Shown piece after piece: positions 1 through 64,000 of a stretch of 64,000 nt of DNA; within the stretch, counting starts at the first letter, position 1, and each line of letters begins with the position of its first letter. Source of the stretch: Tubiluchus corallicola. Taxonomy: Eukaryota; Animalia; Priapulida. The stretch is from the NCBI GenBank assembly GCA_030141605.1, contig JAQGDQ010000021.1, positions 186,001 through 250,000 on the forward strand, written 5' to 3'. A program made the position numbers and the translations under genes. The notes below the pieces were generated by a model that had not been told where the DNA came from, made no database searches, and saw nothing but the letters and a program-made list of their open reading frames with translations.

Positions 1-99
1 AATAAAAATTAATTGTTACGAATGACATTAAATTGATATGCTTATAACGTGTTAGTACAATTCATACACAGTAATAATAAGTGCATAATAAAAAAATCA

Positions 100-162
100 A
101 ACTGAAAATAACTGAAATAAAACTGAACTGAAATAAGAACTGAAACAAGAACTGAAATAAAA
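100..162. repeat. Short degenerate tandem repeat of an AACTGAAATA-like unit
   Basis: About 6 imperfect copies of AACTGAAA(T/C)A read directly from the sequence. Confidence 0.6.
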
Positions 163-338
163 ATCTGACAACAGAAACTTAATAACAATGGCAACTGAAA
201 TAGACTTTTTAACACAAGCATAATTCTTAGACATAAGCAAGCGAATGTATAATGAAGTCATAATATATCTTGACATATACAATCATTTTTTTCAGAAGTT
301 ACTAAATAACAAAAACTAGTTGTCAAAAACAGAAAGTG

Positions 339-1738
339 ATGTCTACTACAGAAGCAGAGCGACAAGAAGCTGAAGTAAAACAGGTATTTTAAGTAGTTAT
401 TTCCGAAAATTCAAGAAAGCCCTTATTACAACATTATAAAAGTTGTGATAATTTCTAAGTCGCATTTACTGCTCAGGAAATGAACGAGACACTTCTTATT
501 TTACTAGTGGGATTTTTTTTGTTTTAGATGAATTTTACTAGTCTCAAAACAGCTTTTACTGTCCATGCCATTCGTGGATTATGTAAATAGGAAAACTTTG
601 ATAGTTTTTCTCAGTAGTAATGTACAACAGCAACATTTTTTATTGAAAAATTTCAGCACGATTTTATAGTATTAAAGTTAATAACACTGCATAACTTATC
701 AGCAATTACAGTTTAAAAAGAGTATATAAGTAGCATGCGCAATTTTCCTATTTTGTACAAAATTTTGCAGTCCCCGGAAGTATGGCTTATACAGTTCTAC
801 GATACCAGTACAAACCCTTATGGCTATTATGGCTATTCTTTGTTCTTGAATTATTATTGTTATTATAATTATTACCCTGTCACCCACTAACATGATATTG
901 TAGGTTCAATTGTGACTTAAGAAAACCATACTGCTGGTGCAGACTCAGAAATTATATGACTTACAGTGTGTGAATTATCTTTTGTTTTTAAATTGCCATA
1001 ATTACAACGTGTACTGACAATACACATGTTTGTTTTTCAGTTTCGTGAATTCCTAACATCTTACAATAAGTTGTCTGAGATGTGTTTTGTCGACTGCGTT
1101 CATGACTTCACAGTTAGGAAAGTACACGATAAGGAGGTTAGTTTCAACATTTTAATATGTGTCATAATTTACCAATAAATATTGGGGCGGGTTACGCAAT
1201 TGTTAATGAGTATACTGAGCATTTGTTTAAGAGTGTTCCACGCTTGCAGGCGCAGTATTGATGAGTTCCATATTTGAAGATGTGGGTGCTGTGTTTGTCT
1301 TCATAGTTACCACTACTTTCATAAATCTTATAATGTGTGTTTTTGTGCGTATTACTGGTTTATTAGGTCATGCTACAAGAAGATCTATTTATGTTATCAG
1401 TTGTTTGTGTATTTTTATGCTTTCTTCTTTGACACCTTTCTCATAACTTTCACCTTTCAGTCTTGGTGGGAATCTAGAACTGGAGAAAATGTTAACTCTC
1501 ATTTGGAAACAATGCTTCATTAATAAACAAATATTTTTTATGCAGCTCACTATATTTTATATTGTTTCTTAGTTTAATTGTAAGTGCTGCACTTTGTTGC
1601 TTAATTTAGGAGAAGTGTGCCATGAGTTGCATGGAAAAGTATTTGAAAATGACTCAGCGTATTTCACAACGGTTTCAAGAATATCAACTAATACAAAATG
1701 AAGCAGCTCTGGCTGCACAACAAGTCTCTCACCGATGA
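339..1738 (+). CDS. TIMM9: Mitochondrial import inner membrane translocase subunit Tim9 (small Tim, twin CX3C), 89 aa, 3 coding exons
   Basis: Exons 339-383, 1041-1136, 1610-1738, GT-AG, phase 0. Translation [89 protein letters not shown]. Twin CX3C plus the Tim9-typical FL.SYNKL.E.CF.DC and [14 protein letters not shown] motifs. Confidence 0.96.
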
Positions 1739-2285
1739 CATGTCAGTGACAAATTCACCTTACAATGTCTGAAAATTGCCGCAGAATGACGATTATGTGC
1801 CAAAAAATACTTCAATTAAAAAGTGATGACATTAGTGAAAATAACACTTATGCATAATAGTACATGACTAATAGCCAGCTGATGAATAGAAATGCAGTAA
1901 TTTTTTTTTGGGGACAGAGGTACATGTGCACTGTGCAGCATCCCTTCTCAGTGACAAAGGTGTATGTGCATTACAGGTGTGCAATTGATATATTTATTTG
2001 AAGAAAAAGAGAACAGCTGTGGAAAAGCGAAATGTAGTCGACGCTAGTGCTGCAGTACTATTGAATTTGTGTTTACATATCTAAATAAGTTATGTTTTAT
2101 GGTTGCAGTTGTAGGTGTGTGCTTGAAGTTAAGCATGTCTTTAGTTGTTTAGGTATAATTGACATCATGCAAATAGTCATTGGCAGCCACTTTACTTTTG
2201 GGCCTAAACATTTAATTTTATTTTACATTTTGAACGTAGAATAATTACTCACATCACATTGTTTGCAACTCAAAAATGAGCCCAG

Positions 2286-2375
2286 TTTAACATAAATGGA
2301 AATTAAGGCATTTGCAAAGTGTATATTGTTGGTAGGCTACCCTTTGCACATGCCTTAATTTCTGTTTATGTTAAA
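2286..2375 (+). other. 34-bp imperfect inverted repeat (hairpin) downstream of TIMM9
   Basis: 2286-2319 TTTAACATAAATGGAAATTAAGGCATTTGCAAAG pairs with 2342-2375 CTTTGCACATGCCTTAATTTCTGTTTATGTTAAA (two G-U pairs and one mismatch on the + strand). Confidence 0.75.
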
Positions 2376-5245
2376 TACATGGGTGTGTCTTACTTTTCGA
2401 TCGCTAGATAATTGGTACAATATTGAAACCACAATTGTTGTGATCTGTTATTGTAAATGTTTGTCCTAAATTTGCTAAAATTATTACCATCATTAAATCG
2501 TGGAGTGATCAAATGAAACGTTTTCAATGTCATTTATGTAACATACTAAAACTGTGTCTCATTTGGAACTATTGCCACCAATTTTACTTTTGTAACAGCA
2601 GTATGCCTGTTCCTCGTGATACTATAACGCACAAATACCTGAATTACAATAATTATTATCCAATGAAAAATAGTTCTAATGCTTAGTAAATTAGTGAGAT
2701 AAAAATCATTATTAATACTATTTCTACAGTAGGTGCCACTTAATAGACTCACTTTGGGATGGAAAGCTTTGATACAATTGACCGACTGAATCTATATAGT
2801 ATAGACGTTTGAGTCATCACTCTTCAGCTTAGTATGTACTACAAAAGCTGAGAACTTTAAATATTGGGTCTTTTCCCTTATACTCTATTTTTTTCAAAAT
2901 TAACTCTGCGCTCTTAGTTGCTCTGTGCTGCTTATGCTTGTAATTACTAAGAATACTCGTGCTGGATAGGTGGCACAACAGCAACAGTTAATTGATCAAA
3001 CGTTCAGTGGAAAACAGCAAGAGCTGCAAAAGGAAACCGCAATTGATTAAAAGTTTAGCTTCCATAAATTCTTGGGCAACAAGGTTATTTACAGCGGACA
3101 AGCAGGTGACAGATTCAAAGGTAAGATGCTACCCTAGCAGAACTGCACACGATTACCTGCTTACAAACAAAACAGCATCTAACATTATCGTTTATCCTAT
3201 ATTATAGTGCCCAAAAACGAAGTAAAGCTGCCATATAAGTAGTAAAAGTTCCTTGACCAGACACAAGTGTCTCATTTTAAGTGCCTGAAGCAAACATTTT
3301 GAATTAAGTATGCGGAGTTATTTAAATCAATCGCCTACTGATTTTGTATACAGTGACAGATGTTTTTGAGCCAATTAAGCGACTGATTATAATAAATGAC
3401 ATCCACAATATCAAATAAACAACTATCCAATAGAGTAGGCATACAAACTATGTAATAATTTTACTGATGATGCAGAATTTGGCATATTTTTAACGTTGGT
3501 CATTTAGCCTGGCAGTTTTTTTGTTAACACCTGTTTTATGTCAAACATGCAAATTAAAGTTCAGTGATATTGGACCATCCCTTTCTACGAGACAGACAAT
3601 TTTTTTAAATTATTTACTGTGTAGTAATACCTTTTTAAATTATAAATCATATGTTGTATATAAATTATTTTTTATCGTTTTCAAGTGACTGTGTGTAATC
3701 GTGTGGCTTTTGGCTGTAAATGATTTAATTACACTTCCATCACTTTATAATTCACAATCAGTTTACATTCTTTATTTTTTGTCCTGTTAACTATTGTTTC
3801 ATACAAGCCTTTCATTTGTAGGGCGGTGCCTTAATATTTGATAGATTTCTTTGCTTTTTAGACTCTGCTCAGGTGGCTTGAAAATGAATATACTTCGAAG
3901 TTTTCATAAATCTATATGTTGATGTTTAAATTGTTGATTAACTATGAGTACTATTTCCATTTTGTGCATATTTCATTAATTCTTGTGAAGTTTCCTGACA
4001 TAAACCTATGGTCAATTGTCTACATTTATAGTGCATTCTGTTCATTGTCTGATCTCCTGCATTATGTATTTTTACTGATTTTGCCCAGTTCTTTTTAATC
4101 AAAGTCACATTATTCTATTCTATCTTATCCTATAGATTCAATGTCGTGCTCCTCTTATAACACTCCCTCTTTGTTAAGCTTGCACTGACACAGTTCTCCA
4201 TTGCAATATCTCACTTCTTAAAGGCATAATCATTTTTCTTTGTGTTTCCTTTTATCAAACTACATTTGACTATCAAAACATAAACAGCACTGCCAATAAC
4301 AAAGTACAGGAATTCTAAAAAGCCCTCCCCAAAGATTACACTAATCCTGGAACTCAAGTGTAAGTTACAGCAATGTCTGATTATGCATGCAAAATTGGTA
4401 AGTAGATCGGTAACTACCTGTAAGTTTCTTTTTAGAATCATATAATTATTACAGTAAGATTTTGCAGTTGAGCTAAAAACCATTTCCAATAACTAACGTA
4501 GCAAACCATGGTTAATGGTTAATTTTGTTCAGGGTATTCTAACCTTAACACCTAGTCACTTGTACAGTCTCTGCTAATTCTGTTAGGGGCACTTCTGTTG
4601 TGGAGTATAAGTACTGCATGAATGCTGGAAAAGAATCATGCTTTAATGGCAGTGGCTGCCTTGTTGAAAATTACCTAAATTTATGTAATTTTATTTTTGT
4701 GTAACTAGAATGGCAGTGCTAATGGATTTCACCTACAATGTTCTCAAAAAAATTAATGCCTCTTTTAAAGTTTCAGCAATGTTAGTGGTTTTTTGCATGC
4801 CAGCCTGGTAGATGGTCTTGCCTCTGGGGTCTGAAGAAGTTCTTGCACTTCCTCTGACCTTTGGCTTTTACAGAAGGTAAGGTATTTACAGTATTATTTG
4901 TTTGGTTTGAAGGAGGACTTTCTGCATGGGTGCTATCATTAAGTGGAAACAGTATCCAGTTTTGAATCACAGCTCGAGAGTTAAAATCAACTTATGGTTA
5001 AAATATTGAAAGGACCAATATTTTTTCTTAAGCATGATTTATTGAAAAATTGTTACCTCGCAAACATACTTTTTCATTATTGCGTGCAGTGATGTATGCT
5101 TAGATGGGCAACCAGCACGTGCTTCTCAGCGAGAGAAAACAGGTGTACCAGATCAGCTTTAAGTTTCTACTGATATTAGCTGTGCAAATTTGTTAAGCAT
5201 CAGAATGAACTAAAATGGCATTGGCTAGGTCAGTGAATGTTATTA

Positions 5246-5683
5246 CCGTATTTTCCCGTGTATAAGAGACCCTTTTTTGCTCAGAATTTTCACTTTAAAA
5301 ATAGGGGGTCTCTTATACATGGGAGTAAGTCTTTTCAATAAGATGCATAAATTGTGACACTAATGATTTTAAAGAAATAAGTGCTCTACAACTGTTTTGC
5401 GTGTCGCGTTCGACTATGAAGCGGTTGTAAGCAATACAAGCATCGTGACACAGGCATTATCTCCTCGTTTTCTCTTTTCCTGTTACAGGTTTGCAGGTAC
5501 GCACTTTAATATACACCAGTACTCTTTTTCTACAACACATTAACTGGTTTTATTTTGTTTTCAGTACCGCACTGAGTTGAAAAAAGTTGTACTTTACCCT
5601 CTAAAAATGTCCGTCTGAAAAAACTTTTTTCCAGAATTTTTGCCTAAAAATTGAAGGGGTCTCTTATACACGGGAAAATACGG
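5246..5683. mobile_element. MITE, Tc1/mariner/pogo-type (TA TSD)
   Basis: Perfect 27-bp TIRs CCGTATTTTCCCGTGTATAAGAGACCC / GGGTCTCTTATACACGGGAAAATACGG flanked by TA at 5244-5245 and 5684-5685. An internal TIR-like copy lies at ~5305-5325. No ORF. Confidence 0.9.
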
Positions 5684-7398
5684 TAAATTTTGTTTGCTTA
5701 TCTGATAATTAGCTTGTAGTAGTATCCAACACTACTTGTTGGCCTAGCCATTTTACCTCATGCAAAAAATGAGTGGACATTAGTGGGAAATAAATTGTAA
5801 ACATGTTTACTTAGATGCTGATTTTAACTGCTAGTCTACAGGACAGGTCTATACGCAGATTTAAATTATTATTAGTGTATATAGTAAAGCAAATTAAATA
5901 TGTTTTAGCTGTGACTTTATTGTATAGTAAAATAATCCCGTGGAATTATAAAAGTTGTGCCATTTAATGCTTATTCACTTAACAGTCCCAAATTCAAATA
6001 CTGGGTCAAAATTTCTTCTAACTATTCCTCTTTACTTTCCGAAATTAGTAAGCTACATTGGTAATTTATTACTAATTTATCTGTTTATGTTCATATTGAC
6101 GAATATAATGGCTATACTGTTTTCTTTGCAGATAAAATTTTCATTGTCCGCAAAAAATTCTTTTATTTCTCTTTTGACTTTCACATAAGAACATAAATTT
6201 ATGAAAACTTTTTAAAGTTTTTTTTTAAATTTTTAACTCGCATTTTTTATATCATTTAGATAGCTACATATTTTACAAGGTGATTTTTGTGTCCAAAAGA
6301 CAGTTAAACTTCATTTCTGTGGCAGTGTACCACCTGCCGGCTCAATCCAGAATATTCTCGAATTGTGTCAAAATATTTGTTTAGGTTGTTTGTTGTGCAT
6401 AAGACATGTGGAGTCAAGGGCGGTTTTGTACAGGAAACCAGTATCATCTGGTTATGCATGGTTCAAGAGAAGGTCATTTATAATCCCGCAAATAATATAT
6501 CTACGAGATTAGCTCAATAAAATCATCTGTTGATCAATGTCATGCAAAGGTCAGTCCTAGAATGGGTAAATAAAACTTTAAAGCACAGTGCCGATGCTAA
6601 CAGTTTAATCTAAGTTGAATATAAACCAGTAACAAAATGTAATGCTAGAGCAACATTGAAGTACAGTTTAGATATTTAATAAAACTGTAAATTAAAGTTA
6701 TAATGTTGTGTAAATTAGTACTGAATATATCACTGAATGTATGCTTTTTAAAATGCAACTATATTAAAGTTGGCAATAAATGAAAAACTCATTATTAGGC
6801 CTACAAATAATTAAAACTACGATTTTCTGTTACTACCTGTTTCAGCAATATATATTGTGGTATAATTCAGTGGATTTCTATTCTTGCAAATTTTTTCATT
6901 ATAATAAATACAAGTTAATCAAGTTTTATTGATCTACAGAAATGTTCTTTACAAATCTGACTTTCCTGCAAATGCAAATAAAAATCGTAGAACTGGTTAG
7001 AAACCAAATTAAACAGGCTAAGTTTTCCTTGAAGTTTACTAAACTCAAAGGATTAAAAAATCAAGGTATTCTGATTATAACCCATTTGAAGATATACACT
7101 TGCATTATATAATTTAAATCTGATAATTCAAACACTATATTCATAAAATTAAAGATAAAATTATCTAATGAAATTACTTTGTCTGAAATTGATTATTATT
7201 ATTTTTTTTGGTGCCTGAGTGTTTAACATATGGCACGTATTTTTAATTTTGTGCTCACTTATCGCCTTTCTTCACTTTGTGGTAAAATACAATTACGCAG
7301 AACCTCGTTTTAAGAACGAGTTCCGACTTTCGTTATGCTGGTGCAGTGAATTATGGGAAACCACCGCATTCTTTAGAACGAGGTTCCTCGAAAATTGT

Positions 7399-10048
7399 TC
7401 AACCAAAGTTTTCCACTCTGCCGCTGCTGAAGTCTTCTGTTAGAACATTCATTCTGGATACAATGACGTCTTTGCTCAAGTACATGCCAGTTAAGTGACG
7501 GTGTACAGCCTGACCATCGTCCACGTACTGGCCACGACCATGCAGAACCCGTGTGTTGTGGAATGCGATTATGTCACCTATAAAAACATTTACTAATAAA
7601 AGCAGAGCTGAGTCATAGTAGATAGAATTGTAAATAACCGTCATAAGTAAAACCAGTTTTTGTATTGAAAACATTGCCTGCCACTGATAATTAGTTATCG
7701 TAGAAGGTGATTATTGGAGTCTTACCTGGCTGAAGTTTAATTTGAAAGAGGTGTCTTGGTTCATAGCTCAAGTCCCAGAATGTCCGCAAGGCACGGTAAA
7801 CATTGGGAATCTCTTCAACGGGTGCTTCTATAACTTGTCCTCTGATGTGATTGTTTAAGTGAATTTTCTCTACTGCTCCTTGCTCGTTCAATCTAAAAGG
7901 GACATCAGCTCATGTGTTATTTGTTTATAATTCTGGAATAACTTCATTATGAAATTCAGCATTATCCCAAAAGTACAGAATTTAAACCTTTCCCCAATTT
8001 TAGTCTTTGTTTTGCAAAGTAATAAGCACTGCTTATGCCATGAGTAGATATAAACTCTAATTGTGCTTAAAAAACCTCTCTGGCTACACTTCATTATTTT
8101 ATTTTATTTTAATCAAATCTAACAAGTCTGGTCTCCAGTACAGATTTTCTTTCGATTGCGTACTTGACTGGTTGCATTTTTAAATTTGTAAAAAAAAATT
8201 CCGTATTAAACCACTAGTCTGCTATGTGTCAAATTCACTCTGCACGAATAGTGAAAAATTTATTGAGAAATTAGAGTACTTGCTTTATGGGATAGTACAG
8301 CTTCCTAAGGTAGTATTTGTAATCACTTTCTTTTCCCTTGTCGAGGAATTGAATTCTAGTTGTGGTTAAGTACTCGTAGTCCTTGGGATACTCATGCTTC
8401 ATAACCTCAGCAATCTTGAAACCGTCTACAAAATGGTTCTCTCCGCCATTTGATGATTGGCCGATGCAGTGTAAGTACTGAAACTGAAATTTAACAGAGT
8501 CAAGGAACGGAATCTGCCTAACATAAGACTGAGTATGGGTATTATTATACTTAAGTGTTTGACTGCCATTTTTATTTCTCTTGAAGTCTGTGTATCAAGG
8601 AGTAACTTTAATGAGGCATCAGTATCTACTGAATCATTGTTTTTAAATATAGGATGTCCCAAAATTCACAGATTGCCTAGTACTGAAGAAAACAAACATA
8701 AAAACATACAAGACATAAACTTCTAATGAAGGGCAGCTGCAGTCAAACAATTACAAATACATCCTGCAGCTGCACAGGTAATTGTAACTAATTTTAACTT
8801 ACATCCGGTATGCAATAACAAGATGTCAGGTCGACATGCAGTCCCAGAAAGCTGTTAGTATATGCCATGTTATTAGGCGCTTGTTTTGTTATCACAGTAA
8901 AAAACCTGCTAAATATTGCAAGTAAAAAAGGTTTAGTGAGACTAAAGTACCTAGAGACAAAAAGAAATAGTCTAAGTTACATAACAGAACAGATTTATTA
9001 AAAGATGAAGTGTGTTACACAGTCTGCGTGATTATACTAAAGTGCTGTTAAGAATGCTGGAATTATTGAAAAATATGGAGGATAGTTAAAATAGAATAGG
9101 TGCGTTTTTTATGTTGTTATAGCCACTTGCCAGAATGATCAACGTCTTAAAAAGTACACATATATGAACAACACCCCTTCTTTCAGAAATTTACCTGTGT
9201 CTTGATCTGGTGTGAATCTGTGTTAGAAATAGTTTTTGATGCATTAAAACACTCATACTAGCTGAAAGGCTTTTGGGAGTGCCAGCACATCATATGACAA
9301 TTTACAACTTATGAGATTGCTAGCTTAAACTAAACATTCAACATGCCTTTAAAAATAAAAAAACTGATGTAACTTACCCATAGTGGGTTTCATTGACATA
9401 TCCCAGCAGCTCTGCCAATTCTGATAAAACGTTTTGCCTTAAAGGAGCATCCTTAATGAGTGCAATTCCATAACGCAGTAAAGACCCCAAGTAGTTATGT
9501 AGCACCTTGGTGTCTCCCATCACATCAGCATAATTACAACAATACAGAGAATTCCCGATTTTTTCCATGCCCCACAGTTCTTGCATGTAGTTGTCAATCA
9601 TCTGCCTTGGTTCTGCATTGAAGAAGTGTTGTTTACGTAGAAATTCCTGTTTGTAACAACTCTCACTTCCATCCTCCCATTCGATGTACAACTGGCCATC
9701 CTTCATTGATGCAGTTTTTGCAGACATGTCCAGGTTCCAGTCGGTCAGCATCAAGGTCCGTTGTCCATTGCTGGTGTTAAAAATCTTTGCACAGTTGTCC
9801 CGAAGCCATACAAGCGGATAATACATTTGCTGTCCATCCAACCACATGACTTCTACCAACTTATTTGACCTGTGGAGCGTGACTTTAACTGCTTCTGGTG
9901 GCTTAACACCCTGTATTGTCTTGCCTACGTATTTTGGCGCATTCTTCAACTGCACTTGTGGCAGTGCTTTTGCATGACTGGTGGAAATGTTCCTGTGGAC
10001 AATTCCAAGGGATCGCTGCAAAGAAATCCTCACGATGTTGCTAAACAT
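7399..10048 (-). CDS. BBOX1: Gamma-butyrobetaine dioxygenase (BBOX1)/TMLH-family 2-oxoglutarate Fe(II) dioxygenase, ~439 aa, 5 exons
   Basis: Exons 10048-9378, 8905-8803, 8483-8284, 7892-7726, 7577-7399 with consistent phases. Motifs YPLVWLRDNC, ETHYG, PNNMAYT..L.LHVD (HxD), QYLHC...GGEN.FVDGF, LQPGDIIAFHNTRVLHGR (distal His) and RHLTGMY (2OG-binding Arg). Closer to BBOX than TMLH by these motifs; exact orthology untested. Confidence 0.9.
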
Positions 10049-10181
10049 GTTTTTTACTGAAAGTAATGAAAGCTGATTAGCAATTTGATACTGTGTACAG
10101 CTACTAAAGTATTTATTGTTTTACTTCTCCTTGCTAACGCTTTTGGTATTGTGAACGTAATTAAACTTTGCGCGCTGAGCC

Positions 10182-10209
10182 TATTTATACTAGCAACGCA
10201 AGTGACGTG
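10182..10209 (-). promoter_or_regulatory. TATA box plus CRE-like site of the BBOX-like gene
   Basis: TATAAATA on the minus strand at 10189-10182, ~135 nt upstream of the ATG, in a CpG-enriched patch. GTGACGTG at 10202-10209. Confidence 0.55.
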
Positions 10210-12042
10210 CAGAACGTTCTAGGCGGGCTGGCGAAGCTCATACTTTCGTATGTAATGACTTATGAGAGTTGTTTTGGGTGGATTTGGCAATTTGCCAAAT
10301 AGCTGGCAACGGCATGCAAAACGGTTAATGTATATCTATAATTATAAATGGACATTAAGTGATAAATTGTTTTATATATTGTTCGCATTTTTTACTCTTA
10401 TTCGACGTGATTTTAAAATTAGTTATGAAACAAAACACTGAAACTAGATTACAGTAGCAGAATCACGATTTCTAGCACTTCGTAATTTTAACGACAAATA
10501 CTAGCTATGCCTTAAGACTGTTAGTAACTGGTGCAAACTGCTGAAATCTGGATGACAATGCTTAAACAGAGACACAGAGAGAGGACGGGGGATTTCTGTT
10601 TGCTCTTCTTATAAATAAACGTGTCATAAATGCAAACAGACCTAAAAGGAGAACACAACTGATTAAACTTATATCGAACTCACGTATCGTGAAAAATTAT
10701 ACCTGTGGAAAGTAGTCATAAAATTAGACGTTTAATAAAAACGGTTATTTTAGAAAATGAAAATGGGCCTGTTATAGTATAGTTAAAACAAAATGGGCCT
10801 ATTATGACTTCAGCACGAGCCCTTTTTGCGTTAACTGTGTTGATATTGTTTCAAGGCCTTTGAAGTTGTGAACAGTCAAAAATAGTAAAGTTTCAAAATG
10901 TGCTGTAGCTACTTAAACATGAATCCCCAGATGAAGTCAAATAACAAGACTAACCATATTTTTACTTTTACAACTAATATCTGAATCGACATCCAATTTA
11001 CTATCTGTAGACACACAAGCTGATGGAGAAACGTGGGGGTGGGGGGGGGAGGCGAGAGCGACAGACCAGGGAACAGACAGTTTAATTTTACTTTGATTGT
11101 AGCTTTACAAAAATAAGACATGCTTACATGCAATTTATTTTACAAACACGATGGTAGATGGCAGCAAAGGTATGGAATGCTTATAATTTATAGTTACACA
11201 TCTTGCTTGCCAGCTGCCTGCGGAATCTTAACATGGATCTGTACTATAATTTTAAGTATGTAATTGATATGTACTTAAATGATTGATATGTAATTGATAT
11301 GTACATAGCTGCAACAGCAATTGAAATGTTCAATTGTTTTTAACAACAATTGGAAGTAAGCAAAAACAATGGAATTAGGATTACACTGATTCGAGAAAAC
11401 AACCAGGTTACCTAGCCAATTTAGGCTCATTTGTTGTTTGTGTGCTAATTTGGTGTCCTAGAGTATGTTGAATGGCAATACAATGGCTTGACAGAATTTC
11501 TCAGTTTCTCAGCATTTGGTTCTGGTTGTATGGTTACCTTCCTTTACACAGTGTTATAATATGCAGGGATCACAAAACTGCTAAATTTAATCTACATAAA
11601 ATCTTTGACGAAAATGGCTGCTGTGCACTTTTTTATTATGTATAAAAACATGTAACAACATAAACGATATTGTTAAAAATTGAAATAAATGAATATTATC
11701 TGAAACTGCCATTTCAGAGATACGCTCCTTACATTAGTAATAAAAGCTTGTATACGCAGAACAGAGTTCGTAATTGATATTACATTCTCTAATGCAGAAG
11801 TAAAATGGCATATAATTTGTAGATTAATACATTTGTAAATTACAAAAGTCTGTATTTGTTGATAATTACTGTTTTAAAGAATAAGCATAAAACTTGATTG
11901 GATGAAATGATTTTGCAAGAGAGCATAACAAAATACAATTACATTTCAGGTATATTTTAGAACATTGCCAATCAAATTACGCATTTAAGTATAGCATCTT
12001 GTCACAAATTAGTAAAATTACGCAACAGTACATCTGGATTTG

Positions 12043-12700
12043 TAGGGTGAACACAAAAAATTGAACCCTTTTTAAAATGTCATAGAGCTTGGAATTTTTA
12101 TCAAATTTATATATAAATTTAGCGGGTAAACTGCTAAGAATTTAGTACTTGTACAACAATTTTTGCTAAGAAAGTTCAAAAAAATAAACAGTTTATGCCT
12201 GATATTGTAATTCAACATGTAAACTGAGAAAGTTAGGTATTAATATGATTGAGCTGTGTTTATGAATTGGATGTTACAATTTTATTTCATTCATTTTATT
12301 CATTGAGTCATTTTATCTAATTTTTTTAAATTCAAGTGATAAACCTAGGCCAGTGACATCATTTCTTTTTGGAAAGTTCCCTCATCAGTCTTTTTCTGTA
12401 ATACACTTTATTAGTCCTCAAGTATTTAATAATTATTTTGTCCTTTTCTGTAAATAGCATAGGTTTTTAAAATTTAGACATCTGAAAAATAAAGTGAATG
12501 AGTAAAGTCAATACAATTATAATAATGTCTAACCTTTTTTTCATTTTTATGTGCTTGATAACAATATGAAGCACAAAATGTTTATTATTTGGACTTTCTT
12601 AGCAAAAATTTGTATATAAGTGTTAGTTTGTCCTGTTACCTTTACATACAAATTAGATAAAAATTTTTGGCTCATTTCTCGTTTTTGTGTCCACTCAGTA
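12043..12700. mobile_element. Degenerate non-autonomous Tc1/mariner-like element with long TIRs
   Basis: Left end TAGGGTGAACACAAAAA versus right end (reverse complement) TACTGAGTGGACACAAAAA. Inverted similarity continues inward for ~200 bp (TTTTGCTAAGAAAGT / ACTTTCTTAGCAAAA). Confidence 0.65.
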
Positions 12701-13488
12701 TAATTAACGTTCTGTATAAGATGCGAAAATTTAATAATAAAAATATGGAGTAGTAAAGTAACAAGTTTGCATAGCCATAAAACAATGCTTTACGTTATTA
12801 TTTACACTAATTATAGTTTAATGTATTTGCCAGGACAACTTCCAGAGAAGTGGATTTATTGCTGTGACCGATCATTACCCGTCTGCATGACTGAGTCGGA
12901 CAGATTACCTGTGCGTTCTGAAAAACAAAATAAATTTGTTAATGTACTTTTCGTTCCAGTTACAAATGCACTTACCAGTTTTGAAGAGCAATTTAGTAAC
13001 ATGGCAAATAGGTTTTCTGCATCTAAAATAAATTTGTTCTGAAATTGTGTGAAATTATTTAAGGTTTTTGGTTGTACCTTGCTAATCTCCATATAGTGGC
13101 TGTGGTGACAAAACAATTGACTGTGAGATACCGCAGCCCTAATGTTAAATGGTCTCCAAGCACCAAGCAGATTTGTTAAAGTGTATTTGACTTTATGGCT
13201 TTTATATAATTTAGTATGCAGTTTAGCAGCATTTGGGTCACTGCAAGCCTAATAATGTTCATGGCAGAATTGAACCAAGTTTATCAAGTTTTACATGAGA
13301 CAATAAACCAGCAAAACTAGCAAACTTATCTTTTTCAATTAGAGAAATTGCCAGAGCAGTATCTGCTGACAATTTATTTGCATGGGGTCAACCATTTATT
13401 CACAAGCTTGGTCAGCGCTGCTATAATTTTGGTGCCGAGAACACACTGTGACCAGTGGCTCTTTGTAGAAAGTTACAAAAAACAGTAG

Positions 13489-14730
13489 TAGAGGTGTACA
13501 TGTTCTGAATTTTTAAAACCGATCCGATAGTTTTTAAGAATCTTTCCCAATCACCAATCGATCATTAGTTGTAGTTTTTTCTCCAATCAACTAATACTAT
13601 CACTGATTGATTACTAGAAAAATATGTGCTTTTGATAGATTCAACAAATTTTTAATGGCAAAAAATGTCAATTTGTGCAAATAACCTACAATAATGTTTT
13701 TTCTACTTTTTTGTTAGCACTACTGACCTTCAAAATTAAGGTTTATATGTTTCTTTATGAAATCAGCAGGTTCTTGCCTGATGCTAATACTTTGCATATG
13801 TCTGATCAAATTTGTGGTGTTGAGCGAACGACTTCATAGTTCCACATAAACTGTATTTTGTTTTGAAATTGTCTTTTTTTATTTGTGCTTTTAATTGCAA
13901 TCCTTTTACTAGATAGTTGTGCTATGAACCAGACATTCTAACTTGCAGATGAAAATAGGGAGATTCCACAAAAATTCAGTAAGTGTCTGAAGAAGCGCTG
14001 TAAGCCTGGCTTCAATACTTTTTTGCATTCCGGCATTTTAGCTGCTTGGTTTAATACCAAAGCTGACAGTAGAAGTACCTTTCAGACCACTTTTTAAATG
14101 AGGGTTCCATACATTTTAGAAATTTAGACGCATAGGAAAAGTTTTCTGGCTTCTTTTCGAATATGGAACAATATATTCCCCAAGAAGAAAGATTGCTTTA
14201 AACATTTGAGCTAAAATCTTGCTCATAATGTGTCTAAAATTGGATTGCGAAATAATTTTATTTTAACCTAGTCGTCATTTATCTAGAGCCTGTCATATCG
14301 CGAATGCACTTCACATATCAAATTGCATCACAGTTTGACTTAGTGGTTTCATTAGCCAAAAGCTTCTTGTCTCTTTTTGAAGATTTTAGTGGTTTCATTA
14401 GCCAAAAGCTTCTTATCTCTTTTTCAAGATTTTAATCACTGTGTTGTGATTTTCAGTGTTGTCTAAGCAGTGAACATGGACAAATCTATTTAGAACCAAG
14501 GGATGCATATGGTGTATTGTATCTCACTGTGCATTTTAAGTATTATCTTGCAGAGCTAATAAATTTAGTTTGTTGGATGCATAACTACATAACTGGTCGG
14601 GTATTGGCACGGATCTGTAAAATGAGTTTTCCAATTTGATTTTAGGTTGCTTCCTTTACCCCCTTTCGATCACCGATACCTACTGATCGGCCTTCGATCA
14701 CCATTACTTGGCCAAATCGGTACACCTCTA
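13489..14730 (-). mobile_element. hAT-like DNA transposon relic
   Basis: TIRs TAGAGGTGTAC / GTACACCTCTA with subterminal CCGAT/CGATC repeats. Minus-strand remnant ..SLNTTNLIRH.. (~13830-13797) resembles a BED finger. Internal ~47-bp tandem duplication at 14340-14432. TSD not clearly preserved. Confidence 0.65.
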
Positions 14731-14749
14731 AAAATAGTTTAAAGTGCAA

Positions 14750-14994
14750 GGGCGGATACAGGTTTTAGAACAACGGTGGGCACAACAGAAAAGCAGTTAG
14801 AGGATCTGGGGACAGTGTAAGCTCCCCTGTGAGTTCCACCTGCACAACAATGCATTTTATAATTCATATAATTATAAATAATTATAATAGTTCTAATGCT
14901 TATAATTCAAAGAAAATATTCATTTGGTGTGTTGTAAAAGTCACTGTGCAAGGGAGGGCCAAGGTCCTAGGCTCACCCCATAAATCCGCCACTG
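14750..14994. mobile_element. Short non-autonomous DNA element (GGCGGAT...ATCCGCC termini)
   Basis: GGGCGGATACAGG at the left and TAAATCCGCCACTG at the right; GC-rich ends around an AT-rich core. Confidence 0.45.
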
Positions 14995-15168
14995 AAGTGG
15001 ATTTCATAACTGAAAATAAACAGCCATTTTATAAAGCATTTAGATGAGGCAGACACAGTGTTTCAATTTCAAATAGATTTTATTGTACTCAGTTTCACTA
15101 AGTGTATTACCAAGAAAGTCTAGAATGTATCCTTTGTTAGTATCTGTAACAAAATCTGTAGACTCACC

Positions 15169-18100
15169 TTAACTATCGATTTTGGCACTTAGTTCATTTA
15201 GGATTTGGAAATAAACCTTTCTTGGATCCTCGTCTTCTGGTTCTTCGCTATCTAAAAGTAGAAGAGTATTGGCAAACATTCACAGCATCTAACCAAGAGT
15301 ACTGATATTTTGCCATGATAGTGGCCTAGCGTTTGCACTACAAGTAACAGGCAGTTGATGATGATAACAACACTACTAGTTATATGTCTAAAACTCTAAC
15401 TTATAATCATTTTTAAATGATGTAGGGTGTTTAATAAATCACTTGCTAATTTGATTTTCACTTTTTTGCAGCTAATTGACGAAAAAATTGAGAATTTTTT
15501 GGATCATTTTTTCCGCCTCCATGCTGACTCTAGTCTAAAGCAAAGGTGTAAATGTGCCGCACAGTGAGCTATATAGAAAAGAGCGTGGTTATTAATTATT
15601 AATAGATTTTTAAAAATAACGAGTGACTTTTGAAACACCTTAGAGTAGGTGATAACCACTACACAGCCACATGCTTTTGACTCAAAAGTTTTTGCTGAAT
15701 GACGTTGACTTTGTTTAATGTTTAAAAATAACCAATAACATAACTACTAACTATCAATGAGAATTGCTTCCAGCAAATATTCATATACACTCTACAGGCA
15801 AAAAATTTGTATTGCCAAACTTTTCTTGCTCGATCACTCTAAAAACATCATAGTAAGTTTTTTATCCCTTCAAACCCACATGTTGCATGGATTCTTTACC
15901 TTCTGAATGTGGTGGATTCTGCAGTGACTTCTTCTCTGTTTGTTTTACAGGTGACAGTCGTGGATCTGGACTGATGCTGTATTTGCGCTTGAAACACCCC
16001 ACTGATGGTAAACTGAACTCACTACAATAAGAAACAGTGGTGTTTGTTCAAGTTTCACAACAAGATCATATTGGTCAGGTGTCATTTATTTCTGTCACCA
16101 ATAATTGAGTAGTTCCCTCTTCATAAACAGCAAATTCCTCAGGCTTTTCACACAGTTTAGTCGTATTTGTCATAATATGTAGTATACGAAATACTGGCTC
16201 ACAGAAAACTCTGTACAGGATTAGGTTGTGAGATCACACTGAAACTGTAGGCCAAGTGCCATTTTATGGTTGCAGATAAAGGTTATGGTACCACTTCATT
16301 ATATTTTAAACATTTTAATATTTTAATACACATTGCCTTATTGCTTATTTTACTGAAAACAAATACAAGTTGCCAGACTGTGTCTGTTAATCAAGTGCAG
16401 TGTCAGCTGATACATCCTTAGTAAGCAGGCGCTTGGCAGTTTAGCAATTGGTCAACTTTACCCGTGTCAGCTGTCATCATTAACGAAAATAGATAAACAC
16501 TAAATGAACACAAATTGTTGAATTTATGATGAGTGATGAGGTATTATGTAAAAAAGATGGAATTTATAGAAGCTAATGTAGTTGGATGAGGATGTTTGTT
16601 ATGAGGATTATTGATGTGCTGTGATTTCACATAATTAATAGTTTGCCTTAATAGCAAGCTGCTGATAGAATTCTTAAAATTCTTGCATATAGACATAGTA
16701 TGCACAATCAAAATCCCAATATTATATATGTCATAAACGGGAATAATTCTTGCTGATTAAAGAAATCTTAGATTAAGGAACTTTTTGCTTTTGATAAGAT
16801 TATTGCATATTTTTAAGTAAACTTACAAAATCAGCATTTAAATTCTAATAATTAGGTTTCCGACCCGAGTCAACATACAGGCTTACAGTAATTGGAAATT
16901 ATGGGGATGCCTGTTGCTGGCCCTGGCACACTAGTGAAGGCTTAATATTGCTCATACGCTTTTTATGTTCTTTATGTGTTTTTTTACTTTTTCTTTATTG
17001 TACTTTTGTGCCTAAATAAATAATATAATATAATATAATCACGACTTAGGAATTAAGGTATTCATTGGAAATTTAATAGAGATCTTAGAGATATTGAATT
17101 TGAACATAGTTAATATACACTGACATATAATCTCTACTGTTAATATAAATTTAGCATCGGTGGCTGCTGTTTAACATTTACAGTTCACAAAGTTTGAAAA
17201 TGGTTAAATCTGCACTTTCAGGAAACATTAGAACACATTTTCCTGAAAGTAAGAGTATGATTTTTACTATTTAGTGCTAGACTTAGAAAGCTTGCGTGGT
17301 ATTATGTGAATATTTTAATATTTAATCAGTTTTATGAAAGTTGCAATGCAGTGCTTTGTAATGTTTTTGCAGAAAACAATTTTGCAAACCAAACAGTTAC
17401 ATAGTTACATCATCTTGGTTTTATAGTTTCATTAATGGTGCAGTAAGGAAAATGTAGCAGCATTTAATTGTATATTATAGCAGCAGCGAATGCTCCCTTG
17501 ATGCTTACTGACTGTACTTATTATTTGGCCATAACTTTTAATGGCCATATGATATGTGGAATTGTGTATCTTTATTTCATACTTTTTACAATATTGTGGA
17601 CACTGATACGAGCACACAAGCTAGCATGGCGAATAAATGAACTGCATAATCGAAGGATTAACAAGTGGCCATTCATGACAAGGAAACGTTGAGAACAGGA
17701 AACATTCATTCATCCCTATGTTCTCTTCATCCGAGTTTTGTAGAGATTAGTTATAACTGTGTTAAGGCTGAAGCACGAAAAGTAATGTGCTTAGACAACC
17801 ATTCTACTTGGTCGCCACCTAATATTCGTAGTTCTTGTCAACTTTTGTGGTACTAGAGCGTGTCAAATGAACCATGTCCCAGACAGCATTGGACTGAGGC
17901 CCAAAATATATCTACCTCATTCCTTTTTCATGGTGAAAATCTGACTACAACTATTTTAGTTCAGTAATTCTCACAAGGATACTTGTAACTTCTGACGACT
18001 AGTCTAAAATGTAAGGTGGAACACACACTTTGTATTTTCATTTTTCAAATTTAATTTATGCAGCAAAACTTGCTTTTGTATGAATTCTTGTTAATCATAA

Positions 18101-21100
18101 TGTTTTTCAATATTAAATCATCAACTTCACAATTTTTTGTACCGAACAATCTTTTACATTCTGTTTCACCAGACATTTAGTTTTAAATGGCAAATTTATG
18201 GAATAATAAAACTGTGAGTTTTATGTCAAAGTGTAATAAGAACTATTTTTCACTCGGCTTCTCAATTCACCGTAATATTTTTGATGAAACACTATAGGCA
18301 ACAGTTTGTGAAAAGGAGACGACTACTACTTCTGTTATGTGATATGCTGATACCCAACACCTGTTTTATGTTGATATATTGATTCGTCAACTCTCGTGTT
18401 ATCTGCTCCATTTTTTCATCGACATGCGTGCATTTGAATTACCTTCCCATTCTCAGTAATTACTTTGTGATATTGATAAATTTCTGCTGTACATTACTGG
18501 TAATCTAACTAAAGAAGCAGCTGCACAAAAAGCAATACTGAATTTTTTTATTCAGTTAGAACAATCGGAGTTCAGGATTATTGTTAAGCATTTTAATACT
18601 TAATCCGTCAGCCAAAAGCCATTTGCTTTCCGTGTAAGTTTTTTTCTCAGCAGTTTTCTCATGTTCTGATGGTCCCTTTTTCTCAGCAGTTTTCTCATGT
18701 TCTGATGGTCCCTTTTAAGAATATTAAGGGTGGCCCTTTGTCAACTTTGAGCATTTTGAGATTTTGGACAGAAAGAGTTATAATGGAAAAAGCATGTGCT
18801 GTGGCATACCACTGTTATCATTAGGCAAAGGAAATTGACACTGACGTAGAATGAAATTAGTATCTAATTTTTGACAGGGAGAATTCAAAAATTGGCCTAC
18901 AATATGTACATAATGCTTTATATGAATAATTATTAGTTTTTGTCATAGCTTGAGGTATATTGCTGTATTAAGTTGAAGCGTGCAGTTTTGTAAAAACAGC
19001 TAGAAATTCAGACATTCTTTCGTGGGGTTTGGGAAAACCATAATAATCATAGCTATACAATTTCAGTTAATCTACTTATCTTAGTTAGGTGCCTATGACA
19101 TTGCCTATGGATCAGTGACTACTTGACAATTTAGCGAGCAAAAGTTGCCAGGCACATCATAGCATTATGAGTAGGTTATTTAATAAAACTTGTTTTCATT
19201 ATGATGGTGCTTGTATAACTGAAAGGGAAGAAAAGAGAAAGGTACAAACATTGAGTCATTATGTTTGTTGTGAAAAAGAACATTCCAACTATGAGGCACA
19301 ATGACAGATTATTTCAGGGCACACAAAAGATAGAAGCCAAAGTCAGAATAATCATACGTATTATAGACAAGCAAAAACTGTGCAAAAAACTGGGAGCATG
19401 TATAAATATTCTGGCACCACAACAACATCCTCAGCATAGTTAATGTTGTAAATGGGAAGCTTGTGCTGTTATCATTGAGTGTAGTTAGCTCAGTAACATA
19501 GGTATTGTAGTATAAAAGTATTTCGAAAACTTGTGATTGCAAAAGTCAATGAAACAATTTCAATGAATGTGCATGGCATTGATGAAGTCTCGTGCAAGTG
19601 GTGGATTAAGAAAGGACTAACACATTAGCCACTGAAGAAGAAAACTACTACGTCCTAATTTGATTATTTTGTGATTCCCAACACAATTTTTCATGAAGTA
19701 CATATAAACTCAAACATTTTTTATTTGTTTTAATGTCCTTTAAATTAAAAATATCAAATTTAGTTTACTTAGTGTTTTCATTTGTATGATCATGGCAGTT
19801 TTGGTTAGTTATAGTACGTACTTCTCTACTATTGTGCAACACTTTGACCCCATATCTCAAATAGCTGAAGAGTGGCATCCTTAATATTCTTATTGAGGAC
19901 CATCAGAACATGAGAAAACCACTGAGAAAAAGCTTAAACGGAAAATGGAAGGTTCACCCCACCGGCTGCTGGACTATATTAATCAGAAAAATATAAAATG
20001 ACTAAGGATAGCATTGGTTTCTACATACATAAACCCAGCTTGTCCTTTCTGTTTAAGCTATGAAGCTATCACTGTGCACGTATGAATGATACGCTAATAA
20101 TTTTCAAAAATGTGTTTTTAACTACTTCATGGATTGTGTTATTTTGCTACTTTTGGTTAAATTGCCTGTACAGAAAAGTTGTGAAAGCAATGTGAAAACA
20201 ATGCCGACTATGTATTTGTATTTGATGTAAAGAACGTTGGATTACCAGCTTATTTAAATTATAAGATGCTCACAATATCAATAAAACATTTTTTGTATAA
20301 ACAATTTAACCCAAAATAAGTTAGCTCAAAGAAGTAAAATAATCACAATTTACGGTATGTCAGTTTCACTAAATAAATAACTCAAACATCTGAAAACAGT
20401 ACAGCTTGCATGTTTTCAAGGATTTCCTTGATACAACTAAGTAAAATTATTGATTAGCATTTGAAATTTTGTCTCTTTCAATGGTTATGTTTTCTGTGGT
20501 TTCTTGAAATGTTATAAATTTCATCTAACCATTAGCTTGTTAGAATTATTTGTGCCAAAAGACTTGCTTGTCCCTGAAACAGGCTAACGAGACGATTTTG
20601 TTCTTCATGTCATCAAGTCTTTAAAATGTTTAAGCAATCCAAATATTGTAATGTAAGTGAGCATAGTGCTTTACTAAAATGACAGTATCGGGGAAAACAC
20701 TGTGGTATGCAGCGATGTCTTGATATGCTTTATACAAGCTTACATTTCACAGAATTTGTAATTGCCCCCAACTGTAGCATTTATGAGAATCCCTCTGTTA
20801 CAACAGCTCACTGCAGCTGCACATGCAAAACAGAAAGAAAGTGACAACCTAATTGCATGGCAATTGAATTCAGATTAATGTTGCATGGCAACTGTTTGCC
20901 GAGGCCCAGTATAAGTCAACATTCACAATGTTAATGCTAACAAACACATGCTGTTTGTTTAATATTCACTTACTCTAATTCAGGTAGATCAAGTTTCTCC
21001 ACGATAGTGGCAGGTGGTGCCACTTCTATATCCCAGTTGATGAAGTCTGAATCCGAATCAAAATCTATTTCTGGATTGAGAGGTGATTTCAAATAATCAT

Positions 21101-24100
21101 CGATGCCAAAGTCCACCCACTTGGCGTCAGGGAGGTCTCTGGGTGAGAATGACTCAGTCTCGTATACTGAAAAGGTAATTGAACATGCTTGAAAGAAAAT
21201 GAAGCCATGTAGGTAAGCAAATTGGCAATAAATGTGACGGGCTTCATTTATACAAACAGGAACAAGTCAGCTACATGCCCATATGAATAACAAATCCAAC
21301 TGCAATTTGACTTGACAATGTGGCTTAGTGATCGCATGGTCAAGTTTATAGTGCCCTTGGTTGGTCATTGCTTCCCAGCTTTTGCAAAAGGATAAATGGG
21401 TTCCTTTGTTATGTATAACTCGGAAATTAAGCATTATGGGTGAGCATCCAATTAGGCTTGCACCAGTTTTTTGTTATTAAATTGATTTGAACCTAAAATT
21501 CTGCATTCCAATAACTCAGCATATCAATTACATGCATTCTATATCATTAAAAGTGTTTAAAGCATCATTCAGTCAATACATATTAGTTGTGATCTCTCAG
21601 AATAACTCAAGTGTTACATTAAGTTTCTTTCGCATGTTATTGGTTTATTACTGATTCGAAAAGTCTAAAACTGAATTCATATTTGATGAGAATTCAAAAT
21701 TTTGAAATTCGGTTTGATAAAACTAATGCAAAAGCGCAGTTCAATTTGAATTTGATTTGTAGCAATGTTTCACATGCCATACAGGCATACACCTAATTCT
21801 ACACTGTAGAACTTATACTAATCATGTTCCATTGAACACAAAAAGTGTTGCCTTTTATAGAGTGTAAAATGGTATACAGTATTAGAAGCAAGTAAATATC
21901 AAAAATAAGACTGTGTAATGAAATGTTTTTCAATAATCATATCTGCATCATATTATAGTATACAAATAATGCCTAGTTTAAGGGCAATATTGCATTGATA
22001 ACCTAAAGCATTGTCACCAACAGCACTATTCCTTAGGTTGTAGGCCGAGGAATTAGTGCTGTCGGTAATAGTCCAGACAGTTATAGACGCACAGACATGC
22101 ACTGTTGTCCAAAAAAACTAGGGATTACTTGTAATATTATTTATAGGCTACCCTATAGTTCAAATGATAGTAGCAGTATTAGCAGACCATTGCTGTGTCT
22201 TTGCTTGAACTTGAACTTCACATTTGATGAATCTATGAGTCATATTGATTGTATTTATTCCAAAACTGGTGTATAATGATTGAAAATAAATTCTGTAGAA
22301 AAACCCGAGAAGGCGATTTTCACAGACGTATCGTATCATGACATTTTTATTTTCCACAACACTAGCTTAAGTCAAATAATGAGCCTGTTGCTTCAGACTA
22401 AGCATTGCTAGAATGACATCTCTTATAAAACTTCATAGTATTAGTTAGAAGTTAGCTAGCTATTCATTAGGCAACATATGTTATTATCTAACAATTATTC
22501 AGAAACAACAAATCAAGTGAGTCACTACTGACTTAATAATATGTGCATTGGTGTCTCAAAACATGTAGCCTAGTGAAGTGACTTGAAACAGAAGGCCTGC
22601 CCCCACTGCAATGTGCTTGAACACTCACCCGAATTTGAGTCTTTGTCTTTGCTCCACAATGTATGGAAAATTTGGCTGCTAGATGGTGTAATAAGAGGTC
22701 GAGGAGATGGCACCACTCTCTGAGCATCAATGCTCAAGTCTATCACAGTCGACGTCATTGTTTTATTCCTGGAAAAATTAATTCAAAGCCATATTTATTT
22801 GTATTTATCAACATTTGTTAACTCTTGGTATGAACTAATAGGCATTGTTAGTAGTCAACTGCCATTCACTAATTTACTTTTACAATGGATACTTACACAA
22901 TATTGGTGATACAAAACATTGCAGAAAAATATTACCAATGCAAACTTTGCCTAATCCCTGCATTTTTGCCATAAAATGGAGTATTCTATAAACCACAGAC
23001 ATCTTATGTCATATTTGACTACATTTTCCAACTTTGTCATTTTCTGCCATCACAATTTGCCCGCTTGATCAGCCCACTACCAGTATTTGTCGCAGTAATT
23101 GATATTAGATGGCAAATTTTCTGCATGGGGACATGCTGGAGTGTTTCAGGTGAATTCTTATCAGTTTCACATTTAACTCTTGGACTTATCTAAAGCGTCA
23201 TCTAAAAGTAAGTGTGAGTATGATCTGTGATCACGTTTGTTGTAATTCTCACCAATAATCATAAAATCTTGAAGCTGTAGCAGGAGAAACTTGAGTTACA
23301 AACCGCAAACTGCTAGTGAACAGGGGTCCGAACTAACCTGAAACACATTCAAATGCCCCATTGTGGTCCACTACCACAAACAATTTATAATTTAACTTAC
23401 GGAACAATTAACGTGGCCCATTGCAAAATGGCGACCCATTTTATGCGTTGTGTGCTATTATTACAAGTTGTCAGGAACTAAAATACATCTGTATTCAGAC
23501 TTATTAAACATTGTTTTCGGTTATTAAATTTAGAATAGCATGGTAATGTTTGTGAAGGTCACAAGTTTGTCTGGGTTTACTACATACATGTACCCTGTAC
23601 CACAAAAATCTACAGTCAATGTGCAGACAGCCTGCTAATAAGTGTACGTTGTACCACAAAAATCTACAGTCAGTATGCAGACATATGTAATAAGTGCTTC
23701 GTTTACCTCTTTGTTTTGTTAATTTCTCTCTGTAAGGCATCCAGTCTTGGGAGTGGTTGCGGTATCACTCTAGGTTTAGGACGGGACAACCGTGACCACA
23801 CATCCTCTTTACTGCTGTTTGGTATAATAGAACTCGACTTTGCCCTAGGTATTGGTGATGGTGTTATAAGCAAGTCATTCAGAGTTTTCCCATTTTTTTG
23901 TACTACAGATGTAGAGGCATATTTGCTGTCGTAAGCTGCATTGACTGAGCTACTTCGCACGACTGCAGCTTTGTCAAACATATTTAGGCTTGTATCTGGC
24001 TGCAGTCTTTGCACTGGATCTTCAAGACTCTCTGTAGCATTACTGATTGTTGCATCAGAGTCATTATCTATGCCATTATCGTCGCTGTATTCGCTGACTC

Positions 24101-24557
24101 TTACTAAAATATCATTTGCCTTTTTTATGATGGGCAATGATTTTGAACTGTTTAATGTATGCTTTTTGTCACTTTTTTCATGTTGCTGATTTCTGATAAT
24201 ACAAAACCCTGCATTTTTGTTTTTACTGATAGAGTCAACTTTTGCTTTTCTTAGTTGTTTATTGGGTGAGCTTTGTCCTTTGAAACTGGACGCATTAGCT
24301 TCATTTTTTGGCTTGTTTGGAAGTCGTGTAATCACTAGATCATTACTCTCGTGTCTGCTCGAGATACTAATTTCAGCGGGCATTTCTGAACTTTTTAAAT
24401 AGTCTTCTTTCTCAGTCGATATTTTTGCTTGCTCAAGACGACGCACTACTGAGTGTGTTATGCTCAAGACCGGAAGTTGCACGTTCTCATCTGCCTGATG
24501 CTTCACTATCGTGGTGTTTTTATTGTTCTTGGGTCGACTTCTCTTTTGATGTGACAT
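15169..24557 (-). CDS. Uncharacterised 462-aa Ser/Lys/Pro-rich, probably disordered protein; 5 coding exons
   Basis: Exons 24557-23707, 22768-22629, 21166-20974, 16021-15900, 15251-15169, all GT-AG. Phases 2/1/2/1 chain into one 1389-nt ORF ending ...EDEDPRKVYFQILNELSAKIDS*. An in-frame TAG sits immediately before the ATG. No domain recognised. Confidence 0.8.
15423..15642. mobile_element. MITE, CAGGGTGTTTCA-terminal Tc1/mariner-like family (copy 1)
   Basis: TAGGGTGTTTAATAAATCACT ... AGTGACTTTTGAAACACCTTA. Shares CTAATTTGATTTTCA and TTTTTAAAAATAAC with the element at 63575-63988. Confidence 0.65.
18601..19976. mobile_element. Non-autonomous DNA transposon with long TIRs (Academ-like, tentative)
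   Basis: Ends TAATCCGTCAGCC / GGCTGCTGGACTA. The inverted match includes TTTTCTCATGTTCTGATGGTCC..TAAGAATATTAAGG. Flanks TACT/TATT are a near 4-bp TSD. ~36-bp tandem duplication inside the left TIR (18642-18713). Superfamily guessed from the TAG..CTA-like termini. Confidence 0.75.
23597..23683. repeat. Short direct duplication in an intron
   Basis: TGTACCACAAAAATCTACAGTCA.T.TGCAGACA occurs twice, 53 nt apart. Confidence 0.75.
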
Positions 24558-27500
24558 CTACATAATTTTGCTTTACAAAATGCATAGTTCTGAGTTGTTG
24601 GTGTGCTACTTTTTTTGCATATCAGTAGTTGCTAACTTGCTCGTTAGTGAAGTAACCATCCCTGCGAAAGATAATATGTGTAAGACTACATTTTCAGCCA
24701 ATTTCTGAAACACGTTAATAATACTTCATTATGACACCACGTAGGTACTCATCTATGTAGATCGGATTTACGTCATATATATGCTTGTGGAGCTTAATGA
24801 TCATCTGCAGCTTAATGATGGATTTTTTTCTAGCTGGATTGGCTGATTAGATATAGAATAATGAAAATGGAGAAAAAATTTGTCAAAGGAAGATTTCTTG
24901 AAATCGAGCTTTATTGATAAATAAAGGAAAAATAATTTGCACTGAAATATTAGTTTCTCAGTTATGTGATAGCAATATTGTTTCACAACAATAGCCAATA
25001 GAATCTAAATTTAAACTAGGCTCTGTGTTTGACCAAAAATTAACAGAATGAATTAAATTAAAGCCCGTGTTAAGTCCTTGTCAGTTACTAATGAATGAGT
25101 TCTTGGAATTTTATTTATATTGAGATAACCACAGGGCCAGCTTCCGTTGAAACATGTTAATGTGACAACACTTCTAATTAAAGCTGTTGCTATTGTGGTA
25201 ACACATTGTTAGAGATTTTGTCACATGTAAGATGTGCTGGCATTAGTCGCATGATTTTTAGGCAGAAATGCTGCTATCATCCAGCAATGCTTGACAGAAC
25301 AAACACATTTATGGTTATTAATAATTTGGTATTTTCGGTCTTAATTTTAATGTTACATGATAATCAAATTGCGTTATACGTCAGATTTTCTCAATGTGCT
25401 ACACTAGTCGTACTGAAAAATCAACATTACCTGTCATTTTTAATAATGTCTCGTCTTTGTTGAATACTTGCCCAGTTTGCTTTTATCCTGGAAAATGGAA
25501 AAATATTTCTTAATACACTTGCCAAACATTGCCTCTAAATTTAACACTACACTTCTTAAAATACGTTAAGAATTTTATTCACCTTTCAAAAACAAATTCT
25601 AAAAACAGATTAGTTACTGCATCAGTGCAGACAGTCTAAATGCCTAAACATCTTTAGCAAGAATATTGCAAAAATCCAACAAAAGATGTCAAAAATTATC
25701 GTATCATTCCACATTGTTTTTGACAGAGTAGATTGCTAACATCCACGAGGCTATTATTTTAAGCCTTGCTCCCATGTCAGTGTAGCTAAGATTAAATATC
25801 ATGAAAACTAGATATAGGCCTACATGTAGTACTTCCTTGCAATTTTTTATGGTGTTGTTACATTTGTTGCCACAGAATTGCAAATGCTGGGTTATTTGGT
25901 GAAATACTCATTTTGAGGGGACTAACGCTATTAAGATCACAGAGTGACATGGCGGGCGATCGTATTTGCTGCAGTACCAACGGCATGCAATTTAAGCTAT
26001 TATATCACATAAAGGTATGCATCAGAACCGTTTTAAAAGTTAAGAAATCAATATGTAATTCCGCCTACACCTTAAGAGAAAATAACATAAAAAACTGTCA
26101 CAGGACCTATAAGCCTGCAGCAAATCATGCTGCACTAACAGTACCGTTCAATTTCACAGCATTTGTTATTACACGTGCAGGTGTTCTACAATAGTAATCA
26201 ATAATTTAATTCCATTACATAACAAAATACAGGTGTTCTACCGACCTTCAGTTGACAAGTAATTTCCTCAATATTTTTTTGAAAATGTTTTTGAAAAATG
26301 AGACACGGTAATGTTTGCCATTGCTACACCGAAAGGAAAAGTGAGTGACACTGAGGGAGGAGTAAGTTTAAACTTTCCACTTCTTTGCTCCCAAGTTACA
26401 CTAAGTTGGAAATTAAATTGTTATTATTACCACTTTTAGCAAGAATGAAGATGAAATGCTCAGTCAGTCATTCTGCCATTGCAAGTCTATATACTCATGC
26501 ACTGCATTGTATTGTGATCATCTTGCTGTTTAAGTGTAGTTTAAGCGCAATGCTGATAATCTTTGAAGTTGTTTAATGTAACAGACTGTTGTGTGCAGTT
26601 GTGCCTGACTGTATTGTGACTGTAGTGTATAGTGTATTGTGTCTAGCTTGCTATATGTGTGCTTCACATTTGACTAGTGGATGGACAGACAGATAACCAT
26701 TGATATTGCTGCATTTAAATTTCTCTCTAAGACTTATTCGTGTGCTGTCAGCCTCCCTGTGCGCAGTGTGCTCAGATGTTAATTCTGTAATTGCACAATT
26801 AATGCATCAGCAGCTTGCAAAGACTATGCTCATATCCCAATTATACAAATGGAGGATGTCAGAGAAAAAGATAATCTTCTTTTCTGCAGGCTTTAAAGCT
26901 CTTACCTATCCGAGTACATCTGCAACAGGGACAGCAGCGTCTCTAATTGAACTAATCTGGTGATTTATTAGGTTGCACATTGTTAACAATGTGAACATAG
27001 GTTGAAAAGCCTGGAACCAATCCTTTATTACATATGCAAGCAAGCAAGGTTATATCTTACTTAGTTGATTAAACTTTTAATACACACAGACAGAAATTTA
27101 ATAGCATAAAATTAAAATGACAATTCCTGTTTTTCCCTGTTACTTATGAATATAAAATTATGTATGCATATTGTAAATATAATTTGTGATCTACTTGTTG
27201 TAATTCTTGTATAATTGTATTAGATCTTCGTAACTTTATAGTTTTGCTTGCGCTTATTTTGTATTACCTGTTGCTTTGCTATGTGCACATCGTACTTGTT
27301 TACTAATATGTATTGTAGCATTTTTGCACGTAATACGGTAAATAGTAAAATACAAAAAAATAGCATTTTAGCATGTCCTATCCCTGCGATGGCATTGCTT
27401 TCAATTTGGTGATTTGTGTGTTGCGAGCCTTGACAAACAAGTGCTAATCTTCCTGCCCAAATTCAAAAGAGCTAAATATTTTCTCGCGTGCAAACTGCTT

Positions 27501-30500
27501 AGTTAGCTTTGTCTGCACTCATTTGTTAAACCCATTCATAGAGCGGCGTTAGCAATTGCTATTTCAATCGATTCTTTCATTTTTGCGATCTCGAAATTAG
27601 CTATACCTTAACGAGAGGTGTTTGAAACAGCCGTATACAAATTTTGTTAATTATTGCGTACCTGGTACTACCTGCTTCCAGGAAAGATTATAAGTCGTTT
27701 GCGTTATGCGTGCTTTTCGCGGCACTAAGCGTGCGTAACGATGAGTTTTCCGAAATTAGTTGCATGATGTCTGAATACGCAGTGACATTATAATAAACAA
27801 CTTTTAATAGCTGGCCGGCCTTTAATGATAATATGTTTGTAAACCGCTTTATGCGGTTAATTGTATTAAATCCTGTTGATGTGACACGGTATACGTGTAA
27901 TTTAGGAATATCAATTCATGTCATTACAAAGGATGTATCTAGAGACCTACGTATGCTGGCATGAAATTAACAAGCTTGGTTACAGCTGTAATACACATAA
28001 TAAGCTCGCTGCACAGAGTCGTGACAATGCGGAATGCTTAATGATTTTTCGTATAATTAAGAAAACTAGACGTCGGTTTATTTCGATTTCCAGTGCATGT
28101 GACAACTTTAACGGAGGCAGCAAAGGTTCTTACCAGGAGTAACGAGCACTAACGATTTGCGATTATTTTAGATGACATTATATGAACTATAAGTGAGTAT
28201 ATAATAGGATTACCCAAGTAACATACTGAAATTTTCAAAACCATCACCACAAATAAATGTTGTTACATGCGAAATGAAAAATCTTTGCTGCTTTTACCTG
28301 ATATGTCGAACAAAATATAGCCTACATGTCAGGCATTATACACACTATGGAAGTAAATCTTTTATGGCCTATAATTTATACGAAAAATCACTGCTTTTGC
28401 CACGCGGGATTGAAAAAATCTAAAGTATTGTGCACTACATTAAATAAAAGATTTGTCGTATAACGTTTGTAGGTGTGCACAGTATTATTATCTCTGGTAA
28501 AATAACGAAATTTAACACAAAAAGAGAAAAGTTGTTGTTTTAATCAAATGAAACCCTCTGTTCACAGCTCACACAAGTAATGCCTATAATATTGCTTTAT
28601 ATTACTTTACTATTATATTGGGCTATTAGATTGTTTTACTATTTTATCAGGTTATATTTGAATGCGTTGTATTAATTACAGTCTCCAGTTGAAAAACATT
28701 GCTGAGGTAGTCGAAACAGTTTGGGTTTTAATAAATGATATATATAATACGCCCGCTGAATCAAGTCTTGTTCATGTCAGAATAGTCCCGCGTACTGATA
28801 AAGGACATCAGACAAGACTGGTCACGGATGCCGGGCCTTTTGAGATTTGGGCCTTTTTCACAGGTGACTAAAAATTCTGAGCGCATCACCAATGCCTTGT
28901 TAAAATTGTTAAGTAGGCCTACACCACAATCCACAATCTAGTAATTTGTAAACTACTGGAGAATTGTAACATGAAGAAAAGATTCGTACTTGTATTTATA
29001 AAAAATATTTGTATGGAAACTTGTTTTATGAAATTAGTTGAAAAATTACAGAATATGTTCAAATATTCCGCATCTCTTTGAATCTTGCTATCCCCTTTCT
29101 ATTCCCTCAGGTCGCACTGGCCTTTTGTACCGAATTTTGCTTCTTTCAAGACTGATATAGCATTTAAGGCGCTATATCTCATATACATATTATAATATCC
29201 GCCGAAAATATAAAATTATTGTAATATTAAATATTATAATAATAACATTATATTATTATTCCGTAAAATGAGTAATTACCTGAACATTACACTGTAAATT
29301 CTAACACCATGGTTACTGACACAGCTGAGTTTGCTTTATCTGACATTGATTCATATCCAAAACCAGGAGTTTGTTTTCAACGAAATATTGCTAGTCACGG
29401 ATTAATCTGGTTTGCACGCAGTTGGATAGTCCTTTTGGAACTTTTACCTTCGGAACAGTTTATGGAAAGGGGTACTGGAATGCTTGTGTTTCATCTCATA
29501 CTGGGGTTCAGTATTCAGTAATAACGTGAGGCACCTACTGACGCCAGTGAGTAATTATATGCACTCCCAGGTATTGCACTGGTGAACTATTGTGACAATT
29601 ATTAACATCAATATTAGCATTCCGTGTGGCAGGTTGCACTTTGAACGTTCTAACTTCTATTGATGACGCATGTTGCAGTGTAGATTCATTGAATACACAG
29701 AACTGTCATGGGATGATATAGCCATATTGTTATCGCTGACTGCTGCATGACATTAATTAGCATTTATGGTTTCTCCACTGAACCCTTGGTTAAGGGACGG
29801 CCTAGAGGTCAGAAACTAATAGCAATTAGCCATCTTATTGTGTAGTTTCCTGTAGGTCTTGCAGAACAAAATTATGTGTTTTTGCGGTTAATGCGGTCTA
29901 CATTCTGTATTGTAATTAGTCTGCGTTCCTTTATTATTGAATACCACAATTACAAATTTAATCGTGCCAAAAATCAACAGACAGCCTTAAATTACGTAAA
30001 TATTTAAAAATTAAAGCATTTATAAATAATTTTGCAAAATAGAACTAGAAATTTCGCCAAGAATTTTTATAAGCATACGTGATTGTTCACAGCTTTATTA
30101 CGGTATGAAGCTTGAATTCTTAGTACTTTTAAAACTTTTCGTACTCGCAAAATTAAGCAGCACTAGTTAGGGTGCACGCGACTGTCAGGAAGACTGTTTC
30201 TGGGTGGTTTCACCTTACACACTGGCCATAATACTTCTTTTGTTGAAAGAGAATGTACGAACGTCCCAACATAGTTCAGATAGTTAAGGTATATACATTA
30301 GCCATGACATTGGCTAAAATACAGTTAATCTTTAATTCATTCATTAATCATACATTAAAACAAATATATGGCGCACTTTCAGAAACAAACTATATTAGAA
30401 ATATCTTTTTCGTGAAAAATTTTGCCATGACTCAGTTTTCAGGTCAGCATGACGATAAAACAATTAACCTGAATTGGGTGTGCCAGGCTAATGGTTTAAG

Positions 30501-31316
30501 CAGTCTGGCTTCTGCGAAGCATTGGCTACACAGGTGGTAAACATGTTTACGGAATTTAACACCTGGAAGGCTTCCTCTCCCAATCAACACTCGTAATTTT
30601 ATTTTAAGTACAAACAGGTGACGTAGGTAATATCGTGAAAAGGGATTCGTCAGTAAATGGATCACTGGAGCATTTTGGACAGGTAGCGAACAGCGATTAA
30701 TAGCCTAAATTTTGGAATGATGAGGAAATACAGGTGACTCCAACAGCCGTAAAGAAGCAGTACTCTAAAAATCTTATATTTTTGCCCGAGGATGGCGTTA
30801 TATAGCTGTATATAGAAAATTAGTCAGTTGCAAAGATTTCTTGAATTTCGTAAGGGCAATAGGTCAACGCTTATCAAGAGTAGATTCGTTTCCCAGCTAA
30901 AGGCTCTCCCGTAGAGAAGTTTTTCCCCAGAAAAACTCATCAAAACTTTTTTTGCCAGAAAAACCTACTTCTCAGAAAAAAGATTTTCCCGGAATTGCCA
31001 TTTCAGGCATATGAGGGTAGACTCGTTCCCCAGAAGAGGTTTTTCGCTGGATGAAACTTGGCATACTTATTCATCTTGGGGCGTGAAGAATAACCGAGTG
31101 GTCACGATATGTACTTGCCTACCGAAGTTTAGGAATGCCGAGCCTTCCAAATTTTTTACTACGGCTTAGGAATCTCACACTTGGGAGGCTTCTTTCACTA
31201 CAAAGCCGAATCTCAGCCAAAAACGGCACATCATGACTGTCTGCTGTACTTCATGCCATTGCGTCATTTTCAATCATTCTGGGTCAATTTTCAATCATTC
31301 TCAGTCAATAAATATG

Positions 31317-32560
<1,244 letters not shown>

Positions 32561-33291
32561 TATTCTTCCGCTGTAGATCGATCTTACGATTCAGAATCTA
32601 TACGTGCACTCGTACAGGCATAAATTAGCCTTCTTAATTAATTAGAGCGGAAATGGATGGTCGCATATGATTATATGCATAGTAATGGAATACGTAATAA
32701 GAATTAAAATATTGTGTAATTTGTGTTATTCACTAACGTCACTCTTGCCACAGACCTGCTGATTTCTTATTGGTGGTGTTGTTAGTAGTAGTGGCGACAT
32801 TGGTGCTATTGCTACTGGCATCGCTTCATCACTTTGCTCGTTGATATTTCCGTCACCACCGAAGTTGAAATAATTTCTGTATTGTAAATTGTTACTTCAA
32901 GTTTGATTAAAATATTTAATCTGAGATTATAAATTTTGGTTGTGAATGCTGTGAGAGACCTCATTGAACTTTTAACATTTTGTCAAATAGGCTGAGTAAA
33001 GCTTTAATGGCAAATGTAATGATATGATGGCGATCCTAGTTCAAAGTCAAATTCATCTTGTTAAAATGTATTTCTCATTTTACACGTAAATTATTCTTCT
33101 GTCCTGCGATATCATTGCAGTTGACATTCATACATGACACTAGAAGTATAGGTTCGGTCCTTGATAGAGTCAAGTGTCATTACATAACAATTATTATGAC
33201 TTACTATATGTATTATATGCAGGCAGCAGGTGTATTGTTATACGTACTTGTATTAGCCTATTGGTCAGCTACAGCTAACATGCATATATGG

Positions 33292-33541
<250 letters not shown>

Positions 33542-33836
33542 CAGGAAGAGGCGAAATCAGAAAAAAAGTGTTGAAGAAAGATGACGGTGCTGGACGACAG
33601 AAAAAAACGAAAACAAAGATTTCAGAAATTCTTACCTTACCTTGTTGCAAATGTACAATACATTACTAGTGTGATACGAGTATGTTGATATTCTTGAATT
33701 AAAATCACGAATAAGAGCAAAATTTTAGCCTTACCGTCGCACTTCAATGTTTACGCTCGATGCTTTCTTTCAGCACACTGTGACTGTCAGAACAGGTAAT
33801 GCAATTAAATGCACGTGTTTATTCACTATCTATCTA

Positions 33837-33850
33837 GTTACCATGGTTAC
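33837..33850. promoter_or_regulatory. RFX X-box in a CpG-rich promoter-like patch
   Basis: GTTACCATGGTTAC (reverse complement GTAACCATGGTAAC) fits the X-box consensus. Adjacent GCGCGCGACGACG, a forkhead-type TGTTTAC at ~33748, and strong minus-strand donors at 33734 and 33640/33635. Confidence 0.6.
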
Positions 33851-35782
33851 AGCGCGCGACGACGAAATTGGAAATTTCTACTATGACAAAGGCGCGTAAC
33901 CCGAGTTTTTATTATTTTACGTACTCGTTTAACTTTTAATTTTACCGTTTTATGGTCACATAACTTCATGACCTTATGCACAAAGTGTTTTAAAGGCCGA
34001 TGTACTTGAAGCTTAAAAAGATCATTTTCTTTCAGAAATTGAGCAATTGTGACCTATTTGGCTTAATGAACACTTTAAACAGGGTATGTAAAGTTAACTT
34101 ACGAACACAATTACACAACTAACGTTTTTTTTACAAATCTGTATCAAGATCAGTGATTGAAGCATAGGGTATAGGGCGAGACAAAGGGTATGCCTTAGTA
34201 TACATAGTGTGCACTTAAAGAGAAGCCTGGATTCTGGGTTCAGTACTCACTGTGGGTGATTTAATTTACCCTACTGACTCATGAATGTGTCGGTTTATCG
34301 TTTAGAAGCAGAAGGCATTCAGACCCGAGTGTCACTTGGGTCTGCTTTTTTGTTATTGCTACGATTATTGGAATTGAGTGAGCCTTGCTGTTGAATGCTG
34401 ATTTCCGGTTTGCAGTGCTGAATTGTATAAAAAAATGGTTAAACAGTAGAAAAGAAATTAAAAAATTTCACAATTGGATGACATACAATAGTTATATGTG
34501 TATTATAGAAAGAGTGAGCATGAGGTTACTGTCGAGTATGTACCATAATGGAGAGGATAAATGAAACTGTTTTTTGAGCAGCTATTGCAACCGACTACAA
34601 ATTATAACTGTTCGAAATTGTCAATGTGCGTGTAATCCTAATCGAAATTTTAATACAAAAGCTTTCTTTGTTGCATCGAAATGACATTTCCAAAACTCAT
34701 TGCATCAAAATGAAGTCTAATAGCCTATGGATAAGTTTGAATTTAGTAGAGTACTAAGAGTAATGACTCTTGTGAGTTATTTTTGATCTTGGTCACTTAA
34801 GGCTGCTCCACTGGCGTTCTCTCATATAATAGCCCACGTGTCACAAGCGTACCATACTTTCTACGCCAAATTTGCACTTGGAAATGACACCTCACCCACT
34901 GATTGGTATCGATAGTAACTTGTCACGACTATAGAACTATATGCCACTATATGCCATCTGTTGTCTCTGTCAAAATATAGTAACTTAATTTTAGGTTTTT
35001 GTCTCCCTTAATCTTCAATTGATTTCTTCAGGTCAGTTGACACAGTTCAAGCTTTGCTATGTTTTTTCTTTTATATAATAGGACTATACGAAGTGATACA
35101 GTTGAGCATTTGTGAAATATAGCATTAAATTTATTATATTAAAATGACCTTAGAATGACCAATATGAAAGTAGTACTATATATTCATTATCAATTTTTGT
35201 TCTTATTTTATTTTTCTCATATACACACATCGCCTCAGTAGAAAAGTGGAGATGTGAATACCCTATACAAATAGAATTGCTACTGATAAGTAAGAGGTTC
35301 CACTATTATAGCCCTTATCCTAAATGGTCACACTGCTCTTGTCTTTTTTGTAATTATTATGAAGATCAAGGGTTCATAATTCTGAGCGGATACAGTGACG
35401 TCTTAAATCCCATATATGAGGCCAACGGTAAGTTGGTGGCGATGATTACAGTGTGCAATCAGTGCAGTAGGTGTCAGCTGCCAAGTTACCAACTGAAAAC
35501 AAGGCTTCACTGCTGTAGTCGTTCAAATGCATTTGCCCCGTGTGCCATGCGTGTGTGTATGTTTCTGTTACAACGTCATAAAACTCATTATGTGTTTGTA
35601 AATTAAATTACGGTCACTTATTTCCATTAGTCGTTTTACTTAGGTACCACACAAACTGGGATTCGTAAAAGCTTTTAAACTGTACATTAGCAAAATAAAG
35701 CGGCGCTAATAAAGAGCATCCGCTTTTCATCGAAATTTACCCAGGTGATGTTTGTCTGCATGCCCACAAAAAAACAAGCAGA

Positions 35783-35915
35783 TGCGCGCGCGAAGCCAAT
35801 TATTAGTGTTGACGTCAGCAGCAGGAAGAGCTTCCGGTTGCAAGATAAGGGGCTAAAGTAGTAAACAAGAGCTTTACCTGTTTTAGAGGCAGCTGAGAAC
35901 GAGATTTAATGGCGG
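35783..35915. promoter_or_regulatory. Housekeeping-type promoter motif cluster with no assigned gene
   Basis: TGCGCGCGCG, CCAAT (35796-35800), full CRE TGACGTCA (35810-35817), ETS CTTCCGG (35831-35837) and YY1-like AATGGCGG (~35908-35915) within 130 bp of AT-rich DNA. Confidence 0.45.
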
Positions 35916-36149
35916 AGTTAAGCAATTATTCAGGACAATAGCGCGTGAGCAAACAAAACAGTTAAATGCAACAGTTATGTAAAAAATATTAAAATCTGTC
36001 TCAGATTTTGGTGTTGCTCACTGTACGAGTCAAGTTTACTATTTACAGAGTATTCGGGTTAGTACATTGGGACTAACTTCATACACTTACGAGTTGGAAA
36101 ATGCCTCCTAAATTGGAAGCACCCTTCAAGCAAGCAAAATCTGAAAGTA

Positions 36150-36475
36150 CTCAACAGAAATCCTAGGTTCAAATCCTGGCTGAGAGTGAATCTTTCACTG
36201 CTTTTCTTTGCCAACTGGGAAAGAACGTATCACTAATTAATAATTTGACATCACACTCACATCAATTAGTTAATTACCCTGCACTTTACACAGTTGCGTA
36301 CAAGCATGCACGCAGTCAAACACACATTTGGTTAGGGATGATTGTAAATGTTGAGATAGCTGTTTGTTTTAAAACAATTTCTAACAAGTCTTACATGGTA
36401 TAAGGAATCCTCAGGTTCAAATCCCCGCAGACGATCGATTTTTACACTGCTTTCTTTCTTGCCAAGTGGGGGTAG
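36150..36475 (+). mobile_element. Two degenerate tRNA-derived SINE-like heads
   Basis: Pol III B-box GGTTCAAATCC at ~36166 and ~36414, each followed by related CACTGCTTT(T)CTTT..GCCAA.TGGG. No complete cloverleaf. Confidence 0.5.
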
Positions 36476-38326
36476 TATCTATCAGTGTCAAAAGAGAATG
36501 TCGTTATTCATTTGATAGCTATGTCGTTAATCATTTGACAGCCAGTTAATTGTTAATGAACTACTGTAATTGCATCTCTTTAGTAACACCACTGGTTTGA
36601 TCTAAGCATACCCCATTTATAATTACAATTCATCGCTTTACATACATGTTATCTGATTATTCCTTGCAAAATAATAAAAGAACTATCTTCCGGTCATTAA
36701 TGAGCGTTTTATTGTGCAAGGTATGCAGAGCATTGAAAGTAAGAGAAATATAATATACATCTCATTATAACAAAACGATATTGTATTACTGATGAGTATC
36801 AATTTCACGCTTTGAACCATGCTATACAGCTCTGCTAGGCAGCTGTGATATTGTATGCTGAGCTTCGTCAATAGAATAATGAATGGCTTCGGAAAATATC
36901 AAAGTACGTGCAAGACAAACTGGCATGCATACAGTTTACAGCCATTAATGATACATACTGATATACAAGGACAGGCAAATAAAAAATGGATCGACACTGC
37001 TTGCAGAGACACATATCTCGCTTCTAACAAAGTATGAATGGCTGTTTTTTCTTATTTGTGTAACATGTTCTATTATTATACTGTTTAATTTCCACTTTTC
37101 GGGATTGAAATGTCAGTAACTGATGCACATTTTTCTCTGTTTACTACAGGACAGCACATTCTGTGAGAATACTGGAACTAGTGCCCTTTCTTGTTCTTTA
37201 ATTTCACAGTTTACGCAACAAGTTTCTACATTCTCCTAGGGTGACATCTATCTTCAAGTGCTTGCAAAATTATCATGCATGCCACATCTTCTCGGACTAA
37301 TTACAACACTGAACTACGTAAAGAGTTAGTGTAAGAAGTTTTGAACTGCTGTGATTCTACATAATGTTCAACTGCACTACTGTGCAGGCATAAGTTTTAT
37401 TTGCATGTAACCTGACTAAATTTCTATGGAACCTTAACGAGCTTCACACTCTACCAAAAGAATGAGTTTACCCAGCTGTTTAAACAGGTCAAACAACACT
37501 AGTGTGTTTGGCATGAATTTGCAGTGGGGAAGCTGATAATATCAGATTGTCGTATAAAAAATGGGCAACAATATTTTTCTCGGCCTGTGAAAAAACTGTC
37601 TGAAAATTTCTACATTCGTTGCAAAACTTGAAATGACACCTTCGGAGCAGATAGAAGACCTGCCAAGAAAGGGAGGACAAACTATCAGAAAGATCTAAAG
37701 ATTGTGAAACAAGGGGTCATCGTGTATGTGCTTGACCATAAAGTTAAGCTCTGTTAAAGCTGGTCAGTAAATGGAGATTGCCAGGAACTTTTGGGCAGTT
37801 TTATTTGCCTTGCTGCTCATCTTAGTGGGGAGGATGTATAAATATATTATCTCATTTTAAAGGGATCAAAGCACTGCTATTGAGTGCTGGATCAGCATCT
37901 TTGTAAAGGTGCAAGAGAAGGAGAGGAGCAAAAGAAATGATGTTACACAATCGTAGATTTGAGTCATTTATTTATGTCACTATATAGCAAGTAGCAGTAT
38001 TGTGTATACTATATACTGTACTCCCTTGCCTTTACATATATGTAAATAAAACATGAACATTTTAAGTGCATTACATAAATTATAATGTATAAATGTAAAC
38101 AACAACAAAAAATAGGACATTGCCTCTTCATAATAATATTTCCTTATAAGATTACACTCTTGATCTGTGAGAATATGATGTACACACAAAGTAATTGATT
38201 TAGGTATCAAAGATGGCCTGATGAAGAGACTTAATTTATGTCAATATCAGCTGAGTGAAATCTCCATTAACTAGGCAGACACAAGCTTTTTGCAGAAGTA
38301 TTATTATGTGCTGGCTGCAAGTGAGA

Positions 38327-38992
38327 CAACCCTGGATTAACCATTAGTAAGCACATGCTTAGGGCCTCAGGGGAAGATGGGCCCTTAACAGCTTTTTCGG
38401 AAATTGATTACCCAAAAATAAAATATACCAGCGGCGCTTTCTGTGTTTGTTTAAAATACGATGGTACGGATATAATATATTATTATATATATTATATATT
38501 GTTATACATATATATGTATATATATATTATATATAATATTAAATGGACTAACATTGATTTCTGTAAGAAAACTGTTAAGCAAATGTTTGTATTTGTATTT
38601 TTCACTCATATAAATTTCCTTTAGAAATGAAAACGAAGGAGTTATCTTTGCACTGTGTTTCCTAAGATAAATCTTATTCACTATATATTATGCTAATCTT
38701 TGTAATAATCTGCTCTATGTTTATTGATATCCAGTTTGCAGTAGACATGCTGAATGGCTATACTTTTATAAGATTTAGAGTTGCCTCTGTATTTTTAATC
38801 AAATACAATGTAATGTAAAGCTGATTTAATTGTACTGTAAATAAATCTTAGCCCTACTGCAATTTTTTTTCATTTCGAACGATAAAATTTTGTTTTACAG
38901 TTTAGTATTGTTTTTATTTGGAATTTACGCATATATGGGGTAGCGTGATCTTTTCAATGCTTAAAGCCTCTTGAGGTCTTAATCCAGCCTTC
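38327..38992. mobile_element. hAT-type MITE with 8-bp TSD
   Basis: Exact TSD AAGTGAGA at 38319-38326 and 38993-39000. Imperfect TIRs CAACCCTGGATTAA / TTAATCCAGCCTTC. Confidence 0.8.
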
Positions 38993-39039
38993 AAGTGAGA
39001 TCTGTAGTAATCAACTCAGTAGAGAATGAAGTAAACTAT

Positions 39040-39450
39040 TAAATTTGAAGGACACAGAGTCCCAGATAGGAGTGTGCAGTTGATGATACTTCCCCAGGGA
39101 TAAACAGTTACATACACATACATTACGAATTATGTGTTTGGCACAGACATTAAAGATGGAGCGGAGCCTGCCAATCTGGTGAGACTATTTTTGAATATAA
39201 AATTCCATATGATGAGATGATGGCAAGTTTCATTATGTCATTTTGCATTTTAAGTGTATTGTAATTGTCAGCAGAAGTAAAACTGCAACTGCTGATCTCA
39301 AATGGAATGAACAACACCTCAAAATTTTGTTTTTCAAGATCTGATATTGAAGCGGCATGTCTGTTTATTTTAAGAACTTCGGCTTTTTGAATATTTTCTG
39401 GAATATCGAATGGAATGAAAATTGAACATTTGCGAAACAAACGATGACAT
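39040..39450 (-). mobile_element. 5'-truncated RLE-class non-LTR retrotransposon (copy 2)
   Basis: ORF 39150-39440 IPFDIPENIQKAEVLKINRHAASISDLEKQNFEVLFIPFEISS...MKLAIISSYGILYSK..PDWQAP is clearly homologous to 31684-31990 and has the same 3' UTR motif. Confidence 0.8.
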
Positions 39451-39451
39451 G

Positions 39452-42400
39452 TTACGATATGTAAGAAAATTCAGATCTATATGAGTGATTAACAGGAGCA
39501 TATCTATCCATTTCACTTGGAGTTCTAGTGATATCTGTTCCACTGGAGAACTGACTAGTATCATCATTATCATCAGCTTCTGTGATACTTGTTCCACTAG
39601 AGGAATGACTTGTATCAGCCTCCTCTGCCTCTTCAGCAAACTCTTCTTGCACTAAGCTGTTCTCTTTCAAAAGTTCACTACGGTACTTCTTCAACAGAAG
39701 ACGCTCATTGTAACTTAACGCCCTCTTATTGAAGTTAACTTCTGTGTTGCCTTGACTAGCCTGCAGTGTTGTTGTACTGGTCTCAACATCAACTGCTACA
39801 ATGTTAAGAAAACTTAGTTTATATTTTCAGCAACTTTTTTATAAAACACTATCTGGAAGATGTACAGATTGGCTTGGTGCCATCTATGAATGAAATGTAA
39901 TTATAACACTTGTGAACCTATGACACTTAAATAGTGCTGAAGACAGAATATGATCGGGGGTCAAAATACACTTTAGACATAGCTGATAACAATATAATAT
40001 TTAGAAATTGACGAAAAGTTTTGTGCAGGTAGAAATAAACTGTCTTGGTCTTCGCATGAACTCACTGGTATCTCTAGCACTTTTAACAATACACGCACTT
40101 AAGTGGAAAAACACAAGCAAGATGCTACTGTATCAGAAGTTTTCAGCTGAATCACAAAATTACAAATAATGTATGGTCAGAAATAATCTTGGAAAATGTC
40201 AAACATGGAGGTAATCAAATAAATTTATATTTTGTAACTTTTATGCACTTGAAACTGCTGACATCATTTACAACTGTGGAAAATAAAAACACTACTCGCC
40301 AAACGTTCAACAAGCACTGAATACCATAACGTTTGAATATTTCACAAAGTAAAACTGTGCACTGGCTGTAATCTTTTGTTTCATAAACATTTGCTACGTG
40401 GAACCTTTTTTGTTGCTTTTTTGTATGATGATAGCATTTTTCTGGAAGAAGAGCAAGGCCCACGTTGACGTTGTGATCAATCACAGCTAGCCTAATTCTC
40501 ATAAACATGTTTTCTAGAGGGAAATAACGTTTTTTTTGGGTGCATACTTTAGTAAAATGCTATGAAACAACACAAATGCATATATAAATGTATGAATAAA
40601 AAAATGCAATTTTCTAATTGCTTTAATAAACTCTGTGTCTGTCAGTACCCGTGAAAGCTTTTCATAACATTTGCTGTTTGCATGAAACCAAATTTTCTCT
40701 TTTTGTTATTTTGACGTCAGCTCTTTATGATCACAATGTTGCTCAGTTCATTGTACCAAGCATGTTTATTAACACAGTGTTGGAGAACGGACTGGAAGTG
40801 TTTCACTAAATCATCAGCATCACCGGGGCATGTCAGTGAAGCCCACCTCAAGTGATTACAATTTTGACCATATCTGAAACATACGCTTATCTCTTTTCTG
40901 AGAAGCTCTAGGTAGTTTTCTCTGCAAATTCATGCCATACATCAGAGATGAGCTCCATCTCATTGTATTTCTCAGACTTCATTAGTTTCGTTATACTTGA
41001 ATGCTAATGTAGCAGCATTTACGTTTTTTCTTTCAACTCTTGCATAGCTCTCTCAGAACCAGCTGCTTCCATCATAGAGTTACACCCACCTGTCTAGCTT
41101 CTCGACCAGCTACATAGAAACTATCAAACCTGTATGGTGTTCCTTTAGACTGTACGAACCCTGGCAGCTAGTGAAAACTTTCTGGGCTAATACAGTAATT
41201 ACAGATGCCGTAACTCTTTCTGGCTAAATTTCATGAAAATTACATTTCAGAGTTAGTGACCTACAATTTTACTGCAATTTTCAAGGATTTTTTAAATAAT
41301 AATAAGAATTATGTCTCGTGCCCACACAGTGCAACCTGACAGTGATGCATTTGTTTACAAAAGTGTCATTTGACAAGCAGAAAACAGCGCATGCAGTGAA
41401 TTTCAAGCACGCCTCAATGATGAACTAGTCCGGCGCGAGATACCAGTGACGCCACCGTAAAACTTTTGCACCCTGTACCTCGTTACTAATTTTTTTTGGT
41501 TCTAGCATATAGTGGATTGAACTAGTTGACAACAAAACTGTGATGTGAGCTTAACACTAAAAATGACTTCATTGCTGCTTTACTTCAGTATCAATGACAT
41601 ATCTGCATTATTTTGTTCATTTACTAACTGGCTAATAATGCAAACTTATAAGGATGAATGAAATTAATAATTAATAAAAGAATGTTTTGCACTTACCATC
41701 TGATTGTTTATGTACAGCTTTTTGTTGTCCTAAATTCTCTCTATAAGTAAACGTACTATCAGTTCCAGCATTTTTACTAAGAGGCAAAATTTCTGTATTG
41801 CAGTGGTGTTCGTTTGCAATGGAGTTGTCTGGAACCCATGCCTAAAATATTATTACATTAGTGTACGGTACATTAATGTGATCCATAGATGTATCTGTTA
41901 TCTACCTATGAAATATGTGTAGGCAGGCAAAATATACTCCAATCAAATCTGAATAGGTGAAATGTAGTATAATTACATTTAGCACATTATGTGTCTAAAA
42001 TATGAGTTCAACACCTTAAAATGAAACAGTGCATTATGTAATGTACATTATATATGTAATATCGAACACGTGTAACATAGTGATCAATCATATGAAAAAT
42101 ACAGGTGTGCACTATCTAAAGACTCTAAACATGTATAACATTGTCCAGTGCTACACTGACCTGCCTAAAACTTAAACTAAAACTAAAACAAGTGGCTTGT
42201 CTGGCAATAGCAGTAGCAATATATAATCTGTACTTAATCCACATAATGTAAATTTGTGTTTGTAAAGTCTTTAGGAAACTGATATCATAGTATGTATACA
42301 AATGTATGAGTTCAATTCCAGAATAAATTTGAAACATTTACCACGCTATACATTGATGTTATATAGAAGCGAGAAAAATAAACACAAAAAATTGAAAATG

Positions 42401-45400
42401 AATTACATAAATCCATTTTCACAGTTTAACAAAGAATGTAATAAGTTTCATTGATAAAACCATGGACGTTGGTAAATAATAATACCTGTGAAATATTTAG
42501 GTGTTTAATGTTTCAAAATAAGATTTTGGAACAAATAAATAATTTCAACCTAACAAAAGAATATTTGTAATCACCAACGATACTATATTAAAATACTTTA
42601 CTCACAGGTTAATTTTAACAGTAGTTAATAAAAATTATATATATATATGTATGTATGTATATGTATGTACATAATTTAATATGTCTTAGCACTGTGTCTG
42701 CAGATCAAGCACTAGACAACTAGATGTTCTGCGTGAATATGCGCAACATACAGCAACCGATTTTCAACATTTTTATCGTTATTAGAATTTCATAAACCAT
42801 CTTCTTCTTGAACAAATGAAGCAACCAACATTGCACGAATTTTTCAAATTTTTAGAGGTAATAACCAGATTTGTGCAATTTTTTTCTTTTCTTTTTTATT
42901 AATTCACTTATATAAATTAGTATTCTTAAGTAATAGCACATAGGAATTCTGACATTAATTTGTTTCTAAAATTCATTTAAAGCCTTTACAATGCCTACTA
43001 AGGTGATGTGTCGCGAGTCATACTTCTGTATTAGTAATAGGTTACACCAATCAGTTAATAGATTTAGTAGGTTAATTGCATCCACCCTAAACACTTCCAC
43101 CCTAAAGTGAGTCTATTAAGCAGCACATAGTGTACACACATATGTATTGCCAAAGACTTTGTAAAGGAAAAGCAAAAAGAAAGCCACTAACCATGGGATC
43201 AAACTTTCTATGTGTTTCTTCTTTTTGGGTTGCTTCTTTAGTAACCAGCTGATCTGGCCTAAAAGAGAACACGAAAGCCATGAGGTCTTGTACACTGCGC
43301 AGCTAATTTGTGATATTTTGCAGCTATTTTCCTCTTGTCTCTGTATATTTTGGATATGAAATCTCACATTTGGGTGAGTTTTGAGGCATATCTTGAGTTA
43401 ATACTGATTTGTTATCATACTGTAATATTGCTGCTTGAGAATAACAATGAGGCATATTGTAACGATATATGACGTGTATATGCAGAAGCAAAAACTTTAC
43501 ATTTAAGTAGCTGATCTTGTCCCCAACAAATCCTCAATGTTGTAAACCTCTTGAATTTATTTTCGCTTTGAGTTCATGAATTAGTCAAAGAAATAAGGTG
43601 GAAATTTACTGCTAAAATGCATCATCTAAATTATGTTTTTCTACATTATGACTTCCACTATGACTTTTTCTTAATGTTTATCTCGAATATGACTGGAGTT
43701 GACCAGTATGACTCAAAGCCATATATTTTTGTGAGACACCAAAATAAAAGCAACATTGACTTAATACCTGGAATTTCTGACCTTTCACTGCTTCATTACA
43801 AAGTTCAGGACGATTCTAATTTCGTTTGTAACAACAGCAACAACAACAATAGCATGAAATACAGGCACTATGCAATACAGGCTGTTAAGATGAACATTAA
43901 AACTGTTGTCTTTGGCTGCTGTACCGTAACTGAACAATATCAAAATTGTAATACATTTTAGAAGTTACAAAGCACAAATAAAATAACTGGCTATACAGGT
44001 GATTTAAAAGGCATTAAAAATTAATCATAACATTTCAACTATCCTTGCGGGAGCCATCATCAGATGTAACAAAAAAAACTTTTTAGTGTATAAAGTTTAA
44101 GAGTAACAGAGAAAACAACACAGACTACAAAAACAATATAAAATTATAAATTTATCATTGCACAGTAATAAGATGTTTAAATTCCTGTTGTTCTGGCTAC
44201 ACTAAATGTGGCTCCACCTTCTGCATGAAAATTGAACTGATGTGTGTTAACATCTTCATAAAAACAACTTGGAAGATAGTGTCTGTAATCTAATTCTGCT
44301 CTTTGGCAGTGCCATATTCTTACCTGTTTTCTTTTGATTCCTGAAAAAAACAAATCACATACTAAAAATAATATTTAACACACAACAAATGTAAAGTGAT
44401 AAAATATAATTAACAATATATCTTATACGTCTAACCACTTAATAATAAAAATGATAATAGTTTTTAGAAGCCAAAAAGGTTAAAAGTACTTCATAAAAAT
44501 TCTTTTACTAGAGTACACCTTGGGGTAGGTCCATTTCCAGAAAATGCTTCCCTGAAAATTTTTTTACAGAAAAACAACTTCCCAGAAAAAAATTGCTAAA
44601 AAATTTTGCCTAGAAAACATTTCCCAGAAAGACTTTAACAGAAAAATCACTATTCAACTTTTTTTAATTGCAAGATTTACCATTTCAGTGGGTTGAAGCC
44701 CTCGATTTCTTTTTTTGTTTGTCATCCCTATCCTATCTCTCTCCTACTCTCTCCTTTCTCCCTCTCATCTCTCGCCTGTTTTTCTCACCCCCTCTCTCTC
44801 CTCTTCTATCTCTCTTTTGTCTGGTCGCTCTCTCTTCTCTCTCTTTCCCTCACTTCCTCTCTCTCAGCCCTCTTGTTTGCCCTCTAGTTCCATTCCTCTC
44901 TCTCATTGAACTCACTTCAAATTCAACTGATTTGCACGGGATTTGAATTAAATTTCAATAAACAATGTAGAAAATAAAAACTCTGAGGCTTTGCAAACTA
45001 TAACCTTGCAACTACCTTGGGGTCTAAATCTGCCAATAAATTACACTTCTTTGCAAGACTGTTTTACAGGCCTTTGGTGCACCGCACGGAACTAGGCAGA
45101 GCTCAATGGCAGGGCCTACTAACGTTATTTTATGCCAGAACCAGATCCTAGTTTGTTATCAAAGTAATCAATGTTTTGCAACATAGTATGTAAGTTTTAT
45201 AAGACCTTTCTACTGTTCCAAAATTATTAACATTTTCAGTACACTTGATCAAAGTGCTACCCTCTGAAAAGTGCCCCTCTGGCTGCCGCCACTGTATTCA
45301 CATAAATATTTACACAAAAATGATCTTACCTGTTTATTCTTTTTATGCTTAGGAAGTTTGGCCTTGTATTTTGTGTGATACATTTCATAGCAGTTGTAGC

Positions 45401-48400
45401 AATACCATGCATTGCAGTCTTTACAGTCCTGCAAAATATTTAAGATTTAAACAAATGGTTAATACCTGTTAATCTAGGTAATTGAATGTGAAACTATAAA
45501 AAAATCAAAATAATCAGTTGCATTTTGTATACGTCAACATATTTAGCGTAATACAATATTGAAGCTGCTGCTCTATTTATAGAACCAGTCAATGTCATCA
45601 CAACAGCAGAAATAATAAAAAGCACTGTAACCTTTATTATATCGATGTTTTAGTTCGATTACAAACCATCATCAGGTGAACAAACCAAAGCTGAAACAAG
45701 CAAAATGACATATTATTAGTCGAAAGAGCGCTTAGCTAGAACATCTACATCAAATGAAAATGATGGATGTTAAGTATCAGGCTTATCCACAACTCTTGTA
45801 ATTCCTCATTTTGTGTATATGTTTATTTAATATTATACTACTGCTAATTATACACCATTTTGCTTGATTCAGCTTTTTGTTTATTCACCTGATGGCTGAT
45901 GAAGAATTGTAATTTAACCATAGTTGATAATGTTACAACGTTCTTTATTACTTCTGCTCTAGCTACTATTTTCATAAAGTCGGGTTTTCATTAAAAATTT
46001 ACACCTACTTGTAACAAAAGTTTTGATGGACACTTGCAGCAGACTTTCTGTGCTGTATACCGATTCTTTGCCCTGTCTACTCTCTCTGAAAGTGTAGCAC
46101 TTAAAAGTATTAACCATTTTACTTCAAAGTTACTTTTAGCTAGGCCTACCAATTAACAGAACTGCATTCAAATGTATAGGGGCATATTCAAATTTTCCAA
46201 AGTACAATTGTTCTAGTGCAGAAAATAAAAATTAAAGGTCATAGAGAGTCGAATCATAGAATTCAGACTGTTCACATTTATGTTGTGGCAAAGAAACAGC
46301 TTGCACCCAATAATTCGTTGAAGCAAACTTTTTTCAGGGCTTCTTTTGCCACTTGATGATTATAGTAGGACATAACCCCACATCTTGTATATTAATAAAT
46401 AGCCAGCAACTGCCAGTGCCCCATGGAGTTGGTGGTGGAAGCTGGAAAGACCAAAAGCAGACCTAACACGCGTAGACGGTGCACATAGAAGAGATGGCAT
46501 CAGATGATATGGAGCAGAAACAATTGCAACAAATTATAAATGATGCTGATAGAACTTTCAATGTTCCAATAACTGGAGTGAGGAGAACGAAATCGAAATC
46601 TATTATAGTATGCCATCCACACGGTCATTCAGAACTGCCATTCTCGAGTTTGTCAGCGTTGAAGAATCGTGTGGATGCAAAGAATGACAGCAAAATTTGA
46701 ATGTCAATCAAGTTTGACGATATCAGTCTGGTCTTGATTTTTGTCAGCAATGGTTGTCATTCTCGGAATGAAAAGCCAATAATAATGTATGCTGGTGATT
46801 CAGCTGGAAAAGCCCATTTACAGCGAGTAGAGAAACGGCATGGAAACTAAAATCAATGAATTATTAACAAAAAGCGATTGCATAAATTATATTTTATAAG
46901 AGACTGTATTAAGTTTTATAGACTTGTACAGGAACTTTGCGCTCGTACTGTGGCGACTAGCCAGCAAAAGTGTAAGCTATGATGCCGTGATAACCTACTC
47001 TTCCTGCTTTATTTAGAGGTGAAAATTTGCCCAGTAACCAAACATACTTGGTGTTACCTAAATGTAATTTAAAAATTCATTTTAAAAACATATTTGATAA
47101 TAACTTCTCGTTTCAGCTCTTGCCAAAGTAATTTTTTCTTTGATTTCGCTTTCCCCCTGCAGCACATACTAAACAAAGCTCGTTTTCATACAAGCATAAC
47201 AAGTCATTTTGGAGCTATTTCGGAAATGAAGAGGGTTAGAGAACACCCCTTCCGCAAATAGTTATCTGCAAAGTAACTGTAAGTGAAAACTTAACTTGTG
47301 GACACAGTTCAGTGTTTTGAATGACCATTCATTCTTCTGAAGGACTGTGTGGACTTGGAATAAGTAAGTAAATAGTAAATTTACTGAGCAGAAGCCTGAA
47401 GTGTTGACAGGTGACATTGCCTTACATGTATGTTCTTCTCACTGTGAAAAAGTGTAAATAGCCAAATGCAAATTTTACATTACTTTTGTTGCAGCATTGC
47501 TGACTGTCGCTGAAGAACTGTCACAATTGTGTACATCAAAATAATAGGTCAAAATAAATTCTGGAGCTGAAGACTGAATAAATGGCAAGAAATATTCATT
47601 TACTTTTCAGCAAAACTCACCTATAAAACCATCTTTAAGTGTCTTAATCTTAGCGGCAGAATTTGGAGGTAACACCTGGAAGTAAAGTAGATAAAGTCTC
47701 ATTTAAAACAGCAAGTTAACTAACAAATTGCTATGCCATATGATATTTTGAAAAACAGATGAGTTTAACTGTTTTGAAAAACAGATGAGATTAACTGTGA
47801 AATTATAATAATGTAAGCAAAACTAAGGTAATTAGCTTTACACCACCAATAAATAACTGTGTTGCTATACTAGTTACCGGCTGTCCAAGAGATTTTTGGT
47901 AACGATTGTTAGAAATGCTTTCCTGTGCTTTCTGTGCTGACTGCCAATGGAAACCACCGGCATTTGCCCTGAAAGTGACATAATTAAATCGAATGTGATT
48001 TAGTCAGAATTTTAGGATGCAAACTCTACGTTAATCTCTAAAATAACTAGCAACTTAAAAAAACTTCATTTTCAACACTCACAGTACCAACATCTGCAAT
48101 AGCTGCATAGCCAACAAGAACACAAATTATAGCACAGTAACTGAATTTGATAAAAGATATACCAAATCTCGTAATTATTATATGGCATATGGCACAACAT
48201 CTTCTAAGCTTCAGCATGATGTGGTAACAATGGCAAATATGTTCTAAAGAAATTATAAATCCACATTTCAAAGTTTGTAATTTAAAGAGTATGAATTGTA
48301 CGATAAAATAATAAAAATAAGAACAAACAAACATTGGCATTTGTCATAGAAAGTAAACAAAAAATAAATTTACGTTATATAGACATAGGTTTATTCAGGA

Positions 48401-49979
48401 TAACTTAAGAAAAGACGTACCCCCTCATTTCTTTTTCAGCTTTCATCAACTTTTTCAATTTGCGTAGCTTGTCATCCATATCATGGCAATCCTTCTCCAA
48501 CTGTTTAGTTTCATCTTTTACGTTTTTGGCTTTGTGCCTGTACCAAATGAAAAATTTTAGCTACACTTCAAAATTATGAACATAATAGTAACAGCATAAG
48601 AGTAAAATAGACTGAGAAAATTTTTGTTTTTACACTGGGACTCGAGTTACTCAAACCTAAACTTTCTGGATTTTAAATATACACGAACAGTTATATGATG
48701 GTGTTAACACTTGCACTACTGAGTTTCAATTTTTTAGGTCCTGAATGTATCTGAATAACACATACAAGCATAACTGTGTATAAGTCAGGAAAAACATTGT
48801 GTAAATTATGACTGTAAAAATTTGAATAGAGCACGACAGCTGAAATGTTAATTATTGATAGATAATTAAAAAATTTTCCAAATAGCAACTTCAAAACTGT
48901 AATGATTTTTTTCTCTGTGGCTTTAGCTGAAATGTTGATTTTTTAAAAGAGAAAACAGGATGATTTTTCATATCCTGCCTTATTTTGTACTAAGGTAAAA
49001 AGTATACATTTTAGCATCCATAATAATGCCAAGGTGTTTCTGATAATTAAATGATAGCTTAAAAACTTAATTAATGGCCTGTAAGCAATGATACCACAAA
49101 TGAAAATGTATACTGCAATTTTATAACGGCACAAACATTCGTCTAGCATGTTAGCATTGTTATATGTCTGTGTTTGCGAAAACCACAGGAACGTGAAATT
49201 GTTTCTGTAGTACTAATTCCTTCACATTAGATAGTTTTAAAAAGGCAATTACGTTCTCTTTCAGAATTTCATACATCAGTTAGTTTGAGCTATAGTTTAA
49301 AATTGGGTCTTGTTCTATAACAGTTAAATGAGTTATTTCTTCCACTACCGTCTCCACGGTTTATAAAATTTTGTTCCTAATGAAATATTGTATATTATAT
49401 GTAAAATGGAATGAGACAAATAAATTAATATCTAATCTAATCTAATCTTCATAAATTTTTATTATCTTTTACTACAAGCTTGCTTGCGCAGTCTTTGACG
49501 GCAATGATTTACAAAATTGAGACACATTTATTTTTTATACTTCACAAGTTCATTGGTTTTAATTATACATGTAATACATTTTCCATATTAAAATATTATT
49601 AATTTTATAATTCGACATAGTTTACGACACGAGTTCGTTTTCTTAAAAGTGCCGGCTCAAAATGTGAAAATAGTGTGAAAATGATTTCACTACACAATGG
49701 CGTACCAGTCTTTAGATTTTTGCACATTGACGCCATCTCCAGATTTTACATACGCTGAAGTAATTTTCGAAATTATATTATCTGCCTCCGTCAGGTCCAT
49801 TCAAGCGAAGTTTTCTTATTAAAAAAGGAAGTAAAGCTCAAAAATAACCAAAACGGCAATATAGTATAATAGTTCTAAAATTCTGCAGTTGTTTAGATTG
49901 TCGTCAAGGATACCACAGCAGTGTCGGTGTCACGAGGCGGATACTTTTTCTAGGTGTCTTACCACTTTTTAAGCCGCAT
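39452..49979 (-). CDS. ZBBX: Zinc finger B-box domain-containing protein (ZBBX-like), ~342 aa as modelled, 10 exons
   Basis: Exons 49979-49963, 48537-48421, 47968-47878, 47675-47621, 46085-46009, 45428-45330, 44340-44324, 43258-43192, 41841-41697, 39795-39452, all GT-AG and phase-consistent (1029 nt). The order of ZBBX hallmarks is kept: coiled coil ETKQLEKDCHDMDDKLRKLK..EKE, FHWQS, AKIKTLKD, B-box KVCCKC..DCKDCNAWYCYNCYEMYH..PKH, and LSYNERLLLKKYR (recalled human LSYMEKLWLKKHR). First exon and true 3' end are less certain. Confidence 0.82.
39927..41583 (-). mobile_element. Decayed DDE DNA transposon, Kolobok-like, inside ZBBX intron 9
   Basis: Broken transposase motifs: SMMEAAG.ERAMQEL, DVWH (~40943-40932), NHLRWASLTCPGDADDLVKHFQSVLQHCVNKHAW..CDH (H2CH-like), FHSILLKYAPK, RIRLAVIDHNVNV. 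Termini resemble TTAAAGCAGCA(A/C)TGAAG; a cleaner copy of this terminus is at 62260-62276. Confidence 0.7.
44026..44067 (-). ncRNA. Penelope-type minimal hammerhead ribozyme remnant
   Basis: Minus strand ACAT-CTGATGA-TGGCTCCC-GCAA-GGATAGTT-GAAA-TGTT-ATG: CUGANGA and GAAA cores, stem II capped by GNRA, short stem I. The CGAAACG core appears decayed to TGAAATG. Confidence 0.5.
44522..44650. repeat. Array of TTCCCAGAAAA-like modules (subterminal repeat of a foldback-type element); related tract at ~30880-31040
   Basis: Repeated TT(C/T)CCAGAAAA motifs at roughly 15-20 nt spacing in both places. Confidence 0.45.
44730..44905. repeat. Degenerate CT-rich low-complexity tract
   Basis: Read directly from the sequence. 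Confidence 0.85.
45605..45958. mobile_element. Inverted pair of Penelope-like terminal repeats in ZBBX intron 5
   Basis: 45605-45707 (AGCAGAAATAATAAA..CATCAGGTGAACAAACCAAAGCTGAAACAAGCAAAATG) is the reverse complement of 45856-45958 (CATTTTGCTTGATTCAGCTTTTTGTTTATTCACCTGATG..TTTATTACTTCTGCT). Each arm holds a degenerate CTGATGA hammerhead core. Confidence 0.6.
47746..47797. repeat. 26-bp tandem duplication in a ZBBX intron
   Basis: TTTTGAAAAACAGATGAG(T/A)TTAACTG occurs twice in tandem. Confidence 0.85.
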
Positions 49980-51859
49980 TTTTTTATAATACTCTGTTCA
50001 CTCATTGTTCACAGTTCAGTCGATAAATAGTAGTATAATTGTTACCTCTAGTCAGTTTAAGCATAACCAAAGAATGTAATATCCGCTTTACCGACTCTGG
50101 CCTCTTTTTTCAAGAATTCCGGAATGCTGGACTAGGCATTTAGATCTCTGAGTAGCCTAGCAAGTGCTTTACATCTATGCATTAATTATAGCTTTTATGA
50201 TGTACACTATAGTGAAATGATCTCTGCTGTAAATTATGACATTACCATATAACTCTTACATAGGCTTCATTAGGCTATGACCCATTGTTATGCTGACTGA
50301 AACAACTAGCGGTTAGGAGTGAGCATTGAACGTTCGCATCGAATTCGAAGATTCGAGCAAGCTTTTTCTAGTTCAAATTCGGTTTGAATCTAACGTTACA
50401 GACTCAAATAATTCAGCACTTCAAGCAATATGCGTTATTATACCTTCTTTATCATTAAAGCATTTTCCAATCAGCACAATTTTGCTGTGGTTTCTGTGCA
50501 CGATTTCTATGCATATTACTTGTGTTCTACTGCAGAACAAAATCAAGTAATATGCACATGCACGCAAGTGCGTGACGCAACAAGTAATTGCATACAGTGC
50601 TTCGTATATAAATAATCAGTACAGTAGTAGAGATAAGTAGGACTGAACTGTCAGCCTAGGGCATAGTAACCTCTTGATCACCCATGCACACACACTCATA
50701 TACACGTATGATGTATGCATTATTACATACAAAGATTCTATGAAGCTGAGCCCATATATTTAACTGTATAAAATGATTGCCCTTGGCACATAGGCCTGTA
50801 TAAAATAAATTAATTTAAGCCCATCAATAAATAATATTTATCAAGACTTGTCAGTGGATTTAGCCACAGGTGTTTTATTAGTACGCTTATACAAGTACAT
50901 TTTTTACACGTAAACAAACTGTGTTTAATGAACATTTATTTTTGACGTAAGCCTAACGAATCTTAAAAAAATTAGGCTAAATATAAGTGACGTCTACACA
51001 TGATATATAAGATGTTATGACCCACCTGCAGATTCTAATTTATGCACCAGGTTGGCTTCTCATCTGAATTCCATAACTTGATTTTGACCTAGTTAGTTGG
51101 TTGCTATAGAGGTGGAAGTAATGTTGGCTGCTTAGGATGACAGCTCTGATGTTTCGTTTTGTTATTTTTTGTTCACTGATAATAAAAAAGAGAAGTAATG
51201 TCGTAAATGCATCTCCGTTTGTTCAACGTGATTTTATAACCAACTGGAACTCATAACAAAGGCAATGTATGATTATATGCTTTCTAAACATCTTTTAACT
51301 TGGAACTAACAAAACATGCAGATTTGTTTTGTTCTGGAAAAATTATTTGCTCTTCTGAAAAAATCGGTTTTTTTTCTATGAAAGATATTACACATGAAAG
51401 TCAGGCCTAATATTTCTTCAAGTTATATTTCCTCCTGATAAGAACATATTAAATAGGAATGTTTTTTAGAAAAAATTTTTCTCCAGAAATAGAATACTAC
51501 ATGAGCCAGGTATTTGCAAACTTTCTTTATGATCAACTTTCTTAACTTCTTTTGTAAATAAGCCTGTTAATTTTCATGAGATATGATTATAATAGTTTTT
51601 ATTTTAACTACTAATTATTCTTAATGCCTTATGCTTGCTTTAAATAATGTTCAAAAATATAACAGCTGCTATAAATCGGCAAAGAGAGATGTAGGCCTTG
51701 CAGCCTTTGCTTAGTGTACAAAATATTTAACTTGTAACAAAAGTTACAAAACTGTGTTATAATTAACATTTTATTATAATTACGTGGCGGCGTCCTTGGG
51801 AAATTTAAAAAGATATTTTTATTTGTGTTTTCGCATCTCACTGCTGAGCAATTTATGAG

Positions 51860-52015
51860 CGCCTGTTAACCGGCCTGGCATTGGTGGTCTCATCAATTCA
51901 CCGGCTACAGTACACACCGGTGCGCGAACAGCTTGCGCTATAGCGTACCTGACAACAGCAGTCCGCACTGCTGTGCCGCTAGGGCGACACTAATGCGCGA
52001 ACTGCTGCGCAGTAA
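51860..52015 (+). promoter_or_regulatory. CpG-rich promoter / probable non-coding first exon of the CYP4 gene
   Basis: Local CpG enrichment, a possible donor GCGCA|GTAATG at ~52012, and acceptor TTGATTTCAG ending at 52190, one nt before the ATG. Confidence 0.45.
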
Positions 52016-52191
52016 TGTTTCCCTACTTTGTTTTTGTATACTTTGCTCTGGCTACGTTTCAGCATAGAATGCCATAGATCATAGCTGACGTTGATGTAAT
52101 TTGCTGTTATTTTATTCGAAATTTCCTGTATTTTGTGTTGCACCACGATTCCAAAAAACACGTTTTTCAAATTGGGTTTGTTGATTTCAGC

Positions 52192-55100
52192 ATGGCAGGA
52201 ATTGGAGGGATACTACTGCTAACTGGGTTTATCTTGGTTATCACTTATTTTGTGTTGAAGGAATTTTGGCCAAGTCGATTTAAAACATTGGTGCATAAGA
52301 TACCTGGACCTCCATGTATCCCGTTTTTTGGAAATGCGCATCTTATAAAGCGGCATCCAAGAGGCAAGTAATTTTGTATTTAAATAAAAAAGACACGTGT
52401 TGGACATTGATTACGTTACGAATTTGGGAAATAAATTTTAGTTTGGTTTTGAGCCATTATTTGCTAAATTGCAAAGTAGACATGAGAATGAGCTGTTGAG
52501 TTTTTTAGGTTTCTGGGTCCTCATTGCATTTCAGACATTAAAATCAAATGGAGATTAGAATTAGATCTTAAACTGCTCTAGGATTGGCTCTTCTTTAATT
52601 GAATGGCAGTGGCTAGAGGTACGGATCCGTACTCGTACCTATTTTTGCAACAGATACGGATCCGTGCTTTTTGTGACATTTACAAAACATACGGATTTTG
52701 ACAATTACGACATACGGCGTTTGACCATGTGCCCAGCATACATGCCCACTTCATGAAAATGGTGATATGGCATTATACAGCCTGGACCCGTACCGTTTTT
52801 CTTCGGTACCATTTTTCTTCATCATATAATAGTTACAGTGTAACTTTTGTGCACTGTGAGTGTAGAATGCTCATTTAGTAATGCAGTAAAGCACTTTGAC
52901 TCTTCAAAAATAAACTTTTAGAATTTTGCATTTTGTAAAAAATGTTCTAACTGAATAATTAAATTTTAATAATTTTGCCACTATGCAGACAATAGCTCAC
53001 TGTTGTTACAATTTCCTTAGAGTTATATGTAAAGTAACAGAACTCCAGTAAAAAAACATTTTATGATTATTAAAAGTTAAAACGGGCATGCACAGTAATT
53101 GGATATTCACATTCTTTTTAAAGATATATATCAGTAGAAATATTAACTAACGTCAAGCAAGTACCCTAGAACTCATGCAATCTATTGCATTATTAAATGT
53201 TCAAGCACTAACAATGCTAATTAGTGAGATAAAACTGTTACAATGGGAAGACACATATGCATTCAATTGGCAATATAAACATATTCATGTCAGAAAAAAT
53301 TAAAAGTTCAGCATAATATAAGAAAAAAGTTTTTTTAATCTTATCTTGTTGTTTTTCGTATGCAAACGGGGGATAAACGCTTCTTTCATACCAAAAATAG
53401 GCTGACACTATGTTTACGCTATAGTAATAAAGCATGACTCGCCCACCGTAATATGACGAAGTGTTGCGCGCATTCACCGCGTGTCCTATCTAGGGATTAC
53501 GTAGTAATATAGATGTCTATGAGGATATTCAATTTCACTCAATCCGTGGATCTGGCAATTGTGGATTTTGAGGTTGCGGATAAACGAGAAAGGGATATAT
53601 TGCCCCTCTCTGATGGCAATCCGTATTTCTCATCAATATCTTTCGCAGTACGGCGATCCGTATCTTCTCGTCAATATCTTTCGCGGTACGGCGATCCGTA
53701 TTTTCTCGTCAATATCTTTCGCGGTACGGCAATCCATATTTTCTCGTTAATATCGTTCGCCGTACGGATTGATCCGTATTTTCTAGTGAATGCTTTCGAG
53801 ACACGGATCCGTACTTTTAGTTGCTGCAGTTCCGGATACGGGTCCGTACCTTTTGTCACTGCCTAATTGAATTGGGTCACATGCACAATTTTCTCAGATC
53901 CAAATTGGCTACCTTTCTCTTGATAACCGCTATTGTAGTATTGTGTTTTAAATGTATATTTTTTGCATATATGAGTGTGTTTTGACATTGCAAATTTATA
54001 GCTTGTTAGATACTAATATGGCAGTAGGAAATAGTAAAATTAGAACTACTATTAATGTTCGTGTTTAATTTTACTGGTAGTGGTTCAGGTGAATAAAAAT
54101 AATATTTTTACTGTAGTATATTATACATAACTATAATATGTACAAGTATTTATTAGTGGCCGTATGTTGTTTGATCAAAAATAAACCTTTGGGTAAACTT
54201 TGTTATCTAAATATCACTACTGACCTATATATTATTATTTGAAGATGAAAAGATTATGATCACTTCACTCGCATCTTGGCTTATGTAATTGGACTTTGGA
54301 ATTTCGTTAGAGAAGACTAGGTTGCTGTGTACACTGTACTTCATGCATAGCGTAAAAATATATAGCCCTACTGGCTGAATCCACACACTGTGTGTTATTT
54401 TGGTCACCATTTTAGATGTCGTTATTCAGATAGAGTGCGGACATTGATGTTCGAACTGGGGGCTATCCTAAAATCTGTAGAAAGACATATTTGATGACTA
54501 TATGTAGTGGAATGTCCTAAAAAGTGCTATTTTGGCCACTATATTACGAGGAGGTAGACCCAAACTGACATTGTTCTAAAACCTACCCAGGGTCATGCTG
54601 GTTGTTATGATACACCACAGATAACTAGTTATAGTAGGACAAAATGAAATAAAACAATAGAATGTCCGAAAAAGTGCTATTTTGGATGCCACAGAGACTC
54701 ACAGAGTCAGATTTCCATCTATTGTTCAAGTAAACCCTAAAGTATTTAATTGTGGATGTGCAAAATAATTGAGTTGTGATACATCGTTGACACTTATTTG
54801 ATATTATAAGTATGACTGCAATATCATGCGTGCTTTTAAATAGATGACTTTAACCTCTAATAAGCTAAAGCCTACAGATTGTCTTACTCCTAAGACCTAA
54901 GGTCAATTTTTAGTCAGCAGAATTAGCCTCTCGTCTCATTTCTGCACTATAAAGCAACTTTGTCTTGATTGTTATTTAGGCCATTGATTCTCTTTTTTGT
55001 TCCGCACTCATTTAAATTTGTGTTATAATGTTTTCAGAGTTTTTTGATCAGGTAAACGATTGGTGTAAGAAATACTGGCCTGTTTGCAACGTAATGTTAG

Positions 55101-58100
55101 GAGATTCGCCACACGTTTGCCTTTGTGATGCTAAAAGTATTGAGGTGAGTGTGTGTCATCTGGTGAGCGTGAGAGGAAACTCCATAGTACAGATTGTGAG
55201 TGAGTGAAATCGTAGTTAATGCAAAGCTGGCAGCTTTCTATTTTTAGTTTTTTTGTTCTCCACTCCTATTTGTAATTATATTATGAAAAAACTTACATTT
55301 ACACTGATTTGAATTGTTTTTTTAGACAATGATAGTTTTAGCTGATTAGGAATTCTAAAAATTATAAAACCACTAATTGCTTTGGAGCGTGATAGTTAAT
55401 AAATTGCAATACATTTCTAGTTTCTTTATTTATTCACGCAACGTCTTAGTTAACTCACACCATTACATGAAAAGCTCAGCACTTAGTCAAAATAAGTAGG
55501 TGAAGGTGCAACTCATCGAACCAATAACTCAGATCTTTCACCATTCTCAGAAGTGACTGAAAGTAACTGGTGTCATATTCAGGGCATCTTGCAGGTATTT
55601 TATGAGTTTGTTTTGTAAGTACTGGTTAGAAATGAGTTGTTTTTATACTCATGGTAGAAGCTGTTTCCAAAAGTGGCAAACCTTTTTTAGTATTTTCCGT
55701 TGTGGCCATTTACACTGGCAATACGAGTGCTTGTAAACCTGTACACTAATTAGTAAGTGTGTGTGAGATCCTACTTTGGTTTCGATTGCGTTGTTCTATT
55801 ATTTTTGTCTGTGTTATTACCGTAATTGTTCAATAGTTTCAAACTTCAAAGTTTTAGTAACTACTTCACCAATAGTTATGGTACCTGCCTGTATTACAGA
55901 AAAATAAGAAAAGTTCTCTATCCTCGCATGGTGGATTTAGTGGTAATGCTTTTCCATAGTTGATATTCAGTTTTTAATCAGGTAATTTTGATCAGTTAAT
56001 CAGAATGCTAATGTGTGGAATGCAGGTCTTTTGTGAAAGCTGTCATGGATCTTGGTTGTTGTCGCTGGATCTTTAATGCTGAACGTGGATGATTCTGACA
56101 GTCTAGACTATACTAGTTGTATTCATGAGTAACATGTTGCCTGGATGAAATTTAGTTAATCAATTGCTCTCGGTCTTCTGTGTCAGTTTCTTGCTTAAAT
56201 AGGTTGTTGTATCTTGGCTTGTGAATGTGGCTAGAAACAATTTTAGTGGCCAGGCTTTAACAGTAAAGATGTACGTGTTTTTACATTATAATATGGAAAA
56301 TTTGCATAATTTCAGAGTTCTTTGAGCAGTTGATGGGCTGGTGTAAAGAATACAGACCTTTTATGAAAACTTACCTGGGTTTTGAAGCATGGTGCTGGGT
56401 TTTTGATGCAGAAGGTGTCGAGGTGAGACAGCATATTCCCTGCACCATTCCCAAAATTTCACATATGTTGTGACAATAACTGTTCCTGATGCTGTTTTCT
56501 AGATTATTGAGCTTTTTTAGGGGCAGGTGATGTTTTACCAATTAGGAAGCAATTGAATAGAGTACTAAAACAGCTGCTTTGAGTGTAGCTTTACTAATAA
56601 TCGTATTAAGCGTTTTGTCCAGTAGGGTCAACCGAGGAAAAAAGGGCCAACCAGGGAAAAGTATATTATCTCTGTATGATCTATTTTCTCCTGTTTATTA
56701 GCCCTCTTTCCTTGGGGTTCAATTTTTGCTGCTGTGCTTTAGCTAAATGGAGTTTCCTCTCACTTTTCAGAGTTCTTCGAGCAGATTGTGGAGTACTGTA
56801 ACACATATGGTCCGTTCTTTAAGGGGTTGATAGGCAATCAGCTTATGGTTGTTTGTATGCGAGCTGAGACTGTCGAGGTACAGAATCCGAAATTTTGGCT
56901 TAAGATATGGGCAATTAAGAAAATATCAACAATATAATAATGTAAACTGGAAACTTTGCCCTTTCAAAACTCGTTTTCTGGAGCCGTAATTTTGTCCGTT
57001 AATAAAGGTTTGGTAGTTTTGAATGCATGAAATTCCTAGTTCTTTGATTCTTTTGTTATAAAATTATGGTTTAATTTATAACTGAAACTGGCATGTTTGC
57101 GTGAAAACTAAATTACACTGTTTTTAAATTTGACAGCTTTTTAAATTACATTTTTTAATATTGTAAAAAGCTTTCAAGCTGAAAGTATTTTTTGCTCTTG
57201 GACTGGAGTATCTACACCATTTTTGTCATGGTACATTTTTCATGACATCCTGAAATTATGGTTTTATCATTCAGTTTCATAGAAATCTAGATTGAGGATG
57301 CGAAAAGCAGAGAAATGTACCACTACAGTATCGGCTTTGACCGAAATTTATTAGTTAAATATGGTGTTTTACTATCATCGTCTACTAACTATCATCTACT
57401 AATCGATTTTTTGTTTTTTGTTACATTTGAATCATTGCAAATTCTTACTAATTATATCATTTTTAATCACTAGCTTGTGAATCTTTTAATAACTGAAGTG
57501 AAGAAATATTCTGCTGTTTGTGTCTACTAATAGTGTAGAGTTTCCGCTGAATTGAATTGCTAGCAATTTTTTTCTGATTTCAGAAATGTAGAAAATGATT
57601 TCCTGTTGATCTGCTGTACATGCCTTTAAAGTTTTAGCAGTTGTGAAAAAATGATGTTTACACATATCCAAACTTTATCTTAGTTTGCGTGTCATGTAGT
57701 TTTCAACAGCTATGTAACTGTGTGGAAATATTAAACGTTGTAAATTTTTAACTTTTGTATTATGATTATGTGAAATGGTAATTTTGTGTAACAGTTCTTC
57801 AGTATATTTAATGAAACAAATATTCATTGAATTCATGTAATTAATGTAATTCATATTACGTAGGTTGGTATTGGTAAGTTGTTAGGTTGACTGATTAGTT
57901 TAATTATTGATCACTAATTACAGGCAATACTCAGCAGTTCCAAGCACATTGAAAAGTCGCGCGATTACGAACCACTTCATCCATGGCTGGGAACTGGCTT
58001 GTTGACTAGGTAAAAATTTACATCTCGTAAAAGAATGTTAAAGTCTACAGACACCAAATGGAATGTTAAAACATATTTAGTATTACCTTGATTTTTAGAA

Positions 58101-61100
58101 ATATACTTAGGGATTTCCGTGTGGAATTTCCGTTTTCAGAAATTTTCATATCATTTTACCATCTGTTATATATGTTGTAAATTTTGTAATAATTGCTGTT
58201 GTGAACAGACCAGCGTTTATGTTTATTTTGTTATTTGCAATTGACACTTTGTATGTCAATGTGTCGCATAGTTTATGTTGTTGCGTGTACGCTTTACGTG
58301 TATAATAAAAACTGACATTTTTTGCTCTAACAAGGTAGATCTACACAGAAGTTTTGTAATCACAATAATTTTGTGTTTTAGCACAGGTAAAAAGTGGCAT
58401 TCACGTCGTCGATTGTTGACGCCAACATTTCACTTCAGCATTCTCAATGACTTTATCGACGTTTTTAATGAACAAACGGAGATTTTTGTCAATAAACTCA
58501 AGGGCGCAGCTGATGGGAAAACCATTAACATCTTTCCCTACATAACCTTATGTGCACTTGACATCATATGTGGTTCGTATTCTCCCTTCCCCTTCAGACT
58601 GTCTTTAAATAAATAACTTGCATAATGTTACTGCTTAACAATTATACTGTTCTGTTCACTTTTTTATTGACCTTTTATTTTGTTTCTTTTTATTTGGTAT
58701 AAAAGCAGTTAAATTAAGTAGAGATAGTTGTATTGGTCTTAAAGAAAAAGTTCAAAGCCTCTGGTGTTTCTAATTATCTTTAGTAACAAGTTTGATTGCT
58801 AAATGCTTTTAAATCTTATTTTAAGTAACTTATTTTGGTGCGAGAAAGTCTGAACTACTGCAACTAAAATGATTTTTGCAGATGCTGCCATGGGCATAAC
58901 AATGAGTGCACAAGCAGAAAGTGAATCAGAGTATGTTAAAGCAGTTTACAGGTACTGGCATTTCTCACTCATTTAACTTTTCATTGATCATCTTCGTAAA
59001 AGCTATGTTAAATACTGAAATAAGTCTTACATTATTCTAGTGCTCTTCTTTTGGTTCTATTGGTCCTTTGCAAAAGCTGAAGTATGTCAGAGTCTTTCTT
59101 TGTCATCTGCGCTAAGCTCCAATAAGTCACCTAAAATCTTGGATATAGTTGCATTGTTTGGATTGTTTCAGGCCATATAAATATTATGCTGAACAAATAT
59201 CGACCATGTTGCATCATTTTTGCTAACTGATTTAGAATGTGTCAATCACTCAATTCTTAACCGTTTCCTGTTGCCTTCAATTATTTATTTATTGTGTGAG
59301 AATTTTGCTTGGTTTACTTAGTATGCAGCATCAATATAGCTTCAATGACAGCGTCAAAGCTAGTACTTTGTTGACAGGCTGGGCTTGCTAGTGCAAGAGA
59401 GGCAGAAACAACCGTGGTTATGGAACGATTTTATCTACTTTAACCTTCCTCCAGGCTGGGAGAGTAAGAAACTGATTAAACTGCTTCATGGTGTGACAGA
59501 AAAGGTATGTGTTAATTTTTTGCATTTCTTAAAATTCATGTAGCTGTGTGAGACAAAATGGCATAAATAAATTGTTAATATTACTGGTTAACTTCTCATC
59601 AATTTAAAGACACATGGCATTACTAATCTGTAATAATAATTAGGATTGTATGGTCTTGCACTGAACCACTTCAAAGGAAAGGCCAAGCCTTCTGAAAAGT
59701 TGCGTTTATGTAAATGTTTGTGAAAAATGTCAGAAAGATCTGGTAATAAAAGCCTTAAGTAGTAAAGTGTGATAAGCGCCTCGTGTAATTAGTACAGTCA
59801 CTTTAAAGTCACGATCATCACGTTGGATGAATTGGCTTTCAAAATGGGCATTCCCATTTTGAAAGCCAATTCATCCAGCAATGACGTCATTTGTTGATTG
59901 AAGAAAGGTAATACATTGTCAATTTCCAATAAATGCATAATCAGTTGTAAAAAATTAGATAGCTAATTTTGTGTTATATATGTATAAACGTTAGGTAGGC
60001 TGCAGAAGTTTGAATTAGTTTAAGGAAAGCCATGATTGGTTTAAGAAAAGTCACAAAGTCCACCAGTTACATCATAATTTTCAAGTGAATGTCAGGTGTC
60101 ACCGCACCTGAAAATTCCTATACAGCAGTGTATACAGTTTTTTGCAAACTTCTTTCTAAGTCTTTATATTTTTCTAAGTTTAAGTGATAACAACAAAATG
60201 TATTGTATTGTATTGTATTGTACAGTACTGTGTTTTCACTGTTTTGGTTCTTATTTTTTTTGTTTGATGTGGCTCATTTGTCTGATGTGTGGGCTGACAG
60301 TAGTTTAGAATCCCACTACTGATTTTTCGCTTCAGGTAAAGCTTTCAAAACTTACTTATCTCTAGTTTTCTGTAGATGATATTTGATTTGTTGAATGCCG
60401 AAGCAGCCTCTTAAATAATAGATGAATAGTGATTGACAATAAACTAGAAACACATTAGAACTTGTTGATGAATGTTTAGGTGATTCGTGAGCGTACTGCT
60501 ACACTAAAACAGCAGCATGACGAGCATCGTGTTAAAGAGAAACATGGAGAGGCTATACAGTATGAGTTGATTGGGAGCCGTAAACGCTTAGCTTTTCTAG
60601 ACATGTTGCTGCATGCATCCGATGGAGGAAAGACTCTGTCTTTTGATGACATTCGTGAAGAAGTTGACACATTCATGTTTGAGGTATATTCCATGACAAA
60701 AAATTGTATATCTTGCATTTTTTATCTGTGCAACGGTTAACAAGCTGTTATCATCATAATCATCATCATCACCATCGTTATTTGCACCATTCTTTTCATA
60801 GTAATTAGCTGCGTTATTTATACTGTGGAAAGCTGTGGAACTAAATTATAAGGTATTTAGATGTGGATATACTTTTGTTGGTTAGTTCTGGTTTTAAATA
60901 AGCCAAAGTCTGTAAAGAGTTGTTGCTTATGGGCCTGTTCAGATGTAGAGACTTCTTTTGCAACTTCTCTCAGGAAGTTGCAAGTCATTCACACTTTGCA
61001 ACAAGTTGCAAAAGAAGTTGCCAAACCATTCACACATCGCAACTTTACTCTCAGAGAGAAGTTGGGAGAGGAGCCTCTACATCTGAACGTGCCATTAGAT

Positions 61101-63413
61101 ACCTGCCTTTTCTCTTAAGATTTAATAAAGGATGCATCAAATATTCTCCCATAATTCTCACCATACATTTATCACTATGTGATATCATTGACAGTTGAAC
61201 TGTATCTATTACCATGGACAGTTAAAGATTTAAAGACGGCCTATATAATATGTCCAATATTCATTTTAGCCATGTTGATGGAAATTAATGATAGAAAATA
61301 TCCTATAATTCAGGTTTTTAATGCACCTTAACATTTAGGGACATGATACAACAGCAGCTGCTATGGCATGGGTGACACATCTGATAGCTTCCCATCCTGA
61401 TGTTCAGACCAAACTACAGAGGGAAATGTATGACATCTTCGGTATGCTTTGTAGTCTTGCTTTGAATGAAATCACTAGATAAATTAATTTTAGCAAATTA
61501 AAGTTTTCAAGAGATTTTTTGTCCATAAGAACAAACGTTTAATAATAATATGTGTAATGGTTAAACTGGGTTAGTTTTACATTACTGAGTTACCACTCAT
61601 AATTGTACTCTTCCGTGCTTTGTCGTTTAATACTGTGTTAATACTAGGTATGAGAATTGCTGCTAATGCATTACCAAATTAGCCTATTAAAAAGAAACAT
61701 TTCAACCTGTTTATTATAGCCTACTGAAAAGAATCATTTTTACTTGTTTATTAAACTAACGATTTGTGTAAGATTGTGTCCTTATATTGCAGCTACTTGA
61801 TTAATTTTAATTGCAAAACTAGTTGTATACAAACTGCATTTCTATCATGCAGATTATGAAGGTGTGGTCGCAACTCTGGAAACCAGACAGTTATAATAAA
61901 ATTCGTGGCACATGCTCATTTACATTCCATACATAACATACAGGACTTTTCTCATAGTTTCCATACAACTACAGTTTAATAAGTAAATTTACTGCCTCCT
62001 TGATGTAGTCAAAGATTATTTTTTGTTATCTGTGTAATCTGGTGCAAATTGTATAAAATTAGCAAGAAAAATTCCAATACAGTAGTGTTTTACTTGTGCT
62101 TTGCAGCATAAGCGTGTACATTGTAAAATATTCTAGAGATACTAGTGGTGTCAAGGCGAAACTAAATGAGCTTATTTTTGCCTGTACAAGGCATTTCATC
62201 AATTTTTAAATATGATATAGTTAGCAGCAATGTTTAAACTGCATCTACCTGAATTTTGCCTTCAGTGCTGCTTTAAAGGCTAAGTGATCTTTCTTCGTAT
62301 GTGCTTGTGAATGCTTGCCTTATATTCTCTTATAGGTGATAGTGACAGGAAACCAACGATGAATGATCTCAAAAACATGAAGTATTTGGACTGTGTTATA
62401 AAGGTATTTATCTATAAAATTTTAGCTAGCTTGTACAGTGATAATGATTATATAGGTACAGTATGGACTTGAATGAGAGAAATAGATTTTGGTAATGGAG
62501 AACACATTATTAATGATTATAAACTTACAGTCATCATCTAATCATTATAATATTGATATTTAAAGGAAAACCGGATGATTGTGTAAACACGAGTTCAGAA
62601 TAAAGAATGCTGTAAAATATTGAAAACTACAATTGCTTATTTTAAATCAAAGCTTAGATTTAATAATAATTACCTCGGATACTCAAATTTCATAAACTGT
62701 CAAAGCTACGTGCTGCTCAGTGAATCTAAGATTGGCAGCGGTGCCTTTTTGTTACGTGCGCGTGGCCGACAAATAGAAGGCGGTACCGTGATATCCATGA
62801 TCATGAACTGCTGTGTTAGTTTCATGACATCATATGATGTAAAGTCCATTTTTCGTGACATCATGCGATTAAGCAGCACTGTAACACCTATGCAAATGTG
62901 CTTGACACGCAAGGAAATACGCCTGCCATTGCACAAACTGTGATTAGTTTCTGACGTAAGCAATAGCTGTGTTCGGTTGACGTTAATTGACTTTCTAAGC
63001 TAATTATTCAAATACAAGGAACAATTGTTAACTTTTATAGGCAAGAAAATGTATATTTTGGACAGTAAATTAAAATGTGATTGAGTCTAAACCACCGATC
63101 TTCCTTTAATAATCTTGAATTTAAATTAGAACTGTGTCTATTTAAAATGGTTGTAACACGGTAATAACCGCCACATGCGGAATTGGCTTAAAGCAACATT
63201 CAGATTTTTAGTAAATTGCCAGTTTGGTAAACTAAACATAATGGCAAATGAGAACTTCTATTAGGCTTAATTAAATGCCAGTTGGAAATTTTTCTTTAAG
63301 GAGTAATTTCATCAATATATTCCTAACTAATTGCTTTTATTTATAGGAAGGTCTAAGGCTATTTCCATCAGTTCCAATGTTTGCCAGGAAAATAAATGAA
63401 GATTGTGAAATCC
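52192..63413 (+). CDS. CYP4: Cytochrome P450 family 4 (CYP4V-like), 3' end beyond the window; exon 2 triplicated
   Basis: Exons 52192-52363, [55038-55144 | 56316-56422 | 56771-56877], 57924-58009, 58382-58572, 58882-58951, 59378-59504, 60480-60683, 61339-61441, 62336-62403, 63347-63413. N-terminal TM anchor, IPGPP..PFFGNA hinge, [28 protein letters not shown] (WxxxR), [25 protein letters not shown] (CYP4 I-helix signature with Glu), [17 protein letters not shown] (ExxR). PERF and the heme Cys are not in the window. Confidence 0.95.
52605..53863. mobile_element. Non-autonomous DNA transposon with 9-bp TSD (Mutator-like) in CYP4 intron 1
   Basis: Exact TSD TAATTGAAT at 52596-52604 and 53864-53872. 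Imperfect TIRs GGCAGTGGCTAGAGGTACGGATCCGTAC / (reverse complement) GGCAGTGACAAAAGGTACGGACCCGTAT. Recurrent ACGGATCCGT palindromes. Confidence 0.8.
53615..53814. repeat. Minisatellite, ~5 copies of a 38-bp unit inside the transposon
   Basis: Unit GGCGATCCGTATTTTCTCGTCAATATCTTTCGCGGTAC, head-to-tail with no spacers. Confidence 0.9.
55038..55144 (+). CDS. CYP4: CYP4 alternative exon 2a
   Basis: TTTTCAG|...GAG|GTGAGT, 107 nt, (E)[35 protein letters not shown]. Confidence 0.9.
56316..56422 (+). CDS. CYP4: CYP4 alternative exon 2b
   Basis: ATTTCAG|...GAG|GTGAGA, 107 nt, (E)[35 protein letters not shown]. Confidence 0.9.
56771..56877 (+). CDS. CYP4: CYP4 alternative exon 2c
   Basis: TTTTCAG|...GAG|GTACAG, 107 nt, (E)[35 protein letters not shown]. 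Confidence 0.9.
59824..59877. other. Perfect 25-bp inverted repeat with 4-nt loop in CYP4 intron 6
   Basis: TGGATGAATTGGCTTTCAAAATGGG-CATT-CCCATTTTGAAAGCCAATTCATCCA. Confidence 0.9.
62564..63105. mobile_element. Kolobok-like MITE (TTAA TSD) in CYP4 intron 9
   Basis: TTAA at 62560-62563 and 63106-63109. TIRs AGGAAAACCGG / (reverse complement) AGGAAGATCGG. CpG-containing core. Confidence 0.6.
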
Positions 63414-63574
63414 GTAAGTTGTAACATTCTGTTATAAAGTCACACTTTTTTGTGAACTTTAACTAAAGAACCTCATTTCAATTATTGGACTCAGTGTATT
63501 GCTTTGTATCATGCATTTAGTATACCAATGATTTGAGAAAGTTTTACTTAACGTTATACACCATGGGAGCCAAA

Positions 63575-63988
63575 TACAGGGTGTTTCATAAGTTACTAAT
63601 TTGATTTTCAGTTTTCTTTATTACTTACTGACTAATGACATTCATCTTGCAGTAAACCCTTGCCAAGTAGCTGAAAAAAAATTTGAGTCTAGTTTTGGAG
63701 TTTTGTGCTGTTATGATGATATAGAGCCGGAGGTGTGAAATCGCATAGGTTGCTTGCTCGCCAGATCATGGACCATGCACTGTCTTTTTGCAGGGCTACA
63801 CCAAGAGGAAAATAAAGTTTGCCACCAAGCTGCAAAACCTCGTTTAATGTCAAACATGAAACCAAATTTAGTGCTACCAAATTATTATGAATCCAAGACT
63901 CAGCAACCTAATTGCCATATGGTTCCTTTTAAAATTGTTATTTTAGCAGACTTTTTAAAAATAACAAGGGTCTCGTGAAACACCTTAC
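63575..63988. mobile_element. MITE, CAGGGTGTTTCA-terminal family (copy 2)
   Basis: TACAGGGTGTTTCATAAG ... GTGAAACACCTTA. Shares subterminal blocks with 15423-15642. Confidence 0.65.
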
Positions 63989-64000
63989 CTCAAGGCACAT

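Follow-up and report, generated by a model that had tools for sequence, protein, structure and literature searches.

Tubiluchus corallicola contig JAQGDQ010000021.1 raises the question of whether a single cytochrome P450 gene encodes three enzymes by exchanging one exon. In the original prediction, three tandem exons were read as a mutually exclusive cassette that varies the substrate channel of a CYP4 enzyme. The observation is confirmed here, and the interpretation is partly supported. We consider it likely that exons 2a, 2b and 2c are spliced in one at a time, producing three membrane P450s with a common catalytic core whose substrate access or preference would differ.

The gene and its threefold exon 2

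In the window, that is, the whole 64-kb stretch of DNA that was analyzed, a CYP4V-like P450 gene spans position 52192 to beyond 63413 on the forward strand, on which all features given below are located. Exon 1 (52192-52363), identified by an exon-1 profile and by reading of splice sites, contains the ATG, a membrane anchor and a proline hinge. It ends in phase 1 at a GC-type intron 1 donor (GAG|GCAAGT), which was absent from the original prediction. Downstream of the cassette are exons 3 (57924-58009), 4 (58382-58572), 5 (58882-58951, 70 nt), 6 (59378-59504, 127 nt), 7 (60480-60683, 204 nt), 8 (61339-61441, 103 nt), 9 (62336-62403) and 10 (63347-63413); the gene runs on past the window, which does not include its 3' end or the exon with the heme cysteine. 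The I-helix motif with the CYP4 glutamate (first half in exon 7, continuing into exon 8) and the K-helix ExxR (exon 10) are both present in the translation, and they were used to assign the gene to CYP4. The constant region is 56-60% identical to CYP4V2-like proteins of bivalves, a limpet, an annelid and a hemichordate, and matches to exon 4 carry the name CYP4V2. Judged from its sequence, the gene belongs to the CYP4 clan and is CYP4V-like.

The best-named homologs are vertebrate CYP4V2, the Bietti crystalline dystrophy gene, in which exon 2 likewise runs from phase 1 to phase 0. According to a table for human CYP4V2 (PMC6679682), exons 3, 4 and 5+6 of the present gene (86, 191 and 197 nt) match human exons, exon 3 being c.328-413 (86 nt) and exon 4 c.414-604 (191 nt) in the human gene, and exons 9 and 10 together (68+67 = 135 nt) equal the 45-codon human exon 9. 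The same table lists human exon 2 once, with 113 nt and several Bietti dystrophy missense variants, whereas the present gene has three 107-nt copies and an extra intron.

These copies, 2a (55038-55144), 2b (56316-56422) and 2c (56771-56877), are each preceded by TTTCAG, begin with AGTT, end in GAG|GT, run from phase 1 to phase 0 and are open; re-reading of the sequence confirmed their predicted positions, borders and phase. Pairwise identities are 14, 11 and 15 of 36 at the amino acid level and 61, 56 and 54 of 107 at the nucleotide level, and 10 of the 36 positions are invariant, in the pattern given by the original prediction. When the whole 64 kb was scanned with a profile in six frames, the three copies scored 104-116 and the next-best stretch 12.7. 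Exon 1, any single copy and exons 3-10 together form a 398-residue open frame to the last exon in the window. With no copy, a stop follows after 66 residues, with two copies after 98-112 and with three after 98, in agreement with the claim that only exactly one copy keeps the frame.

It had also been claimed that the flanking exons are single copy and that the locus is not a gene duplication. Searching the 2918 ORFs of the window with a 76-sequence CYP4V profile bears this out: every exon except coding exon 2 was found once, and there was no second exon 1. It is very improbable that the copies are used from promoters or first exons of their own, come from paralogous genes collapsed into one, or result from faulty assembly. 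Some database isoforms (P0060, P0050, P0203 and P0208) do begin at or inside exon 2, and fish CYP4V isoforms exchange the first exon; in the fish pairs examined, it is exon 1 that differs and not exon 2. Against such readings, the exon-1 profile matches once in the 64 kb (47.5 bits; runner-up 8.2). Haplotype duplication is opposed by copies that are only 50-57% identical in DNA and separated by unrelated introns, and misassembly by DNA run X1, which contains 2a and most of 2b, flanks included. Exon 2a shows no listed difference in this run over 54996-55146, and 7 of the 8 listed exonic differences checked in it are synonymous.

In all three pairwise comparisons between these paralogous copies, pS is 0.74 and pN 0.38-0.45. 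Synonymous sites are thus saturated while all three frames are intact, from which it follows that the copies are old and maintained, as originally proposed, and the pattern points to purifying selection on each of them. An improbable alternative is that splicing uses just one or two of the copies, the rest being decaying 'detritus' exons left by local duplication. It draws some support from the 2c acceptor, for which no YTRAY branch motif was found within 120 nt, a lack shared by constitutive exon 9, and from RNA coverage that starts beyond the cassette. This coverage comes from run X2, which is only guessed to be RNA. One contig of the run joins exons 6 and 7 (GT..AG), so the gene is spliced, but the run contributes parts from exon 6 onward only, with no T. 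corallicola transcript for exons 1-5 and no match to the cassette at 80% likeness. It consequently carries no evidence on exon use. Decay is contradicted by the length, frame and both splice sites, which are kept in all three copies despite the saturated divergence; when neutral drift was simulated with substitutions alone, a copy was still intact at 75% identity in 78-172 of 2000 runs (4-9% per copy). It is contradicted as well by the three-version sets of a crab and of Lytechinus, described below.

Probable mutually exclusive use and a candidate RNA stem

Continued maintenance of all three copies leads us to infer that each is spliced in T. corallicola. How would only one be chosen? Steric exclusion by short introns is unlikely, the introns 2a-2b and 2b-2c measuring 1171 and 348 nt, and no U12-type donors were found. 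The region does contain a perfect 17-bp inverted repeat, with its left arm (55169-55185) 24 nt past the 2a donor and its right arm (56747-56763) ending 7 nt before 2c. The intron after 2a is thereby complementary to part of the 2c polypyrimidine tract, and 2b lies inside the loop. The repeat is unique in the window even when 3 mismatches are allowed, and when the region was shuffled 500 times with its dinucleotides preserved, 17 bp was reached once. It was also the best of 132 donor-by-acceptor windows (-47.2 vs. a mean of -19.6), with 3 of 2000 shuffles equal or better; among acceptor-by-acceptor pairs, however, an unrelated one (2c with 6) came to -44.2. The stem itself has -33 kcal/mol. The next partners, at -18 to -19, are at background level, neither arm having a second competing partner above it. 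A weaker pairing, in which this part of the intron would bind the 2a acceptor, was considered and rejected (-18.5, background level), and local folding ahead of 2c is unremarkable (z -1.1). Five further perfect inverted repeats of 17-30 bp are listed in the window and are probably transposon ends. The same origin is not favored for the 17-bp stem, given its uniqueness and the fact that a flanking direct repeat was not seen.

In the mechanism that we propose, this long-range stem would place 2b in a loop and cover the acceptor of 2c, and would thereby leave exon 3 as the only partner for 2a. Transcripts with zero, two or three copies would be frameshifted, meet an early stop and be removed by nonsense-mediated decay. 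Exclusivity would then likely be enforced by two routes, stem and decay, decay being the one route proposed between 2b and 2c. A role of the stem in splicing is suggested by its position and has precedents: in human ATE1 (exons 7a/7b), intronic pairings mask a 3' splice site together with its polypyrimidine tract (10.1101/2020.06.04.134791). The candidate stem resembles this acceptor masking and the looping-out models (PMC6071210). The docking-selector systems of Dscam and 14-3-3, on the other hand, involve competing partners, whereas a single stem without a significant competitor is found here. The predicted mutually exclusive use is in sum supported, though at the level of sequence, by frame logic, saturated pS, the candidate stem and isoforms in 16 other species.

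The same segment in other animals

In one respect the original interpretation has to be changed, since the cassette is not confined to T. corallicola: isoforms from bivalves, an annelid, a crab and echinoids alternate over this segment too. CYP4V-like database isoforms of 16 species (12 bivalves, comprising scallops, oysters and mussels; Owenia; two sea urchins; and the mitten crab) differ only within the exon-2 segment, as in XP_021354815/XP_021354817, XP_030835600/XP_030835603 and CAH1794292/CAH1794293. Among 19 chosen homolog isoform pairs, 16 (15 species) have 13-26 differences, all within the segment and none outside. In the mitten crab (Eriocheir), all 3 pairs show the same confinement, with 21, 26 and 29 differences inside and 0 outside; its versions were found in GenBank (one entry), RefSeq (one model) and a Logan contig of 1.9 kb. 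Three versions are present in this crab and in Lytechinus pictus, and the Mytilus edulis gene model P0127 has two in tandem. Isoform names, the confined differences and P0127 together suggest tandem exons in all 16 species. These isoforms exist as database entries; in the openly accessible literature searched, we found no paper describing a CYP4V exon-2 cassette.

Alternative use of the same segment across phyla, three-way in two other species, implies that the cassette is either ancient or recurrent. Exon-2 lengths vary by lineage (36, 36 and 36 residues here, 39 and 39 in Mytilus, 35-39 in the crab), and trees of the exon-2 peptides, built on 38 columns, leave deep relations unresolved. AU tests reject none of the groupings (window trio clade, p 0.296; crab trio, 0.274; cross-phylum group of 2c and scallop exons, 0.219). 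In trees of the constant region, the gene sits beside Owenia without starred support (90/76, after a motif filter had removed 18 rows; 94/68). Six changes of cassette label on the constant-region tree were disregarded because absence labels are unreliable. Searching with the three exon-2 peptides gave no match among 23 candidates, no relative in a representative search exceeded 52% over the constant region, so that a close relative did not come to light, and none of 11 metagenome loci shows a cassette, one of them (L001) being a complete CYP4V-like gene with one exon 2.

Two histories may explain this distribution. A multi-exon cassette may have undergone turnover since the protostome-deuterostome split, unseen in vertebrates, or the exon may have been re-duplicated independently no fewer than four times, in T. 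corallicola, in mussels, in the crab and in one or more of the scallops, oysters and urchins.

What the exchanged segment would change

Helix A and the beta-1 sheet had been assigned to the segment. A structural model of the scallop homolog P0067 (pLDDT 87.5; top PDB match, CYP4B1), in which exon 2 corresponds to residues 57-94, agrees with this but requires the first half of helix B to be added. The model has a helix at 55-68, strands at 74-79 and 82-87, and a helix at 90-97. The 36 residues are accordingly predicted to make up helix A, a pair of beta-1 strands and the first part of helix B, at the entrance of the substrate channel, and the three isoforms would be expected to differ in substrate preference.

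The closest functional parallel is human CYP4F3, in which exons 3 and 4 swap helix A, beta-1 and helix B on one core and give CYP4F3A and CYP4F3B, with modest kinetic differences of ~6-fold for arachidonate and 2-fold for LTB4 (PMC12784423). Both genes belong to the CYP4 family and have homologous alternative exons internally, where the P450 domain begins. The CYP4F3 swap, of another subfamily, covers 48 residues (67-114) in two versions with tested function, whereas the present one, known from sequence, covers 36 residues in three versions. This difference in length and the dating of the CYP4F cassette to Catarrhini (PMC4494069) uphold the predicted independence of the two, and the present cassette is of separate origin. 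Elsewhere among invertebrates, an alternative exon has been demonstrated to switch the substrate choice of an enzyme (coq-2a/coq-2e), although that enzyme is an unrelated prenyltransferase with two versions (PMC7434440).

It is also possible, if doubtful, that all three exons are used but that what changes between the isoforms is membrane docking, stability, reductase coupling or tissue control and not substrate preference. Helix A and beta-1 are placed partly within the membrane, and helix B faces the redox partner on the proximal side (PMC12784423); changes between duplicated-exon isoforms are reported to be mostly conservative (PMC9741552). The few positions shared among the three copies and the strongly changed strand residues argue instead for altered substrate access, as does CYP4F3, the sole tested P450 case, in which substrate kinetics are altered.

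On balance, the chances seem to us about even that CYP4V exon 2 is a bilaterian-wide swappable substrate-gate module, with a stem picking among three lipid- or xenobiotic-selecting gates in T. corallicola and with primate CYP4F3 as a convergent case. Among human P450s, CYP4F3 is presented as a special case. Should the proposal hold, swapping of the helix A/beta-1 gate would be a recurring CYP4 strategy across molluscs, annelids, crustaceans and echinoderms, and would provide natural isoform pairs and trios by the dozen, 13-29 residues apart on a fixed catalytic core, as a direct test of the role of the access channel in P450 specificity. Moreover, expression studies of CYP4V in oyster, mussel, crab and urchin would pool distinct proteins unless they are exon-specific.

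A CYP4V-like gene with three probable alternative second exons

The CYP4V-like gene model (52192 to 63413) comprises exon 1, three tandem copies of exon 2 (2a, 55038-55144; 2b, 56316-56422; 2c, 56771-56877) and exons 3-10. Direct reading agrees with the original prediction on the anatomy of this cassette: each copy is open, 107 nt long and phase 1 to 0, with TTTCAG upstream and GAG followed by GT downstream, and the copies share 11-15 of 36 residues pairwise and 10 invariant positions. When both strands were scanned with a profile, no fourth copy emerged (the three score 104-116 versus 12.7 for the next-best), and a 76-sequence profile recovered every other exon once, with one exon 1, in line with the expectation of single-copy flanks. 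The predicted frame logic also holds: inclusion of exactly one copy yields an open frame of 398 residues, and zero, two or three copies lead to a stop within 66-112 residues, a frameshift that fits nonsense-mediated decay. Additionally, exon 6 is joined to exon 7 at GT..AG in a contig of run X2, which is presumably RNA; neither this run nor run X1 supplied RNA covering the three exon-2 copies.

Exon 4 matched proteins named CYP4V2 or CYP4V2-like in 59 of 70 candidates. The window exons of 86, 191, 70+127 and 68+67 nt match the intron plan of human CYP4V2, for which the variant table of PMC6679682 gives exon 2 as c.215-327, exon 3 as 86 nt, exon 4 as 191 nt, exons 5 and 6 together as 197 nt and exon 9 as 45 codons. 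The human gene, however, has a single 135-nt exon where the window gene has 68 and 67 nt separated by an extra intron (62404-63346); this intron is apparently absent from L001, a metagenome-contig locus. The constant region, outside exon 2, does not exceed about 60% identity with any fetched protein, and thus no close relative is within reach; in trees of this region the gene adjoins the annelid Owenia, although support is not firm. For DNA sequencing run X1, 40 of 347 rows of differences were listed; of 8 exonic ones checked among these, 7 are synonymous.

Intron 1 has a GC donor (GAG followed by GCAAGT, 52364-52369) immediately 5' of the alternative cluster and carries a MITE-like element (52605-53863), bounded by 36-nt terminal inverted repeats (78%) and containing 4.8 copies of a 38-nt unit, with elevated depth in run X1. 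In introns 6 (59800-60250) and 9 (62560-63090), high-copy repeats reach depths of about 900 and 21,000 in the same run and include a perfect 25-bp hairpin (59824-59877). Elsewhere on the minus strand are a Gamma-butyrobetaine hydroxylase-like gene (7376-10120; 248-aa ORF, PF06155, E 3.8e-10), with additional exon-like ORFs downstream, and a 284-aa low-complexity ORF (23706-24557), probably an exon of some gene, that matched nothing in Pfam and nothing with confidence in the Atlas. Stretches 31300-31500 and 33270-33660 contain long (GA)n and (GT)n microsatellites.

Isoforms in relatives and history of the copies

Versions of the exon-2 segment were looked up in 30 protein clusters. Alternative versions were present in 13; one further cluster is an older model of one such gene, one was unscorable, and 15 had a single version (gastropods, hemichordate, sea stars, Diadema, unionids, pearl oysters, tunicate, urchin paralogs and one unnamed set), where absent versions may reflect missing annotation. 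Among 19 isoform pairs picked by name and length, 16 pairs from 15 species (12 bivalves, Owenia fusiformis, Strongylocentrotus purpuratus and Lytechinus pictus) show 13-26 differences, every one inside the exon-2 segment. Of the remaining three, a Pecten pair varies at one other site and two Alosa pairs diverge in exon 1. Three versions occur in the cluster of the crab Eriocheir (21, 26 and 29 differences inside the segment, none outside) and also in L. pictus, with isoforms X1, X2 and a partial X3, and a Mytilus edulis gene model carries two versions in tandem. RefSeq isoforms rest on aligned transcripts. The isoforms compared, known here from protein entries, bear indirectly on one-at-a-time splicing of exon 2. 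The cassette is real and more widespread than the original prediction supposed, with versions in bivalves, Owenia, urchins and a crab. It is not universal, because L001 (2860-9213), a complete CYP4V-like animal gene with the window gene's intron plan, has one 116-nt exon 2 by a scan that recovers all three copies in the window.

Other segments also vary between isoforms. The CYP4V isoforms of the fish Alosa (P0124/P0138 and P0125/P0137) have 38 differences upstream of exon 2, apparently a homologous alternative first exon and a second case of N-terminal swapping in this subfamily. Isoforms X1 and X2 of an S. purpuratus paralog (P0148/P0370) differ at 9 positions, only within residues 470-510, which suggests alternative homologous last exons.

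In exon-2 trees, versions are common to oyster genera, to scallop genera and to both urchins, and the duplications are therefore old in each of these groups. Sister relations join the two Mytilus versions (96/86) and two of the crab versions (95/94), no starred group unites cassette exons of different phyla, and exon length is lineage-bound (36 residues in all three window copies, 39 in both Mytilus versions, 38 in most others). These patterns favour duplication within single lineages, or turnover of exons in an old cassette; AU tests (p 0.22-0.30) lacked power to choose between ancient and recurrent origins.

Comparison of the window copies gives a saturated pS of 0.74 and a pN of 0.38-0.45, with codon matches at 12-16 of 35 third positions and 22-25 second positions. 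When a copy was simulated as drifting neutrally, by substitutions only, to 75% identity, both splice sites and the open frame survived in 78-172 of 2000 runs, so that two idle yet intact copies are unlikely.

Candidate mechanism of exclusion

Steric and U12 mechanisms are among those given for mutually exclusive exons in PMC6071210. The introns between copies (1171 and 348 nt) and their ordinary GT donors argue against both. A perfect 17-bp inverted repeat pairs 55169-55185, 24 nt past the 2a donor, with 56747-56763, which ends 7 nt before 2c. It is unique within the window, was equalled in 1 of 500 shuffles, ranks first among 132 donor-by-acceptor windows and extends to about -33 kcal/mol (next partners, -18 to -19). 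Formation of this candidate stem would place 2b in a loop and cover the 2c acceptor, much like the pairings that conceal 3' splice sites in ATE1 according to 10.1101/2020.06.04.134791. Against it stand the presence of further long inverted repeats elsewhere in the window, an unrelated donor-acceptor-type comparison in which one pair reached -44.2, and pairing scans that turned up no competing partner.

The exon-2 segment and its predicted function

An AlphaFold2 model of scallop isoform P0067 (pLDDT 87.5), whose nearest solved structure is CYP4B1, served as a stand-in for the window's spliced proteins. Exon 2 is modelled as a helix (55-68), two strands (74-79 and 82-87) and the first part of the following helix (90-97), which we take to be A, beta-1 and B by standard P450 topology. 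The predicted location at helix A and beta-1 is thus recovered on this homolog model, where the segment also takes in the start of helix B.

No prior description of a CYP4V-type exon cassette was found in the literature searched, although subscription papers and supplementary tables may list these isoforms. Splicing in gastropod CYP4s is a matter of speculation in PMC3022543; PMC9741552 describes tandem-exon events that arose convergently in other families, its main text making no mention of CYP4. The case in PMC7434440 is a functional analog.

According to PMC12784423, the swap between alternative exons 3 and 4 of human CYP4F3 (residues 67-114) covers helix A, beta-1 and helix B elements, which on the model would be those encoded by window exon 2. 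The same source assigns helix A and beta-1 to the access channel and describes arachidonate and LTB4 kinetics that differ. The CYP4F3 cassette is dated to Catarrhini in PMC4494069 and is therefore convergent, upholding the proposed independence of the two. By analogy with CYP4F3, the three window isoforms may differ in their substrates.

Follow-up and report, generated by a model that had tools for sequence, protein, structure and literature searches.

A candidate two-way RNA switch in the exon 2 cluster of a CYP4V-like gene of the priapulid Tubiluchus corallicola

The window analyzed here, a stretch of 64,000 nucleotides from Tubiluchus corallicola, carries on its plus strand a cytochrome P450 gene that continues past the window end (Table 1). 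The top matches to exon 4 are named CYP4V2-like, at 60 to 70% identity, and the best identities for the P450 protein are 49 to 56% over 365 to 406 residues; judged from these sequences, the gene is a CYP4V-like cytochrome P450. Its intron positions are presumably common to this gene and vertebrate CYP4V2. A protein tree of 32 rows (36 proteins had been chosen, and 5 that had no anchor motif were left out) places it beside the annelid Owenia, with support of only 89/62. Exon 1 joined to one exon 2, exon 3, and seven further exons gives an unbroken frame of 398 residues to the window end, and a contig about 92% alike to exon 1 is found in run X5. Elsewhere in the window, minus-strand open frames at 7400-10120 resemble exons of a mitochondrial dioxygenase, which we take to be of the butyrobetaine-hydroxylase type, and a protein search with an unrelated open reading frame of the window gave no match at E 1e-10.

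Table 1. Positions of the gene, its alternative exons, and the predicted pairing elements within the window
Feature	Position	Strand	Remarks
CYP4V-like gene, exon 1	52192..52363	+	ATG at 52192; no other boundary keeps the frame open into each exon 2
High-copy element in intron 1	52605..53863	.	36-nt terminal inverted arms; not part of the switch
2a acceptor region, predicted first partner of element X	55004..55036	+	Branch candidate A55010, pyrimidine tract; ATE1 R1 analogue
Exon 2a	55038..55144	+	107 nt, phase 1 to 0; exon-2 profile match 22.9 bits
Element X, predicted switch	55160..55207	+	Contains the 17-nt arm 55169-55185; ATE1 R3 analogue
Element Y, candidate mask of exon 2b (donor and 3' half)	55437..55555 (core 55437-55508)	+	Chosen after the fact
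Decayed fourth exon-2 copy	55987..56087	+	Closest to 2b
Exon 2b	56316..56422	+	107 nt
2c acceptor region, strongest predicted partner of element X	56725..56771	+	Arm 56747-56763, A56746, AG; ATE1 R4 analogue
Exon 2c	56771..56877	+	107 nt
Exon 3, constant	57924..58009	+	
Later constant exons	58382-58572, 58882-58951, 59378-59504, 60480-60683	+	
Later constant exons, continued	61339-61441, 62336-62403, 63347-63413	+	Gene continues past window end

Exons 2a, 2b, and 2c are equal in length, have their own AG/GT ends, and are 29 to 40% identical in protein sequence. A fourth copy has decayed: it aligns with a score of 62, versus 21 to 39 in 11 other exon-intron comparisons, and translations from its three candidate acceptors all stop, leaving no open frame. 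It carries a 4-nt insertion relative to exon 2b. The reading frames permit inclusion of only a single exon 2 copy, as the product that skips exon 2, all three double-inclusion products, and the triple product run into stops at residues 67 to 113. This frameshift, coupled to mRNA decay, could already explain exclusivity without any RNA pairing. Because the decay mechanism applies here, pairing may set the ratios of isoforms rather than create their exclusivity. Mechanisms of mutually exclusive splicing have been catalogued (PMC6071210, in its available part); here, steric hindrance is ruled out by spacer introns of 1171 and 348 nt, and U12 incompatibility by the GT-AG ends. Intron 1 opens with a GC donor (AG/GC, 52363-52369), which is needed because splicing from the nearby GT would shift the reading frame of all exon 2 copies, and this weak donor, common to all exon-2 choices, may buy time for the choice of exon.

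The introns also hold repeated sequence. The element in intron 1 reaches a summed contig depth of 5000 to 12900 in run X1, versus about 160 for unique DNA, and it carries internal 38-nt tandem repeats. Later introns of the gene contain a perfect 25-bp hairpin with a 4-nt loop (59824-59877) and a second set of inverted repeats (60932-61093), both probably small mobile elements.

Swapping of the segment that matches exon 2 occurs in annotated CYP4V2-like proteins of other animals. An isoform pair differing only in the exon-2 columns was present in all 19 isoform sets compared, which comprise 12 bivalve sets from 11 species, 1 from Owenia, 4 from amphioxus (two species and two hybrids), and 2 from sea urchins (two species); the sets were chosen for having several members and are database gene models, seen as proteins only. 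As predicted for our gene, the paired isoforms of these animals are identical outside the exon-2 segment, and each annotated isoform carries one exon-2 version, with as many as five variants among the annotated isoforms of Branchiostoma lanceolatum. These pairs, together with the reading frames, support the view of an earlier first-pass annotation of this DNA that the exon 2 copies are used in a mutually exclusive way. Protein clusters of Gigantopelta, Patella, Diadema, and Styela gave no pair differing in exon 2 only. The four teleost CYP4V X1/X2 isoform pairs compared (P0119/P0131, P0122/P0124, P0123/P0134, and P0125/P0150) all differ in exon 1 instead, within the first 63 residues; judged from the proteins, teleosts have in alternative exon 1 another means of varying the N-terminus of this gene's product. 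In a tree of exon-2 variants built on 37 columns, several variants cluster by lineage, at poor resolution. This grouping, which holds for most variants, suggests repeated duplication, insofar as so poorly resolved a tree can be read. A protein-profile scan kept 79 loci, none of which (0/79) had at least two full exon-2-like copies, while the window itself gave three.

In a protein model from a scallop, the exon-2 segment corresponds to residues 57 to 92 and takes in most of a helix (55-68), two strands (74-79 and 82-87), and the first part of a second helix (90-97). We assume that these elements, helix A, beta-1, and helix B in P450 terms, lie close to the substrate entrance. The swapped segment supplies a helix and two strands at this probable point of entry, and the isoforms may therefore differ in substrate. 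Our literature search, with subscription papers and supplements outside its scope, found no report of mutually exclusive exons combined with RNA pairing in a P450 or CYP4V gene. Nor did it find a paper on exon-2 swapping in CYP4V, although the subscription literature could describe invertebrate CYP4V splicing.

The first-pass annotation had drawn attention to a 17-nt match between the region after exon 2a and the acceptor of exon 2c. The two 17-mers, 55169-55185 (arm 1) and 56747-56763 (arm 2), are indeed exact reverse complements; arm 1 begins 24 nt past the end of exon 2a (55144), and arm 2 ends 7 nt before the start of exon 2c (56771). A longer duplex, between 55160-55200 and 56725-56771, has this match as its core and includes the acceptor CAG (-41.6 kcal/mol). 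At -41.6 to -43.4 kcal/mol, the pairing of element X with the 2c acceptor is reached by 0/500 shuffles, and element X windows take ranks 1 to 3 of 10642 as partners of this acceptor over both strands of the window. It is also the strongest of 760 helices of at least 10 bp in 53870-57923, by 11 kcal/mol. In the fold of 54960-56960, the 17-mer core pairs with a probability of about 1.0 and the acceptor CAG with about 0.9, so that folding supports the earlier prediction of a stem that masks the 2c acceptor and loops out exon 2b.

Two details of that prediction held in part. The proposed extension of the stem, AGTACAG with CTGTGCT, is present in the sequence but has a pair probability of only about 0.20 in the 2-kb fold; the better extension lies on the other side of the 17-mer, over the acceptor CAG itself. 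As for a branch point in the bulge, A56746 (position -25) is the sole candidate resembling the yUnAy branch-point consensus 10 to 45 nt upstream of exon 2c, but its last base is imperfect. Contigs of run X1, which is possibly the source sample, span the two arms and differ from the window at 4 and 1 positions; all five listed differences fall outside both arms and outside element X. Metagenome contigs scanned for the exact pattern of arm 2 with the acceptor gave 0 matches, and the two Rfam matches in 53800-58400 were both far below the gathering score.

The sequence around arm 1 has some further features. Five GTGAG donor-like words occur in the 60 nt after exon 2a (55145-55205; at 55145, 55163, 55169, 55196, and 55200), and U1 binding at these words could compete with both of the helices considered here. 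Element X resembles two loosely repeated units, and a local hairpin covering the 2a donor is predicted at 55110-55155.

The competitors proposed earlier for this pairing lay on the side of exon 2b, and neither stood up. The element TGAAAT..TAATGCAAA pairs with the 2b acceptor at -6.1 kcal/mol, equalled by 183/500 shuffles and with about 0 expected pairs, and pairing of the 2b donor with arm 2, at -16.1, is marginal (22/500 shuffles) and likewise has about 0 expected pairs in the fold. The stronger competitor, which the annotation missed, is the acceptor of exon 2a itself. Bases 55174-55207 of element X pair with 55004-55036 at -26.6 kcal/mol (rank 3 of 10641 windows), a value matched by 2/500 shuffles of element X and 3/500 of the target, and the duplex covers the best branch candidate of exon 2a. 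The duplex scan that gave these ranks took in 9 of 13 planned sites. Pairing of element X with the 2b acceptor, the decayed copy, and eight of eight constitutive acceptors is at chance in the shuffle comparison. The 3' half of element X, which is G/U-rich, forms equally good duplexes with two unrelated intron stretches (-28.0 and -26.7). Bases 55174-55192 are used in both pairings, with the 2a and the 2c acceptor set against element X in different registers and showing only a loose, gapped likeness to each other.

How far the 2a pairing persists depends on the length of the fold. Its core has a probability of 0.74 to 0.96 in 12/12 folds that end at 55215 or 55250, of 0.09 to 0.87 in folds that end at 55300, and of 0.00 to 0.01 in 6/6 folds that end at 55400. 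The loss arises because a local hairpin partner near 55255-55298 takes over, and the 2a pairing would thus need kinetic trapping to persist. The stretch 55000-55212 folds with a z of -3.1. In the 2-kb fold, the two mutually excluding states reach -508.2 and -505.9 kcal/mol. Forcing the 2a pairing costs the difference of 2.3 kcal/mol, which lies within method error, and removes all pairs between element X and the 2c acceptor.

Exon 2b has a candidate partner of its own. Element Y forms a duplex of -54.7 kcal/mol with the 3' half and donor of exon 2b, ranking 2 of 6375 windows; the one window ahead of it is antisense to the decayed exon. This duplex nests within the loop closed by element X and the 2c acceptor and is kept in all five constrained folds (43 to 52 pairs). 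The probability of such a match by chance is about 0.1, a rough figure that allows for the cluster's share of the window and for six exon ends. Element Y may mask exon 2b, as modeled here. Part of it is overlapped by 55485-55585, which has an 88% match in one low-depth contig of the related run X5, with unaligned flanks; the match is a hint of sequence constraint and extends over only that part of element Y. The 55485-55585 segment is single-copy and intronic, is bracketed on the minus strand by AG and GTGAGT-like words, and has no Rfam match. A self-contained structure in 55480-55590 was ruled out (z -0.75), as was the idea that element Y switches the 2a or the 2c donor (62/150 and 82/150 shuffles). 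When element Y was considered as a decayed inverted copy of exon 2b, 12/2128 windows scored as high, several of them the exons themselves.

The closest parallel to this arrangement is human ATE1. [quoted passage not shown] Splice-site masking by competing helices is therefore an already known mechanism, and the occlusion that the first-pass annotation offered as a new variant of Dscam docking had been demonstrated by mutagenesis in ATE1. Our locus resembles ATE1, to the extent that this text describes it, in having an intronic element between duplicated exons that is complementary to two acceptor regions through overlapping pairings. Element X lies at 55160-55207, between 2a and 2b/2c; its complementarity is above chance for two alternative acceptors (0/500 for 2c; 2/500 and 3/500 for 2a); and its pairings compete for common bases, such that forcing one removes the other. 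The differences are also clear. There are three live exons and a decayed one here, with the switch joining the first and the third; a separate candidate mask lies over the donor of the middle exon, and frameshift decay acts as a backstop. R1 and R4, as far as they are described, are unlike the partners in our gene, which differ in their pairing registers and resemble each other only loosely. The ATE1 switch has been shown experimentally, whereas that of the CYP4V-like gene is predicted from sequence and folding. On these models, the pairing is real and well placed, and its layout is that of ATE1 and not of Dscam docking.

We consider it probable that the pairing affects splicing. Our preferred account, which we advance tentatively, is that element X is a two-way, ATE1-like RNA switch that would cover the acceptor of either 2a or 2c and so bias which copy is spliced in. 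In the nascent RNA, element X would first pair back over the 2a acceptor and hide exon 2a. After a further 1.5 kb of transcription has produced the 2c acceptor, element X could use its unpaired 5' end to seed an exchange to the stronger 2c helix, which would hide the 2c pyrimidine tract and AG and free exon 2a. Element Y would keep exon 2b down in both states, with 2b being used when a protein or kinetics opens element Y, and nonsense-mediated decay would clear any leak of double inclusion. Among the points that count against the switch is that a single one cannot silence both 2a and 2c, so that the choice of 2b is not accounted for. A more ambitious version, in which a three-way choice is made purely by masking, with an ATE1-like toggle between 2a and 2c and an antisense mask on 2b, in a CYP4V exon repeatedly duplicated across bilaterians, seems to us rather improbable.

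It is also possible, though unlikely, that element X is the strand of a single silencer helix, pairing with the 2c acceptor only and lowering the use of 2c and of the looped-out 2b, with the match to 2a incidental and exclusivity left to decay. The 2c helix does dominate the equilibrium fold of the whole cluster, whose minimum-energy structure contains no pairs between element X and the 2a acceptor, and the disappearance of the 2a pairing from longer folds points the same way. An incidental match would not be expected, however, to outdo nearly all shuffles (2/500 and 3/500 match it) when nine of nine other intact acceptors fail to do so, or to fall on the best branch candidate of exon 2a.

Somewhat more doubtful is the view that the pairing has no function, the 17-nt match having arisen by chance, the choice of exon being made by splicing factors and splice-site strength, and exclusivity being imposed by nonsense-mediated decay. 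The stop carried by every skip and double product fits this view, as does the fact that a genome scan covers many genes. Moreover, the window contains four other perfect inverted pairs of at least 17 nt, 100 to 3000 nt apart (two of them share one arm), and such pairs are thus no rarity in this genome. The present pair stands out by lying on splice signals. Only 2/2000 dinucleotide shuffles of 54960-57923 produced an inverted repeat of at least 17 nt without mismatch, as did 3/500 shuffles of 53870-63413, the gene without the repeat element of intron 1. Both arms lie on or beside the splice signals of paralogous exons, and the helix runs past the 17-mer over the AG; these observations argue against chance.

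Very improbable, in our judgment, is a transposon origin, in which a 1.6-kb mobile element brought in or picked up exon-2 copies and the arms are what remains of its terminal inverted repeats, with any splicing effect a by-product or a later co-option: the genome does have elements with inverted ends, one of them in intron 1, but there is no target-site duplication of 2 to 12 nt, the DNA between the arms is near single-copy (depth 162 to 203 in X1 contigs), the window has no other copy of an arm within 3 mismatches, and arm 2 serves an intact exon as its pyrimidine tract.

We give equally little credence to classical docking and selector approximation, in which the helix would bring exon 2a near a downstream site and activate it. 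The locus does share with Dscam1, 14-3-3 zeta, Mhc, MRP1, and srp, as the available parts of the sources describe them, a long-range intronic pairing that loops out exons in a tandem cluster (PMC6071210, PMC4691838). Like many selectors, arm 1 closely follows an alternative exon, at 24 nt, and looping and approximation are documented for srp in the available text (PMC4691838). But the helix here would repress by covering splice signals and not activate by approximation, and arm 2 occupies the acceptor ahead of the last alternative exon instead of a site in a flanking constitutive intron. The scans around exon 3 and around the exon 1 donor gave no outstanding local partner, with top ranks of 49 and 17 among about 10640 windows, the distant parts of the flanking introns being covered only by the helix list for 53870-57923 and later duplex scans. 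Selectors beside each exon were likewise not found: none follows 2b or 2c, the pairing of element X with the 2b acceptor is at chance, and that of the 2b donor with arm 2 is marginal (22/500).

An exchange of exons that changes a P450 is not without precedent. In human CYP4F3, as with exon 2 here, the exchanged segment presumably lies close to the N-terminus. According to the available text of two reports, its either/or exons yield catalytically distinct isoforms (PMC3022543, PMC9658179), a likeness to our gene within the CYP4 family. CYP4F3 belongs to another subfamily, however, and its control is ascribed in that text to promoters and SLU7, with RNA pairing unmentioned there. CYP4F3A/B thus provides a precedent for a change of substrate through an exon swap, and the exon-2 swapping seen in bivalves, amphioxus, sea urchins, and an annelid points to a route of diversification in a fatty-acid-type P450 that has been overlooked. 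The sequenced genomes of these animals allow the conservation of such pairings to be checked, and the whole cluster, at less than 3 kb, fits one minigene.

Acceptor-masking switches are known experimentally from very few genes. An independent invertebrate case with three exons would test the model, set out in the available part of PMC6071210, in which competing RNA structures tend to arise through the duplication of exons. If three-way masking in CYP4V is true, it would be a natural series showing such structures arising anew after exon duplication, in a gene whose duplications would swap the helix and strands at the substrate entrance.
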